A DNA stretch of 64,000 nt from an uncultured Actinomycetes bacterium (GCA_963706025.1 CAVPLM010000003.1:64001-128000); one strand, 5' to 3'. Counted from the stretch's first letter, positions 1 through 64,000 are shown. Numbers and translations are program-made. The notes: generated by a model not told the origin, from the sequence alone.

Positions 1-703
1 ACTCGCGCTCCACCTCCATGCGCTCGATCAGTCCGGCCACCCGCTGGGCCATAGCCCCGCAGTAGGCGGCGAGCACTCGTTCGACGCTCCAGCCCGCTCG
101 CAGCAGCGATGTGGCCTCCGACTTCGCGAACACGGTGCACACGTTGCTCACCGGAGGCGGTTCCTCGTCGATCTCGAATGAGCGCCGGCCGATATCCTCG
201 ATCGGCACCGAAAGCGCGTCGGCGATGACTTCCATGCCCCGACCCGTCCCGGCCGCGCACTTGTCGTTCATGATGAAGTTGAGCACCTTGCCCCGCTCGT
301 CGCAGCGGATGACCTTGCAGTCTTGGCCGCCCATGTCGAGGATGGTGCGCACGCTGGGCCCGCCCATGTAGTTGGCCCCCCGGGCGTGACAGGCGATCTC
401 GGTGATGGTGCGGTCGGCGAAGGGTACGTTCACCCGGCCGTAGCCGGTGCCGACAGCGTAGCTCACGTCATCCAAGGTGAGGCCCAGGGACTCGCTCGCC
501 CCTTTGAAGGCGCGCAGGGCGCTGTCAGGGCTCGAAGAGCCGGTGCGGGTGGAATGGAAGGAGAGCAGCTTGCCATCGGCGAGCAGCACGGCCTGAGAGC
601 TCACCGACCCGACATCGATCCCCACCATGACGGCGGAGGCCATCCTCCAGTCGAGGTCAGGGGCCTGCCAGGTTCGTTCACTCCATCTCCAGAAATCTTG
701 CAT
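1..703 (-). CDS. bzdQ: Benzoyl-CoA reductase bzd-type subunit Q / acyl-CoA dehydratase activase (BadF/BadG/BcrA/BcrD ATPase); 3' end runs off the window
   Basis: Not in the ORF track; translated by hand from ATG at 703: MQDFWRWSERTWQAPDLDWRMASAVMVGIDVGSVSSQAV...GTGYGR...EIACHARGA...LDMGGQDCK...MNDKCAAGTGR...CTVFAKSE. ASKHA activase motifs plus the FWRW...PDLDW N-terminus typical of BzdQ. RBS GAGGGG. Confidence 0.8.
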   Translation of the reverse strand, partial: MQDFWRWSERTWQAPDLDWRMASAVMVGIDVGSVSSQAVLLADGKLLSFHSTRTGSSSPDSALRAFKGASESLGLTLDDVSYAVGTGYGRVNVPFADRTITEIACHARGANYMGGPSVRTILDMGGQDCKVIRCDERGKVLNFIMNDKCAAGTGRGMEVIADALSVPIEDIGRRSFEIDEEPPPVSNVCTVFAKSEATSLLRAGWSVERVLAAYCGAMAQRVAGLIERMEVERE

Positions 704-877
704 CTGTCCCCTCGCTCCCAGAGTCCTTCCTCAGCTCGGGCGCCGACCGGCCGGCCCAAGCGGCACCGGTGGATGATACCCGGCCGAAACGAGAGCGGGA
801 AGAGGAGACCGCTCGTATCTTGGCGGCAACATCCCGTCCCTCACGAGTGGAATAGGGCTAAGGTACACGCGCAAGAT

Positions 878-910
878 GGTAGGGTAGTAATGATACATTA
901 CTTCCTTACC
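878..910. promoter_or_regulatory. Probable autoregulatory operator of the AbrB-PemK module
   Basis: Perfect inverted repeat AGTAATG-ATA-CATTACT (886-902) inside a longer imperfect one, GGTAGGG...CCTTACC, just upstream of the antitoxin RBS. Confidence 0.65.
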
Positions 911-920
911 AGGAGTTGTC

Positions 921-1157
921 ATGGAGACGCGAGCAGTGAGCAAGCTGACCAGCAAGTATCAGACCACGATCCCGGCGTGCATCCGGGATGCTCTGGGGCT
1001 ATCCAAGGGGGACTCGATGGTCTTCGAGACCGCAGACAATGGGACTGTGACCATGCGCAAGGCTGTCCCGCTGGACCTGGAGTTCGCCGGGGCGCTCGAG
1101 CCGCTTCTGTCAGAATGGGATTCCGACGAGGATGAGGAAGCCTACCGTGGCCTATGA
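921..1157 (+). CDS. AbrB/MazE-family antitoxin
   Basis: SKLTSKYQTTIPACIRDALGLSKGD swapped-hairpin motif; acidic tail LSEWDSDEDEEAY; RBS AGGAG; overlaps the toxin gene. Confidence 0.9.
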   Translation: METRAVSKLTSKYQTTIPACIRDALGLSKGDSMVFETADNGTVTMRKAVPLDLEFAGALEPLLSEWDSDEDEEAYRGL

Positions 1158-1518
1158 TCAGTGGGCCGTCGTCGTGGTGCCTTTTCCGTTCACCGACCGC
1201 AACACCCGGCGTCGTCGACCGGCGGTGGTGGTATCGCGTCCCTCCGAACTCGGCGCCCTCGTCAACCACAGTGTCCTTGCCATGATCACAAGCGCCGGCC
1301 ATCGCCGCTGGCCTCTCGACGTACCTATCACCGATCTCGCCACGGCCAGCATACCCGCACCGTCGGTAGTGCGCATGAAGCTGTTCACCCTGGATGACCG
1401 CCTCGTGCAACGACAGGCCGGGATGTTGGCCGCCATCGACGCCGCCGCGGTCGCTGAAGCGCTGGGCAGGTTGCTCTCGATTCGCTCGCAGGGTCGACTA
1501 GACCAGGCCGACGGCTAG
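1147..1518 (+). CDS. PemK/MazF-family endoribonuclease toxin
   Basis: VVVVPFPFTD...RRRPAVVVS...LAMITS...SVVRMKLFTLD; probable GTG start at 1147 overlapping the antitoxin end. Confidence 0.9.
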   Translation: MAYDQWAVVVVPFPFTDRNTRRRRPAVVVSRPSELGALVNHSVLAMITSAGHRRWPLDVPITDLATASIPAPSVVRMKLFTLDDRLVQRQAGMLAAIDAAAVAEALGRLLSIRSQGRLDQADG

Positions 1519-1527
1519 AGATTTCCC

Positions 1528-1556
1528 AGCCGGGGTGTGAGGCATCCCCGGCCTGG
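1528..1556. terminator. GC-rich hairpin between convergent toxin and activase genes
   Basis: GCCGGGGTG...CATCCCCGGC inverted repeat with one bulge; no clear U tract. Confidence 0.45.
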
Positions 1557-2339
1557 CTACCCCGGCGGCGCCGCCTCCCAGGCTATGAGGGCCGCGCCAT
1601 GCGCGCCTAGGTATTCGGCATCCGCCAGGACGTAGATATCCACCCCGCCCAAAGCCTCGGACAAGGATTTCACGAACCCGATGTTCAAGGCGGCCCCGCC
1701 GCCCAGCACGACCGGGTCCACGACGCCGATGCGCCGCACCATCGCCGACACCCGGCCGGCCATGGCGTCGTGCACGGCCCGGGCGATGTCGGCGGGAGGC
1801 GTGTTGGCGTGGATGAGGCTCACCACCTCAGACTCGGCGAACACGGTGCACTGAGCGTTCATGGGGATGGTCTCGGTGGAATCGAGAGAGGCTTTGGCGA
1901 AATCGTCCAGCGTCATGTCCAGCGCCCGGCTCATGGCCTCCACAAAGGCACCCGCCCCAGCGGCGCATTTCTCGTTGATGGCGAAGTCGACCACCTTGCC
2001 GCCATCGCCCAGACGGATGGCGCGGGCTTCGTCCGCGCCCACGTCGATGACAGTGCGGGCCCCCGGGTAGAGGTCGAAGGCGCCGCGGCCGTCCGCCGCG
2101 ACTTCGGTGGGCTGCTGACTCGCAGAAGAAAGGGCCTTCCGCCCGGCGCCGGTAGCCGCGACCACGTCGATGTCTTCGCGCCGGATGCCCGCTGCCGCGG
2201 CCGCTTGGGCCAGTCCCCGCTCCGCGGACTCCTCGTGGTCAAAACCGGAGGCCACGGCCGACCGAGCTACCAGCTCGCCATCTTTGAGGAGCACGACGTG
2301 CACGTTCTTCGCGCCCAAGTCGATACCCGCTACGATCAT
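1557..2339 (-). CDS. Acyl-CoA dehydratase activase / BzdP-like ATPase subunit
   Basis: AGIDLG...ATGAGR...IDVGADEAR...NEKCAAGAGAFVEAM...MNAQCTVFAESEVVSL; ATGA overlap with the gamma subunit. Confidence 0.85.
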   Translation of the reverse strand: MIVAGIDLGAKNVHVVLLKDGELVARSAVASGFDHEESAERGLAQAAAAAGIRREDIDVVAATGAGRKALSSASQQPTEVAADGRGAFDLYPGARTVIDVGADEARAIRLGDGGKVVDFAINEKCAAGAGAFVEAMSRALDMTLDDFAKASLDSTETIPMNAQCTVFAESEVVSLIHANTPPADIARAVHDAMAGRVSAMVRRIGVVDPVVLGGGAALNIGFVKSLSEALGGVDIYVLADAEYLGAHGAALIAWEAAPPG

Positions 2340-2974
2340 GCCCGGCTAATCCGCCATTCTGCCGGGTCGAGCGCAAGCCCACAAGCGAGAGCCTTCACAT
2401 TCATTTCCTCGGTGCCCGCCGGTACCACGCCCATCACCGCTTTGCGTAGCGACTCGACCGAGACTATGCCCGTGATTCCCGCCACCGCGCCCAACGTAAG
2501 GATGTTCATGGTCTGTTGACGCCCTGTCTGCTCCACCGCCAGGCGGGTGAACGGGATCCCGAAGCTGACACCCCCGAACGCGGGCGGCTCGACGACATAC
2601 TCGAGGTCGTACATGAGAACGCCATTGGGGCGTAGGTACCGAGCGTAGCCCCTCGCCGAGTCTTGAGACAGGGCCACGAGCAGATCGACCTGGTCCAACT
2701 CGGGGTAGTCTATCGGCTGGTCCGAGATGAGGATGTCACTGCGGCTGTAGCCGCCACGCGCCTCCGGTCCGTACGACTGCGTCTGCACCACGTAGCGATG
2801 ATCTCGCGTGGCCGCCATCGCTAGGATGACACCCATGAGGATCACACCCTGGCCGCCGCTCCCCGCAAAACGCACCTCCAGGAAGTCGCGCGTCGCCAGC
2901 AGACCCGTGGCCACCTGCGCCTGATCGGGGCTGGGGTCCGCGCCGTCGGGTCCGTCCGGAGCTGCGGCTCTCAC
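2336..2974 (-). CDS. 2-oxoacid:ferredoxin oxidoreductase gamma subunit
   Basis: EVRFAGSGGQGVIL...QSYGPEARGGYSRS...NILTLGA. Confidence 0.92.
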   Translation of the reverse strand: MRAAAPDGPDGADPSPDQAQVATGLLATRDFLEVRFAGSGGQGVILMGVILAMAATRDHRYVVQTQSYGPEARGGYSRSDILISDQPIDYPELDQVDLLVALSQDSARGYARYLRPNGVLMYDLEYVVEPPAFGGVSFGIPFTRLAVEQTGRQQTMNILTLGAVAGITGIVSVESLRKAVMGVVPAGTEEMNVKALACGLALDPAEWRISRA

Positions 2975-3870
2975 TAGTCCTCCTCCTGGCCGGCCTGCTC
3001 GGCGGCCTCTGCTGCGGCCCCTTGCTCCGCCTCCGCGCGAGCCCGCTCTGCGGCCTCCGCGGTGGCGCGGGCCGCCATCTCCGCATAGGTCCGCTGGAAC
3101 TCAGGCGCGTCGACATCGCGGTGAAGTATCCCCGTTACGATCTTGTCCGCCAGTTCTTCGGCGGACATCGTCGCTGCTTTGCTTTTCGACACCGATCTGG
3201 CTTTCTCTTCATCCAGCATCGCCACCGCGCTCGCGGGCTTGTTCCGCTTGCCGTATTCCGTAGGGCACGGGACGACCGCTTCGATGAACGCGAAACCCGG
3301 GTGCTGGATCCCCTGCTTGATGAGCTTCTCCAAGGGCCTGATCTGGGCCGCAGTGCCCCGGGCCACGAAGCTTGCTCCCGCCGCCTCAGCCAACCGGCAC
3401 AGGTCGAAGGGCGGCTCTGCCTGGCCGTAGGGGGCCGTGGTGGCCCGATCACCCAGTTCCATCGTGGGGGAGAGCTGACCGCCGGTCATGCCGTAGATCT
3501 GGTTGTTGAACAAGATGCAGGTTATGTCGATGTTGCGCCGGCAGGCGTGGATCAAGTGGTTGCCTCCGATCGCGGCGCCGTCGCCGTCGCCGGTAACCAC
3601 GATCACGGTGAAATCGGGCCTGGCCATCTTTATTCCGGTAGCAAAAGCCAGCGCGCGGCCGTGGATCGCATGCACGCTACCGAGATCGACATAACCGGCC
3701 GCCCTGCTGGAGCAGCCGATGCCACCCACCACCACTGTCTCCTCGCGCTTCAACCCCAGATCGACCGCAGCCCGCAGGAAGGCCCCCGTCACTATGCCGA
3801 TCCCACAACCGGCGCACCAGATATGTGGGAGCCGCTCACTGTGCAGGAACTGCTCGATCTCGAGGGTCAT
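2974..3870 (-). CDS. korB: 2-oxoacid:ferredoxin oxidoreductase beta subunit (TPP-binding)
   Basis: WCAGCG, GIGCS, HGRA, GDGD..AIGGNH, YGMTGGQ.SPT. Confidence 0.92.
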   Translation of the reverse strand: MTLEIEQFLHSERLPHIWCAGCGIGIVTGAFLRAAVDLGLKREETVVVGGIGCSSRAAGYVDLGSVHAIHGRALAFATGIKMARPDFTVIVVTGDGDGAAIGGNHLIHACRRNIDITCILFNNQIYGMTGGQLSPTMELGDRATTAPYGQAEPPFDLCRLAEAAGASFVARGTAAQIRPLEKLIKQGIQHPGFAFIEAVVPCPTEYGKRNKPASAVAMLDEEKARSVSKSKAATMSAEELADKIVTGILHRDVDAPEFQRTYAEMAARATAEAAERARAEAEQGAAAEAAEQAGQEED

Positions 3871-3933
3871 AGAGACCTCCCGTCGACCGTCCGTACTTGG
3901 CCGACCGCAGCGCGGTCCGCATCGCCCGCTGCG

Positions 3934-5112
3934 TCAGACCGTCTCATACTTGCCCACCAACTGGGTCACCCGCTCGAGGATCTCGCGCGGGGTGATCAGG
4001 GTTCCGTCGACCTTGCCCATGCTGATCACGGTCGTCCAGTTCTCGGCCATCTTGCGAACCTCGCGCGCATACTGGCCCAGGTTCAACTCGGGGATCAGGA
4101 TGAACTCTACCCGCCGGGCCACCGCCTGGATGATCTCCACCGGTAAGGGGAAAAGGGTGTAGAGGTGGAGCACCTCCACCGGCAGTCCTTCTTGGTCGGC
4201 CAGCTTCCAGGCCGCCCGAGCGCTGCGCGCACAGGAGCCGTATGCCACGATGCACACCCGGCCCTTGCCCTCGTTCTTGATGTCGTAGAGGCAGAGCTCA
4301 TCCCTGTGGTTGCCCACCTTGTCGAAGAGCTCGCGCAGGAACTGCTCGCTCTTCGCGTTCTCGTTCGCGGGGAACCCGGTCTCGTCGTGGATGAGTCCGG
4401 TCACGTGGGGATGGGTCTTCGAGCCCAGGACGTGAGGCGGATGCACCTCTCGCACAAGATCAGGATGGACGTATCCGGGGGTGAAGTCGAAATCACCGCT
4501 CGTGAGCCGGTATCGGCTGGCGAGTTCGGGAGAGAAGCTCTCCCGCATGTGACCGACCACCTCATCGGCCAGCAGTGTGACCGGGGTGCGGAAGCGCTGG
4601 CCGAAGCGCACTGCCGCCATGGTCAGCCGGTACATATCGGCCACGTTCGAAGCCGCCAGCACGATGGCGGGGTGGTCGCCGTGGGTACCCCATCGGGCCT
4701 GCATGACGTCGCCTTGCGACGGGGCGGTCGGGCGCCCGGTCGAGGGACCCGCCCTCATGACATCTACGATGACGAGTGGCGCCTCCGCCATGATGGCGTA
4801 GCCGATGGCCTCCTGCATCAGCGAGAAGCCGGGGCCGGAGGTGGCGGTCATAGCCAGCTGGCCGGCCAAAGACGCCCCGATGCAGGCGCAGATCGAGGCG
4901 ATCTCATCCTCCATCTGAACGAAGACGCCGCCCACCCTAGGCAGCTCATAAGCCATGGCTTCCATTATCTCGGAGCTGGGAGTGATGGGATATCCGGCGA
5001 AGAAACGGACCCCGGCGTCAAGAGCGCCCAAGGCACACGCCCGGTTTCCCTGGACCAACATGCTGGTCTGGTCAATCTGCTCCCGTAACAGGTGAGTGTG
5101 CCAGAGTTCCAT
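3934..5112 (-). CDS. korA: 2-oxoacid:ferredoxin oxidoreductase alpha subunit
   Basis: GNRACA.GA, AGYPITPSSE, QMEDEIAS, TATSGPGFSLMQE, RAGPSTG.PT. The true end may extend to 3867 if the last codons carry an indel. Confidence 0.92.
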   Translation of the reverse strand: MELWHTHLLREQIDQTSMLVQGNRACALGALDAGVRFFAGYPITPSSEIMEAMAYELPRVGGVFVQMEDEIASICACIGASLAGQLAMTATSGPGFSLMQEAIGYAIMAEAPLVIVDVMRAGPSTGRPTAPSQGDVMQARWGTHGDHPAIVLAASNVADMYRLTMAAVRFGQRFRTPVTLLADEVVGHMRESFSPELASRYRLTSGDFDFTPGYVHPDLVREVHPPHVLGSKTHPHVTGLIHDETGFPANENAKSEQFLRELFDKVGNHRDELCLYDIKNEGKGRVCIVAYGSCARSARAAWKLADQEGLPVEVLHLYTLFPLPVEIIQAVARRVEFILIPELNLGQYAREVRKMAENWTTVISMGKVDGTLITPREILERVTQLVGKYETV

Positions 5113-5130
5113 CTCGACCCGGCCCTGCGG

Positions 5131-5796
5131 CTACTGTCCGCTCCGCCGCTCGTTATCCGGCGAGCGGAGATAGGCGATGATCACGTCGGCCAACTTGTGG
5201 ATGAGGAGGTCGCCGGGCACCGACTCCGGAAACAAGACCCCCGACCGGCACCTCTGCACGTTCTCCTCCTGGGCCGCCTGCCACAGCCGGGAAGCGACCC
5301 GAGCCGCCGACTCCGGGTCCGAATGCCCGATCTGGGCCGCATGGCCCATCAGGATGTCAACCTCGAGGCTCTCCACCTGCGCCTTGTAGCGGTAGCCCCG
5401 CTGCCGCAGGACGGAGTCGGTAGCGCCGCACACCACGAAAGCCTCGAGTAGTCTGTCGTTTCCTCTGGTCGCCGCCTGTTTGATCTCGACCAGACCGCGC
5501 ACGGTTCGTTCAAGCGAAAGCGCAGTCCAGTCGACCTTGGCCGCCTGCTCGCGTATCTGCATCTCTTCGCGGCCGTGCACCCTCTCCTGCACCGCATGGA
5601 GAAGAGCGGTCTTGTCTTCGAAGCGGGCATAGAAAGTACCGATGGACGTGTCCGACCGGCGCACCACCTCTGCAACGGTGAGCGCTTCGTAGCCCTTTGT
5701 TCGGATCAGCGTCTCCGCAGTCCTGAGGATCCGCTCCAAAGAGTCGGAACTGCGTTGCTGACGGGGCGTCTTGACGGCGTGTGCGGACTCGGCCAC
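5131..5796 (-). CDS. TetR/AcrR-family transcriptional regulator
   Basis: PRQQRS...ERILRTAETL...LTVAEVVRRSDTSIGTFYARFEDK N-terminal HTH; GTG start 6 nt after TGnTAGAAT. Confidence 0.9.
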   Translation of the reverse strand: MAESAHAVKTPRQQRSSDSLERILRTAETLIRTKGYEALTVAEVVRRSDTSIGTFYARFEDKTALLHAVQERVHGREEMQIREQAAKVDWTALSLERTVRGLVEIKQAATRGNDRLLEAFVVCGATDSVLRQRGYRYKAQVESLEVDILMGHAAQIGHSDPESAARVASRLWQAAQEENVQRCRSGVLFPESVPGDLLIHKLADVIIAYLRSPDNERRSGQ

Positions 5797-5847
5797 AGTG
5801 CGATTCTATCACCGGATCGGCAGGGACACCACCTTCTGTCACCTGAC

Positions 5848-5876
5848 TTGACGATAGAATCTAGATTCTATATTCT
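5848..5876 (+). promoter_or_regulatory. Sigma-A-type promoter of citrate synthase with a perfect 18-bp palindromic operator
   Basis: TTGACG(5848-53)-N17-TATTCT(5871-76); ATAGAATCTAGATTCTAT (5854-5871) is its own reverse complement and fills the spacer. Confidence 0.8.
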
Positions 5877-6038
5877 ATGCGGCGCTCGCCCGTCCGGGAG
5901 CCCTCCCCCCTGGCTCCCGACGGGCTCGAGCCCACCGCCCTCCTCCGACCCTCGACAAGAGAGGCGTCACGATCATCGACTGGCCGGTAGACTATCGCGA
6001 GAACCCCATCCTAGGAGACGAGCAGAAAGGTCGGGGAT

Positions 6039-7397
<1,359 letters not shown>

Positions 7398-7421
7398 CCG
7401 TTCGCTCGGGCGGGGACGATC

Positions 7422-7775
7422 CTAGAAGTGCGCGACCGCGGTGGACTCCTGGGCTAGGTAGCCCTTCAGAAAGGGAAGGTGCCTCAGGAAGTAGGTCTCG
7501 GGTTCGGTGCGGATCGTCACCTCGTACCACCGACTGCTCGCCTTGTGGTATCCGGCTGCGATGAGCTGCACGCCCGCTTCGTCGGCGATCCCCTGGACCA
7601 CCGCTTCGGCCGCCGTCTCGCTGCCTTTTGTGGCCACGAACGTCTGGGCAGCCTGCTCCGCTGCACCTTTGGCCACTTCCACCGCGGTGCGGTGAGCCGC
7701 ATACATCCCCAGGCCGTCGACCACCAACGCGGCGGCGACCGCCAGTACGATAACGATTACTATAATCGCCCTCAT
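7422..7775 (-). CDS. Hypothetical membrane-anchored protein, Tad/pseudopilin-like
   Basis: N-terminal hydrophobic helix followed by an Ala-rich helix (EVAKGAAEQAA). Confidence 0.6.
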   Translation of the reverse strand: MRAIIVIVIVLAVAAALVVDGLGMYAAHRTAVEVAKGAAEQAAQTFVATKGSETAAEAVVQGIADEAGVQLIAAGYHKASSRWYEVTIRTEPETYFLRHLPFLKGYLAQESTAVAHF

Positions 7776-7805
7776 ACGTATTGGAACGACGATCGAACTC
7801 GAAAG

Positions 7806-9881
7806 TTACGCACGGGCCCTGCGTCGCCGTATACCCAGGACCGCAAGAGTCACCGCGCCCACGACCACGGCCGCCAGCACCGCCCAGGGAAGAAACGTCA
7901 TCACCGTGACCGGGCGGACAGAGTGACTCAACTGGTCGAGCGTGCTCGCGCCGGCCATCAATCGGACATCCAGACGAAAGGGGTTTTCGGCGGTCACGAC
8001 TTCCACAGGCACCTCGTTCCCACCCGGTTGAAGTTCGACCGCGAACGATCCTCCGTCGGGAAGGGTCAGGCCATCCCCGGCCAATTGCACCTCCACCTCG
8101 AGCGGGTAGTCGGCCCCATTGTCCACAGACAGGGTCACCGTTCCCCGGCGCCCGATGATCCGGGTGGGGGCGGCACCCGCGAACTTCACCTTGTCCAACT
8201 CGCCTTCGGCCATGGTCAGAGCCTGCTCCGCGTAGGAGAGACCGATGCTGGCCACTTTCGGGCTGGTCTGGGGATGCCACCACCAGCGACTCTCCGCGGT
8301 ATAGAGCAGGCGGCGGGCACTCTCCACGGGTCCTGCGGCAGGGTCGGCGGCCGCGGCCAAGTCGGCCACGGCTGCGTGCGCAGCCCGGAGGCTGGCGAGC
8401 ATAGCCCCTTCGATATAGCCCTGGGCCCCGCTTGCGCTCCGGGTCAGCAGAACCGGCCGCGTGTCCGGGACGTGGGCGCGGAGAAGCGACGTGAGGGTCT
8501 GCGTCTCGACCCAAGCTGCCCCAGTCAAGGACTCACCGATGGCCTCCAGGTAGGAGCTCGGCGGCACCATGAAATCCCCCCCCGGAGTGATCACCAGCGC
8601 GTCCCTGGGAACAAGCGCGAGCTCTGTCGCCAACCCGGCGAAGAACACCCCCGCGTCCCAGGGGGGCACCATCAAGGAGTGGAGGCTGCTGCTCGTGAAG
8701 ACGAGGGTGACGCGGTCGTTGTCGGTATCGCGCACCCGCGCGGCCACGGCCCCCTCAGCCACCGGCTCGGTGAGATCCGCAGCAAGCTGACCGTCCACGA
8801 CGACGTGATCGATGGAGGCCTGTCCATAGTAGGCCAGGCTCTCGGTAGTCATGTCCAGATCGGGCGAATAGGCTCCGACGGGCACCGACGCCAGGCCCAG
8901 GGTCTGCCTCAACTCCTGCTTGCCCAGTTGTATCTGATCGAAACCGTCCCGCCATCCCTCCGCCGCCAGCGCGCCGAGAGCCGCGCCGGAGTAAGGACCG
9001 GCAGCCATCTCGACAGTCTCCGCGCCCCCCATGTCTTTGAATGCCGCCAAGACCTCGACGGCGTTCTTGGCAGCCGGATCATCCGCGCTCACCTCCTCGG
9101 GCGCGCCGGAGCCGTCAAGTCGTACGTAGCCGTCGGCCATGTCCCGGAGTTGGGTCAGGAGGATGGGCTCGATAGCCACGGTGAACCGCCAGTCGGGGAA
9201 CCGGCGGGACAGCTCGGTGACCGCGTGCAGATTGGAAGAGGACCCGTTCGAAGGGGCGACGGCCTGCTCCAATACCTGGTCGAAGAAGGTCCCGGTCGGA
9301 TCGCGATGTACCCCCAGGGCGACCGGCAGCACAAAGGCCACGTCGAGAGGTAGCTCTCGCGGAGCCACCTTGCCGAACCACGCCGACCCCGTCGCGCCGA
9401 CCACTCCGCCCGAACTCAACTCGACCGTGACCAGATAACCCCCGGGAAGAGCCAGGAGGTCGCCCGGGATGAGCACGGGGATGGTCCATGGCTCTAGGCC
9501 CGCTCCTGTTGAGGTCTCGGCGGGGAGGGAAGGGCCGATACCGGCCGAGAAACTCGCCGCCTCCGGCAGTCGGGGGTCCGCCTGGCCCACCTGAGAAGGC
9601 TCGGCCGGTCCGGTGATCCGCACCGCCAGTTCGGCCTCGACCGCCGGGTACGCGCCCTCGCCCTGGATCCTCAGGGTGACACTCTGACCCACCAGGCTGA
9701 GGCCGGGTCTCGCCTCGACAGTGAGGGTGTCGGCGGCCTGCGCGGGCGACGCCGGCAAGGCGGCCAGGAGGATCATGGCCACGGTCAGCGCGGCCACAGC
9801 GACGACGAAGGCCGCGACGGGCGGGAGCGGACGCCGACTGGGCGTACGGCGAAGCATGAAGGGCGATCCGGCGAGCCTCAT
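7806..9881 (-). CDS. Secreted, C-terminally anchored protein (DUF6049-like)
   Basis: Signal peptide ending AQA-A, large ectodomain, Ig-like segment (VTLSVDNGADYPLEV), C-terminal TM plus RRRRAR. Confidence 0.7.
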   Translation of the reverse strand: MRLAGSPFMLRRTPSRRPLPPVAAFVVAVAALTVAMILLAALPASPAQAADTLTVEARPGLSLVGQSVTLRIQGEGAYPAVEAELAVRITGPAEPSQVGQADPRLPEAASFSAGIGPSLPAETSTGAGLEPWTIPVLIPGDLLALPGGYLVTVELSSGGVVGATGSAWFGKVAPRELPLDVAFVLPVALGVHRDPTGTFFDQVLEQAVAPSNGSSSNLHAVTELSRRFPDWRFTVAIEPILLTQLRDMADGYVRLDGSGAPEEVSADDPAAKNAVEVLAAFKDMGGAETVEMAAGPYSGAALGALAAEGWRDGFDQIQLGKQELRQTLGLASVPVGAYSPDLDMTTESLAYYGQASIDHVVVDGQLAADLTEPVAEGAVAARVRDTDNDRVTLVFTSSSLHSLMVPPWDAGVFFAGLATELALVPRDALVITPGGDFMVPPSSYLEAIGESLTGAAWVETQTLTSLLRAHVPDTRPVLLTRSASGAQGYIEGAMLASLRAAHAAVADLAAAADPAAGPVESARRLLYTAESRWWWHPQTSPKVASIGLSYAEQALTMAEGELDKVKFAGAAPTRIIGRRGTVTLSVDNGADYPLEVEVQLAGDGLTLPDGGSFAVELQPGGNEVPVEVVTAENPFRLDVRLMAGASTLDQLSHSVRPVTVMTFLPWAVLAAVVVGAVTLAVLGIRRRRARA

Positions 9882-9967
9882 GGCGCTTCAGTGTAGCATG
9901 GGGCCTTGCGGGGCCCGGACACAGCTCGGCCGTTCTGGGACCGGTTCTTGACCCCGAAGGCTCCGCC

Positions 9968-10474
9968 TCAACCGGAAGTGGCGATGCGGGGCGGCATCCG
10001 CTTTACCAGCCGGATCACACTCCCTTCGGCGTCGTTGTCCGTCTGCTCCATGGAGTCGACCAGAGCCCGGATGATAGTAAGCCCCAGCCCTCCGCCGCTC
10101 ATGGGGTCACAGAGACTCGAGGGCGAGATACGATGGCGCCGGTCGGGATCGAAGACAGTGATCTCCCAGGCCTCCGGCGACAAGTAGAAGTCCACACGCA
10201 GGGACGATGCCGGCTCTTCCAGGCCCTCCCCTTCGCGTTCCCCTTCGTCAGGAGGAACACATCCGTCCGTGTCACCGAGAAAGCAGTTGCAGGCCTCGGT
10301 GACCACCACCTTGAGGTCGGCTATCGACTCTTCGTCGAGCGCCTCGTGCGTCCCCAGGGCCCCTACCACCAAACGGCACAGAGCTACGTATTCCGGCCTG
10401 CTGGGGATCGTGAGCGATAGGGGCCGCTGTGCACCCGCTCGTTCATCGGTTCGTTGTTCGGCCTCTCGCGCCAT
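9968..10474 (-). CDS. RsbW-like anti-sigma factor (HATPase_c_2 fold), degenerate ATP motifs
   Basis: LTIPSRPEYVALCRLVV...IADLKVVVTEAC...GGLGLTIIRALVD...GSVIRLVK; ATG at 10474. The long upstream part of the track ORF is a shadow frame. Confidence 0.85.
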   Translation of the reverse strand: MAREAEQRTDERAGAQRPLSLTIPSRPEYVALCRLVVGALGTHEALDEESIADLKVVVTEACNCFLGDTDGCVPPDEGEREGEGLEEPASSLRVDFYLSPEAWEITVFDPDRRHRISPSSLCDPMSGGGLGLTIIRALVDSMEQTDNDAEGSVIRLVKRMPPRIATSG

Positions 10475-10483
10475 GGTTGAAGC

Positions 10484-10510
10484 TTCCCCAAGGCTGCGGG
10501 CTCCTAAACC
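10484..10510 (-). promoter_or_regulatory. Candidate SigB/SigF-type promoter
   Basis: Minus strand GGTTT-N16-GGGGAA, ending 9 nt before the ATG of the RsbW-like gene. Confidence 0.55.
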
Positions 10511-10575
10511 GGACTTCGGCATCGATGACCCGCGCGACCTACGTCCACCGGGAAGCCAGGAAGCGGCTTTGGGGC

Positions 10576-11616
10576 CTAATCCCAGGCCTGGACCACCCCC
10601 AGCACCCCCAGGTCTTCCCCGCAAGTGGTACACAGCCCCCGTTCGACCCAGAGCTTCTCGATCTTGTGCTCGCCCCGTTGGATCACCGTGCGCCCACAGG
10701 CCGGACAGATGGTGTTCCGCGCAGGGTGACCCTGCACATTGCCGATGTAGACGAACCGCAGTCCGGCCGCCTTGCCCAGCGTCACGCCCCGCTCCAGTGC
10801 CTTGATCGGCGTAGGGGGAAGGTAGGAAAGCTCGAAATCCGGGAGAAAGCGGGTCACATGCCAGGGAGTCCCTGCTCCCAACTGCCCGCGCACCCAGCCG
10901 GCCATGGCCTTGAGACTGGCGTCGTCGTCGTTCAACCCCGGGACGATGTTGGAGACCACCTCTACGTGGCATCCGTGCTTCTGCCTGGCCCTTACCGCCG
11001 CTGCCAGAGCCGGGGTGGGATCCTTGACCTTGGTAAGACGGGCCCACCCTTCTGCCGTAGCCGCTTTGAGATCGAACTTGAAGGCGTCGACGACCGGGGC
11101 CACGTAGTCGAGAGCCGACTCGGCGACATAGGCCGCCGTGACGAGCGCCGTGTAGAGGCCCGCTTCCTTGAACGCCGAGCAGACATCGTGCACATACTCG
11201 ATCCAGACCACCGGGTCGTTGTAGGTGAAGGCCACGCCGGAAAGCTTGTGTTTGAGGGCCATGGCCACCGCGTCGCCGGCGGTGAGCACCGGCAACCGGG
11301 CCGTCTCTGTGCGGGCGCTGGCATGCGAAATCTGCCAGTTCTGGCAGCCGCTGCAGAGCACGTTGCAGCCGTAACTGCCGAGAGAGAGCGCGCGGGTGCC
11401 GGGGTGGAAGTGAAAGAACGGCTTCTTCTCGATCTCGTCGCTGATGATGGTCGCCGGCCGGTCGTAGGTGAGGCTGACCATCCGGCCGGCGCGCACTCCT
11501 CGCGCCCTGCACAGCCCCTCCGCATTCTCAGCCACCAGGCAATAGTGGGGACACAGCGTGCACCGGATCTTGTCGCCGCCGGCGTCTTCCCAGAAAAGAG
11601 CCTCGCCCGCGCTCAA
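10576..11616 (-). CDS. AmmeMemoRadiSam-system radical SAM enzyme
   Basis: N-terminal CTLCPHYC...GLC, IEKKPFFHFHPG, CNVLCSGCQNW (CxxxCxxC), AFTYNDP, YIGNV, CPACG, CTTCG; probable TTG start after GGAGAGG. Confidence 0.9.
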   Translation of the reverse strand: MSAGEALFWEDAGGDKIRCTLCPHYCLVAENAEGLCRARGVRAGRMVSLTYDRPATIISDEIEKKPFFHFHPGTRALSLGSYGCNVLCSGCQNWQISHASARTETARLPVLTAGDAVAMALKHKLSGVAFTYNDPVVWIEYVHDVCSAFKEAGLYTALVTAAYVAESALDYVAPVVDAFKFDLKAATAEGWARLTKVKDPTPALAAAVRARQKHGCHVEVVSNIVPGLNDDDASLKAMAGWVRGQLGAGTPWHVTRFLPDFELSYLPPTPIKALERGVTLGKAAGLRFVYIGNVQGHPARNTICPACGRTVIQRGEHKIEKLWVERGLCTTCGEDLGVLGVVQAWD

Positions 11617-11987
11617 CGCCCGCCGTCCTCTCCGGAATCGGCGCGCACCCGCGGATCGGTGTCCCTTTCGACCACCAGGAGCACTGCCGCGGACGCAAAC
11701 CCGCGCGCCGCGGACGCAAGGCCGCCTGCCGCGGCCGGGAACGACATCGCACCGACCGGGTCTTCTGATAGTGGATCTTCTGCTGAGGCCATGGGGCTCA
11801 TAATAGGTGGCCAAGTATACGCTCGCCGCGCTCGCGGCCTCCGAACGCGCCGAATAGTTAGACAGACTGGACCAAACCGTGATATTCATTCATAGTGGGT
11901 TTTGGTCAAGTGAATCGGGGGGTCCGGGTTTTCCTGCGAAGTAGTACTTTCGTCGGCGCCCGGTCACAGAATCAGGAGGTGGGAGCG

Positions 11988-12885
11988 TTGAAAAGGAAAC
12001 ATGTCCTATTGATCGCACTGGTCGTGCTGGTGCTGACTTTGGTCCCGGTCCTGTCCGCCTGCGGGGATGAGGAGGAGACGACGACCACAGCCGCCGCGAC
12101 AGAGACAACGGCGGCCGGGACTGAGACCACAGCCGCCGGTGACGACGCGGCCGCTATCGCGGACGCGGCCATCGCCGCGGTGACCAAGTCCGATGCCATC
12201 GAGACGCCCAAGACCATCACCGCGGGTAAGCTTCAGGCCGGGTCGGACACTGTCTTCGCCCCCATGGAATTCTCCGACGAGAAGGGGGGCTACATAGGGT
12301 TCGACGTGGATCTGTGCACTGCTCTGGCCAAGAAGATGGGCCTGGAGCTCGAGGTGGTCTCGACTGCTTGGGATGGCCTCATCTCGGGCCTGCTGGGGGA
12401 CCGTTGGGACATAATCATGTCGGGAATGAGCATAACTGAGGAGCGGCTGAAGGAAATCAACTTCACCGACCCGTACCTGCCGACCAACCTTGCGATCACC
12501 ACCAGAGTCGATGCCCCAATCGCCGACGCGGCAGGGCCTGGTCGGCAAGATAGTCGGTGTACAGGTCAACACCACGGGGCAGTTCGCGGTCGAGGAAATC
12601 GCCGGGGTCAAGGAGATCAAGAAGTACGACGACAGCCTGCTGGCAATCCAAGAACTACTGGCCGGGCGTGTGGACGCCGTGGTCAATGATTCCCCCGTGA
12701 ACTCGTACTACATCGCGGGCAAGCCGGAGTTTGCCAACACCGGCAAGATAGGAACGGATGACAACTACGGCTTCGGCATCAAGAAGGAGAACACCGACCT
12801 CCTTGCCGCGATGAACGCGGCGCTCGGGGAGCTCAAGGCCGACGGAGTCTACGACAAGATCCACGCCAAGTGGTTCGGCGAATGA
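11988..12885 (+). CDS. Amino-acid ABC transporter substrate-binding lipoprotein (frameshift near 12535, probably an error)
   Basis: RBS AGGAGG, TTG start, lipobox LSAC, Thr-rich linker, GFDVDL, WDGLI; continues in another frame as GLVGKIVGVQVNTTG...YDKIHAKWFG. Confidence 0.88.
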
Positions 12886-12913
12886 TACGGAGGGACGAAA
12901 GAGCCTGAGTCTG

Positions 12914-12950
12914 ACGGGGGCCGGCCCCAAGCATCCGGCCCCCGTTTCGT
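12914..12950 (+). terminator. Intra-operon stem-loop / partial terminator after the binding-protein gene
   Basis: ACGGGGGCCGG / CCGGCCCCCGT 11-bp stem followed by TTCGTCTTCT. Confidence 0.7.
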
Positions 12951-12977
12951 CTTCTCGACGGATGAGAGGAGCGCCAG

Positions 12978-13751
12978 TTGGGTAATCTGATCGAATACTA
13001 CTTCAACCCGGAAATCTTCAGAGAGTCCCTCTGGCTGCTCATCAAGACCCTGCCTATAGTGTTCGAGGTGCTCGTCATGGGCCTCGTTCTCTCCTACGCC
13101 TGGGGCTTGCTGCTCGCACTGATGCGTCTGTCGCGCGTTGGGGTTGTCAACAAGGTGGCGGGTGCCTACATCGATTTCTTCCGCGGCTTGCCTCTGCTTC
13201 TGCTGTTCATCTTCATCTACTACGGCCTCGCGATTGCCGGAATCAAGCTCAGCGCCATCGCTTCCGGGGTGCTGGGGCTGACCCTCTGTTACGGCGCCTA
13301 TTCGGCCGAGATCTTCCGAGCGGGCATCCAGGCCATCCCCAAAGGCCAGATGGAGGCGGCGCGCTCACTCGGCATGACCGGCAGCCAAGCGATGCTCAAT
13401 GTCATACTGCCCCAGGCAATCAAGCTTGTGATCCCGCCGTTGACGAACGAGTTCATCGCCATGATCAAGGACACCTCTCTGATGTCGGTGATCGCCGTTC
13501 CGGAACTGCTCTTCACAGCCAAGGAGAAGATGGGGGTGACCGCCAATCCGACCCCTCTCACTGTGGCGGCGATCATCTACGTCGTCTTCACCATACCGCT
13601 GATCCGGGTAGCCGCACGTCTCGAGACCCGAAGGAGAAAGCCGCGGCCACCGGACCGGCCGGCAACGGCAGGCGACATCTCCCCCGAAGCGGAGGCGCAG
13701 CTTCATTCCGCTGATATCGCCGGGCAAATGCCCAAGGGAGGGTATGGGTGA
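12978..13751 (+). CDS. Amino-acid ABC transporter permease
   Basis: [33 protein letters not shown] (EAA motif), KDTSL. Confidence 0.95.
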
Positions 13752-14487
13752 GACTTTGACTGCGATGATCGAGCTCATTGACGTTCACAAATCCTTCGGG
13801 CAGCTGGAGGTGCTCAAGGGGGTGGACCTCACTGTCACCAAGAAGGAAGTGGTCGTGGTCATCGGTGTGTCCGGATCAGGCAAGTCGACCATGCTGCGCT
13901 GCATAAACGGGTTGGAGCCGATCCAGAAGGGCAAAGTACTCATCGAGGGCGAGGATCTCCACGGCCCACACACCGATCCCAACAAGATCCGCCAGCGCAT
14001 CGGTATGGTCTTCCAGAGCTTCAATCTCTTCCCTCACAAGAACGCCTTGCAGAACGTGATGATGGCCCCGCTCAAAGTCCAGAAGAAACCAAAAGAGGAG
14101 GTCGAGCAGATCGCGCATGATCTCCTCATCAAAGTGGGTCTGGCCGAGAAGGCCGATGCGTACCCGGACGAGCTCTCTGGGGGCCAGCAGCAGCGGGTCG
14201 CCATCGCCCGCGCCCTGGCCATGCAGCCGGACATGATGCTGTTCGACGAGGTGACCTCCGCCCTGGACCCCGAACTGGTTGCCGAGGTGCTGACCGTCAT
14301 GCAGCTCCTGGCCGAAGCCGGCATGACCATGGTGGTGGTGACACACGAGATGGGCTTCGCCCGCGAGGTGGGTTCGAGGCTGATCTTCATGGACGGCGGC
14401 GTGATCGTCGAAGAGGGCGACCCTCGGGAGATGATCGTGAACCCCAAGGAGCCGCGCACGCAGAAGTTCCTGAGCATGGTGCTCTAG
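13744..14487 (+). CDS. Amino-acid ABC transporter ATP-binding protein (GlnQ family)
   Basis: [38 protein letters not shown]. Confidence 0.95.
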
Positions 14488-14541
14488 GGAGCGGGCGCAG
14501 AAGCCGGCCCGCGTTCATCCGGTGCGCTGTCACCGGCGGCG

Positions 14542-15301
14542 CTACGGTTCCTTCGACTCCTCCACCGCCAGCTCGTCGACAACCGGCTGGTCCACGACCG
14601 GCTTCTCGGCCCCGGCTCCAGTTCGTGTTCCCCGGTCGCAGGCTCGTCCAACCCCGACTCCCCTGGCGGCCGGGTCGGCCGACGCCGGCGCCAGCGCACG
14701 AGTCCCCAGGCGATGAGCGCTACCACGACCACGCCCAGCACTATGTAGAAGATGTGGTTGTAGCGGCTGAATTGCTCCTGCAGCCTTGCCCCAGGGATCT
14801 TCACCGGCCGCTTTGCCGGCCACGTAGCCCAGGTAGGCGAGACGCGGCGTTCCAGGGGATGGAGCCTAGAGCTGAATAGAGCAAGAACTTGCCGAACGGC
14901 ATCCGGGCTATACCCGCCGGCAGAGAGATGAAGGTGCGCACTCCCGGCATCATGCGGGTGAAGAAGACCGTCACCTCCCCGTGTCGATCGAACCAGCGCT
15001 CGGCCTTGTCCAGGTGGTGGGGGGACACGAGAACGTAGCGGCCGTATCTCAGGAATAGCGCCCGTCCCCCATAGCGCCCTACGGCGTAAGCGATGCTCGA
15101 GCCGATCAGGTTCGCGACTGTGGCCACCGTAATGACCATCCAGAGCTCCGTGTGGCCCTGAGCGGCCAGGAATCCCCCGTAGGGGACGACGATCTCGCTG
15201 GGTATGGGGATGCAGGCGCTCTCGGCCGTCATCGTCAGAAAGACGATCAGAAGACCGTAGTTCTCCAACAGAGGGATGAGCCAGTCCTGGAAGAAACTCA
15301 T
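14542..15301 (-). CDS. DedA-family membrane protein (2-3 frameshifts in the 3' part)
   Basis: ESACIPIPSEIV, FFTRMMPGVRTFISLPAG; C-terminal part split across frames near 14840, 14785 and 14610. Confidence 0.85.
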
Positions 15302-15411
15302 GGCCGGCTATTCTACAGGAGGCCGCGTCAGATCGACGCGAGACATGGTGGCTACCCGGGCTCTCGGACGATGCCCCGGAGTCGGGTCCCGGGTCGTGCC
15401 GAAGGGGTGGC

Positions 15412-15939
15412 CTAGAAACCTGCATTGTCGAGCGTCCGCTGCATATTGTCCCAGTGAGTAGCCGGCCAGGTGACCCGGTCGCAGGTGGGACAGTACGTGA
15501 ACCTGGTCTGAGTCTGAGCCACGTAGCGCGGGACACGTTCTCTCACCTCGTACGGGGCGCGCAGTTCGAGCCGACCGTTGCAGACCAGGCACCGAGGTTC
15601 GCCTCGGCGCCGCAGTCCCTCCTCGGAGCGGAGTTGCTGCAGTTGCTCGGCAAGAAGATCCGCGCGCACCAGGACGGCCCGCACGTGGCCGCGCCGAACG
15701 GGCCGGCGCTCCACGAGCAGAGTGTCGCGGGTGAGGACGACCCGGTCCTCCTCAGCAGCGCGCGCAAGCACCGCCGCCGGGGCCCCGGACCGGTCCCAAA
15801 CCGTGTCGTATCCCAGCAGACGCAGCCAGCGCACCAGCCGGCCCAGCGTGCGGTCTACGAGAAACCGTGATGGCTCCATGCTCGCGCCCGCCGGCGCATC
15901 CTCGCGGATGTCGCCAATGGCATCCTCCGTGCCCGCCAT
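15412..15939 (-). CDS. Mut7-C RNase-domain protein (PIN-like fold plus Zn ribbon)
   Basis: FLVDRTLGRLVRWLRLLGYDT, VLTRD, RCLVCN, CPTC..VTW..THW; start uncertain (15879 or 15939). Confidence 0.88.
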   Translation of the reverse strand: MAGTEDAIGDIREDAPAGASMEPSRFLVDRTLGRLVRWLRLLGYDTVWDRSGAPAAVLARAAEEDRVVLTRDTLLVERRPVRRGHVRAVLVRADLLAEQLQQLRSEEGLRRRGEPRCLVCNGRLELRAPYEVRERVPRYVAQTQTRFTYCPTCDRVTWPATHWDNMQRTLDNAGF

Positions 15940-15959
15940 GCCGCCACCCAGGTCCGGCC

Positions 15960-16298
15960 TCAGAAGGGCCCCTCCAGTCGTCTCAGTGCCTGTTCGAAGC
16001 ATTCTCGCAGCCGGTCCTCGACATCCTCGTAGTCTACGTATTCGGGCGCGGTCTCGTAACCTCTCCGGCGGTGCCGCAGATCCTGCTCCACCTGACCGGC
16101 CAGATGCGTGGTCTCGTCGTCCAACCGGCGCATGAACTCGTCCGGACCCAGCTGCTCAAGGAGAGCCGATAGATAGGCGAGGCATGCGGTGAAGGCCTCG
16201 GTGGGATCGGCGATACCCGCCGACGGCAGTTCCAAGAAATAGTCGGCGAAGGCCCGTTTGAACGCCAGCCGCGCCTCTTGCGGAGAACCTTGGGCCAT
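15960..16298 (-). CDS. Hypothetical helical protein
   Basis: 112-aa ORF packed tightly between two same-strand genes. Confidence 0.65.
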   Translation of the reverse strand: MAQGSPQEARLAFKRAFADYFLELPSAGIADPTEAFTACLAYLSALLEQLGPDEFMRRLDDETTHLAGQVEQDLRHRRRGYETAPEYVDYEDVEDRLRECFEQALRRLEGPF

Positions 16299-16305
16299 GG
16301 AGACC

Positions 16306-16785
16306 TTACGGGGTGTAGGCCACCTCGCGCCAAGAAGGATGAGGGGGCGGACCTATGTGGCGGGAGCGGTGACCGGTGGGGAAGTAGACGAAAGAACCCG
16401 ATTCATCGTCGAACGCGACCTCGAGTTGTCCTTCGATCAAGCGCAGATCGAGCCACGCACCGCGAAAGACCAGCTCGCGGAGCCAGTACACCAGGCATTC
16501 CCCGTGCAGGGTGAGCACCTCTTCGCCTCGTTGGAGAAGATACTCTCCCAGTGGGCTGACGGGGAATTCGATGCCGCCCGCGGCCACCAACTGCACCAGA
16601 TCTGCCCGTTCGTCCTGGCGCAGCGTGCCAGGATCGACCAGTCCCAGCTCCACGGCGGCCATCTCCACCCGTTGGGAGAAGTCCACGCTATTGAACCCAT
16701 AGCGGAAGCTGCGGAACTCGAGGACGTAGTCCTCGCCGGATGAGTAGTTGGGATGGGTGTGCCGGTTCTCGGGCGCCATTGACAT
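16306..16785 (-). CDS. Conserved hypothetical protein
   Basis: Globular composition (NYSSGEDYVLEF...LVYWLRELVFRGAWLD); TACAAT upstream. Confidence 0.7.
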   Translation of the reverse strand: MSMAPENRHTHPNYSSGEDYVLEFRSFRYGFNSVDFSQRVEMAAVELGLVDPGTLRQDERADLVQLVAAGGIEFPVSPLGEYLLQRGEEVLTLHGECLVYWLRELVFRGAWLDLRLIEGQLEVAFDDESGSFVYFPTGHRSRHIGPPPHPSWREVAYTP

Positions 16786-16902
16786 CCCCCGGAACGTTCG
16801 CTCGATCGCTGCTTCATTATTGTAGCAAGGAGAGAGGCCCGCTGTGACCAGAGCCCCACGTGCTCGCTTGTGCGAGTAGCGGCGACGATTCATAATGAGG
16901 CC

Positions 16903-17613
16903 ATGAAAGCACCGACACGCCTGATCGCGACCGCGCTCGTTTCTTTCCTGCTGGTAGCCGCCCTGACCGGGGTGACTGCTTGTGACGACACGAGCAGCGA
17001 CGTCGACCCGGACGCTGTCCTCGCCCAGGCCTCGGCCAACATGAAGGAGATCGCGGGCTTTCACTTCGTCTACGAGGTGCACCAGCCGTCATCGGCGGAG
17101 CCCGGCTCCGGCCTCTACATCGCCCGCATCACCGGTGACGTCAACTCCGAGGGCAGCATGCAGGGCACCGTCGACGCCACCTTCGGCGGCATCCCCGTGT
17201 CGATCGGGCTCGTGGTCATCGGCGATACATACTACATCCAAGACCCTTTGTCGAAGAAATGGCAGACTCTCGCGGCAGCGGACAGCCCGGTGGGCAAGCT
17301 GAACCTCCAGGCGGGGACCATCCAGATCCTCGAGCGCATCACCGACACCTCCTATGAGGGCACGGAGAGCAAGGGCGGTACCGAGACCTACCACATCAGC
17401 GGCAAGGTCGCGGCCGAAGAGGTGAAGGCGATCGCGGGACTCGTGGACACTACCGACAGCTTCCCCACGGATATCTGGGTAGGTGTCGAAGACTACCTGG
17501 TTTACGAAGTCGACATCGAAGGAGCGGCGACCCCTAACGAGGATCCCGATATCTGGCGGAGCATCATTCTCTCCGATCTGGACGTCTTCGTAGACATCCA
17601 ACCGCCGCAATAG
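16903..17613 (+). CDS. LppX/LprAFG-family lipoprotein
   Basis: Lipobox VTAC, beta-rich body, ETYHISGKV; CATAAT 6 nt before ATG. Confidence 0.8.
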   Translation: MKAPTRLIATALVSFLLVAALTGVTACDDTSSDVDPDAVLAQASANMKEIAGFHFVYEVHQPSSAEPGSGLYIARITGDVNSEGSMQGTVDATFGGIPVSIGLVVIGDTYYIQDPLSKKWQTLAAADSPVGKLNLQAGTIQILERITDTSYEGTESKGGTETYHISGKVAAEEVKAIAGLVDTTDSFPTDIWVGVEDYLVYEVDIEGAATPNEDPDIWRSIILSDLDVFVDIQPPQ

Positions 17614-17615
17614 TC

Positions 17616-19239
17616 GTGGAAACGCAGGCGGCCATGATCGAGGCCGTACCCACGCGAGTCCCCCGCAGGGCGATTCTCGCCATGGCAGCTTTGTGCGTGG
17701 CCGTGTTCGTCGCCGCCCTCGATCAGACCATGGTCCTCACGGTCATGCCGGCCATGATGGTGTCCTTCTACATCGATCTGGCCCGCATCAACGACGCCGG
17801 CTGGATCATCACCGGCTACCTCCTCGGCTACACGATAGCGATGCCGCTGTTCGGCCGCCTGGCCGACGTGTACGGGCGGCGCTCCATGTGCATCGTGGCC
17901 TTGGGGCTGTTCATGATAGGGAGCGCATTCTGCGTCGTCCTCACCCAACTTGATCTATTCGTCGCCGCCCGGGTGGTGCAGGCGATGGGTGGAGGGGCTC
18001 TGGTGCCCATCGCCATGGCCGCAGCCGCCGACATGTTCCCTGTGGAGCGGCGGGCTCTCATCCTCGGCATCATCGGCGGGTCCGCCGAGGCGGGCGGGGT
18101 CCTAGGCCCCATATACGGAGCTTCTCTGGCCCTCTTGTGGAACTGGCGTCTGATCTTCTTGGTCAACATACCCTTGTGTCTGTTCCTCATCGCGGTCTGC
18201 TGGCGACTGCTGCGGCCGGGAGCGATACCCAGCCAACGGGACGATCGCGGCGAAGCCGTGGAGCTGGAACCCATCCCAGGGAGCGGGAAGACCCGGTGGT
18301 GGCAGAAAGGACGGGTCGACTACGTCGGAGCCGCTCTGATGGCCCTCGCTCTCGCCGGGGTCACCATCGGGCTGGGCACGGGTACCCAGACGGTGGGCGC
18401 CGGCAACGCGACCGCGTCGACACCGGTGCGGTGGCCCTGGCTGGTGGTAAGCGCCGCAGCCTTCGTCGCCTTCGTGCTTTTCGAGCGGCGCCACCCGAGA
18501 CCCCTCATCCGCCTGGACTTCTTCAAGCGCCCGCCCTTCGCCGCCGCCAACATCGCCCACTTCCTCGTGGGCGCAGCCTCTGATCATCGGGATGGTGGAG
18601 ATACCCCTCTATGCGTATACGCTCTTCGGCATGACGCAGATCGAAGGGGGCCTGCTTCTCATCCGCTTGACGCTCATGATCCCGGTGGGAGCGGTGATCG
18701 GAGGGTGGCTGGCGGACTACGTCGGTTACCGGGCTACGGCCGTGCTGGGGTTCCTCATCACTTGCGGGGGCTATCTGCTGGTCAGCCGCTGGCCACTCGA
18801 GCCGACCGGGCTCACCATGACCAGAGACCTGATGATCAGTGGGTTCGGCTTCGGCCTGGTGGTCGGCCCCATCGGCGCCACCGCCATATCCTCAGTGGGT
18901 AGGCGGTGGATGACCACGGGGTCGGCGCTGGTGACCGTCTCGCGCATGATCGGCATGGTGGTGGGTCTCTCCGCCCTTAGCTCGTGGGGGGTCCGTCGCT
19001 TCAACGCCCTGGTGGCGAACATCACCACTCCCATCTTCAGGCCGCCCGGCCTCACCGACGCGGAGTGGCAGGCCAGGGTCGACGCGGCCACGGCCGCCAC
19101 CAAAGCTGCCGGCCACGCCGTTTTCAGCGACTTCTTCGTCATTGCAGCTATCATCATCGGCCTGGCGGTGATCCCGGCGATGTTCTTCTACAGCAAGAAG
19201 GCCAGGGGAGCGTCGCGACTTCCCTTCTTGCCCCATTGA
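17616..19239 (+). CDS. DHA2-type MFS transporter, Rv1410c/P55-like (frameshift near 18580)
   Basis: AALDQT, GYLLGY.IAMPLFGRLADVYGRR, EAGGVLGPIYG; the second half continues in ORF 18592-19239. Confidence 0.88.
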
Positions 19240-19383
19240 CCTCGACGATCCCCCCAGCCCGCCAACACGGCGAGAGGCGCGGAAGGAGAAGGGGTGAGGT
19301 CAGGCGGCGTGAATTGAAGCGACGACTCCCTGTCCGAGCGCTCGGCTAGAATTGGCAAGACCAGCGATACGAAGCGAGGTGCC

Positions 19384-20422
19384 GTGAAGCGAAGACCAAC
19401 TCGATCTGGGAACGCCGTTCGATCCGGATCTTCCCGCCGAGCCCACGCGGGTAGCGATCTGCGACCTGTCGCCCGGCACCCTTGTGAACGGCGTCTATAT
19501 GCTTGCCGCGAGAGAGACCCGGAACACCAAAGCCGGCAAACCCTTCTTCAAGCTGCGACTCAGCGACCGCACCGGTACCATCGACTGCACGGTCTGGGAG
19601 ACCGAGGCGCTGGAACCCGGTCTCAAGCCTGGAGACCTGGTACAGGTCGCGGCCCGGGTCTCCGAGTATCTGGGCAAGCCGCAACTAGAAGCTACCGCCG
19701 TGTCTTCCGCGCCGCCCGGAGCGGCCCGGCCCCGGGATTTCCTGCCCTCCACCTACCGCGACATCGAGGAGCTGAGGGGCTTCCTACAGTTTCACATCGA
19801 TTCGGTGACCGACCGAGACTACAGCGCTCTCCTGGCCCGTTTCTTCGGAGAGGCCGGATTCATGGAGACCTTCACCACGGCGCCGGCAGCCAAGCTCTAC
19901 CATCACGCCTACCTGGGTGGATTGGTGGAGCACACCGTGGCCGTGGCCGAGATGTGTGAGTTCGTCGCTCAGCAGTACGGCCGGGTCGATCGCGATCTGC
20001 TGCTCACCGCCGCCCTCTTGCATGACGTAGGCAAGACCCAGGAACTGTCCTTTGAGACCGTGATCGATTTCACCGATTCCGGACGCTTCCTCGGTCATGT
20101 CATCCAGGGGGTCACCTTGGTGTCCGAGAGGGCCAAGGAGGTGCCGTCGTTTCCGGAGGCCAAACTCCAGCAGCTGCTCCACTGCATCGTCAGTCACCAC
20201 GGAGAGCTGGAATGGGGATCCCCCAAGCGGCCCAAGACCCTCGAAGCTCTCATACTCCACCATGTCGACAACCTCGACGCCAAGGTCAAGGGCTTCCTCG
20301 AGATCGTCGATGGATCGCGCGACGCCCCTTGGACGGATCTCCGCAACCTTTTCCGGAGGCCCTTGCACGTGCCCAAGGCGACCCATCAGGAGGACGACTT
20401 CCTGCCCCCGAGCGAAGACTAG
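19384..20422 (+). CDS. YhaM-like 3'-5' exoribonuclease (OB fold plus HD domain)
   Basis: LSDRTG.I, APAAKLYHHAYLGGLVEHT, LLHDVGK, SHHG.LEWGSP, DNLDAK. Likely start is GTG at 19384 after GAGGT, with one extra base right after it. Confidence 0.9.
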
Positions 20423-20465
20423 CCCGAGGCGCGCGCCCGAGGGACGCGGCCGAGCGATGCGGCTC

Positions 20466-21566
20466 CTAGCTTTCTTCTTCGCGCAGGGTCTCGTCGATGG
20501 TCTGAACGATCTCGCCGTCGACCTCGGTCGGAGCCGGCAGCTTGACGCCTGCGTCCTCCGGGTCCCGTCCCAACAGCGCCGATTCGCCCGTCATCATGGC
20601 ATCGAAGGCTTTGGCCTTCAGACGGCTCCGGGTCTCCTCGATGCGACCCCGCATGGCTTCGTAGTCCACGCCCAATCCTTCCGCCCCCGCCGGGGGATAT
20701 TCCTCCGCCTCAACCACGCTGGGGAAGTCAGAATCGCCCACCGTGGACGCCGTCGATCCCTGGATCTCCGACGCGGGTCCTTCCTCTGCTGAAGGCTCGA
20801 CCGCCAATGCCTCGCCGATTACCGGCTCGAATCCAGACGTCGCGGCAGCTTCCGCGCCCGCCACGCCGCTCCCGACGATGAAAGGCTGCTCGAGCTCACG
20901 CCGGATGCGACGGCGCGTCTCTTCGATACGAGCCTTGAGATCGTCCGCCAGAGTGACAATAGGAGCGGCTTCGATCTCCACCAGCTCGGCCTCCGGCTCC
21001 TCGGCCTCCGGCTCCTCGACCGCCGGCTCCTCGACCGGGGGCTCCGCGACCGCCGGCTCCCCTAACTCCACCTCTTCGATGGCCGCAGCCTCGACGTCCG
21101 GTTCCACCTCAGGTTCCACCGCAGGGATCTCCGCCCACACAGGTATACCTTCAGCGTCCAGGGGTTCTACCTCCACTGAGGCGTAGGGTTCCATCTCCGC
21201 GGGCATAGGGGGCATCATCTCTTCCAGGGCTTCTTCCTCCCCAGGGGTCGCGGATGGTTCCCAACCGGCGCCAGGTAGCGGCTCTTCTAGCAGCTCCGGG
21301 GCGGCAAAGACCTCCGCTTCGGTCGCAAGACCGGCCGCGGCGAAGTCGTACTCGGAGGCTTCGGCCGTCCACGGCACCGTCTCGGCGACCTCACCCCCAA
21401 AGCTCGGGGACACCGTCGCGCCCTGCGGGGAGACCGGCTGCGAGGAAGGCGACCAGAGGTCTTTCCAGTCCTTCCGCGCGTTCTTCTGAAAGAACAGAAA
21501 CCCCAGGGCGACTCCCAGAGCGACTCCCAGTAGGGTTCCCTCAAGGAATCTTGTCGTACTGCGCAT
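20466..21566 (-). CDS. Hypothetical membrane-anchored acidic, Pro/Glu-rich protein with two RIEETR coiled-coil motifs
   Basis: RBS AGGAGG; TM GTLLGVALGVALGFLFF; DDLKARIEETRRRI and EAMRGRIEETRSRL. Confidence 0.75.
   Translation of the reverse strand: MRSTTRFLEGTLLGVALGVALGFLFFQKNARKDWKDLWSPSSQPVSPQGATVSPSFGGEVAETVPWTAEASEYDFAAAGLATEAEVFAAPELLEEPLPGAGWEPSATPGEEEALEEMMPPMPAEMEPYASVEVEPLDAEGIPVWAEIPAVEPEVEPDVEAAAIEEVELGEPAVAEPPVEEPAVEEPEAEEPEAELVEIEAAPIVTLADDLKARIEETRRRIRRELEQPFIVGSGVAGAEAAATSGFEPVIGEALAVEPSAEEGPASEIQGSTASTVGDSDFPSVVEAEEYPPAGAEGLGVDYEAMRGRIEETRSRLKAKAFDAMMTGESALLGRDPEDAGVKLPAPTEVDGEIVQTIDETLREEES
20990..21060. repeat. Degenerate 15-bp coding tandem repeat (EEP-A/E-V/A)
   Basis: About 5 units of CCGGCTCCTCGRCCx. 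Confidence 0.7.
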
Positions 21567-21699
21567 CGCGATTCCCCTCCTTGTTACCTGTCGATCTCCG
21601 CCGGCTCTGCTCGACCAGGTCAATTCTAATCCGAGTCACCACTTCTCGCCCGCTGCCCGCTTTCCTTGTATCCCGGCTTCGAATCGAGGCGATGGTCTT

Positions 21700-21727
21700 C
21701 TATCGGCCCCGGATGGCGGAAGCTTGA
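21700..21727 (-). promoter_or_regulatory. Candidate sigma28 (FliA/WhiG/SigD)-type promoter
   Basis: Minus strand TCAA-N16-GCCGATAG in the intergenic region upstream of the 20466-21566 gene. Confidence 0.6.
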
Positions 21728-21734
21728 CCCAGAC

Positions 21735-23144
21735 TCAGCCTTCGTGGCCTTCAGGCATACCCCGACGCAATGCCCTCATCTTCTCCAAGAAATCCCGAAT
21801 TCGAGCTTCATCACCATTGCCGGTGGGGCGATAGAACTCTCTATCCTGAAGGTTCTCGGGCAGATATCGCTGGGCGACGTAACCCCCACTCTCGTGGGGA
21901 TACTCATATCCTACTCCATGGCCGAGGCTTCTGGCCCCCGTGTATCCCGTGCTCCGCAAGACCACTGGAGGATACTGAGCTCCGTGCTGTTCCACCTCCT
22001 GCAGAGCCGCTTCGACCCCCGCATAGGACGCATTGGATTTGGGGGCGCAACTGAGGTATGTCACCCCCTGAGCGAGGTTGATGCGGCACTCGGGCAGGCC
22101 TACGAACTCCACCGCACGCGACACCGCTACCGCTAGTTCCAAGGCCCGGGGATCTGCATTGCCCACGTCCTCGGACGCGAAGACGACCAGACGGCGGGCG
22201 ATGAACTTCGGGTCCTCACCGCCGGTGAGCATCACCGCCAGGTAGTAGAGAGCCGCATCCGGGTCGGAACCACGCAGGCTCTTGATGAAGGCGGAGATGA
22301 CATCGTAGTGGGCATCGGCTCCTTTGTCGTACAGCACCAGCTTGCGCTGGGCGGCGGCCTGGACCACGGCCTCGTCCACCCGCTCCTTGCCGGTCGAGCG
22401 GGCAAGAACCAATGAACGCTCCAGGATGGTGAAGGCCCGCCGCGCGTCGCCCAGCGCGGAGTCGGCGATCAGGTCGAGCACCGGCCCCTCCACGGCCGGA
22501 ATGCTCCCGGCTTCGCCGGGGAGATCGGTGGTCGTCGCGGTCGCGCCCGCGGTAGCCGCGGCCCCGCCGGCCGCCGGGCCGGCAGGACCGAGAAGAGCCC
22601 TGTCCAAGAGCGTCCGGATCTCGGCGCTCCGTAACGGCCGGAACTCGAAAAGCTCGCAGCGGGAGATGAGCGCCGGGATGACCTCGAAATAGGGATTCTC
22701 AGTAGAAGCCCCGATGAGGGAGATGATGCCGTCTTCGACCGCGTGTAGCAGTGCGTCCTGCTGAGCCTTGGAGAAGCGGTGGATCTCATCGATGAAGAGC
22801 AAGGTCCGCCGTTTGCTCTGAGCCCGCCGGTGCCGGGCCCGCTCGATGACCTTACGCACCTCGCCGACACCGGAGCTGACCGCCGAAAGCTCCTCATAGA
22901 CCGAGCCCGTCTGGGTAGCGACCAGCCGGGCCACCGTGGTCTTACCGGTGCCGGGAGGGCCGAAGAAGACCATGGAGCCGACCGTACCCGTCTCGATCGC
23001 TACCCGCAGGGGAGCGCCCGGCCCAAGAAGATGCGCCTGCCCGACGACGTCATCGAGACGCTGCGGCCGCATGCGCGCCGCCAGCGGCGCGTTCTCGGAG
23101 AGGTCGGCCTCCAGAGCGGCGCTGAAAAGATCTGCTTCCTCCAT
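21735..23144 (-). CDS. rarA: Replication-associated recombination protein A
   Basis: PLAARMRP, GPPGTGKTT, FIDEIHRF, SAFIKSLRGSDPDAA, ASEDVGNADP. Confidence 0.96.
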   Translation of the reverse strand: MEEADLFSAALEADLSENAPLAARMRPQRLDDVVGQAHLLGPGAPLRVAIETGTVGSMVFFGPPGTGKTTVARLVATQTGSVYEELSAVSSGVGEVRKVIERARHRRAQSKRRTLLFIDEIHRFSKAQQDALLHAVEDGIISLIGASTENPYFEVIPALISRCELFEFRPLRSAEIRTLLDRALLGPAGPAAGGAAATAGATATTTDLPGEAGSIPAVEGPVLDLIADSALGDARRAFTILERSLVLARSTGKERVDEAVVQAAAQRKLVLYDKGADAHYDVISAFIKSLRGSDPDAALYYLAVMLTGGEDPKFIARRLVVFASEDVGNADPRALELAVAVSRAVEFVGLPECRINLAQGVTYLSCAPKSNASYAGVEAALQEVEQHGAQYPPVVLRSTGYTGARSLGHGVGYEYPHESGGYVAQRYLPENLQDREFYRPTGNGDEARIRDFLEKMRALRRGMPEGHEG

Positions 23145-23297
23145 ATTCTGGATTCTAGCAGTGCTCGACCGTCGAGCGGGCCCTCAAGAGAAGCCCCCGG
23201 ATGTGCGCCCCGACCGCGTAGCACCTGCGATGGAGTCGGCCCCTTACCGAGAGACGGCATCATTGGTTAGAATTACCCGGAAAATCGCTCGTGAGAG

Positions 23298-23810
23298 GTG
23301 AGCTTGCCCCGTCAGGTGCTGGTCCTGAATTCGACCTATGAGCCGGTTAATGTATGCTCGACCCGGCGGGCGGTCGTGCTCTTGCTCAAGGAAAAGGCGG
23401 AAGTCCTGGAGGCGGGCAAAGGTCTCATCCGGTCGGAGAGAGCGACGCTCGTCGCCCCGGTGGTGATCCGTCTCCGCTCCTATGTGCGCCTACCCCGGGC
23501 CGACAACCGCCGGCTCTCAAGGCGGACCATCCTCGCTCGAGACGGTTTCCGCTGCCAGTACTGCGGCAGCACTCGCCATCTGACCATCGACCACGTCGTC
23601 CCCCGCAGCCGGGGCGGCCCGAACTCGTGGGAGAACGTGGTCACTTCGTGCGCTCCGTGCAACGTCCGCAAGGGGGCCTGCTTGCCTTCGGAAGTCGGGA
23701 TGTCGCCCTCGCGGAAGCCGCGCCCACCTATGCCCGGCGATTTCGTGCTGGCTTCGAACCGCACCGTACCCGATGCCTGGCTGCCCTACCTGGAGTTCGC
23801 CGTGGCTTAG
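23298..23810 (+). CDS. HNH endonuclease
   Basis: VLVLNSTYEP, RDGFRCQYCG, TIDHVVPRSRGG..SWENVVTSCAPCN.RK. Confidence 0.92.
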   Translation: MSLPRQVLVLNSTYEPVNVCSTRRAVVLLLKEKAEVLEAGKGLIRSERATLVAPVVIRLRSYVRLPRADNRRLSRRTILARDGFRCQYCGSTRHLTIDHVVPRSRGGPNSWENVVTSCAPCNVRKGACLPSEVGMSPSRKPRPPMPGDFVLASNRTVPDAWLPYLEFAVA

Positions 23811-23867
23811 AACTCGTTTGGCGGGGCGCCCCTTGGCCGGCCGGCCTCACAACCCGCCGTCCCGCTC

Positions 23868-24845
23868 CTACTCGGATACCTGGAAGCTTCCCATCCTCAA
23901 GTACTTGGCGCGCCTCAGACGCAGCCTCTCTGCTGGATCCAGGCGCTCCAACTCGCCCAGAGCCAGCTGCACTTCACGCATGACCCGTTTTGCCGTCACC
24001 CGATGATCGAGATGGGCGCCGCCGGTGGGTTCGGGGATGACCTGATCGATGAGGCCGAGCTCCAGCAGGTCGCGCGCGTTGAGCCGCAGGGCTTCCGCCG
24101 CCCGGGGCGCCTCGGCCGCGTCGCGCCACACGAGCGCGGCACATCCTTCCGGAGAGATGACCGAGTACACCGAGTTCTCCAGCATCAGTACCCGGTCGGC
24201 GACGGCCAGAGCCAGAGCCCCACCCGAACCGCCCTCTCCGATCACCACGGTCACCGTGGGGACGGCAAGATTGGCGAAAGCCTCGATGCTCTTGGCGATG
24301 GCCCCCGCCTGCCCGCCCTCCTCCGCATCCTTGCCGGGATAAGCCCCGCCAGTGTCCACGAGAGTCACCACCGGTAGCCCGAACTTCTCGGCCAGTCGGG
24401 CCAAGCGCACCGCCTTGCGATAGCCCTCGGGTCGGGCCATGCCGAAGCTGCGTTCCTGCCTCTCTTGCAGGCTGTGTCCCTTCTGGTGACCGATGAGCAC
24501 GATGCGCCGCGACCCCAGTGTGCCCAGGCCGCCTACCACCGCCTTGTCATCGCCGCGCAGCCGGTCTCCCCGAAGCTCCAAAAAGTCCGGGATGCTTTGG
24601 GCCACGTAGTCCAGGGTCTGCGGACGTTCCTGGTGCCTGGCGATCTGGACCGTGTTCCAGGCGGCCTTCGAACCATCGCGAGCCTTGAGCGCTTCCAGGC
24701 GGTCTTGGATCTTCTTGATCTCCTCCGAATAGGTCGCCCTCTGCATGGCCGGGAGGTTGCGCAACTCCTGCAGGCGCTGCAACAGGCTCGGCGCCTCATC
24801 CGAGGATTGCTTCTTCGCGCTGGACGGCTTGTCGGGCTCAGCCAC
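23868..24845 (-). CDS. accA: Acetyl-CoA carboxylase carboxyltransferase alpha
   Basis: ARHQERP, GHQKG, PEGYRKA.R, GEGGSGGALA, VISPEGCA. Confidence 0.95.
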   Translation of the reverse strand: MAEPDKPSSAKKQSSDEAPSLLQRLQELRNLPAMQRATYSEEIKKIQDRLEALKARDGSKAAWNTVQIARHQERPQTLDYVAQSIPDFLELRGDRLRGDDKAVVGGLGTLGSRRIVLIGHQKGHSLQERQERSFGMARPEGYRKAVRLARLAEKFGLPVVTLVDTGGAYPGKDAEEGGQAGAIAKSIEAFANLAVPTVTVVIGEGGSGGALALAVADRVLMLENSVYSVISPEGCAALVWRDAAEAPRAAEALRLNARDLLELGLIDQVIPEPTGGAHLDHRVTAKRVMREVQLALGELERLDPAERLRLRRAKYLRMGSFQVSE

Positions 24846-25687
24846 TAGATCCGCCCTTCCCCAACAGCGTCAGCAAGCGCGTTAGGACTCCTTTTAGCTG
24901 CCGCCGGTCCACCACCAGATCGACCTGGCCGTGAGCAAGCTGCGACTCCGACGAGCCGAACCCGGGAGGAAGCTTCTCTCGCGTCGTCTGCTCGATGACC
25001 CGAGCCCCCGCGAAGCTCATGACAGCTCCCGGCTCGGCGATGATGACGTCGGCCACCGTCGAGAAGCTTGCGAACACTCCGCCGGTGGTGGGATGGGTGA
25101 GGATGGTGATGTAGGGGAGCCGGGCCTCGTTCAACATCTGCACCGCCACCACCGTCTTGGCCATCTGCATCAACGAGAGCAGCCCCTCTTGCATACGGGC
25201 TCCACCGGAAGCGGCTACCACGACCAACGGCATCTCCCGTTCTACCGCGGTGTTGGCCAGCCGGCAGAAACGTTCCCCCACTACCGAGCCCATCGACCCG
25301 CCCATAAAATGGAAATCCAGCACTCCCAGCGCGGCCGGATGGCTGCCTATCTCGCACAGCACGGCCAGCATGGCCTCCGTCAATCCCGTCGCCCGTTGCG
25401 CCTCGGAGACGCGCTCCGTATACGGACTTCAGATCGAAGAACTCCAGGGGATCGCCGGGGCGCAACTCCTCCGCCACGATCTGGACGGTCCCTTCGTCCG
25501 CAAGCTGGGCAACGCGGGCAGGAGCGCGCAGGGGATAGTGGTAGCCGCAGTGTGGGCAGACGTTCATCGAACGTTCCAGCTCCCCCTCTCCCAGAGGGGA
25601 CGAGCACTTCTTGCAGCGCTCCCCCTCCTCGACCAATGGGGCTGGAGCCTCCGTCCTGGTGACCTGTACTGTTACGTACTTAGCCAT
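24838..25687 (-). CDS. accD: Acetyl-CoA carboxylase carboxyltransferase beta (one extra base near 25426)
   Basis: CKKC...CPHC zinc finger, DPLEFFD, then FMGGSMGSVVGE, SGGARMQEG, PTTGGV in the next frame. Confidence 0.92.
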
Positions 25688-26951
25688 GCCAGCGGCGGAA
25701 CACTATGGCGGCGTTGTGCCCGCCAAACCCGAAGCTGTTCGATATGGCCACTTCCACCTCTGCGTCCCGGGCTACGTTGGGAACGTAGTCGAGGTCACAA
25801 AGAGCATCAGGGTACTCCAGATTGATCGTGGGGGGAATCCTGCCGGCCTCCATGGCCAGTACTGTCGCCGCGGCTTCCAGCCCGCCCGCGGCACCCAGAC
25901 AGTGGCCGAAGATGCTCTTGTTCGAACTGACCATCACCTGGGCGGCTCGTTCACCCAGGGCCAGTCTGATGGCCTTGGTCTCCATGATGTCGCCGAGAGG
26001 CGTGGAGGTCCCGTGTGCATTCACATAGTCGACCTCGGACGGATCGACGCCGGCATCGCGAAGGGCCCTGCTCATGGCCATAGCGGCCGGCTCCCCGGTC
26101 TCGTCGGGCTCGGTGAGGTGGAACGCGTCGCCGCTCATCCCGTATCCGACTATCTCGGCATAGATGTGGGCCCCGCGCTTGAGAGCATGTCCCAGCTCTT
26201 CGAGTACCAGGACTCCGCTTCCCTCGCCCATCACGAAACCGTCGCGCTGGGCGTCGAACGGCCGGCTGGCTCTCTCCGGCTCGTCGTTGCGGGTGGAGAG
26301 GGCGCGCAGAGCAGCAAACGCCGACATGCCCACTTCATTGACCGCCGCTTCGGCTCCGCCCGCCACCATGGCCGTCGCATCGCCGCGCCGGATGACTGCA
26401 AAGGCATCCCCCAGCGCGTTCGTGCCGGCCGCGCAGGCGGTACAAGTGGCGTTGACCGGGCCTTTGAGCCCCAGAAGCATGGAACTGTTCGCGGAGGCCA
26501 TGTTGGGGATCATCATGGGGATGAAGAAGGGGTTCACCCGGGTGGGGCCCTTCTCCAGTAGGACTCCGATCTGCTCGTAGAAGGTGTCGAGCCCGCCCAC
26601 TCCGGAGCCGATGAGCGCTCCGATCGCATACGGATCCTCCGCCACCGCGTAGCCGGAGTCCTCCAGGGCCATCACCGCGGCCGCCGCCCCATACTGGGCG
26701 TAGCGGTCCATGCGCTTGGCCATCTTCCTATCGATGAACTCCAGGGGATCGAAGCCCCGCACTTCCGCGGCGATCCTCACCGGGAAACCGCTGGTATCGA
26801 ACCGTTCGATGAGCCGTACGCCCGATCGTCCGTTCACAAGGCCCTCGAAGAACGGGTCCTTGCCGATACCGAGGGCAGAGACCACACCCACCCCGGTAAC
26901 GACCACACGCCTATACTCGATCGTCCTCGTCGTCTCGAACATTTCAGTCAC
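25680..26951 (-). CDS. fabF: Beta-ketoacyl-ACP synthase II
   Basis: RRVVVTG, TACAAG, NAHGTST, GHCLGAAG, NSFGFGGHN. Confidence 0.96.
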   Translation of the reverse strand: MTEMFETTRTIEYRRVVVTGVGVVSALGIGKDPFFEGLVNGRSGVRLIERFDTSGFPVRIAAEVRGFDPLEFIDRKMAKRMDRYAQYGAAAAVMALEDSGYAVAEDPYAIGALIGSGVGGLDTFYEQIGVLLEKGPTRVNPFFIPMMIPNMASANSSMLLGLKGPVNATCTACAAGTNALGDAFAVIRRGDATAMVAGGAEAAVNEVGMSAFAALRALSTRNDEPERASRPFDAQRDGFVMGEGSGVLVLEELGHALKRGAHIYAEIVGYGMSGDAFHLTEPDETGEPAAMAMSRALRDAGVDPSEVDYVNAHGTSTPLGDIMETKAIRLALGERAAQVMVSSNKSIFGHCLGAAGGLEAAATVLAMEAGRIPPTINLEYPDALCDLDYVPNVARDAEVEVAISNSFGFGGHNAAIVFRRWHG

Positions 26952-26963
26952 CTCCTCGGGCTA

Positions 26964-27719
26964 CTAGATACCCAGTCCGCCGTCCACCGGAAGCACGGCG
27001 CCGGTGATGAACGAGGCCGAGTCGCCCACCAGGAAGGCCACAGCCGCGGCTACGGCTTCAGGTGTGCCGATCCGACCCATGGGGATCTGGCTGACGATAG
27101 CGTTCCGGGCGGTCTCGTTCAGGGCGGCCGTCATCTCGGTCTCGATGTAGCCCGGGGCAACGGCATTGACGCGCACGTTGCGCGACGCGACCTCCCGAGC
27201 GAGCGACTTCGTCAAGCCTATCAGCCCGGCCTTGGCCGCCGAATAGTTTACCTGCCCGGCATTGCCCCGTCTTCCCACCACGCTGGAGATGCTCACGATA
27301 GAGCCTCGACGCCGCTTAATCATGCCGCGGAGCACGGCTTTGCTCATCAGAAAGGCACCCTTGAGGTTCACGGCGAGTACGGCATCCCAATCAGCTTCGC
27401 TCATGACCAGCGCCAGCCCATCGCGGGTTATCCCGGCATTGTTGACCAGGATGTCCACCGGGCCTAGAGCCGATTCCACCGTGGAGACGGCAGCACGGGC
27501 TTCGTCCTCCTTCGAAATGTCGGCCCTCACGAAGGTCGTAGCCCGACCGGTCGCCTGCTCCACGTCGCGAGCCGTCTCGGCGCCGGTCCCGGCAACATCG
27601 ACGATGGCCACCTTAGCTCCTTGCTCGGCCAGCCGCAGGGCTATGGCGAGCCCGATACCCCTGGCCCCCCCGGTCACCAGCGCCACCTGCCCTTGCAGGG
27701 GTGTGTCTCTCTCTTCCAT
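26964..27719 (-). CDS. fabG: 3-oxoacyl-ACP reductase
   Basis: TGGARGIG, NNAGITRD, GNAGQVNYSAAK, VAPGYIET. Confidence 0.95.
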   Translation of the reverse strand: MEERDTPLQGQVALVTGGARGIGLAIALRLAEQGAKVAIVDVAGTGAETARDVEQATGRATTFVRADISKEDEARAAVSTVESALGPVDILVNNAGITRDGLALVMSEADWDAVLAVNLKGAFLMSKAVLRGMIKRRRGSIVSISSVVGRRGNAGQVNYSAAKAGLIGLTKSLAREVASRNVRVNAVAPGYIETEMTAALNETARNAIVSQIPMGRIGTPEAVAAAVAFLVGDSASFITGAVLPVDGGLGI

Positions 27720-27720
27720 A

Positions 27721-28749
27721 TCAGCGCTCGTTCCCTCGATCGTTCTTTGCGGAGATCCCCTGTCCGCCCTGGGGAAGGCTGTCGAGCACTTTGTGCAGGC
27801 TTTCGGCGTCTCCGGTCGACGACATGGGCAGATCTCGGGCTATTCGCTTCATCAGCCCCGTTAGCACATTGCCTGGACCCACTTCCAGGCCCCGGTCGGG
27901 AGGGACCTCGTCCTCCAGAACCGCAGCCATACTCTGGCTGAACCGCACCGGTGACATCAGCTGTCGAGCCAGCACTTGCGCCAACTCCTCGGGTTCCGGA
28001 TATCGCACCTCGGTGGTCGAGAAGAACCGGCCGCCGGCCTCAGCGCCGGTGACGCCGCCGCCGGACGGCCCGGAGGTCCCTTCGGCGCCTTCTGCCGCCT
28101 TGAAGACCACCTCGCCTAAGGCCCGCGAAAGAGATTCCGCAGCGCCGGCCATGAACGGGGTGTGGAACGCTCCCGACACCGGCAAGGCCACCACCAGCTT
28201 CGCACCTAGGGATCGGGCCAGCTCACCGGCCGTTTTGACCGACTCCACCGAGCCCGCGATGACTACCTGACCGGGGGAATTGTAGTTCGCCGGCCACACT
28301 TCCGGTAAGGAGGCGCACATCTGCTCGACGACTTCGGTCTCCAGGCCGACGATGGCGGCCATGGTGCTGCGTCGCTCCTCGCTGCACACCTGCATGCCTA
28401 CGCCTCGCGCCTCTACGACCCTCAGAGCGTCGGGGAAAGCCAGTTGGCCCGTGGCCACCAGAGCCGAGTACTCCCCTAGCGAGTGGCCCGCCGCCACGGT
28501 GAAAGAGGCGCCGTTTTCTTCCAGCAGCCTCCACACGGCTACGCTGCAGGTGAGAAGGGTCAATTGGGTGCGGTCGGTGCGCGTGAGCTCCTCCATGGAC
28601 CCGTGCCGGCACACCTCACCGATGTCCCAGCCCAGGACCTCGCCGGCTTCTGCGAACGTCGCCCGGGCGACAGGGTACTCCCACAGGTACTCGGCCATGC
28701 CCGCATACTGACTCCCCTGCCCGGGGAAAAGGATCAGCAACCCTCCCAT
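27721..28749 (-). CDS. fabD: Malonyl-CoA:ACP transacylase
   Basis: FPGQGSQ, GHSLGEY, NYNSPGQ, VSGAFH, EVGPG. Confidence 0.95.
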   Translation of the reverse strand: MGGLLILFPGQGSQYAGMAEYLWEYPVARATFAEAGEVLGWDIGEVCRHGSMEELTRTDRTQLTLLTCSVAVWRLLEENGASFTVAAGHSLGEYSALVATGQLAFPDALRVVEARGVGMQVCSEERRSTMAAIVGLETEVVEQMCASLPEVWPANYNSPGQVVIAGSVESVKTAGELARSLGAKLVVALPVSGAFHTPFMAGAAESLSRALGEVVFKAAEGAEGTSGPSGGGVTGAEAGGRFFSTTEVRYPEPEELAQVLARQLMSPVRFSQSMAAVLEDEVPPDRGLEVGPGNVLTGLMKRIARDLPMSSTGDAESLHKVLDSLPQGGQGISAKNDRGNER

Positions 28750-28750
28750 G

Positions 28751-29827
28751 TCATCTCCTCTCGCCCCATTCGAGAAGGCAGGCCCCCCAGGTGAGTCCCG
28801 CCCCGAAACCCATTAGCAGCACCAGATCGCCCTCACGAAGCCGCCCCTCCGCCCGGGCCTCGTGGAGGCACAACGGGATGGAGGCGCAGGACGTGTTGCC
28901 GTATCTCTGCAGATTCGTGCAGATCTTGTTCCGGGGGATGCCCAGCTTCTTGGACGCCGCTTCGATGATGCGCAGATTGGCCTGATGGGGCACGAAGAGA
29001 TCGACCTCCTCCACGGTCCTGCCGCACCGTTCCAGTACGCGACCGGCCGACCCCACCACCACCCGGGTGGCAAACTTGTATACCTCCCTCCCGTTCATCT
29101 TCATGAAGTGCTGGTGTTCGTCCACCGTCGCATGCGAGGCGGGGAGACGGGAGCCGCCTGCCGGTACCGAGAGGATGTCGATTCCCGACCCGTCGTTGCC
29201 GAGGTCGAAGCCCAGGATACCCCCTTGTGCCGGCGCGGCCGGCGACCCGGTCGCAGGCGCGCGCCCACCTCGTGCGGGGAGAGGGGGCATCGCCGAGACG
29301 ACGGCGGCGCCCGCTCCGTCTCCGAACAGCACGGCGGTGGCCCGTTCGTCCCAATCCAGAATCCTAGAGATGACCTCGGCACCCACCACCAAGACGTTCT
29401 CGTGAAGCCCGCCGGCCACTGCTCCAGCCGCCATGGCCAGCGCGTAGACGAAGCCGGTGCAGCCCGCGGATACGTCAAAGGCGCCGGCGTTGACGCAGCC
29501 GGTCTCAAAGGCGACGCGCGCAGCCGTCGCCGGCATGATCTGATCGGGAGAGACCGTCGCGGTTATCACCAGGTCGACGCTTTCCGGAGAGAGACCCGCA
29601 TCGGCAAGTGCGCGCTCGGCCGCGGGAACGCCGAGATCGGATGAACACAGCCCGGGCTCGGCCACCCTGCGTTCCCTGATGCCGGTCCTCTGCTGAATCC
29701 ATTGGTCCGAGGTGTCAAGAGCGGCGGCCAGATCGTCATTGGTGACGATCTTAGAAGGGAGATGAACGCCCAGACCCGTTATGGTCACAGGTCTACCGAT
29801 CAGCGTAGTCACTCCGCTCCCAAGCAT
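28751..29827 (-). CDS. fabH: Beta-ketoacyl-ACP synthase III
   Basis: DTSDQWI.QRTGI.ERR, AGCTGF, FGDGAGA, PHQANLRII, YGNTS, GFGAGLTWG. Confidence 0.95.
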   Translation of the reverse strand: MLGSGVTTLIGRPVTITGLGVHLPSKIVTNDDLAAALDTSDQWIQQRTGIRERRVAEPGLCSSDLGVPAAERALADAGLSPESVDLVITATVSPDQIMPATAARVAFETGCVNAGAFDVSAGCTGFVYALAMAAGAVAGGLHENVLVVGAEVISRILDWDERATAVLFGDGAGAAVVSAMPPLPARGGRAPATGSPAAPAQGGILGFDLGNDGSGIDILSVPAGGSRLPASHATVDEHQHFMKMNGREVYKFATRVVVGSAGRVLERCGRTVEEVDLFVPHQANLRIIEAASKKLGIPRNKICTNLQRYGNTSCASIPLCLHEARAEGRLREGDLVLLMGFGAGLTWGACLLEWGERR

Positions 29828-29830
29828 CGA

Positions 29831-30259
29831 CTATGGCTCGACGACCGCGAAGGTGAGGGTGCCACTGCAGGAGAGCTCGGCCCCCACGAAGGCCTTGGCC
29901 TGCCCTCTTCCTATGCTCCCCCGTCGTTGGGCCAAACGTGTCTCCAGCCGAAGAGTCTCGCCGGGGACTACCGGTCGACGAAAGCGCACGTTGTCGACCC
30001 CGGCGAACAGCACGATCTTCCCCCGGGCCTCAGCCGACGATAGAAGAGCGACCGCCCCGGTCTGGGCAAGGGCTTCGAGCTGAAGCACGCCTGGGAAGAC
30101 GGAGTATCCGGGGAAGTGGCCCCTGAACACGTCGTCCGAGGCTAGTATGTCCTTTTCGGCGATTGCATACTCTCCGGGGACCAGCTCCACCACCCGGTCC
30201 AGCAGCAAGAAGGGCTCCCGATGCGGGATTATCGCCTCGATCTGTTTCCTGTCCAGCAA
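29831..30259 (-). CDS. fabZ: 3-hydroxyacyl-ACP dehydratase
   Basis: IPHREPFLLLDRV, GHFPG..VFPGVL.LEALAQ, FRRPVVPG. Confidence 0.95.
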   Translation of the reverse strand: MLDRKQIEAIIPHREPFLLLDRVVELVPGEYAIAEKDILASDDVFRGHFPGYSVFPGVLQLEALAQTGAVALLSSAEARGKIVLFAGVDNVRFRRPVVPGETLRLETRLAQRRGSIGRGQAKAFVGAELSCSGTLTFAVVEP

Positions 30260-30377
30260 TCCGTCACCTGCCGATCGACGATGCGCCTGAGTCCCGGCCG
30301 CGAGGTGCTAGTATTGTCCAGGATGAGTCTGGCCTTTTCAAGGAAACCCTCCTCCCCCGGGAAATAGCCGGCCGCCG

Positions 30378-32423
30378 GTGCAGCTGCAACTCTCGCTTGC
30401 GGTGGCCGACAGACTCCACGAGACCATGTTGGTGCGTGGAGAACCGCTTGATGCGGTGGAAGCCGTCCGCCTGCTCGTCGCCTCCCCGAACGCTCCCGTG
30501 GCTCTCTGTGACGAGATCCTGGCCGCGCTTGTGGAGCACGACCAGCGGTTCTGCTGGAAGGACGTCCACGCGGGACTGGCGGCTACCGGCGCCCGCCAGG
30601 TCTCGCTGCATCACTGGGAAGTGCCCGACCCCGATCTGGCCGATGTCCCCTTCGTGGCCCTCGACCTGGAGACTACGGGGGCGCGACCTGGGCTCAGCAA
30701 GATCACGGAGATCGGAGCGGTGAGGATCGAGGGCTTCCAGGAAGTGAGACGCTTCAGCACGCTTGTGAACCCACTCAGACCTATCCCGCCCATCATCACC
30801 CAGATCACGGGGATCACGCAGGAGATGGTGGCCGAGGCGCCGCGTATCGAAGAAGTCATCCCTGAGCTGCTGGAGTTCCTTGAGGGAGCGATCGTGGTGG
30901 CACACAACGCGTCGTTCGACGTGGGCTTTCTCAACTACGAGCTTCGCCGCCTGAAAGGTCGCAGGCTCGGGGATGGAGCCATCGACACCTTGCCCCTGGC
31001 CCGGGCGCTGGCCCCGGGTCTGCCCAACTATCGCCTGCATACGGTTGCCGAGGCTCTGGGTGCGCCGGTAACGGCCTGCCATCGCGCCCTCGCCGATGCC
31101 CAGGCCGCCGGGTATGTCTTCGTCACCCTGGTAGGGCGCCTGCAGGAACGAGGCATCACTCGTCTGGGCGAGGCCCGGTCGTACATCAGCCCCGCTTCCC
31201 ACGGTGCGTTGGAGAAGCTGCGATTGACCCGAGATGTTCCCCGGACTCCCGGCACGTACCGCTTCGTCGACAAGGATGGCATCATCCTGTACGTGGGCAA
31301 GGCCGATCGACTGCGCGAGAGGGTGCGCTCGTACTTCGTGGCCCATGGCGATCATTCCCGCAAAGTGCGACAGGCGGTGCGCCTGGTGGACCGCATAGAT
31401 TGGGAAGAGGCCGGCACACCTCTCGAGGCCGTGGTTCGAGAACAGGAGCTCATCCTCCAGCACCGACCTCCCTGCAACTTCCACGGAGGTCGACCGGAGA
31501 GCTACGTCTACCTCAAAGTAGGAGGTTCCGGTCCTGGTCTGAACCTCTACGTCAGCAACCGGCCACCCGCCTGGCTTGTCGCGTCAGAGACCGATGGCGA
31601 CCGGTCGCGGGGAGGCGGGGCCGGGCCTTCTCGCCTTCCTCTGGTCATCGGCCCGTTCCGCGGCCGCGCCCGGCTCAACGCGGCCTTGGATCTGCTCCAA
31701 CGCTGTTACCCCGTGCGCCGCTGCCCCAGGCGCCCCGACGGACGTCCCTGTGTGCGTGGGGAAGGGAACCACTGCCTCGCCCCATGCACCGGTGACCCCC
31801 TGGTCCGAACCGAACACGACACCCTGGTGATGGGAATCGTCGGTTGGCTAGCAGGTCACGCCGAAACGAGCCTCCCGGATCCTTTGGAGCGCGCTCAGGA
31901 GGTCGTGCGGTCTCTGTCCCGCCAAAGACGGTACGAACAGGCCCAGAACCTTCAGGAGGCGTGCGACCATCTGCTGAGTGTGTGCCGCTCCTATCAGTCT
32001 CTGGCTGAAGCCCGGACCCTCTGTTTCGCCGCCCTCTGGCCGGAGTCCGGGAACGGCGACGGCCCCGGGGTGCGGATGAACCTGGTGCGGAACGGCCGAC
32101 TTTGCGAGGCCGTGTCGCTCCGATCCGACGGGCTCGAACAGCAGCTGGGGGCGGCGCTCGCCGGCATGGTGGACCGGAGGACGACATTTCCCGAGTCGAG
32201 CGCCGCCCCGCCCTTCGTGGCAGTGCCGCAGAAGGAACTCGACTCGTTGCTGGCGGTCCGGCGCTGGTTCCATGAGGGGAGGGCCGCGGTGAAAGTACCT
32301 TTCCCCGCGGCCCCAGAGAACCACGCGCACCTGGAGCCCTTGAAGGCCGGCCTCGTAGCCGAGGCCCTCAGGCTCCTGTCATCGGAACCGGCGGCCCAGG
32401 AGGCCGGACCGGCTGTCCACTAG
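30378..32423 (+). CDS. DEDDh exonuclease (DnaQ-like) fused to a GIY-YIG/UvrC-like nuclease
   Basis: ALDLETTG, HNASFD, HRALADA; PGTYRF...LYVGKA..LRERVRSYF; Cys cluster C..C..CLAPC. Confidence 0.9.
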   Translation: MQLQLSLAVADRLHETMLVRGEPLDAVEAVRLLVASPNAPVALCDEILAALVEHDQRFCWKDVHAGLAATGARQVSLHHWEVPDPDLADVPFVALDLETTGARPGLSKITEIGAVRIEGFQEVRRFSTLVNPLRPIPPIITQITGITQEMVAEAPRIEEVIPELLEFLEGAIVVAHNASFDVGFLNYELRRLKGRRLGDGAIDTLPLARALAPGLPNYRLHTVAEALGAPVTACHRALADAQAAGYVFVTLVGRLQERGITRLGEARSYISPASHGALEKLRLTRDVPRTPGTYRFVDKDGIILYVGKADRLRERVRSYFVAHGDHSRKVRQAVRLVDRIDWEEAGTPLEAVVREQELILQHRPPCNFHGGRPESYVYLKVGGSGPGLNLYVSNRPPAWLVASETDGDRSRGGGAGPSRLPLVIGPFRGRARLNAALDLLQRCYPVRRCPRRPDGRPCVRGEGNHCLAPCTGDPLVRTEHDTLVMGIVGWLAGHAETSLPDPLERAQEVVRSLSRQRRYEQAQNLQEACDHLLSVCRSYQSLAEARTLCFAALWPESGNGDGPGVRMNLVRNGRLCEAVSLRSDGLEQQLGAALAGMVDRRTTFPESSAAPPFVAVPQKELDSLLAVRRWFHEGRAAVKVPFPAAPENHAHLEPLKAGLVAEALRLLSSEPAAQEAGPAVH

Positions 32424-32439
32424 GTCGTAGTCTCGGACT

Positions 32440-32625
32440 TCAGACCGCCGCGACCTCAGTCTTGGGAAGCTGGATATTATTGGCCCTCATCACCGCCGTA
32501 AGAAGACTGCGATCGATCTTCCCCTTGTATATGGGAATGCCTTCCTTGACGCACAACTGGATCACGTCGCGAGTCCCCGTGCCCAGTTCCGCCGCCAGCT
32601 CTTCGGGGGTGAAGTGGTTGGCCAT
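32440..32625 (-). CDS. 61-aa putative HTH-like small protein
   Basis: MANHFTPEELAAELGTGTRDVIQLCVKEGIPIYKGKIDRSLL...; strong RBS GAAAGGAG. Confidence 0.8.
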   Translation of the reverse strand: MANHFTPEELAAELGTGTRDVIQLCVKEGIPIYKGKIDRSLLTAVMRANNIQLPKTEVAAV

Positions 32626-32663
32626 GAGATCTCCTTTCCGAACTACTGAGTACCCAGGGCGAG

Positions 32664-32700
32664 AACAAACAAAAAAGCCCAGCAGCATCGACTGCCAGGC
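32664..32700 (-). terminator. Intrinsic terminator within the 5' leader of the small protein
   Basis: GCCTGGCAGT-CGAT-GCTGCTGGGC followed by TTTTTTGTTTGTT, upstream of the RBS. Confidence 0.75.
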
Positions 32701-32785
32701 CACTTACCTTACATAGACCACCGGCGCGGGTACTTGTCTGCGGTCACCCCCGAGCCTCTGTCTTAGTACCTTCCTCATCGTCACT

Positions 32786-32814
32786 ATTGTATCCCTACCC
32801 GCCGCCTGGGGCAA
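32786..32814 (-). promoter_or_regulatory. Sigma-A-type promoter
   Basis: TTGCCC-N17-TACAAT. Confidence 0.75.
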
Positions 32815-32855
32815 ATGCGATCCTTCGGGCGGACGCCTTCACTTCTACGTCCACT

Positions 32856-34091
32856 CTAAGGTTCTTGCAGATCCTCTCGAAGCAGGAGAAACTCCACTTC
32901 TTCCCCTGCGCGGACCCCCCGAGGACCTCCGGGAACGAAGGCCAAGCCGTTAGCTCCCACCATCGATCGCAGGATGCCCGACCCCTGAGCGCCGGTGGAG
33001 CTGACATGCCAGATGCTCCCTTCGCGCCAGGCCCGTACCCTCACCACGTACGTCCGTCCGTCGGAGTTCACAACGTCTTCTGCGATGATGGCACGATACG
33101 GCGGCCGGGTCGTCTTGCGATAGCCCATGAGACGCAGCAGCGCCGGGCGAACGAAGAGCTCGAAAGAGACCATGGCCGACACCGGGTTCCCCGGAAGGCC
33201 GAAGACCAATGTGCCGTCCCGGACGCCGAACGCTAAGGGCTTGCCCGGCTTCATTGCCACGCCCCACAGGCGGCGCTCGACCCCCAGTTCGTCTTGGACT
33301 TCCTTCACGAAGTCGAACTCTCCTACGGACACCCCCCCGGACGTGAGGAGGACATCGTACGTCAACCCCTGCTCGATGAGCTCCCGAGTCGCCGCGTAGT
33401 CATCGGGAACGATGCCCAATGCGGTCGCTTGGATCCCCAGTTGCAGGCACTGACCTCTCAGCGAATAGCTGTTGGAGTTGCGGATCTGTCCGGGACCCAG
33501 AGGTTGGTCCACCTCGACCAATTCGCTACCGGTGGAGATGATGGCCACTCTTGGGAGCCGATGGACTTGCACAGATGGCAGCCCCAGGCTGGCTATCAGG
33601 CCGATCTCAGCCGGTCCGAGGACACTGCCGGCCGCCAGCACCCGATCTCCCCGACCCACGTCTTCACCGGACCTGCGGATGTTCCTGCCCGGCCTGACAG
33701 ACTCCAAGACGAGGACGCGGCTGCCCTCTTCCCTGGTCGACTCGGATTGCACGACGGCGTCCGCGCCCACGGGCAGGGGTGCCCCGGTCATGATCTTTGC
33801 CGCTTCGCCAGGACCCAGGCGATGCTTCGCCATGTGGCCCGCGGGGATGGTCTCCGAGATGAGCAGGGCCGTCGGCGAATCCGCATTCGCATCGACTACG
33901 TCGGCGGCCCTCACCGCAAAGCCGTCCATGGCGGAGTTGTCAAAGGGGGGCACGCTGTGAGGCGCCACTATCTCCTCGCCCAGCACTGCCCCAAGCGCTT
34001 CCACCAACGAGCGCGTCTCCAGGGGGAGTGGAGCCGCTTCGGCCAGGACCCGAGTCCTCGCCTCTTCTATGCTCACCAACTTGCTGGGCAC
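32856..34091 (-). CDS. moeA: Molybdopterin molybdotransferase
   Basis: VPPFDNSAMDGFA, IMTGAP.P.GADAVV, ISTGSEL, TSGGVSVG, MKPGKP, GLPGNPVS; GTG start after GAAGGA. Confidence 0.95.
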   Translation of the reverse strand: MPSKLVSIEEARTRVLAEAAPLPLETRSLVEALGAVLGEEIVAPHSVPPFDNSAMDGFAVRAADVVDANADSPTALLISETIPAGHMAKHRLGPGEAAKIMTGAPLPVGADAVVQSESTREEGSRVLVLESVRPGRNIRRSGEDVGRGDRVLAAGSVLGPAEIGLIASLGLPSVQVHRLPRVAIISTGSELVEVDQPLGPGQIRNSNSYSLRGQCLQLGIQATALGIVPDDYAATRELIEQGLTYDVLLTSGGVSVGEFDFVKEVQDELGVERRLWGVAMKPGKPLAFGVRDGTLVFGLPGNPVSAMVSFELFVRPALLRLMGYRKTTRPPYRAIIAEDVVNSDGRTYVVRVRAWREGSIWHVSSTGAQGSGILRSMVGANGLAFVPGGPRGVRAGEEVEFLLLREDLQEP

Positions 34092-34149
34092 GAGCCGATC
34101 CTTCAATGGGTCACGCGGTCTCGATCTTGCACGCTTTGCACTCTCAGTG

Positions 34150-34177
34150 TAAACCGTTGTGGGCTCACGGCCGATAA
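34150..34177 (+). promoter_or_regulatory. Consensus sigma28 (FliA/WhiG/SigD)-type promoter
   Basis: TAAA(34150-53)-N16-GCCGATAA(34170-77), ending 10 nt before the ATG at 34188. Confidence 0.8.
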
Positions 34178-34187
34178 GAAGAATAGC

Positions 34188-34424
34188 ATGAGCGCAAGAA
34201 GCAAAGAGCCCAAACCCGTGATCGACGTGAAAGCAACCGCCACAGAGCGCACCCATCTCCCGGTAACCGACCCGGTGGTGTGCCGGCCCGCTCCGTCGAG
34301 AGCCGCTCACGTGCGTGCGATCCACGATATGGTCCGGGCCAACGACTATGTCGTGCCCGCTGGGCTCGTTGCTGAGCGGATGCTGGAGCAGGCCGCACCC
34401 GGGAAGCGCGACCCCGAAGACTAG
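34188..34424 (+). CDS. FlgM-like anti-sigma28 factor (78 aa)
   Basis: Hidden as the tail of shadow ORF 33294-34424. C-terminal RAAHVRAIHDMVRANDYVVPAGLVAERML matches the FlgM pattern R..kV..ik..i..g.Y.v....vAekml. Confidence 0.7.
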   Translation: MSARSKEPKPVIDVKATATERTHLPVTDPVVCRPAPSRAAHVRAIHDMVRANDYVVPAGLVAERMLEQAAPGKRDPED

Positions 34425-34523
34425 GGAACGCAAGACCGGACTGCCGGCCGCCCGTTACCCCTGCGCTTCGCCGGCCTGAATCTGGAACCTCACTTGCGAC
34501 AATATCCGTCCTAAGGCATCTAT

Positions 34524-34552
34524 TTGCCTCCTCGCTCCGGTGGGCATAGAAT
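34524..34552 (+). promoter_or_regulatory. Sigma-A-type promoter
   Basis: TTGCCT-N17-TAGAAT, 30 nt upstream of the ATG at 34583. Confidence 0.7.
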
Positions 34553-34582
34553 TCAGGGTCCGCAAGCGAACGGGGGACAGAT

Positions 34583-36421
34583 ATGCCTCTCACGATACGC
34601 CGGCGTTTGGTCGACCGCGTACGACAGCGGAGGAAGATCGCCTACGTTGTGTGCGCCGGACTGGTGGTCCTAGCCGGCGCCGTCGTGTTCCTGTCCGTCT
34701 CCTCACCCGCCGCCAGCGTCGAGCTGGCTACCGGTTCTACTTTCTTCGACCCCGGCCGGACCCTGCGCGTGGCCGAAGAGATGTTGATCTATCCGCAGCG
34801 CACCATCGGCTCTGAAGATGCGGCCGGTGCCACGTCGTGGCTGGCGGACAAGCTCACCAACACCCTGGGCATACCCAACGAGATAGACACTTTCACCACG
34901 ACCTTGGGGGACGAGGAGGTCACACTGCGTAATGTGACCGTCGTCCTCCAGGGCGCCAGCAAAGAGACGATCGTCGTGACGGCGCCGCGAGACGTTCCCA
35001 CGATCGTGAAGGTAGATCCCCTGGCCTACACCAGCGCCACGGCCATTCTTGTAGACCTCGCGCAGGTCTTCGCCGCCCGCCCCCACCAAAAGACCCTCGT
35101 CTTCCTGTCCACGGAGGATGGCAACAGCGGGGGGTTAGGCATTAGCCGGTTCCTGGACACCTACGAGGGGAGTGAAGACGTCAGCACCATCCTCTCCATC
35201 CAGGGATTGGGGAAGGAGAGGACGCGCTCGTTGCAGGCGGGCGTGACGGCACCGCAGAACACGACCCCGGGGTGGTATGTGCAACTGACGAGCCGGATCC
35301 TCGAGAAAGCCGGCCTCGGCCTCCAGGTGCCGGGAATGCTGAGTCAGGCCGCCGACCAGGCTCTTGCCTTGTCCCGTGGAGACCAGGTGGCGGGCCTGAG
35401 CCGGGGCATCGCCTCTCTGATGATCTATGACGAGACCCCCGGAAGCCCCACCGCCGCCGGCCTTTACACACACGGAGGGGCCGTCGAAAGCCTGATCCTC
35501 TCTCTGGACGCCGGCACTGAGGCACCGCCGGACCCCGGCACCGCTCTGCTTCTTCAGTCCGGCCGCTACCTTACGAATCAGGCCATCGCCCTGCTTGCCA
35601 TTCTCATGCTCTTGCCCACTATCGCCGCACTGCTCATCTGGCTGTTCACTTCCCGCGTCACCGGCCGGGCCGCTCTACGACACCTGCGCAACCTACTCTC
35701 GTTCGCGCTCCCTCTGGGGTTCATGTTCCTGCTGAGCTACCTACTGGCCGCAGTTGGTCTCATACCCCGCTACAGTCTCCAGGTGCCCACGATCACCGGA
35801 CCGGCCACGCAGCCCCGTCTTGCCCCCACCCTCATCCTCATCCTGCTGGGACTCGCCGCCTTCGTATTGTCGCGGCATTTCCTGGGCTACCTCCGCCCCC
35901 GAGAGGAGAGGGCGGCTACGGAGATGGCCCGACTTTCGACCGGCTTCTTCAGTCTCTTCATAGGCTTGGCGCTGATGCTGTCCCGCTCCCCTTTCCTGCT
36001 GCTGCCCTGTATCGCCGCAGCTTGGGCTTGGCCGCTTGCCACCTGCTTCGCCGAACCCGTCTACACCGGGGCGCTGTGGCGGCATCGTCTCACTTCGAAC
36101 GCTCCGCTGCTGCTCTTGGGCCTACTGGCCCCCATCCTCCTCTATGTCTACGTGGCCACGGCCGGCGGGGTGGGGTGGTGGGGAACCTGGTGGTTCCTAC
36201 TGGTTCAGACGGTCTCCGGCGCCTACGGAGTGACCGGGCCGGTGGCGATGGTCTTCATCACCTCCGCCTTCCTGGTCTTGCTCGGGGTCAAGCGGATGCG
36301 GGTGGTCCCGATCGAGACGTTAGAGGTCACGGACGAACTGAGCCTGCTCGAGCTTCCGGTGCCGCGGGAGCGACGCCGGTCGCGCGCGCCGTCGCGCCCG
36401 CCCCTGTCCCCCTGGAGTTGA
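34583..36421 (+). CDS. M28 peptidase-fold multipass membrane protein with degenerate metal ligands
   Basis: N-terminal TM; NVTVVLQG..KETIVVTAPRD, TAILVDLA, KTLVFLSTE; about 7-8 C-terminal hydrophobic helices. Confidence 0.75.
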   Translation: MPLTIRRRLVDRVRQRRKIAYVVCAGLVVLAGAVVFLSVSSPAASVELATGSTFFDPGRTLRVAEEMLIYPQRTIGSEDAAGATSWLADKLTNTLGIPNEIDTFTTTLGDEEVTLRNVTVVLQGASKETIVVTAPRDVPTIVKVDPLAYTSATAILVDLAQVFAARPHQKTLVFLSTEDGNSGGLGISRFLDTYEGSEDVSTILSIQGLGKERTRSLQAGVTAPQNTTPGWYVQLTSRILEKAGLGLQVPGMLSQAADQALALSRGDQVAGLSRGIASLMIYDETPGSPTAAGLYTHGGAVESLILSLDAGTEAPPDPGTALLLQSGRYLTNQAIALLAILMLLPTIAALLIWLFTSRVTGRAALRHLRNLLSFALPLGFMFLLSYLLAAVGLIPRYSLQVPTITGPATQPRLAPTLILILLGLAAFVLSRHFLGYLRPREERAATEMARLSTGFFSLFIGLALMLSRSPFLLLPCIAAAWAWPLATCFAEPVYTGALWRHRLTSNAPLLLLGLLAPILLYVYVATAGGVGWWGTWWFLLVQTVSGAYGVTGPVAMVFITSAFLVLLGVKRMRVVPIETLEVTDELSLLELPVPRERRRSRAPSRPPLSPWS

Positions 36422-36467
36422 GGCTTGGCCCGCGGACCGCGGCGGGTGGAGCGACAACTTCCACGTC

Positions 36468-37401
36468 TCAGAGGTATCTCCTCCGCCAGAAGACCACGGC
36501 GAACGCCAGCGACACGACCAGCCAGATGACTATCGTCAGGGTGAAAGCGTGCGCGTACTTCTGGAACGGAAGAGCCACGTTCATGCCCCACATCGAGGCA
36601 ACGATGGTGGGGATCGACAAAAGAATGGTCACCGAGGTGAGGAACTTCAGCACGCCGTTGAGATTGTTCGAGATCACAGAGGTGAACGCGCCCATCATCG
36701 CCGATAAGCGTGTCGGCGTAGATCTTCGCCATCTCCGAAGCCTGCTTGTTCTCGACGATGACGTCTTCGAGCAGGTCCTCGTCCTCCTCGTACATCTTGA
36801 TGCTCTTCGTCCGCAACAGCTTCTGAAGAACCGCTTCGTTGGAGTGTAGTGACGTTGTGAAGTACACCAGGGACTTCTGCAGTCCGAGCAGGTCGAAGAT
36901 CTCCGCGTTCTTCATGGACGCCCGCAGCTCGCGCTCCAACTTCTCCGTCTCCCGGTCGATGCGGCCCAGGTAGCGGAGGTAGAAGGCCGTTATCTGCTGG
37001 AGGATCTGGAAGAGGAAGCGGGTCTTCTTGAAAGTCGCGAAACCTCGGATGGTGTCGCGCTCGAATTCGCCCAGGATCGGGTTAGGCCTTAGGCAGGTGG
37101 TGATGAAATAGTCGGGATGGACCAGCATGCCCAGCGGGATGGTGTGATATCCCTGCTCTTCGTCGCTGCGCACCAGGACCGGTATGTCCACGATGACGTG
37201 AGTCAACCCATCCTCGATGTCTACCCGAGATTTCTCCTCCTCGTCCAAAGGGCTCTTGAGCAGATCGGACGGGATGCAGAGTTCCCGGCTGACCCGTTCC
37301 AATTCCTCCTCGGTGGGACTCACCAGATCGATCCAGGAGCCGGGTTCGAACTCCTCTAGTCGCTCCAGACCAGTAGAGGTCGTTTTGAGAATGGCAAGCA
37401 T
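36468..37401 (-). CDS. corA: CorA-family Mg2+ transporter (one extra base near 36705)
   Basis: WIDLVSPTEEE, LDEEEKSR, KSLVYF, DLLEDVIVENKQA; the next frame has ISNNLN..LKFLT...WGMNV (GMN motif). Confidence 0.92.
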
Positions 37402-37553
37402 GACTCACCCCCTTCACCGTACAGGCGGACGCACCGCGTTTCATCCTTATTGCTTCCCTCGCGTGATTAGGACTACCTGCATCCTGGGCCAGAGACGGCC
37501 CATACTCCGTGCATTCTCTCACGGACCGTCTGCTCGCGCTATCATTCTGACCC

Positions 37554-40500
37554 ATGACCACCTCAGCCGATTCAGTCGAGCGCCACCTCCGCTCGATAAT
37601 CCGCGGTGACATCGAGTTCGACCCGATCAGCCGATACCTCTACGCGACTGACGCCGGTCTCAATCAGGTCGAGCCTCTGGGGGTGGTCTCGCCACGCGAT
37701 GCCGCAGATGTAACCCGGTTGGTCGCCTTCGCGGCCGAGCAGGGTCTCTCCCTTGTCCCTCGCGGAATGGGTTCCGGGCTGGCCGGCGGTGCCGTGGGGG
37801 CAGGTATCCAGGTGGACTTCACCCGTTACATGAACTCCATCCTCGAGGTGGCTCCCGACGGCTCCTGGGCCCGAGTACAGCCGGGAGTGGTGATGGCCTC
37901 CCTGAACCAGCATCTGAAGACACTCGGGACCTTCTTCGCCCCCGACCCCTCGAGCGAGAACTACTGCAGCCTCGGTGGCATGATCGGGACCAACTCCTCC
38001 GGAGCCCGCACGGTGGCCTACGGGGGCACCAAGGACCACGTGCTGGCGCTGGAGGTGGTCTTGGCGGACGGCTCCGAGTTCTCCGCGCGCCCGTACCCAG
38101 AGGACAGCCCTCATCTCGCCGCGCTGCTGGCGTCGAAGACGGCCGGGGGCCGGGCCTTCGCCGCCGTCCTCCCTGAGCTCCGAGCCAAGTGGGACACCAT
38201 CCTCGCCGGCATGCCTCGGGTGGTCAAGAACTGTTCTGGATATCGAGTGGAGACCCTCCTCGGCGAGGCGCACCCGGACTCTCCCGCCGTCTTTCACCTG
38301 CAAAAGACGTTCGTGGGGGCAGAGGGCACTTTGGGCCTGGTCACCGAGGCCACCCTGAACCTGGTACCCCTCCCCAGCGAACGGGGTATCGCCATGGCTT
38401 ACTTCCCTTCGGTGTTCGCCTCCGGGGAAGCCGTGCCCGAGATCCTGGCCCTCTCGCCCACCGCCGTGGAGATCATGGACTCCCGCTTCCTCGCGCTCGT
38501 GCGCAGGCACGATTCCCGGGTCGATGTCATGCTTCCCGATCGCACCGACACAGCCCTCCTGATCGAGTTCGAGGGCCGGGACTCGGAGGAGTTGGATGAG
38601 AAGTTCGCGAGCCTTCGCCGGCATCTGGACACTACCACCGCTCTGAAGGTAGTGCGCGCTGCGAACGCCGGAGAGGCCGATCGCCTGTGGACGGTGCGCA
38701 AGTCGGCGGTCGCCCTGGCTCTGCGCATGCCCGGACCGCGCCGGGCACTGCCCTTCATCGAGGACGTCACCGTGCACCCGACCGAGGTGCCCGGCTACGT
38801 CGACTTCCTGCAACGGCTGTTCGACCGCGAGGGCGTGGAGGCGGTCATGTACGGCCACGTGGGCGACGGCAACATCCACACCCGGCCGCTGCTCGACCCG
38901 AAAGATCCGAGCGACCTCCAGACCATGCAGCGCCTCTACGACGAGGTGTCCGCGTACGTCCTCAGCATCCGGGGCACGATGTCCGGCGAGCATGGGGACG
39001 GGTTGCTCCGGACCCCCTACATCCGGCAGATGTACGGGGACGAGATCTACGGGTTCTTCGCTCATATCAAAGACGCGTTCGATCCCCAGGGTGTGATGAA
39101 CCCGGGAAAGAAGATCGCGCCCCAGGAAGCAAGTGGCAGCCTGCTCCGGGATCTGCGGTACGGCGCCGGCTATCGGACGGTGCCGCAGAAACCTATCCTG
39201 CACTTTCCGAGCAGCGAGTACGAACGCGAGATCGAGAAGTGTCACGGCTGTGGACAGTGCAAGAGCCTGGTCGCGACCACCATGTGCCCCACCTACAAGG
39301 CCACCCGGCGCGAGCACGCCTCTCCCCGGGCGAAGGCCAATCTGCTGAGGAGCATCATCACCGGCGCTCTCGACCCGAAGAGCGCCTACGGTCTGGCCGC
39401 GGCCAAAGCGGTCACCGACTACTGCATCGTGTGCGGCATGTGCGCGGTGGAGTGTCCCTCCAACGTCAACATCCCCAAGCTCATGCTGGAGGCCAAGAGC
39501 AAGTACCGGGCCGTGCACCGCGGTGGCCCGGTCGACATGATCTTCAGCCACGCTGAGACGATGTCGTGGCTCGGCCATGCGGCGGCGCCCCTCGCCAACC
39601 GCGTGATCAACCGCCCCGCATTGCGGCGCCTCGCAGAACCGCTGATGGGGATCGACCGGCGGCGACCCATGGCGCCGTTCGCCCCGACGGCATTCACCCA
39701 GACGCTGGGGGCGGGATGCGACAGCGCGGGCTGCGCTGCCGCCGTGACGCGATCCGCCTCGCTGAGCCGCGCCGAGGCGGCGGAAGCGGAAGCGCTATCC
39801 ACCAAAGCCACCGTGGCCTATTTCTACGATCTATTCGCCGAATACAACGAACCCGAGCTGGCCCAGGCCGTGATGCGGGTCCTTGCCGCCCACGGCATCC
39901 GGGTGCTCCTGCCCGAACAGCGCGCGAGCGGCATCCCGGAGATGCTCTACGGCTATGCCCACCGGGCGCGTAGGGCGGCGGACTTCAACGTTCGCGCCTT
40001 CCTACCCCTGGTGAACTCGGGCGCGGTGCTCGTCAGCGCCGAGCCGACGGCCACCTTCGCCTTCAAGGTGCACTATCCCGACTATCTGAGTGACGCCGCT
40101 TGCTCTCTGGTGGCCAACGCCACCTGCGATCTGGGCGATTTCTTGGTGCGGTACCGGGCGGATCACCCCGAGGCCGCCCCGGCCGCCGGGCCCCTGCGGG
40201 GCGGCGCGCCGAGGGCGCCGGTGAAGACTGGGGCGCGTCCGTCGGACCCCTTGGGCGCGGGCCTCCGCATCGCCTATCACCAGCCCTGCCATCTGAAGGC
40301 CCAGCAGATCGGCAACCCCGGGGTGGAACTCCTACGCGAGATCCCCGGCGTGGAGGTAATCGATCTGGCGGCGGGTTGCTGCGGCATGGCCGGCACTTTC
40401 GGCATGAAGGCCGGCACCTACGATCTCTCCATGCTCACCGGCAGACCGCTGTTCGACCGGGTCGCGGAGGCGGCTCCCGATCTCGTCGCCAGCGAGTGCA

Positions 40501-40586
40501 GCACCTGCCGCATGCAGATCACTCAGGGCACCGGGCTCGAGACCATCCACCCGATCCGTTTGCTGGCCGAGGCCTACGGCGCGTGA
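37554..40586 (+). CDS. FAD-linked oxidase / Fe-S / CCG-domain oxidoreductase (GlcD-GlpC-type fusion)
   Basis: PRGMGSGLAG, FAPDPSS, GAEGTLG, GHVGDGNIH, GEHGDG, CHGCGQC...CP, CIVCGMC...CP, CCGMAG. Confidence 0.9.
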   Translation: MTTSADSVERHLRSIIRGDIEFDPISRYLYATDAGLNQVEPLGVVSPRDAADVTRLVAFAAEQGLSLVPRGMGSGLAGGAVGAGIQVDFTRYMNSILEVAPDGSWARVQPGVVMASLNQHLKTLGTFFAPDPSSENYCSLGGMIGTNSSGARTVAYGGTKDHVLALEVVLADGSEFSARPYPEDSPHLAALLASKTAGGRAFAAVLPELRAKWDTILAGMPRVVKNCSGYRVETLLGEAHPDSPAVFHLQKTFVGAEGTLGLVTEATLNLVPLPSERGIAMAYFPSVFASGEAVPEILALSPTAVEIMDSRFLALVRRHDSRVDVMLPDRTDTALLIEFEGRDSEELDEKFASLRRHLDTTTALKVVRAANAGEADRLWTVRKSAVALALRMPGPRRALPFIEDVTVHPTEVPGYVDFLQRLFDREGVEAVMYGHVGDGNIHTRPLLDPKDPSDLQTMQRLYDEVSAYVLSIRGTMSGEHGDGLLRTPYIRQMYGDEIYGFFAHIKDAFDPQGVMNPGKKIAPQEASGSLLRDLRYGAGYRTVPQKPILHFPSSEYEREIEKCHGCGQCKSLVATTMCPTYKATRREHASPRAKANLLRSIITGALDPKSAYGLAAAKAVTDYCIVCGMCAVECPSNVNIPKLMLEAKSKYRAVHRGGPVDMIFSHAETMSWLGHAAAPLANRVINRPALRRLAEPLMGIDRRRPMAPFAPTAFTQTLGAGCDSAGCAAAVTRSASLSRAEAAEAEALSTKATVAYFYDLFAEYNEPELAQAVMRVLAAHGIRVLLPEQRASGIPEMLYGYAHRARRAADFNVRAFLPLVNSGAVLVSAEPTATFAFKVHYPDYLSDAACSLVANATCDLGDFLVRYRADHPEAAPAAGPLRGGAPRAPVKTGARPSDPLGAGLRIAYHQPCHLKAQQIGNPGVELLREIPGVEVIDLAAGCCGMAGTFGMKAGTYDLSMLTGRPLFDRVAEAAPDLVASECSTCRMQITQGTGLETIHPIRLLAEAYGA

Positions 40587-40614
40587 GTCGGCGTGGGGCG
40601 CGTGAGTATGCCGC

Positions 40615-41433
40615 CTAGGCCCCAGCCGGCAGCTTGTCCCGGGGCGGCTTGATCCGGCGGGTCCTGTCCCGCCGGATCAAGACATATGCCAATGCGGGAG
40701 CCAGCACGACGACCACCAGAGCGATGACCTGGGCCTCTCGCAGTCCCCAAAAGACAGGGTCGTTGACCCTGTAGAACGAGATGAAGAAGCGTCCCAGGGA
40801 GTAGAGCCAGAAGTACAGCAGGATGGCGAGACCGTCGGTCTTCAGGCGGGGCATGGCATAGAGCAGGATTCCCACGATCACCAGCAACCAAATTTGTTCG
40901 TACACCGGCGTGGGATGGGTCGGCACCCCTAGCAGGTCATCGGGAATGAAGGAGGCGGGGTTGACATAGACGAAACCCCAGGGAAGATCGGTGGGATAGC
41001 CCCAGGTGTCTCCGTTGATGATGTTGGCGAACTTGCCGATGATCTGCCCCACGGGGAAGGCCAGAGCCGTGCAATCCATCACCCGGAGGACCGGCAATCT
41101 CTTCCACCGGCAGTAGACGATGAGACCGGCCAGCCCGCCGAGAACCACGCCATAGATCGCCAAGCCCACCAGCTGAAGCCCGACGATCTCCCCGGGGTTC
41201 TGCCAGTAGTAGCCCAGGTGATCGAAGATATGGACCACCCGTGCTCCGATCACTCCGCAAGGCACCGCGATGACCGCGATACCCAGCGCGTGCTGGCGGG
41301 AGATGCCGTGCCGCCCCAGTTGCCAGGAGAAGATCACGGTACCGACGACGACCGCGACGACCATGATCAGCCCGTACCACCGGTATTCCAGAGGTCCAAG
41401 CGTTCCGATGATCGGGTTGATGTCTATGGTCAC
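40615..41433 (-). CDS. lgt: Prolipoprotein diacylglyceryl transferase
   Basis: RWYG, IGAR..H, IGKFANIINGD.WG, HPTPVYE, RFFISFYR. Confidence 0.88.
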   Translation of the reverse strand: MTIDINPIIGTLGPLEYRWYGLIMVVAVVVGTVIFSWQLGRHGISRQHALGIAVIAVPCGVIGARVVHIFDHLGYYWQNPGEIVGLQLVGLAIYGVVLGGLAGLIVYCRWKRLPVLRVMDCTALAFPVGQIIGKFANIINGDTWGYPTDLPWGFVYVNPASFIPDDLLGVPTHPTPVYEQIWLLVIVGILLYAMPRLKTDGLAILLYFWLYSLGRFFISFYRVNDPVFWGLREAQVIALVVVVLAPALAYVLIRRDRTRRIKPPRDKLPAGA

Positions 41434-41473
41434 GAACTCAGTCCCCTCGCCGGCCGGGCCGCGCGACTATCGG

Positions 41474-41659
41474 TTACTTGTCACAGAAAAGCGTACCGGC
41501 TTTGGCCCAGTTCTCGCGCGCGTGGTCCTCGATGATCACGTCTACCTGGTCAACGGGAGCGCCCGTCACACGGGTGACCACTTCTGTGATCTCCTGGGCA
41601 AGTTGACGCTTCTGCTCCGTGGTCCTGCCGGTGAGCATCTTCACGATCACCAGGGGCAT
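41474..41659 (-). CDS. 4-oxalocrotonate tautomerase family protein
   Basis: MPLVIVKMLTGRTTEQKRQL...ENWAKAG with the catalytic N-terminal Pro; RBS GAGGAGG. Confidence 0.9.
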   Translation of the reverse strand: MPLVIVKMLTGRTTEQKRQLAQEITEVVTRVTGAPVDQVDVIIEDHARENWAKAGTLFCDK

Positions 41660-41723
41660 GCTCCCCTCCTCGCTTTGTTGGTTCCGGAACCGGAGCTCTG
41701 CGCCGGCTCTCTCCGCTGACACC

Positions 41724-41960
41724 CTACTCGCCGTATTCTCTCACCGCTTTCTCGAAATGAGAGGCCGCCTTCTGCAGATCAGCGGGGATCATCGCCGGAT
41801 AGAATTCGATGGCGGCTTCTAGCGCCAAGAAGAAGGGCTCCGCCACCTTGACCATGTCCGTCGGCTCCGAGATGTCCAGAACGACGAGGGCAGTCCGCTC
41901 CCCATCGATCGCCGTGAAATAGACGGCTTCAGGCCTAACGTCCCCAAGGAGGTTCCTACG
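41724..41960 (-). pseudogene. 5'-truncated remnant of a small conserved protein
   Basis: LLGDVRPEAVYFTAIDGERTALVVLD...VAEPFFLALEAAIEFYPAM...DL resembles the C-terminal two-thirds of a roughly 110-aa family; similarity appears to stop at the TA promoter region. Confidence 0.55.
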
Positions 41961-42078
41961 AAAGTCGCAGCTGCGGTGAAGAGCAGTGAGCCTACCCTGC
42001 ATCGGGCCGCCGAGACTGGACGAGGAGAGTATGATGTGGTTACCAAAAGCATCACTCCTACGCAAGGTCGTGATCGGC

Positions 42079-42339
42079 ATGCCCCGCATCGGTCTTCGCG
42101 AACTCAAGATCCACGCCTCGGAGGTCCTGCGGGACGTGCAGGAGAATCGGGCCCGCTACATCATCACCAAGCGCGGAGAGCCGCAGGCCATCATCGTCCC
42201 CTATGCGCCCGCCGAGGAATCCGAGCCGATCGACCGTCAAACGGCATGGACCGGTCTCGTCGACGCGCTCGACGAGGTACGCAAGAACTGGACTTCCCCT
42301 CTCACGGCCGATGAGATCATCCGTGATATGAGGCGTTGA
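42079..42339 (+). CDS. Phd/YefM-family antitoxin
   Basis: IGLRELKIHASEVLRDV...YIITKRGEPQAIIVP. Confidence 0.9.
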   Translation: MPRIGLRELKIHASEVLRDVQENRARYIITKRGEPQAIIVPYAPAEESEPIDRQTAWTGLVDALDEVRKNWTSPLTADEIIRDMRR

Positions 42340-42782
42340 CCACTGTGCCCAAACCGCTGACGATAGACGCCAGCGTGTTCGTCCGTGCTTCTACCCCGGA
42401 CGAAGGCGGATTCGAAGAGAGCCGGGCTTTCCTGCTCGCTCTCGGTCACTCCCTGCAGCCGATCATCCTCCCTACGCTGTTGAGACCCGAGGTGGCGGGC
42501 GCGGTCAGCCGAGGCCTCCGCGATTCGAGCTTGGCCGCGGCAGTCCTAGCCGAGATCGACAGACTCCCGGGAGTGATCTTCGTGCCGCTTGACGCCGCTT
42601 TGGCGGAAGAGGCAGCCAAAATCGCTATTCGCAGTCGTAGTCGCGGTGCGGACGCCGTCTACGCGGCGACCGCGTCCCGCTTCGACGCCATCTTGGTGAC
42701 GCTCGACAACGAGCAGCGAGACCGGCTGCCGTCCCAGATCATGGCTTGTTCTCCCTCCGAGGCGCTCGAGCGCTGGATCTAG
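42336..42782 (+). CDS. VapC/PIN-domain toxin
   Basis: TIDASVFV, EVAGAV, RGADAVYAA, LVTLD; TTGA overlap with the antitoxin. Confidence 0.9.
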   Translation: MTTVPKPLTIDASVFVRASTPDEGGFEESRAFLLALGHSLQPIILPTLLRPEVAGAVSRGLRDSSLAAAVLAEIDRLPGVIFVPLDAALAEEAAKIAIRSRSRGADAVYAATASRFDAILVTLDNEQRDRLPSQIMACSPSEALERWI

Positions 42783-42867
42783 CGCCCGTCTGAGCGTGAC
42801 CCGCCCAGCCCTCGACCGCGTCGATCGTCTCAGCGCGGACGGGCATGGAACTCAGTAGGGCCGGCCT

Positions 42868-43596
42868 CTACTTGAGCCTTCCGAAGAGCCTTCTCCTCAC
42901 CGCGGCCCGCTTGAGCCCCTGGATCCCCTCGGTGGGGTTCAGCTCTTTCGGGCAGGCCTCCACGCAGTTCATGATGGTATGGCAACGGTAGACACCGCGC
43001 TCGTTGTCAAAGCGCGGCAAGCGCTCTTTGCGGGCCTCGTCGCGAGAGTCCACCTCGAAACGGAAGGCCTTGAGCAAGGCGGCCGGGCCCAGGTAGTTCT
43101 CCTCGCCCCACGCCGAGGGGCAGCTCGAGTGGCAGCAGCCGCACAAGATGCAGTCTACCGGCATATCGATCTTCTTGCGCTCCTTGGGTGACTGGAGGAT
43201 CTCCTTCTCCGGATCGGGGGAGTTCCGGATCAGCCAGGGCATGATGTATTCGTACTTGGCGAAGAAGTCGTCCATGTCGCAGACCATGTCCTTCACCAAC
43301 GACAGGTGGGGCATGGGTGCCACTGTGACCATGTCCTCGGGGAGGTGCTTCACGTTCGTCTGGCAGGCCAGCCGATAGGCCCCGTTGATGTACATGGCGC
43401 AACTGCCGCATATGGAGGCGCGGCAGCAGTAGCGGAACGACAGGCTCCCGTCGAACTTCTCCTGGATGTAGAAGAGACCCTCAAGCACGGTGAGGTTGGC
43501 CCCCTCGTAGGTGACCGTGTACTCCTCCCAGTGGGGCTCCGGGTTCTTCTTGCTGCGAGGATCTTGGCGCTTTAGGCGAAACTTGATGTCAGGCAT
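42868..43596 (-). CDS. sdhB: Succinate dehydrogenase/fumarate reductase Fe-S subunit
   Basis: CRASICGSC, LACQT, CILCGCC..SCP, CHTIMNC...CPK; ATG at 43596. Confidence 0.95.
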   Translation of the reverse strand: MPDIKFRLKRQDPRSKKNPEPHWEEYTVTYEGANLTVLEGLFYIQEKFDGSLSFRYCCRASICGSCAMYINGAYRLACQTNVKHLPEDMVTVAPMPHLSLVKDMVCDMDDFFAKYEYIMPWLIRNSPDPEKEILQSPKERKKIDMPVDCILCGCCHSSCPSAWGEENYLGPAALLKAFRFEVDSRDEARKERLPRFDNERGVYRCHTIMNCVEACPKELNPTEGIQGLKRAAVRRRLFGRLK

Positions 43597-45305
43597 CAGT
43601 ACTTCCGCTCCTGTAGCTCGAAGGGGCCGAGGGTGACCGGCTTGAAACCCAGGCGAGGACCGGGCGCATCGGGCTGGTAGTGAGCCAGGGTGTGCTTGAG
43701 CCAGTTCACGTCGTCGCGCGTATTGTGATCCGTCCGGAAGTGGGCCCCGCGGGACTCTGTCCGGGCCAACGCCCCCAGCCCGACGGCGAGCGCCAGATCG
43801 ACCATGCCCTCCAACTCCACCGTCCGGATCATATCGATATTGAAGACGCTCCCCGTCCAACGAAGGCCTATGTTGCCGACCCGTTCCTTGATAGAGACGA
43901 GTCTCTGCAGACCCTCCTTCATGGTCGCCTCGTCCCGGAACAGTCCGTAGTGCTCTTTCATCACCTCGGTCATCTCGGTGCGCAGCGCATAGGCGTCCTC
44001 GGTGCCGGTCTTGGCTCCCAGCTCCTCGACCTTCCGCTCTATCAGTTCGACGGCCGCATATGCTGAGCGAGGGTTGGGCCGCTTGTCGGCCAGCCCCTCC
44101 AGATAACGCACCACTTCCGCTCCCGCGCGCCGTCCAAACACGATGGTCTCGAGCAAGGAGTTCCCGCCAAGACGGTTGGCTCCATGCACCGACACACACG
44201 CGCACTCGCCGGCCGCGTACAGACCGGGCATGACCGTGGTCCCGTTCACGTCGGTATCGATCCCGCCCATCCAGTAGTGCTGGCTGGGCACGACCGGTAT
44301 TGGCTCCTCGATGGGATCCACCCCTTCGAAGTGAATGGCCAGATCGCGGATACCGGGCAGGCGTTCCAAGATCTTTTCCGCTCCCAGGTGCCTGAGGTCC
44401 AGATACACGTAACCTTGACCGCCGATCCCCCGACCTTCGTTGATCTCGGTCTGGATCGACCGCGCGGTGATATCGCGCGGGGCCAACTCCATGAATTTGG
44501 GCGCGTATTTCTCCATGAAACGCTCGCCCGCGTCGTTGATCAGGTAGCCGCCCTCGCCCCGAGCTCCCTCGGTCATGAGGATGTTGGTGGTAAAAAGCCC
44601 CGTGGGGTGGAACTGGACGAACTCCATGTCCTTGAGCGGCACTCCCCCGTGGTAGGCCATGAACATGCCGCAACCCGTACTGATGATGGCGTTGGTCGAG
44701 TTGCTGTAGGTGCGACCCGCGCCCCCGGTCGCGATCACGACCGCGTTCGCAGTGAAGGCCTCAAAGCCGCCGCGGATCATGTCGTAGGCCACGACTCCCT
44801 GGCAAACGCCTTCATGTACGATCAGCTTGGCCACGTACTGTTCGACGTAGATCTTGACCTGCTGCTTGTACGCCTGCTCCACCAGCGTATGGAGTAGGTA
44901 GTGGCCGGTCTTGTCGGCTCCGTAGCAGCACCGTGGGAAACCGGCCCCGCCGAACGGCCGCTGGGCGATGCGCCCATCATCGAAGCGACTGAAAGGGCAC
45001 CCCCAGTGGTCCATCTCGTAGATGACCCTGATAGCGTCCTGGGTCATCTGCATGATGGTGTCCTGGTCGCCCAGGTAGTCACCGCCCTTGGTGGTGTCGA
45101 ATGCATGCTTCTCCCAGGTGTCGTCGGCGCCCTCGGGATGGTTGGCCAACGCGGCGTTGATACCTCCCTGGGCTGCGCCCGAGTGGCTGCGGCCCGGATG
45201 GACCTGGGAGAGGATGGCCACGTCGATCCCGGCCCTTTTGGCCTCGATCGCGGCCCTTAGACCAGACAAACCCCCGCCGACAACGATCACATCATGATGG
45301 ATCAT
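43596..45305 (-). CDS. sdhA: Succinate dehydrogenase/fumarate reductase flavoprotein
   Basis: GGGLSG, RSHSGAAQGG, QFHPTG, TEGARGEGG, HGANRLGGNSL, ESRGAH. Confidence 0.96.
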   Translation of the reverse strand: MIHHDVIVVGGGLSGLRAAIEAKRAGIDVAILSQVHPGRSHSGAAQGGINAALANHPEGADDTWEKHAFDTTKGGDYLGDQDTIMQMTQDAIRVIYEMDHWGCPFSRFDDGRIAQRPFGGAGFPRCCYGADKTGHYLLHTLVEQAYKQQVKIYVEQYVAKLIVHEGVCQGVVAYDMIRGGFEAFTANAVVIATGGAGRTYSNSTNAIISTGCGMFMAYHGGVPLKDMEFVQFHPTGLFTTNILMTEGARGEGGYLINDAGERFMEKYAPKFMELAPRDITARSIQTEINEGRGIGGQGYVYLDLRHLGAEKILERLPGIRDLAIHFEGVDPIEEPIPVVPSQHYWMGGIDTDVNGTTVMPGLYAAGECACVSVHGANRLGGNSLLETIVFGRRAGAEVVRYLEGLADKRPNPRSAYAAVELIERKVEELGAKTGTEDAYALRTEMTEVMKEHYGLFRDEATMKEGLQRLVSIKERVGNIGLRWTGSVFNIDMIRTVELEGMVDLALAVGLGALARTESRGAHFRTDHNTRDDVNWLKHTLAHYQPDAPGPRLGFKPVTLGPFELQERKY

Positions 45306-45321
45306 AGCTTGCCCACCTTAC

Positions 45322-45684
45322 CTAACTGATCCAGGGCCAGAGGGCCCAGGTTCCGTAAGCCATGAAAGCTATCCCGACCACCCAGAGGATGCCGGTGAGG
45401 GCCATGGCACGCTTGCGGGAGGTGAACCAGTAGTCCATGAGCACCATGCGAAGGCCGTTCAGCGCGTGATAGATACCGGCCGCCAGCAGGATGATGTCGA
45501 CCGCGATGAGCCCCCCGTGCGCCAGGCGCTCGGCGATGTTGTCGTAGTTCAGTTCACCGATGTTGAGTATGTGCGTGAAGATCAGGTGGATGGCCAGCAT
45601 GACGATCAGTAGCACGGCGGTGATGCGCTGGAAGAGCCAGGACCACATGCCGCCCCTGTGAGTGGAGATGGTCTCGGCTTTCAA
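45322..45684 (-). CDS. sdhD: Succinate dehydrogenase membrane anchor
   Basis: WLFQRITAV, H..NGLR...DY; three TMs. Confidence 0.85.
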   Translation of the reverse strand: MKAETISTHRGGMWSWLFQRITAVLLIVMLAIHLIFTHILNIGELNYDNIAERLAHGGLIAVDIILLAAGIYHALNGLRMVLMDYWFTSRKRAMALTGILWVVGIAFMAYGTWALWPWIS

Positions 45685-46079
45685 CTGGTCACCCCCTCAC
45701 CGGTGACGATGAAGGTGAAGGCGACCCAGGCGAATACGGCGAAACAGACGACCACCACCGCCATGGCGCCCCAGAACAAGATCTTGTGCCGGTGCACCCC
45801 TATGCCGAAGTCCATCAGGATGATCCGCACCCCATTGAGAGCGTGATAGAGAACGGCCACCACCAGCGCCAGGTCCATGAGCACCAGGACCGGGTTATCG
45901 AACATCTTCATAAGGTCGTTCAGTTTGTCGAACTGCCCGGTCGAGATCACGATGATGTGTGCACCCAGATAGAAGACGAGGATGAGCCCGCTGATCCGGA
46001 ATAGAAGCCAGGCCCACATGCCGGTCGCCTTCCAGAGACCGGCCCCCACATTGGCCGTCTCTCGAGGTTTACCGCTCAA
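45681..46079 (-). CDS. sdhC: Succinate dehydrogenase cytochrome b556 subunit
   Basis: GMWAWLLFRISG, YHALNGVRIILMD. Confidence 0.88.
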   Translation of the reverse strand: MSGKPRETANVGAGLWKATGMWAWLLFRISGLILVFYLGAHIIVISTGQFDKLNDLMKMFDNPVLVLMDLALVVAVLYHALNGVRIILMDFGIGVHRHKILFWGAMAVVVVCFAVFAWVAFTFIVTGEGVTS

Positions 46080-46636
46080 GAATCCCCCTTCCTCTCGTAC
46101 TTCTTGCGACCTTCCGTGTAGAGGTCACCTCCGTACATGTCGTTGATGACCACCACTGGGAAGTCCTTCACCTCCAGCTCTCTGATGGCCTCCGGGCCCA
46201 GGTCTTCATACGCGACCACCTTGACCGAGACGACCCGTTGAGCGAGGAGGGCGCCGGCGCCGCCGGTGGCGGCTAGGTAGACGGCCTTATTGCGCTTGAG
46301 GGCCTCCTTGACGGCCTCGTTTCGGAGCCCTTTTCCAATCATGCCCTTGAGGCCTAGGTCGAGCAGCTTGGGCGAGTAGGCGTCCATCCGGCCGGAGGTG
46401 GTGGGACCGATCGAGCCGGTCACTTCGCCCGGTTTGGTAGGTGTGGGGCCGGCGAAGTAGACGATCTGCCCGCGAAGGTCGAGCGGCAAGGGTTCCCCCT
46501 TGTCGATGAGCTCCACCAGGCGCTTATGGGCGGCGTCGCGGGCCGTATAGATGGTGCCGGTGATGAGCACGCGGTCGCCGGAATGCAGGCTCTCGACGAC
46601 CTCGTCGGTGAGCGGCGGGGTGATCGGCCGATCCAT
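46076..46636 (-). CDS. Fe-S hydro-lyase (fumarate hydratase) beta subunit
   Basis: TARDAAH, GPTTSGRMD, IGKG, DLGPEAI. Confidence 0.93.
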   Translation of the reverse strand: MDRPITPPLTDEVVESLHSGDRVLITGTIYTARDAAHKRLVELIDKGEPLPLDLRGQIVYFAGPTPTKPGEVTGSIGPTTSGRMDAYSPKLLDLGLKGMIGKGLRNEAVKEALKRNKAVYLAATGGAGALLAQRVVSVKVVAYEDLGPEAIRELEVKDFPVVVINDMYGGDLYTEGRKKYERKGDS

Positions 46637-47481
46637 CAGAGCACCGCCTCCTTGTGACGCGCCGAGTGGCACTGCATGTTCACGGCCACCGGCATGCTGG
46701 CGATGTGCGCGGGTAGTTCCTCAACGAAGACGTCGATGACGGTGATGGTGCCACCCAGACCGGCCGGTCCGATGCCGAGCGCGTTGCAGCGCCGTTCGAT
46801 CTCGTCTTCCAACTCAGCCAGTCGTGGGTCGGGATTGACGGAGCCTACCTCGCGCATCAGTGCGTGCTTGGCCATGTAGGCCGCCTTCTCGAACGTCCCT
46901 CCAAGACCCACCCCCGCGATGACGGGCGGGCAGGGGTTGGGGCCGGCCTTGCTCACCGTGTCGACGACGAAATCGATGGCGCCTTGCCGTCCCTGGGAGG
47001 GCTTGAGCATGCCCAGTGCGCTCATGTTCTCGGCCCCGCCCCCTTTGGGTGCCACGATCACCCGCACCTTGTCCCCGGGAACGACGCGCGTGTGCAGCAT
47101 GGCCGGCGTGTTGTCGCCGGTGTTCTTACGGGCGCCTATCGGGTCGGCGACGGCCGACTTGCGCAGATAGCCCTCTGCATAGCCTTTTCGCACCCCTTCG
47201 TCAACCGCCTCTTCCAGGCTGCCGCCCACCAGGTGCACGTCTTGGCCTATCTCGAGGAACACCACGGCCAGCCCGGTGTCCTGACAGAGAGGCCTGCCGG
47301 TATCCTTGGCCAGTTCGGCATTCTCGAGGAGTTGCCGGAAGATGTCTCTTCCCGTCTCGGATTCTTCCCGTTCGGCCGCTCGCTCGAAGAACGCCATCAC
47401 GTCCTCGCCCAGATAGCTGCAGCTCTTCACAGCCAATCTAGCGACCGCCTCAGTGATCTGGGCGACGTCCAACTCCCTCAC
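46636..47481 (-). CDS. Fe-S hydro-lyase (fumarate hydratase) alpha subunit
   Basis: PLCQDTG, KGGGAENMS, NPCPP, GIGPAGLGG, CHSARH. Confidence 0.93.
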   Translation of the reverse strand: MRELDVAQITEAVARLAVKSCSYLGEDVMAFFERAAEREESETGRDIFRQLLENAELAKDTGRPLCQDTGLAVVFLEIGQDVHLVGGSLEEAVDEGVRKGYAEGYLRKSAVADPIGARKNTGDNTPAMLHTRVVPGDKVRVIVAPKGGGAENMSALGMLKPSQGRQGAIDFVVDTVSKAGPNPCPPVIAGVGLGGTFEKAAYMAKHALMREVGSVNPDPRLAELEDEIERRCNALGIGPAGLGGTITVIDVFVEELPAHIASMPVAVNMQCHSARHKEAVL

Positions 47482-47674
47482 AACATCCCTCCTCGACTCG
47501 GGTACGCGCCCCCCGGCATTCCCCGCTGGCCACTGTACACTTTTTCGTGATCCACCGGAAGTCGGCCCCGGCCGAGACGCCCCGGGTGGGTGCCGTCCCG
47601 GGGCGTATGGCGACTGTTCCCGGGCTCCGCTACACTAGGTGCCGCTACGCGGCGACCAGACGACAAGGGACACT

Positions 47675-48646
47675 ATGCGCATACTCTCAGGTACACAGCC
47701 CTCGGGCCGGCCTCACCTGGGCAACTACTACGGGGCGATCCGCCAGTACATCTCGCTCCAGGCCGGCAATGAGCCCTTCTATTTCATCGCCAGCTACCAC
47801 GCGCTGACGGCGGTACAGGAACCGGAGCTTCTGAAGGAATACACCTTAGGTGTGGCTCTGGACTTCTTGGCCCTCGGCCTCGACCCGGACCAGGCCACTC
47901 TCTTCGCCCAGCAGGACGTCCCGGAAGTCACCGAACTAACGTGGATCCTCTCCTGTGTCACCCCCATGGGCCTGCTGGAGCGGGCCGTCAGCTACAAGGA
48001 CAAGATCGCGCAGGGGCTCGCGCCCAACCACGGCCTCTTCGCTTATCCCGTGCTCCAGGCGGCCGACATCCTCATATACCTTTCCGACCTGGTCCCGGTC
48101 GGCCAGGATCAGAGGCAGCACATCGAGATGACCCGCGACATAGCCGGCAAGTTCAACCAGCAGTTCGGGGAGGTCTTCACCATCCCCGACCCGTACATCC
48201 TCGACGACACTGCTGTGGTCCCGGGCACCGATGGTCGCAAGATGTCCAAGAGCTACGGCAACGAGATCGGCATCTTCGACGAAGGAAAGACCCTCAAGAA
48301 GAAGATCATGTCCATCGTCACCGACTCTGCTCCGGTCGAAGCTCCCAAGGATCCGGAGCGGTCCACTCCCTTCTTGCTCCTGCGCCTTGTCGCCTCCGCT
48401 GAGGAGACCGCCGAGTGGGAGGCTCGCTACAAGGCCGGCGGGATGGGCTACGGCGAGGTGAAGAAGCGCCTGGTGGAACTGATAGACGAGAGCTTCGCCC
48501 CGTTCCGCGAGCGCCGCCGCGAGCTGGAGAGCGACCTGGACTACGTTATGGATGTGCTGGGAGACGGGGGCCGGCGGGCCCGGGCCGTGGCCCAGGAGGT
48601 CATGCATAGGGTGAGGGAGGCCACGGGTCTAACCACCACATACTGA
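47675..48646 (+). CDS. trpS: Tryptophanyl-tRNA synthetase
   Basis: SGTQPSG..HLGNY, YPVLQAADIL, VPVGQDQ.QH, KMSKS. Confidence 0.97.
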   Translation: MRILSGTQPSGRPHLGNYYGAIRQYISLQAGNEPFYFIASYHALTAVQEPELLKEYTLGVALDFLALGLDPDQATLFAQQDVPEVTELTWILSCVTPMGLLERAVSYKDKIAQGLAPNHGLFAYPVLQAADILIYLSDLVPVGQDQRQHIEMTRDIAGKFNQQFGEVFTIPDPYILDDTAVVPGTDGRKMSKSYGNEIGIFDEGKTLKKKIMSIVTDSAPVEAPKDPERSTPFLLLRLVASAEETAEWEARYKAGGMGYGEVKKRLVELIDESFAPFRERRRELESDLDYVMDVLGDGGRRARAVAQEVMHRVREATGLTTTY

Positions 48647-48675
48647 ATACGGAAGACATCGAGCCCCAAGCCTAA

Positions 48676-48828
48676 TAGCTCGTTTCAGAATGACGTTTCG
48701 CCGACAGGGTGCGATCGGCGCGAGTGAGGCAAGGCGGCGACCGGGCGCTACGGGCGCGACTGAAGGACAGATGGACCGCTCCGCCCAGCGTGGACGAGGC
48801 GGCCGAGACTTCATTCTGAAACGAGTTC
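48676..48828. mobile_element. 153-bp MITE (non-autonomous, IS5-like ends)
   Basis: Terminal inverted repeats with a perfect 15-bp core CTCGTTTCAGAATGA / TCATTCTGAAACGAG, imperfect to about 25 bp; TAA direct repeats at 48673-75 and 48829-31. Confidence 0.75.
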
Positions 48829-48841
48829 TAAGGAGGCCGAC

Positions 48842-49183
48842 ATGACGAACGACCAGATCGACAAGCCGGACTGCGACCAGCCCTGGGTGGGCGACCTGAA
48901 CGATCTCGTGCAGTTCGCCGACCGCGGAATCGTCAGCAAGACACTGGTGGACTGCCCCAAGGTCAAGATCGTGCTGTTCGGCATGAAGACCGGCCAAACG
49001 ATCTCCGGCCATTCAGCGGGTATGCCGGCCACGATTCACGTGTTGAGCGGCGCGGGCACCATCCAGTTGGGCGATGAAGAGTACGAGGGCAAGCCGGGGT
49101 CCATCTACTACATGCCGGCCGGGCTGTATCACGCCCTTACTTCCACCGACGATCTGGTGTTCCTGCTCGATCTCTTTCGGTAG
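48842..49183 (+). CDS. Cupin-domain protein
   Basis: GIVSKTL, GQTISGHS...IHVLSG, MPAGLYHAL; RBS TAAGGAGG. Confidence 0.88.
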   Translation: MTNDQIDKPDCDQPWVGDLNDLVQFADRGIVSKTLVDCPKVKIVLFGMKTGQTISGHSAGMPATIHVLSGAGTIQLGDEEYEGKPGSIYYMPAGLYHALTSTDDLVFLLDLFR

Positions 49184-49198
49184 GCGAGACCGTCGCCG

Positions 49199-49894
49199 TC
49201 AGCTGGTGGTCGTAGTCTCCCCCACCGCTTGGGGACTCACCCGAACGGTCCCCCGATACCATGGCGGGTTGTACAGCAGCAACGGCTCGTACCCGGCGGG
49301 GCCCTTGAACGTCAGCAACAGATCGAGCGAGGCGTTCTTGAGCAGACTACGTGGAAGCGGCCCTGAGAGCGTCGGTTCGATGCTCACCACCGTATCCCCG
49401 ATCGCACACGCGAAGTCGTTCGGATCGACCCGGATGGGATCCGTTTCCCGGTTCTCCACGCGCACATAGGCCTGATAGAAGGATTCACCGGCCGCAGGAG
49501 CCGTGGGTGTCTGCTCGCTAACGCGCTGGGCAGGCACTGCCGGCTGGAAAGTAGCCTGTAGGGCCCGAACGGTCACGAGCGCAGACCCCACCTCGAGAGC
49601 ATCACCCACTTCCCCTTCGATGTCCCCCGACTGCGCTCCTTCCCCCGTGGTGGAAGAGGACGTAGTCTCGCCATCAGCCCCGTTCTCGTCCCCATCGCAA
49701 CCGGAGGCCACCGGGAGGCACACAAGACCGACCAACAACAGAAGCAGCGCCGAGATCCTGCGCCGCCGCGAGCTGCCTGTCCGCGAGCCGTGCGTCCCTG
49801 GGCCATGGGCCTCCGAGCCCCTCGAGTCTACCCCGGCTGGGGTCACAGAACCTGCGGGGGCTGAAGTCATAGATGTCAAGACGTGTCCGGACAC
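49199..49894 (-). CDS. Ig-like lipoprotein (DUF4352-like)
   Basis: RRR plus hydrophobic stretch plus ASGC lipobox; GEVGDAL, VRVENR...VDPNDF. Confidence 0.65.
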   Translation of the reverse strand: MSGHVLTSMTSAPAGSVTPAGVDSRGSEAHGPGTHGSRTGSSRRRRISALLLLLVGLVCLPVASGCDGDENGADGETTSSSTTGEGAQSGDIEGEVGDALEVGSALVTVRALQATFQPAVPAQRVSEQTPTAPAAGESFYQAYVRVENRETDPIRVDPNDFACAIGDTVVSIEPTLSGPLPRSLLKNASLDLLLTFKGPAGYEPLLLYNPPWYRGTVRVSPQAVGETTTTS

Positions 49895-49901
49895 GGCCCT
49901 A

Positions 49902-50903
49902 TCATACGCGCAGGACTTGAGGGTTGACCATGTGTGGGACTGTGTCCCCGCGGATGGCTGCTATGGCGTTGCGGGCAGCCAGCTCGGCCATCCGCCCCCT
50001 GGTCTCCACGGTGGCGCTGCCCAGATGGGGGAGGAGCACGACGTTGTCGAGCTCCGCCAGACCCTCGGTCAGTTCCGGCTCGCGCTCGTAGACGTCGAGA
50101 CCGGCTCCGCCCAGGTGGCCGGTCTTTCAGAGACTGCACAAGGGCGACCTCATCGATCACGGGTCCACGGGAGGTGTTGACCAGGTACGATCCCGGCCGC
50201 ATCGCGCGCCAGCTCCCGAGCCCCGATGAGATGGTGCGTCTCCTTGCTCAAAGGTAGGTGCAGACTCACTATGTCCGCCTCCCTCAGGAGTTCTTCCAGG
50301 CTCGGGCGGTACTCCCACCGTGCGCCGGGCGGCAGGGACGCCGGGGCCAGCGGGCCACTCGCTCTCGTGTAGAGCACCCGCATGTCAAAGCCCAGAGACC
50401 GGCGGGCGACGGCCTGTCCGATGCGACCCATGCCCACGATGCCCAGTGTGGCGCCGGCGACCGCGCGCCCCAGCAGCATGAACGGGCTCCACCTTTCGAA
50501 ACGCCCATCCCTGACCATGAGATCACCTTCGACCACCCGCCGGACGGTGCTCAGGATGAGGGCCCAGGTCAGATCGGCGGTCGCGTCGGTGAGCACACCG
50601 GGGGTATTGGTGACCAGGATCCCGCGCCTCGAGGCGGCGCCGACATCCACGTTGTCGATAGCCCACCGCCATGTTGGAGATCACCCGCAGTCGTGGACCT
50701 GCCGCTGCCATGACCTCCTCGTCTATGGTCTCCGAGAGCAGGCACAGCAGCGCGTCTGCGCCGCGTATTCCCCGCAGCAGCTCTTCCCGGGTGGGCGGAC
50801 GATCCTCGCCACCCCCGGTGACCTCGAACGCTTCGTGGACCAGCGTGAAACCCGGCTCCGGGATGCGTCGGGTCAGAAACAATCGCGGCCTAGAGGAATC
50901 CAT
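49902..50903 (-). CDS. D-glycerate dehydrogenase / glyoxylate reductase (about 3 frameshifts)
   Basis: [15 protein letters not shown]|[48 protein letters not shown], spread over frames. Confidence 0.88.
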
Positions 50904-50928
50904 GGCCGGTCCAGTATATCCTTAGCGC

Positions 50929-51844
50929 ATGCTTGGACGGATCCAGTGGGCACGTGCTCGTGGACCGACCCCACCATGGTGCGGGCCTGGTACCCGGCGG
51001 GCGTCCGCACCGCGGCAGACCGCCTTCGCTACTACGCGGCCCAGTTCGACACCGTGGAGGTCGATTCCACGCTTCTACGGCCTCCCCACGTCGGCCACGT
51101 CCCGCCTGTGGGCCGAGCGGACCCCGCCCGGGTTCGTGTTCCACGTCAAGGCTTTCGGCATGCTGACCAGACATGGGGTGCGGCCGGAGGGACTCCCGGC
51201 TCCGGTGCGCGCCGAGCACGACTTCGAACTCGATCGTTACGGCCGCATCCTGCACCCGTCGGCGGAGCTGCGCGCGCAGGTCTTTTCGCTCTTTTCCGAA
51301 GCCCTCCAGCCACTACGGGACCAAGGACAAGCTGGGGCTCATCCTTCTCCAGTTCCCGCCGTACTTCGTGGCCAACCAGAGCAATCGAGACTACATCGCC
51401 CGATGCGCGGCTCTGCTGCCTGCCCGACAGGGTGGCGGTAGAGTTCAGACATGCGTCCTGGGTGGAACCGGCGGAACTGGACGACCACACTCGATCTGCT
51501 CACTTCCCTCGGTCTCACCTATGTCTGTGTCGACGAACCTCGCCTGCCGGGCCCGACGGTCCTGCCCCCGCTCACCGCCGTGACCGCCGACACGTCGTAT
51601 GTGCGCTTCCACGGCCGCAACGCCGCCACCTGGAACGCCCGGGTGGGCTCTGCGGCCGAGCGCTTCAAGTACTTCTACTCAGCCCGAGGAACTGGCCGAA
51701 TGGGTGGAGCCCGTTCGCCATCTGCAGGAGCAGGCCCAGGCCACCTATCTCATGTTCAACAACTGCTTCGCCGACTACGCCCCGCGTAATGCCCAGCAGA
51801 TGATGTCCCTGCTCGACCCTGGCCGAGCCGACGGGTCTCAGTGA
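50929..51844 (+). CDS. DUF72 family protein (multiple frameshifts)
   Basis: VGTCSWTD, YYAAQFDTVEVDS, LLQFPP, VEFRH.SW, CVDEP, YVRFHGRN, MFNNC, spread over frames. Confidence 0.88.
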
Positions 51845-51867
51845 AAGGGGTGGCGCCCCGCCAGGGG

Positions 51868-51914
51868 CCCCGGCCGACGACGCCCGAAACGCCGCGACCC
51901 CGGCCGACGACGCC
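51868..51914. repeat. Intergenic direct repeat, 17 bp x2, period 30
   Basis: CCCCGGCCGACGACGCC at 51868 and 51898. Confidence 0.7.
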
Positions 51915-51980
51915 TCGATAAGAGACGATCGTCCTTGACCCAAGCTCCGCCTATCTCCCGACGGCCCGGGTCGCCCTCGA

Positions 51981-53335
51981 TCAGACCTTGGGCAGGTTCT
52001 TCATCGCCTCTTTGATCTTCTCTTCCGGGTACGCGTAGTCCTCGAGCTTGCCATCCAGGTAGTTGTCGTACGAGCCCATGTCGAAGTGGCCGTGCCCGCT
52101 CAAATTGAACAGGATGGTCTTCTCGTCGCCGGACTGCTTGCAGTCCTCGGCCAACTGCCTGACCACGGCGATGGCGTGATTACTCTCCGGGGCCGGGATG
52201 ATGCCCTCGGAGCCGGGAGAAGCTGACGCCGGCCGAGAAGACGTCGTTCTGCATGACCGACCGCGCCTCGACCAGGCCAAGCTGGTGCGCATGCGACAGC
52301 ATGGGGGCCATGCCGTGGTAGCGCAGGCCGCCGGCGTGGATGCCCGGCGGGATGAAATCGTGACCCAGGGTGTCCATCTTGACCAGGGGCGTCAGTTTGG
52401 CCGTGTCGCCATAGTCGAACGCGTAGACGCCCTTGGTCATGCTGGGGCAGGCTGCCGGCTCGACCGCGATGATACGGGTCTTCTTGCCTTTCTTGATGTT
52501 CTCGCCCACGAACGGGAAGGCGATGCCGGCGAAGTTGGAGCCGCCACCGACACATCCCACCACGAAGTCGGGGTATGCATCGGCCATCTCCAACTGCTCG
52601 ATGGCTTCCTGGCCGATGACCGTCTGATGAAGCAACACGTGGTTCAAAACCGATCCCAGGGAATAGTGGGTGTCGTCGCGCTTGGCGGCCACTTCCACCG
52701 CCTCGCTGATGGCTATTCCCAGGCTTCCGGGAGAATCCGGATCCTGCGCCAGGATGGCCCGGCCGCATTCGGTGGTGTCGGAGGGACTCGGTATGACCTC
52801 CGCTCCCCACACACGGATCATGCTCCGGCGATAGGGCTTCTGGAAGTAGGAGACCTTGACCATGTACACCAGGCACTCCATGCCCAGAAGCTGGCAGGCC
52901 AGCGAGAGCGCGGAGCCCCACTGACCGGCGCCGGTCTCTGTGGTGAGCTTGGTGATGCCTTCCTGCTTGTTGTACCAAGCCTGGGCAATAGCCGTGTTCG
53001 GCTTGTGAGAACCGGCCGGGCTCGACGCCTTCATACTTGAAGTAGATCTTGGCGGGGGTGCCCAGGGCTTTCTCCCATCGCGCGGCTCGCATCAGCGGGG
53101 TCGGGCGCCACAGCTTGTAGATCTCCCGGACCTCGTCAGGGATCTCGATCCAGGGCTCCGCCGACATCTCCTGCATGATGAGGCCCATCGGGAACAAGGG
53201 AGCCAGGTCGTCGGGACCGGCCGGTTGCAGAGTTCCCGGGTGGAGGGGCGGCGGCGGGGGGGCGGGAAGATCTGGCGCAATGTTGTACCACGCCGTCGGG
53301 ATTCTGTCTTCCGGTAGCAGATACTTGATCGCCAT
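51981..53335 (-). CDS. trpB2: TrpB2-type PLP enzyme (frameshifts near 53025 and 52215)
   Basis: [60 protein letters not shown]. Confidence 0.92.
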
Positions 53336-53474
53336 GCCTTTCTGCCTTTCCATCCTTTGGGGGGCGTGTAGGGATGCAAGGTAGCACAACGCCAATGAAC
53401 ATGCATCGAGCGCGGGTAACAAGGGTATGCTAACGGCGACAAGATTCACCGTGCCATCGGACCCAGGAGGCACA

Positions 53475-55037
53475 ATGGCTATCCTCCCCACCTTGACGCC
53501 GGATACGTTGGAATTCGTGCTCCTCTCGTTCGAAGGACCGGATGAGTACGCTATGGCCGGCGGACTGGGCGTGCGCATGAAGGAGTTGGCCCTCGAGCTC
53601 GCTCGTCAGGGTTACCGGACGCACTTTGTGTTCGTGGGCGACCCGCATCTGCCCGCGCGGGAGTCCCCGGTAGAGAATCTGACCCTCCATCGGTGGTCAC
53701 AGTGGCTTTCTGCCCACTACCCAGCCGGTGTCTATCAGGGTGAGGAGCCGAAGGTCGTCGACTGGAACGAGCAGCTCCCCGGCTTCGTGGCATCCAGACT
53801 GGTGGCGCCGGCCGCCGCGAACAGGCGCCTGACCGCCATTATGGCCGAGGAGTGGCACACGGCTTATGCCACCTGCCAAGTCTCCGACCGCCTGTGGGTC
53901 GATGGACTGCGCGACAAGGCCATCATCCTTTGGAACGCGAACAACGTGATGGGTTTCGACCGCATCAACTGGGGACGGCTTGACTTCTGTACGCAGATCA
54001 CCACCGTCTCCCGCTACATGAAACACGTCATGTGGGACAAGGGGGTCAATCCCTTGGTCATTCCCAATGGCATCCCCGGCGACCGGATCCGCCGGGCCGA
54101 TCACGCGTTGATAGGCCGGCTGCGGGCCGCTCTCCCCGGGCGAGAGCTGATCTTCAAGATCGGCCGCTTCAGTCCCGACAAGCGCTGGAATATGGCTGTT
54201 GAGGCTGTGGCCGAAGAGAAGAGACGCGGCCGCGACGTAGCCATGGTGATCCGGGGCGGAATCGAACCACATGGGATGGAGATCCTTGCCAACGCGCGCG
54301 GTCAGGGTCTAACTGTGGTCGACGTCAAGCTACCACGGGAAGTGGACCAGGCTATCAGTGCCCTGGCCGACACCCCCCCGGCCGACATCTACAACCAGAC
54401 CAGTTTCATGAGCGACGAACTCGTCTCCCTGCTGTACGAGGGCTCAGACGCCGTGCTGGCCAATTCCGGCCACGAGCCGTTCGGGCTGGTGGGCCTGGAG
54501 GTCATGGCTGCCGGCGGGATCGCTTTCGTGGGTTCGACCGGCGAGGACTACGCCGTGCCCTACCTCAACTCGGTGGTGCTCGATACAGATGACCCCTCCG
54601 AGATAAACGTCGCCTTGGAGTTCTTGCGCACTCACCCGGAGGTGGTCGCCCGGATGCGTGCCGATGCCCAGGAGACCGCCCGGAGCTTCAGTTGGGACAA
54701 CGTCATCGCGGACAGCCTGGTGGGCAAGCTCGAGTACGTCGCCCTGCGCCAGGTCGTGAACCCGCCGGTCGGCGATCTCCCCAGACCCTCTCGCGAGCCC
54801 CGGACCATGGAAGCCGCAGTCGGGAACGGAGAAGGATGCGACTCGCTCCCTTACGGCGGTCAATCGGTGAGCCGGCGGCTGCCGGTCAAACCCCGGTCCT
54901 CGACTCGCAGCCCGAAGCCGGCCGAGGCCCCGGCCGAACAGGAAGGGCCTGTGATCGAAGAGCCGGGAGCCGCGGCGGCCGGCGCCGCGCCCGCGACCCA
55001 GAGCAGCCCCAAGACCAAACGCAAACCGGCTCGCTGA
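53475..55037 (+). CDS. GT4-family glycosyltransferase
   Basis: [38 protein letters not shown]; RBS AGGAGG; disordered C-terminal tail. Confidence 0.88.
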
Positions 55038-55063
55038 AGAGCCCGGCTCGCTTAGGAGCGATC

Positions 55064-56275
55064 ATGGCCGAGAACCTGGTCACCTACTGTGTGATCCATC
55101 AGCCTCGCCGTATCCACCTGCCGGCGCAGGTCATCCCCGCGGGCACCAAGCCCGGCGCGATGGCTCCCTACCTGTTCGACGATCGCATGAACCGCCGCTA
55201 CTTCGAAAAGGTCGCCCGTTGGTGCTACTACCCGGCGGTCGACATGTTCATCGACATGCTCGACCATGGTTTCAAGCTGGGCCTGGGGTTCTCGGTCAGC
55301 TTCCTCTGGCAGTTGCGCCACTGGGATCGCACGTTGGCCGAACGTTTCCGCAAGCTGGTAGCCCACCCCAACTGCGAATTGGTGGGGGTGGAGCCTTATC
55401 ACAGCTTCGTCTTCGCCATCGACATCAAGCTCTTTCAGAGAGAGATGCACCGGGGCAAAACGTACGCCGAGGAGTTCTTCGAAAAAGAGATCTGCGTCAC
55501 CGACACCACAGAGATGGTGATGAACAACGAGATCTACTACGCCCTCCTGCAGTCCGGCTACAAGGCCGGGGTCCTCGATGGCCGACCCTGGGTGATGGAG
55601 TGGCGGGAGCCCACCCATCTCTACAGTCATGGAGGGCGCAGTCTCGCTCTGTTCTGCCGACACCATCAACTGTCCGACGACGTCGGCTATCGCTTCAGCA
55701 ACCGCACTTGGTCAAGCTATCCCCTTCGTGCCGACACCTACGCCGCCAACCTGCGCAAAGCCTGGGGCGACTTCGTCTTCATCGGCTGGGACTTCGAGAC
55801 CTTCGGCGAGCACCACAACCTCGACACGGGGATCTTCGAGTTCATGCGCGCCCTGCCTTCCGAGCTGAAGAAGCACGGAGTCCGTTGCCTGCTGCCGAGT
55901 GAAGCGCTGGAGGAGTTCGGGAAAGGTAGTCTGCCTGACTTGCCCCTGCCCGAGTTCGGCACAACGTGGGCCGGCTCGGGAGGAATGGAGTTCTTCCTTG
56001 GCAACGCCTCGCAGCAGGCTCTCTTCCGGCTGATGCACTCCGTCCTCCACAAGGCGCGTCTCACCGGAGACCGCACGCTTGTGGACCTAGCTCTGTGGCT
56101 GCTGCAGTCGGACAATCTCCACCTTATCCAATGGGCCGGTCGTTCCGGCTCCGAGGCTGAGGTTTCAGCCTATTTCACTCCCGATGAGTGGTGGGATCTC
56201 GGCCCAGATCGCATCCTGACCGAGCAACAACGTGTATACACCAACTTCCTCCGGGCGATGGACGCCCACGTGTGA
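55064..56275 (+). CDS. GH57 glycoside hydrolase (alpha-amylase-like)
   Basis: IHQPRR, EPYHS, TTEM, LSDDVGYRFS, DFETFGEH, LQSDN. Confidence 0.85.
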   Translation: MAENLVTYCVIHQPRRIHLPAQVIPAGTKPGAMAPYLFDDRMNRRYFEKVARWCYYPAVDMFIDMLDHGFKLGLGFSVSFLWQLRHWDRTLAERFRKLVAHPNCELVGVEPYHSFVFAIDIKLFQREMHRGKTYAEEFFEKEICVTDTTEMVMNNEIYYALLQSGYKAGVLDGRPWVMEWREPTHLYSHGGRSLALFCRHHQLSDDVGYRFSNRTWSSYPLRADTYAANLRKAWGDFVFIGWDFETFGEHHNLDTGIFEFMRALPSELKKHGVRCLLPSEALEEFGKGSLPDLPLPEFGTTWAGSGGMEFFLGNASQQALFRLMHSVLHKARLTGDRTLVDLALWLLQSDNLHLIQWAGRSGSEAEVSAYFTPDEWWDLGPDRILTEQQRVYTNFLRAMDAHV

Positions 56276-56337
56276 GCGGCTGCGCGTCGCATCCACGTCA
56301 TCGTTGAGTCACCAGTCCCGCATGCCTGAGCCGCTAC

Positions 56338-58653
56338 ATGCCTAGGCCGCTACATGTAGCATTCGTCTGGCACATGCACCAGCCGTACTACCGGTCGCCC
56401 GGCACCGGAGCGTTCGCGTTGCCTTGGGCGCGGATGCACGCCCTGAAGGACTACCTGGACATGGTGGAGACTCTCGGCCGCTACCCCGAGATCCACCAGA
56501 CCTTCAATCTGGTTCCCTCTTTGGTGGAACAGTTGGAGTGCTACGCCGCCGGCGATTTCGTGGATGTCTACTGGGAGCACACCCTCAAGCCCGCCACCGA
56601 GCTCCGCCCGGCCGAGCGGGCTTTCGTCGTGGAGCGCATGTGCGAGCACCCCGATCATCCCCGGGCGCGCTCCCATCCCCGATACCTCGAGCTTGCCCGC
56701 AAGCGGGAGGCGCACGCGTCCCACGGGTGGGAAGCGTGCGCCCGAGCTTTTACAACCGACGAGCTCCGCGACCTACAGGTATGGTTCAATCTGGCCTGGT
56801 TCGACCCTGAGGTCCTTGAGAGCGGAGCCCTCTCGGGCTTGGTGCATCATGGTCGAGACTTCACCGAGGAGGACAAGCTGCTCCTGGCCGAGGTCCAAGC
56901 CCACATCCTATCCCGCACCCTCCCGGCCTATCGCGCCGCTGCCGGCCGAGGGCAGATCGAGATCTCCACGTCTCCGTACTATCATCCCATCCTCCCCCTC
57001 CTGGCGAACAGTGACTCAGCGCGCATCGCAGCGGCCGACACGCTGCTCCCCCCGCGGCGCTTCGCTCATCCCGAGGATGCCGCCGAGCAGGTCCGAACAG
57101 CCGTAGCCAAGCACACCGAGGTCTTCGGGCAAGCTCCGAAAGGCATGTGGTGTTCGGAGCAGGCCGTCGGTGAAGACGTGATCCCCCTCTTGATCGATGC
57201 CGGCCTGAAGTGGACCATCTCCGACGAGACGGTCCTTGCCCGGTCTCTTTCCGGCGCGGCTGCGCCGGCGGTCGCCGGCTTGAGCGCGCCCTGGACGGCC
57301 GGTCCCGGTAGGGACGCCTCCTCCGTTGGACACGACGGACTCATCCTGGAGGGGCCTCCCAGCCCAGCCACCTTGGCATCTTCCAGCCGCCTCCCTCCCC
57401 AAGTTCTCTATGCCCCCTACCGGCTTGAAAGGGAGGAAGGTCGGGTCGCCATCGTGTTTCGCGACCACACCCTCTCCGACCTGATTGGCTTCGCCTACCA
57501 ATCCTGGGCGGCCCGCGACGCTGCCGCCGATCTGCTCCACAGGCTGCGGGAAATAGGAGCGGCCCTCTTCTCAGCCCCTCGCGACCCGGTTGATATACCG
57601 CTCGTCACCATCGCCCTGGATGGCGAGAATGCTTGGGAGTACTACCCACGTGACGGGCGTGACTTCCTCGAGTATCTCTACGAAGGCCTGAGTGCCGACA
57701 CCAGCTTCCGCTGCGTGACGATCTCGGAGCATCTCAGTGAAGCACCCCCCAACCGATCTCTAGGATGGCTACATACGGGCTCCTGGATCGGCGGAGACCT
57801 GCGCACGTGGAGCGGTGACAGAGCCCACAACAGCGCGTGGGAAGCGCTCCACCAAGCGCGGGACCTTGCAGCCTTTCGCCGCCGAGTTGCGCGACAAGAC
57901 GGGGGGCCATCGGGTTTCGAGACGGAAGGGGACTTAGCAGAATCGGCCTGGCGCCACATCATGATCGCCGAGGGCAGCGACTGGTTCTGGTGGTTTGGCG
58001 ACCATCATCATAGCGACCTGGACCACATCTGGGACCGCGATTTTCGCCGCCATCTTCAAGAAGTCTATCGGATCCTTGGGGAACGCGTTCCGGAACGACT
58101 CTTTCTTCCGCTTCTGGAACAGGCGCCGTCAACACTGCCCTCCCGCCCTCAGGCGGAGCTGGATCCGGTCATCGACGGCCTTGTGGGCATCGGTCCTGAT
58201 GGCGACGGTTCGGAGTGGGACGCAGCGGGCTATCTGGCCCCGGACCTTCCTTCCACGATGCAACGCGCGGAAGGGACGCAGATCCGAGCGGTCCGGTTCG
58301 GTTGGAGCCGAGGCCGGTTGTGTTTGCTGGTGGTCCCGGGGTCTTCGACTCTTCTTGCCGGCCTCGAGATCGAGGTCCGTGTGACCCGCATCGAGGGGGG
58401 AGACAATCCGGTTTTCTCCATAACACTGGAAGAGGAGGGACGTGCTGGAGTAAGCTGCATGGAGTGCAGCGGCCCGGCAGTGGAGGCCGAAGTCGCCTGG
58501 AGGGAGGTGGTCGAGATATCGATCCCATCGGCCATCACGGGTGTGGCCGCCTCCGAGCTGTCCGGTGTGGTTCTGCGCATCGGGCGTAGCGGGCTGACCG
58601 AGCACGTGTTTCATACGGCGGGGCTGGCTTCTCTGGGGTGGGGAGAAGAATGA
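56338..58653 (+). CDS. GH57 glycoside hydrolase (amylopullulanase-like)
   Basis: WHMHQPYY, PYYHPILPL, WCSE, ALDGENAWEYY, GSWI, AEGSDWFWW. Confidence 0.92.
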   Translation: MPRPLHVAFVWHMHQPYYRSPGTGAFALPWARMHALKDYLDMVETLGRYPEIHQTFNLVPSLVEQLECYAAGDFVDVYWEHTLKPATELRPAERAFVVERMCEHPDHPRARSHPRYLELARKREAHASHGWEACARAFTTDELRDLQVWFNLAWFDPEVLESGALSGLVHHGRDFTEEDKLLLAEVQAHILSRTLPAYRAAAGRGQIEISTSPYYHPILPLLANSDSARIAAADTLLPPRRFAHPEDAAEQVRTAVAKHTEVFGQAPKGMWCSEQAVGEDVIPLLIDAGLKWTISDETVLARSLSGAAAPAVAGLSAPWTAGPGRDASSVGHDGLILEGPPSPATLASSSRLPPQVLYAPYRLEREEGRVAIVFRDHTLSDLIGFAYQSWAARDAAADLLHRLREIGAALFSAPRDPVDIPLVTIALDGENAWEYYPRDGRDFLEYLYEGLSADTSFRCVTISEHLSEAPPNRSLGWLHTGSWIGGDLRTWSGDRAHNSAWEALHQARDLAAFRRRVARQDGGPSGFETEGDLAESAWRHIMIAEGSDWFWWFGDHHHSDLDHIWDRDFRRHLQEVYRILGERVPERLFLPLLEQAPSTLPSRPQAELDPVIDGLVGIGPDGDGSEWDAAGYLAPDLPSTMQRAEGTQIRAVRFGWSRGRLCLLVVPGSSTLLAGLEIEVRVTRIEGGDNPVFSITLEEEGRAGVSCMECSGPAVEAEVAWREVVEISIPSAITGVAASELSGVVLRIGRSGLTEHVFHTAGLASLGWGEE

Positions 58654-59528
58654 AACGATTCGACATCATCACGTTTCTGAGCGACTTCGGCTGGAACGGT
58701 GGGTACGTCGCCGCCTGCGAGGCCGTCATCACCCGAGTGCGCCCGCTCGCCCGAGTCTCAAACATCTCGCATGAGGTCGCGGTGGGTGATGTAGCTGCTG
58801 GAGCGATGATCCTTGCGCGTGTGGCCCCGCTCTATCTGCCCGCCGTGCACCTGGCCGTCATAGACCCGGGAGTGGGGATGGACCGCCGGCCGCTTGCCAT
58901 CACCGCGGATCGCGGGGACGTTCTGGTCGGCCCCGACAACGGCTTGCTCATGCAGGCTGCCGAGGCTCTCGGAGGCCTGCGCGATGTCTGGCTCCTCGAT
59001 CCAGAGCGGGTGCGCGCCGAAGCCGGCCTTCCCCCCGCCGCGGTCTCATCCACGTTCCACGGACGCGACGTGTTTGCTCCGGCCGCTGCTCTATTCTCTG
59101 AGGCCGTCGATCCGGCCCGGTGCGGTCTGGCCCTGGACCCGTCTGCCCTTGTGCGCCTGACCCCGCCTGTTTGGCGGATCTCCCCAGAAGGAGCGACGGC
59201 CCAGGTTGTCGAGATCGACCGTTTTGGCAACGTGGGGCTGGCTCTGCCCTTCGATCATTTCGCACCGCAGGCAGATACCCTGACGGTGGAGATAGAAGGG
59301 GAGGGGCTGCCCGAATGGACAGCCCGATCCGTGCAGACTTTTGGCGAACTCCGCCCCGGGGAACTGGGACTCCTTCGCGACTCCTGGGGGCAGGTCGCTC
59401 TGGCGCTCAACGGGGCGAGCGCCGCTCAGCTACTTTCGGTGCAACGGGGCATGACCGTACGACTGACAAGACCAGCCGCCCGCCCATACGACCCACCTTC
59501 TCTCGGCCCAAAGAGTGGCCAAGGATAG
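58650..59528 (+). CDS. SAM hydroxide adenosyltransferase (DUF62, chlorinase/fluorinase family)
   Basis: SDFG, DPGVG..RR, GPDNGLL, STFHGRDVF, IDRFGN; ATGA overlap. Confidence 0.9.
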   Translation: MKRFDIITFLSDFGWNGGYVAACEAVITRVRPLARVSNISHEVAVGDVAAGAMILARVAPLYLPAVHLAVIDPGVGMDRRPLAITADRGDVLVGPDNGLLMQAAEALGGLRDVWLLDPERVRAEAGLPPAAVSSTFHGRDVFAPAAALFSEAVDPARCGLALDPSALVRLTPPVWRISPEGATAQVVEIDRFGNVGLALPFDHFAPQADTLTVEIEGEGLPEWTARSVQTFGELRPGELGLLRDSWGQVALALNGASAAQLLSVQRGMTVRLTRPAARPYDPPSLGPKSGQG

Positions 59529-60885
59529 CGAAGCCGGGAGCCGCAACAAGCGGCCATCCTCCCCGGCGCCATCAGCCTCGCGCCCACGACCGGCGCGCTC
59601 GGGCATAGTCGGACCGGCCGTCCGCACGCACGATTCGCCTCCGGCGCGGCGCCCCTCCTACACCGAGGGCGCCTCGCGGGTGGAACGCCCCTCGCGGGTG
59701 GAACGCCCCTCGGACACCGCGCATCCTCTGCAGGCCAAGAACTTGCCGGCGGCCGAAGACCAGCCCCCGATGACTTCACAGTCCCTCCTGGCCCTCTACC
59801 GGCCCGACCTCGTCCGAGTCCTCGCGGCAATGGATGTTCCCTCCTACCGCTACGCTCAGGTCTGCGAGCATCTCTTCCGGCGGCCGCTCCGTCGTTTTGC
59901 CGAGGCCACCGTGCTGCCGAGCCAGATGCGTGTAACCCTCGAGCCATTGGCCGCTTCCACTCTCACTCTGACCGAGACCCGCACATCGCCCGACATCACT
60001 ACGAAGTTCCTGCTCCGGGGCCAAGATGGTTCACACATCGAGACGGTGGTCATGCGCTACCCTCAGCGGGCCACCGTCTGCATCTCGAGCCAATGTGGAT
60101 GCCCGGTGGGATGCGGTTTCTGCGCCACGGGAGCAATGGGATTCCGTCGCAACCTCTCGGCGGCCGAAATAGTCGACCAGGTGCGCACGGCGGCGGCCCT
60201 GATGGAGAAGGAGGGCCGCCGCATCTCCAACCTCGTCTACATGGGGATGGGTGAGCCTCTTCTCAACCTGGGGCCGGTACTCGACTCCGTCCGCATACTG
60301 ACCCACCCTCGTGGGCAAGGACTTGCCCACCGAGGGTTGTCCGTCTCCACCATCGGCATCCCCCGCGGGATCCTTCGGCTCGCGCATGCTGAGCCGCAGG
60401 TCAACCTGGCCATCTCTCTGCACGCCGCCGACGATCACACCCGGGCCCTCTTGGTCCCCAAGAGCTACCGGCACACCGTGGCCGAAATCCTTGAGACCGC
60501 CTGGCAGCATTTCGACCTCACCCACCGCAAGTTGATGGTCGAATACGTCTTGCTAAGCGGCATCAACGACTCGACGGACCAGGCCCGTAAGCTGGTGGCT
60601 CTCCTCCGAGGACACGTGGTCACCGTGAATCTGATGGCATGGAACCCGACCTTTCAGCGTGGCGAGGGGTCTGCGCCATTGGTCGGGCCGCTCGTCGCCG
60701 ACACTTGTGCCTCCGCTCAGGCTTCACGGTTTCGACCTGCTACGCCCGCTGCCATCGCAGCCTTCAAGAACACCCTTCTCGCCGCGAACGTCGAGACGAT
60801 CCTTCGACACAGCAAAGGTGCCGGCATCCAAGCCGCCTGTGGGCAACTCGCCGGTTGCTACGCGCCACCTGCTGAGCAATCGTAG
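59515..60885 (+). CDS. rlmN: 23S rRNA A2503 C2-methyltransferase RlmN
   Basis: CISSQ.GCPVGCGFCATG, MGMGEP, ISLHA, AACGQL. Start uncertain (59515 or 59769); the N-terminal extension has an 18-bp tandem repeat at 59672-59712. Confidence 0.9.
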   Translation: MAKDSEAGSRNKRPSSPAPSASRPRPARSGIVGPAVRTHDSPPARRPSYTEGASRVERPSRVERPSDTAHPLQAKNLPAAEDQPPMTSQSLLALYRPDLVRVLAAMDVPSYRYAQVCEHLFRRPLRRFAEATVLPSQMRVTLEPLAASTLTLTETRTSPDITTKFLLRGQDGSHIETVVMRYPQRATVCISSQCGCPVGCGFCATGAMGFRRNLSAAEIVDQVRTAAALMEKEGRRISNLVYMGMGEPLLNLGPVLDSVRILTHPRGQGLAHRGLSVSTIGIPRGILRLAHAEPQVNLAISLHAADDHTRALLVPKSYRHTVAEILETAWQHFDLTHRKLMVEYVLLSGINDSTDQARKLVALLRGHVVTVNLMAWNPTFQRGEGSAPLVGPLVADTCASAQASRFRPATPAAIAAFKNTLLAANVETILRHSKGAGIQAACGQLAGCYAPPAEQS

Positions 60886-61069
60886 GAACAGCGTCGGCCA
60901 CGGCGCCGAGGTCGCAACAACGTGTGCTACTGCCTCGAACGACGGAAACGCAGGCCGAGACAAGTCGGTCAAGGTCGCGCTTATGGTAAGATGGTCAGAC
61001 CGGCACTCGCCTCCGCCGCGCCGACATAGCCGGCGGCCCGCGGCTGCGGCCGCCTGTTCCCAAGGGTCC

Positions 61070-61591
61070 TCAGTACTCGATGCCCTTTCGAGCGGGCACA
61101 CCTTGATCAAAAGCGTGCTTGAGACATCGCATCTCGGTAGCAGTATCCGCCGCCCCAATGATCTCCGGCCTGGCATCTCGCCCGGTGATTATGATCGATA
61201 GCCCGCTTGGTCGATCCGCTAGGAGAGTAAGCACTTCGTCTACCCCCACGTAGCCCTCCGCGATGGCGCAGTTCAACTCGTCGAGCACCACAAGGTCGTA
61301 GCGCCCCGATAGAGCGATCTCCTTCGATACCGCCCAGGCTTCCTTTGCCAACCTGCGTGGCTCAGAGGGGTCCTTGGCCAGCCAGGTGAAGCCCGAACCG
61401 ATGCGCGTCACCTCGATGTCGGAGCATGCTTCGACCGCTTTCACCTCACCGTAGTCCCATACCCCCTTGATGAATTGGACGATTGCCACCTTCAGGCCGT
61501 GACCCGACGCCCTCATCGCCGCACCGAAGGCCGCCGTCGTCTTCCCTTTCCCCTCGCCCGTGTATACGATGATCCTGCCTCTGCGCAGCAT
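61070..61591 (-). CDS. cobO: Cob(I)yrinic acid a,c-diamide adenosyltransferase
   Basis: YTGEGKGKTTAA.G, QFIKG...GE, GFTW, LDEL, TGR, KHAF..G..ARKGIEY. Confidence 0.93.
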   Translation of the reverse strand: MLRRGRIIVYTGEGKGKTTAAFGAAMRASGHGLKVAIVQFIKGVWDYGEVKAVEACSDIEVTRIGSGFTWLAKDPSEPRRLAKEAWAVSKEIALSGRYDLVVLDELNCAIAEGYVGVDEVLTLLADRPSGLSIIITGRDARPEIIGAADTATEMRCLKHAFDQGVPARKGIEY

Positions 61592-61794
61592 CAGGTCCCT
61601 TCTTTCGGTCACGGTGGGCCTGTCTACTTGGTTCTCGGTTTCCACATCGTGGGAGGTCTCCCGGCGACCCCGTCTGCCCCCCAGACTACAACGGATAGGA
61701 CTGTCGTTGTAGAGGTCGGAGGAAGAGCGGACGCTCACGAGGCGCGACCATCCGGGGTCTGGGCACACTACCGTTGAACGGGCAGGTGCTCGCT

Positions 61795-62184
61795 CTACGC
61801 GGGGGGCGAACCCTCCAACCCGACCCGTCGCCCCAGCCCGGAGATGCTCGGGATGCTCACGGAACCCGGTTCCGCCACCAAAGCCAGCATGACGTCTGGG
61901 GTGAACGGGGCGAGCACGACGGTCATCTTCTCGAACTCGACGGTCATGGTGTCCAGAAAGCCGGCTTGGACCTGCAGTCCAAACCGCTGCGCAGTAGCCA
62001 CGGTATCCATCACGAGCGCCGCGATGCCGGCTGCGTCCACCTGATCGCGCGCCACGCTGCTGATGGTGAGCCCCTGATCGGAGACGAGCATAGCGGCCCT
62101 CATCCCCGGGATTCGCAGGTACTCCCTCAGGGCCTGTTTCAAGGTGTCGATCCGAGCCGGGTCCTCAGCTCCCGCCATTATCAT
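61795..62184 (-). CDS. Roadblock/LC7 (MglB-like) protein
   Basis: IPGMRAAMLVSDQGLTI...IAAL...MTVEFEK. Confidence 0.8.
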   Translation of the reverse strand: MIMAGAEDPARIDTLKQALREYLRIPGMRAAMLVSDQGLTISSVARDQVDAAGIAALVMDTVATAQRFGLQVQAGFLDTMTVEFEKMTVVLAPFTPDVMLALVAEPGSVSIPSISGLGRRVGLEGSPPA

Positions 62185-62489
62185 CGCTCCTCTTCAAACC
62201 CGGCCCCAACCAATCGCGCGCGCACTGAGATGGCGGCTTTTTCGGCCTGCCCTCGTTCCGCATAGCGGATTCGCAGACCCTTGGGACGAGCGGCTATTTC
62301 CGAGACGAACATGTTGCTGCGTTCGGGCCCGGGATCCCCGCCTTGCACCAAGCCTCTCAGGGGCCACGACACCATAGTATCTCCGGTGAGGAACAGGTTG
62401 CTGGTCTCCGCCCGGGTCAAACGGACCGAGAGGACCATCTCCCATGCCCCGCTTGCCGGCTCAGGCTCTATCGTCAGACTGTATCCCAC
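62181..62489 (-). CDS. Hypothetical protein
   Basis: ATGA overlap with the roadblock gene; TCGACC-N17-TATGAT 6 nt before the GTG start. Confidence 0.7.
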   Translation of the reverse strand: MGYSLTIEPEPASGAWEMVLSVRLTRAETSNLFLTGDTMVSWPLRGLVQGGDPGPERSNMFVSEIAARPKGLRIRYAERGQAEKAAISVRARLVGAGFEEER

Positions 62490-62662
62490 AGGGCCATCAT
62501 ATCTCAGCGGGTCAAACTGGTCGACAGACGGTTCGACCCGGTCGGCACACGGGGTTCCTCGTAGGCAGGGCGGCAGCTCTCATCGGCGGAATGGCACCCC
62601 GTTTGCACAGGGTCTGCCCCTCTGCCGGCAGGGCCGCCCTCGCCCCGCTCCACGGCCACGCG

Positions 62663-63544
62663 TCAGCGAACCAAAGCGTACGTGATCGTAACCGTCGCGC
62701 TGATATCGAGATTGGCTGCGCTGACGGGGACCTCCGTCACCTTGCCGCCCCCACCGGCCTCTTGGGCATACATATCGCTGTACATGGGGACGATGGGCTG
62801 CTCTATGCCGCTCTCGGTCATCGTCACGACCTCTCCCACTTTGACTCCCTGTGCGCCGGCCAAAGCCTCCGCCTTACCCTGAGCATTGGCGACCGCCTTT
62901 TTCAGGGCTTCCGTCACGGCAGCGCTGTCCTCGGCCAATCTCCACACCGGGCCGGACACGTTGGTGACCCCCGCCTCTACGGAGGCCGCCAGCACTTTCC
63001 CCACGGCGAGGGCGTCCGTCAACGTGACTGTGATAGTGTTCTGAGCCCTGTATCCCGTGAGGCTTTCCTTGCCGGTCTGCGGATCGTAGGTGCGGACCGG
63101 ATACAGCGAGACGCTGGAGGTCTCGATGGCCGTGTCTTCCACTCCCTCGGCCTTGAGTCGCTCCATGACCTTCTTGGTAGCTTGAGAGTTTGCATCCAGG
63201 GCGCCACCCGGCTCCGGCGCTTCGCTCTCCACCGACAGAGTCAGAACCGCTTCGTCCGGAGCGGTCGTGACCGTGCCCCTGCCGCTGACGGTGATGGTGT
63301 TGGGAGCCCCTGCTGCGATCTGTGGTTGGCCCGTGACCATCGTCGCCTCCTCCGAGTCGTCCCCACACCCTGCCATCAACGCCACCGCAGAGACTGCCCC
63401 AACTAGCAACACCAAAGTGACCCATCGTGCCGGCCCACCGTCGAGCAGGCGGGTGTGCAGTCGGGAAGGGCGTCCGTGCTCCCTCGGTCCGAGACCCTCG
63501 TCAACCCGCCGCCGGTGCCCCTTCGAATCCGGACTCCCGCTCAT
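62663..63544 (-). CDS. SIMPL (DUF541) domain lipoprotein
   Basis: MAGC lipobox, TITVSGRG.V..APDEA, GYRAQN.I.V, AVANAQGKAEALA. Confidence 0.88.
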   Translation of the reverse strand: MSGSPDSKGHRRRVDEGLGPREHGRPSRLHTRLLDGGPARWVTLVLLVGAVSAVALMAGCGDDSEEATMVTGQPQIAAGAPNTITVSGRGTVTTAPDEAVLTLSVESEAPEPGGALDANSQATKKVMERLKAEGVEDTAIETSSVSLYPVRTYDPQTGKESLTGYRAQNTITVTLTDALAVGKVLAASVEAGVTNVSGPVWRLAEDSAAVTEALKKAVANAQGKAEALAGAQGVKVGEVVTMTESGIEQPIVPMYSDMYAQEAGGGGKVTEVPVSAANLDISATVTITYALVR

Positions 63545-63703
63545 GACCCACCCCTTTTCGCGTCGAACGCCCCGGTATTCATTCAGCGATCGTCCCACCA
63601 TGTGGTCGATCAACAATGCCTGAGACGAGAACCGTGTGGACCGCAGTTCCAGCCGAAGGCGCTCTGGCCAGGTCCGTACGAGTCATGTCCGCAAAGGCAG
63701 GCG

Positions 63704-64000
63704 TCAGGGATTCAGACGATCGACAAGGCCTTGAAGCTCGTCCGCGTCCTTGAAGGGTAGTTCGACCACTCCGCCTCCGCCCCTCATCCTGACCCGAGGA
63801 ATCACCCCAAGGGAGTTGAAGAAGGCCTCTCTGACTTCATCGACGATCTCCGGGTCCAGCAACGGACCGGCTGGGGCCGCCGGCGATCCCGCTCTCTCTG
63901 TCAAACGACGAACCTCTGCCTCGACCTGACGCACGGACATTCCTTTGCCTACCGCTCGGCGGGCGAGTTGCAGCTGCACTCCTCGCTCGTTCAGCCCCAG
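63704..64000 (-). CDS. parB: ParB/Spo0J partition protein, C-terminal part (5' end off the window)
   Basis: LGL....QLQLARRAV.KGMSVRQVE...G.VELPF.D.DEL. Confidence 0.8.
   Translation of the reverse strand: MGLNERGVQLQLARRAVGKGMSVRQVEAEVRRLTERAGSPAAPAGPLLDPEIVDEVREAFFNSLGVIPRVRMRGGGGVVELPFKDADELQGLVDRLNP

Follow-up and report, generated by a model that had tools for sequence, protein, structure and literature searches.

The window, by which we mean the entire 64-kb stretch of DNA analysed here, carries on its minus strand a gene for a 61-aa protein (32440..32625, ATG at 32625), a small winged-HTH-like protein of the Xis/BldC/MerR type. The gene is preceded by a leader of ~153 nt, which includes an intrinsic terminator and a strong ribosome binding site (RBS). 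Upstream, on the same strand, a moeA-like ORF (Pfam MoeA_N, MoCF_biosynth and MoeA_C) ends at 32856, and on the other side a gene encoding a 681-aa DEDD exonuclease with a GIY-YIG domain, convergent to the 61-aa gene, ends at 32423. Read along the minus strand, the control region begins with a promoter, found by a scan for sigma-70-like sites, in which the -10 hexamer TACAAT (32791-32786) lies 17 nt from the -35 hexamer TTGCCC (32814-32809). The promoter is followed by a candidate leaderless upstream ORF (uORF) of 24 codons (MRKVLRQRLGGDRRQVPAPVVYVR; 32704..32778), with its ATG at 32778-32776 and its TAA at 32706-32704, and by the intrinsic terminator (32671..32701), a stem-loop at 32701-32676 that runs into six T residues at 32676-32671. 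Within the uORF there is also a weakly supported hairpin (32728..32749), in which GGGU (32749-32746) pairs with ACCC (32731-32728) across a 14-nt loop. A spacer (32640..32670) with few conserved columns in our alignment of related leaders (alignment A3) separates the terminator from the RBS, GGAAAGGAG (32639-32631), whose core AAGGAG is invariant in the 27 aligned leaders. A first-pass annotation of this DNA had described the promoter TTGCCC-N17-TACAAT, the terminator with its T6 run, the strong RBS and the 61-aa ORF, and all of these are present as claimed.

Based on its predicted structure, we describe the product of the gene as a small MerR/Xis-like winged-HTH protein. The AlphaFold2 model, built with 23 sequences (pLDDT 85.2), consists of two helices, a short hairpin-like wing and a third helix. 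The best structure match is to Pukovnik Xis (TM 0.62-0.63, probability 0.96, E 0.34), and there are further weak matches to RacA, BldC, CbpM, the IF2 N-terminal domain and gpNu1; all Foldseek matches have E values of at least 0.24, below family thresholds. Thus, the likeness of the 61-aa protein to phage Xis, BldC, the RacA N-domain and the IF2 N-terminal domain is at the level of the predicted fold only. Similarly, the Pfam matches to HTH_17 (E 0.07, 13.8 bits against a gathering score of 27) and IF2_N (E 0.052) are both sub-threshold, and we found no curated family for the protein in Pfam or in NCBIfam, the latter of which gave nothing. Neighbours in the ESM Atlas that have a family assignment belong to HTH_59, HTH_17 or MerR_1 (at 0.87-0.88), and serve as leads only. 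A few members of the protein family are much longer (176-405 aa), but these contain AMP-binding or sigma-70 pieces or nothing, are probably gene-calling run-ons and offered no clue to function, so we set them aside.

The 61-aa protein is widespread among relatives of the source organism. Of 41 related genomes, 33 encode it, and within the window's own family the figure is 23 of 24 genomes. Clustering at 90% yields 216 relatives, every one of them unnamed or 'hypothetical', and the named sources are Actinomycetota/Thermoleophilia metagenome-assembled genomes; at 50% identity there are 418 protein clusters. A pattern search of species-representative genomes gave 599 matches, of which 582 code for a relative, under titles that name Gaiellales, Gaiellaceae and Thermoleophilia. 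We examined the upstream regions of these genes at 102 distinct loci from genomes (obtained from 110 loci), at 48 loci from metagenome contigs and at 9 loci retrieved by model search. The leaders fall into two types, the window type and a sister (Gaiellaceae) type, which differ in genomic context. In the window's family, the gene is flanked by moeA on its upstream side and by the exonuclease gene on its downstream side, while at Gaiellaceae-type loci a divergent alpha/beta hydrolase gene lies upstream and a gene for Ku, a methyltransferase or an AMP-binding enzyme lies downstream.

The terminator is a constant feature of these loci. In the window, the hairpin (32701-32676) has 11 pairs, 6 of which are G-C, and a 4-nt loop that leads into the T6 run. 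A scan of the region returned two terminator-like sites, against 1.0 ± 1.0 in shuffled sequences; since this count is near that of the shuffles, the case for the terminator rests on conservation rather than on the scan. Indeed, a hairpin followed by a T run precedes the small gene at 95 of the 102 distinct loci, the exceptions by the criteria used being L020, L022, L028, L029, L030, L051 and L109. In the 27 aligned window-type leaders (A3), 99.7% of the cells of the terminator stem are paired, and four pairs show compensatory changes. The hairpin stays in front of the small gene even where the neighbouring genes differ, and therefore it belongs to the small gene. We conclude from these sequence comparisons that two or more families of Thermoleophilia share this conserved control region. 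Moreover, the leader element is single-copy in the window's genome and is dedicated to the small HTH gene: in the 3.66-Mb genome, a profile of the leader finds its own site with E 1.4e-26. The next match is borderline (E 0.047) and lies within a coding region, and we rejected it as a second copy.

The promoter is also conserved, and its position draws attention to the uORF. In the interval 31800-33400, the scan of both strands found one sigma-70-like site, compared to 0.1 ± 0.4 in 50 shuffles; there is no second promoter-like site in this interval besides 32814-32786. In all 37 window-type leaders that come from genomes, a start codon, ATG in 35 and GTG in 2, lies 6-9 nt past a -10 box. The -10 box is TACAAT in 26 of the 37, and TAGAAT, TAAAAT, TACACT or TACCAT in the others. 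All but one of the 37 have TTG 17-18 nt 5' of this box, such that the full geometry, from the TTG of the -35 box to the start codon, is found in 36. In the window itself, the ATG lies 7 nt past the -10 box TACAAT, and was overlooked in the first-pass annotation. In alignment A3, this start codon shows no variation at its T and G, and its A is conserved at 90% or more. The spacing from -10 box to ATG leaves no room for a 5' UTR or a Shine-Dalgarno sequence, so the uORF would be leaderless, with transcription starting at or near the ATG at 32778; based on the -10 spacing, we consider this arrangement probable. Leaderless ORFs are common in Actinobacteria, as stated in the part of 10.1101/834739 that is drawn on here.

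We compared four sequencing runs with the window. One X20 metatranscriptome contig (230 nt, depth 2.4) covers 32546-32774 with one mismatch. It runs across the terminator, with 73 letters to one side and 124 to the other, and ends 4 nt inside the predicted start. Contigs from X19 cover only the 3' end of the 61-aa gene, and in the RNA runs there is no full-length contig on moeA, although gaps in contig cover prove nothing. As contigs show neither RNA ends nor strand, and as DNA may contaminate RNA libraries, expression of the locus is only hinted at by these data. They bear, if weakly, on the possibility that the hairpin is simply the terminator of the moeA-like gene and that the small gene has a transcription start downstream of it. 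The hairpin does lie 155 nt past the moeA stop on the same strand, as such a terminator might. Still, the conserved promoter is situated between moeA and the hairpin; there is neither a promoter-like site between the hairpin and the RBS nor room for one, as the distance from terminator to start codon is 23-50 nt at most loci, too short for a separate promoter; the hairpin accompanies the small gene also at loci with the divergent hydrolase upstream; and the RNA-library contig spans the hairpin. We therefore consider it exceedingly improbable that the hairpin merely ends the moeA transcript, and the conservation of the leader beside the small gene in other contexts, a point on which the first-pass annotation had made its reading depend, was borne out.

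In the window, the TAA of the uORF lies 2 nt 5' of the terminator stem, and the terminator is 77 nt downstream of the ATG. We analysed the three reading frames in 84 window-type leaders, 37 from genomes and 47 from metagenome contigs; one further metagenome contig (L148) was left out, because it has no terminator by the criteria used. A stop between -17 and +6 nt relative to the start of the stem was counted as lying at the terminator edge. In frame 0, which begins at the ATG, the reading frame remains open to the terminator in 82 of the 84 leaders. Of these, 43 have their first stop at the terminator edge, 2 have it within the terminator and 37 past its end, so that the uORF reads into or past the terminator in 39; the two exceptions, L035 and L006, have an early stop at codon 4 or 5. 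By contrast, frame 1 has an early stop in 82 leaders, which is trivial as it results from the sequence ATGA, none at the edge or inside the terminator, and a stop beyond it in 2. Frame 2 has an early stop in 54, a stop at the edge in 5, inside the terminator in 3 and beyond it in 22.

The 43 edge stops include 22 TGA, 14 TAG and 7 TAA codons, and the corresponding uORFs are 9 (4 leaders), 21, 22, 23, 24 (19 leaders), 25 (9 leaders), 27 (6 leaders) or 28 (2 leaders) codons long. Since both length and stop codon vary, the position of the stop tracks the terminator despite changes in the leader length and in the peptide. The peptides differ between subgroups, and thus the peptide sequence is probably not what is selected. 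No run of one amino acid occurs in the uORF peptides examined, which suggests no amino acid that might be sensed; the commonest residue, Arg, accounts for 17% and is not clustered. The entropy of the third codon position is slightly raised overall (1.24, versus 1.13 and 1.06), which is a weak coding signal, and analysis of codon-position entropy revealed no codon periodicity in the second half of the window-type uORF. The conservation of the open frame suggests that the uORF may be translated.

A rival account is that this layout is fixed and unregulated, in which case a small-peptide gene with its own promoter and a leaky terminator would pass a constant fraction of transcripts on to the HTH gene, with no signal involved. 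The order of promoter, ORF and terminator is after all that of any gene, the stop codon adjoins the terminator as it does at many gene ends, and we found neither a sensed amino acid nor a pause site. Against this, the position of the stop relative to the terminator is kept while the peptide varies between subgroups, and the ORF extends past the terminator in 37 of 84 leaders, which would be odd for an ordinary gene end. Furthermore, there is no space for a separate promoter in front of the HTH gene, so its expression would depend on the terminator in any event. We consider a constant, unregulated arrangement unlikely.

If translation of the uORF controls the terminator, it might do so either through an alternative hairpin, as in the trp attenuator, or directly. 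To mimic a ribosome on the mRNA, we masked the 5' stretch of each leader before folding. For P-site positions at codons 3-18, the terminator was part of the minimum-energy fold in 34-37 of the 37 window-type leaders, and in masked sister-type leaders the same was true for 53-58 of 58. With the P-site at codon 23, where the mask lies over the 5' arm of the terminator, the terminator remained intact in only 13 of the 37 window-type leaders. Thus, the terminator persists for every upstream position of the ribosome, which argues that there is no trp-like antiterminator, and indeed no antiterminator hairpin was predicted by this folding in either the 37 window-type or the 58 sister-type leaders.

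An uORF that ends at the terminator points to ribosome-mediated attenuation, instead of an RNA that senses a ligand or temperature. Our preferred reading, which we hold to be modestly probable, is that the leader is a ribosome-dependent, occlusion-type (pyrBI/pyrE-like) transcription attenuator; its start site, the translation of its uORF, the conditional nature of termination and the coupling signal are all elements that we infer. Transcription would begin at, or a few nucleotides from, the ATG at 32778, such that the mRNA opens with the 24-codon leaderless uORF. If no ribosome engages, the terminator would form, an RNA of ~105-110 nt would be released and the HTH gene would be off. If a ribosome loads on the 5'-terminal AUG and follows closely behind the polymerase, it would reach the TAA, 2 nt before the stem, and, with the polymerase still on the T run, would sit over the terminator's 5' arm. 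The hairpin would then be blocked, and the polymerase would read through into the RBS and the HTH gene. A ribosome that translates through the stem, as in leaders with longer uORFs, could occlude it as well, with no part for an antiterminator hairpin.

Precedent for such an effect exists in Escherichia coli, in which a stop codon a few bp before the intrinsic terminator tR2 lets ribosomes repress the terminator, while early terminators, those in the first 100 bp of a coding region, mostly evade repression by ribosomes unless the polymerase pauses (PMC4824070, in the portion used here). The terminator in the window lies within the first ~110 nt, and thus the ability of a ribosome to catch the polymerase is plausibly the regulated step. 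Candidate coupling signals are translation capacity, leaderless initiation, polymerase pausing and nucleotide supply; we identified no pause site, U-rich pause region or nucleotide signal in the window leader.

The sister-type leaders, which precede proteins that start with MANHL, also open with a short ORF, although it is organised differently, and of the two types they show the coding signal most clearly. In 58 of 62 sister loci (hand count), an 8-10-codon ORF with an ATG or GTG start lies 6-10 nt past a -10 box, and the full promoter geometry with this 6-10 nt spacing is found in 50 of the 58. In the sister alignment, too, the columns of the start codon are invariant or at least 90% conserved. 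All 67 sister leaders in a larger set (the 58 plus 9 loci from a covariance model) have an ORF of 8-10 codons, and its stop codon, which lies in the loop of a hairpin (P1), is always UGA and never UAA or UAG. We scored 64 of these leaders on the model match; the remaining 3 have 10-codon ORFs that start just outside the match, as their leader sequences show. Deviations from 9 codons consist of whole codons or of compensating +1 and +2 insertions; in L107 (compared with L068), L111 and L122, separate +1 and +2 insertions restore the frame.

Comparison of the leaders indicates that P1 is real. We found P1 by a direct stem search and by covariance-model alignment; RNAalifold on a MAFFT alignment, which contains register errors, missed it. 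Of the 58 leaders, 55 have a stem of at least 5 bp around the UGA, and these stems have 30 different sequences; such a stem is present in 425 of 1160 shuffled controls. In the model-fitted alignment, which is biased toward the fitted structure, 94.3% of P1 cells are paired, versus 36-48% when the partner is slid, and a covarying pair is G-C in 30 leaders, C-G in 20, A-U in 17 and unpaired in 0. When the sister model was run under strict filters over 121 genomes from the class, 17 of the 18 genomes belonging to the sister family each yielded a single site, and the site lies directly 5' of the gene in the three genomes that we cross-checked (G027, G032 and G037). The model also matches window-type leaders over their full length, if weakly (E 0.004-0.6), which hints at a common descent of the two leader types. 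The GGGU:ACCC hairpin in the window-type uORF, in which 85.2% of cells are paired across the 27 leaders and one pair is G-C in 17 leaders and A-U in 4, probably corresponds to P1.

The presence of such a hairpin might instead indicate that the RNA itself is the switch. In this explanation, a protein or ligand, including the 61-aa protein in feedback on the leader RNA or on the promoter, would bind the leader, with a leader hairpin as the binding site, and the ATG and stop would be incidental. The covariation of the sister P1 with its invariant UGA in the loop, and the predicted nucleic-acid-binding fold of the product, are in keeping with such a switch. The first-pass annotation had in fact proposed a riboswitch-like leader with alternative pairings, and the complementarities it listed are literally present in the window sequence. 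We tested these pairings in the 27 aligned window-type leaders (A3), with the partner slid by 1-3 columns as a control. The central AGTACCC pairs with the upstream GGTACT in 47.2% of cells and with the downstream GGGTACT in 47.1%, compared to 25-50% in the slid controls, so neither pairing is conserved. The third proposal, that GCCGGTGGTC competes for the 3' arm of the terminator, fares better by pairing, with 74.5% of cells paired, and would suit an RNA switch; yet 0 of its 9 pairs have a compensatory change and it is not favoured in folding, and we rejected it as a competitor.

Other evidence also speaks against an RNA switch. The 166-nt leader folds with -54.1 kcal/mol (z = 0.23), and 115 of 200 shuffles are as stable or better, which gives no sign of excess stability; there is also no fold that forms an alternative to the terminator. 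The first-pass annotation had recognised no known riboswitch, and the Rfam scan that it had proposed (Rfam 15) gave no match at the gathering score in the 64-kb window, and at E values of up to 10 in 32300-33000 gave three chance-level hits, none of them in the leader. On 10 related loci, Rfam found tRNA only, the best sub-threshold hits being at chance level. A resemblance to the leaders of cold-shock genes, suggested in the same annotation, found no support either: there is no Rfam match, the leader profile matches its own site alone in the genome and Pfam finds no cold-shock domain in the 61-aa product. Moreover, a motif made of RNA only does not explain why the distance from ATG to UGA in sister leaders changes only by whole codons or compensated pairs. 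We consider a switch of this kind decidedly unlikely. Thus, of the earlier interpretation, the dedicated, conserved leader with a terminator ahead of a small HTH-like gene stands, while the RNA-switch pairings do not; the attenuator reading was right in kind and wrong in mechanism.

We also asked whether the terminated leader could itself be the product, a trans-acting sRNA, with expression of the downstream gene resulting from incidental read-through. The promoter and terminator would yield an RNA of ~105-110 nt, and 22 nt of the leader (32747-32726) recur without change at another place in the genome, within a 385-aa ORF to which the RNA would be antisense. The 22-nt match, however, shows no co-variation in four relatives: by hand count, one genome (G002) keeps 18 of the 22 positions, with differences at unrelated sites, and another (G001) ~13 of 22. 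In addition, the leader is always found directly 5' of the same gene. An sRNA function for the leader is in our judgement very improbable.

Returning to ribosome-dependent attenuation, we considered how the sister-type leaders might operate. Their first ORF (uORF1) stops 27-38 nt before the terminator stem, which is too far for occlusion, so the sister type would need reinitiation, at an NUG that overlaps the UGA. Across the 58 leaders, this N is most often U (32 leaders), followed by C (15), G (8) and A (3). The NUG frame ends at the 5' edge of the terminator in 35 of 58 leaders, compared to 4 and 5 of 58 for the other two frames, and its edge stops use TAG, TAA and TGA. An SD-like GGAGG lies ~9 nt upstream of the NUG. 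That N is C in as many as 15 leaders argues against a start codon being strongly selected here, although some of the leaders with N = C have an AUG two bases further, in the same frame.

A relay of termination and reinitiation would, if it operates, unify the two leader types. We rejected the simplest evolutionary link between them, a fusion of uORF1 and uORF2, as the conserved UGA of the window type (in GGUGAC) is in another frame than a fusion predicts; this mismatch also means that homology of the frames between the types cannot be claimed. In its fullest form, the proposal would be that both types are leaderless 'ribosome relay' attenuators that report the translation state to a small DNA-binding regulator, which we regard as quite unlikely. 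With read-through set by termination and reinitiation at the UGA, such a relay could sense release-factor-2 activity, leaderless initiation or recycling efficiency, rather than an amino acid or a metabolite.

If the occlusion reading is correct, it would add to the regulatory devices of Actinobacteria a leaderless, occlusion-type attenuator that acts on a canonical intrinsic terminator. This attenuator would control an uncharacterised, widespread small HTH protein in the little-studied and mostly uncultured Thermoleophilia, and would offer a compact system of ~110 nt for the study of transcription-translation coupling on leaderless mRNAs. A literature search confined to openly accessible main texts found no paper on this element, and no link in print between Thermoleophilia or Gaiella and attenuation or leaderless mRNAs.

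The window leader shares features with three groups of known systems. Like the trp, his and ilv attenuators, it has a promoter-proximal short ORF, hairpins and an intrinsic terminator ahead of the structural gene, and the sister-type hairpin over the uORF could act in the manner of the trp 1:2 pause hairpin. Unlike these attenuators, it has no predicted antiterminator and no run of regulatory codons; the Rfam Trp_leader model (RF00513) scores a sister-type leader at 15.4 bits, against a threshold of 41. The polycysteine sORFs of mycobacteria resemble the window uORF in that an actinobacterial short ORF with a 5'-terminal AUG or GUG controls downstream genes by the position of the ribosome (10.1101/834739, in the part used here). 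In Mycobacterium tuberculosis, translated uORFs have been linked to premature termination, and intrinsic terminators are rare, according to the relevant portion of 10.1101/2022.06.01.494293. The mycobacterial cases described in the portions of these two sources used here (10.1101/834739, 10.1101/2022.06.01.494293) work through the unmasking of a sequestered RBS or through Rho, whereas the window leader has no Cys tract, its RBS is not sequestered and its target is a canonical intrinsic terminator.

The proposed mechanism follows most directly that of the E. coli pyrBI (pyrL) and pyrE leaders. The pyrE attenuator is similar in layout to that of pyrBI. [quoted passage not shown] The window leader would differ from these systems in that its uORF is probably leaderless, its target is a gene for a small HTH protein instead of a nucleotide-synthesis enzyme and its host belongs to an uncultured actinobacterial class.

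The leader takes a minimal form in four cases (L023, L191, L195 and L198), in which the uORF, a candidate leaderless short ORF that begins just after the -10 box and runs up to the intrinsic terminator, has 9 codons and is separated from the terminator by 7-10 nt, and in which the start of the terminator is just 34-37 nt from the ATG. These four leaders provide a convenient natural minimal construct with which to test occlusion, the proposed covering of the terminator 5' arm by the ribosome.

The uORF stops early in only 2 of the 84 leaders of the window's type, L035 and L006 (= L045), at codons 4 and 5; relative to L037, L035 lacks 1 nt at the site of its early stop. These stops may represent either errors of assembly or a genuine loss. 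The whole locus is found twice in G019, a MAG that is 65% complete, on contigs C20 and C21 (L006, L038), with HTH-like proteins that are 87% and 90% identical to that of the window; this doubling may reflect either a strain mixture or a duplication.

We found an exact identity over 22 nt between the leader (32747-32726, minus strand) and a second site in the same genome (G000:C3:33461-33482, equivalent to L032 1501-1522). The second site falls within, and on the opposite strand of, an ORF of 385 aa whose product has CxxC motifs and a hydrophobic stretch at its C-terminal end, and by this match the leader RNA would be antisense to the mRNA of that ORF. However, we detected no co-variation of the match in the four genomes checked (G001, G002, G003 and G019), and it is therefore probably a chance identity that stems from a shared GC-rich word.

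The moeA-like ORF upstream (32856-34433, minus strand) was compared with NCBIfam and Pfam models. Two NCBIfam models gave nearly equal scores, that for MoeA and that for the gephyrin-like divisome protein Glp (381.9 bits, with a cut-off of 475), and neither these nor any other NCBIfam model reached its cut-off. In the ORF as listed, the Pfam domains start only at residue 120, and its real start is therefore probably later.

Genes convergent with the small HTH gene (window 30378-32423, plus strand; L076 2678-4015 and L106 2737-3600, both minus strand) encode proteins of a DNA-repair type in each of the two leader groups. In the window's family the product is a DEDD exonuclease that carries a GIY-YIG domain, and at some Gaiellaceae-type loci it is Ku. 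This neighbour may hint at the role of the HTH regulator, or may be a coincidence.

Two Gaiellaceae-type leaders, L093 and L094, carry ∼60 nt of extra sequence with additional hairpin-like repeats between the terminator and the RBS, which puts 84-87 nt between the stem end and the ATG, compared to 23-43 nt otherwise. Another leader of this sister type (L076 2371-2482, plus strand) gave a full-length but sub-threshold match to the Rfam family Trp_leader (15.4 bits against a threshold of 41, E 0.92), which we attribute to a likeness in layout rather than to membership of the family.
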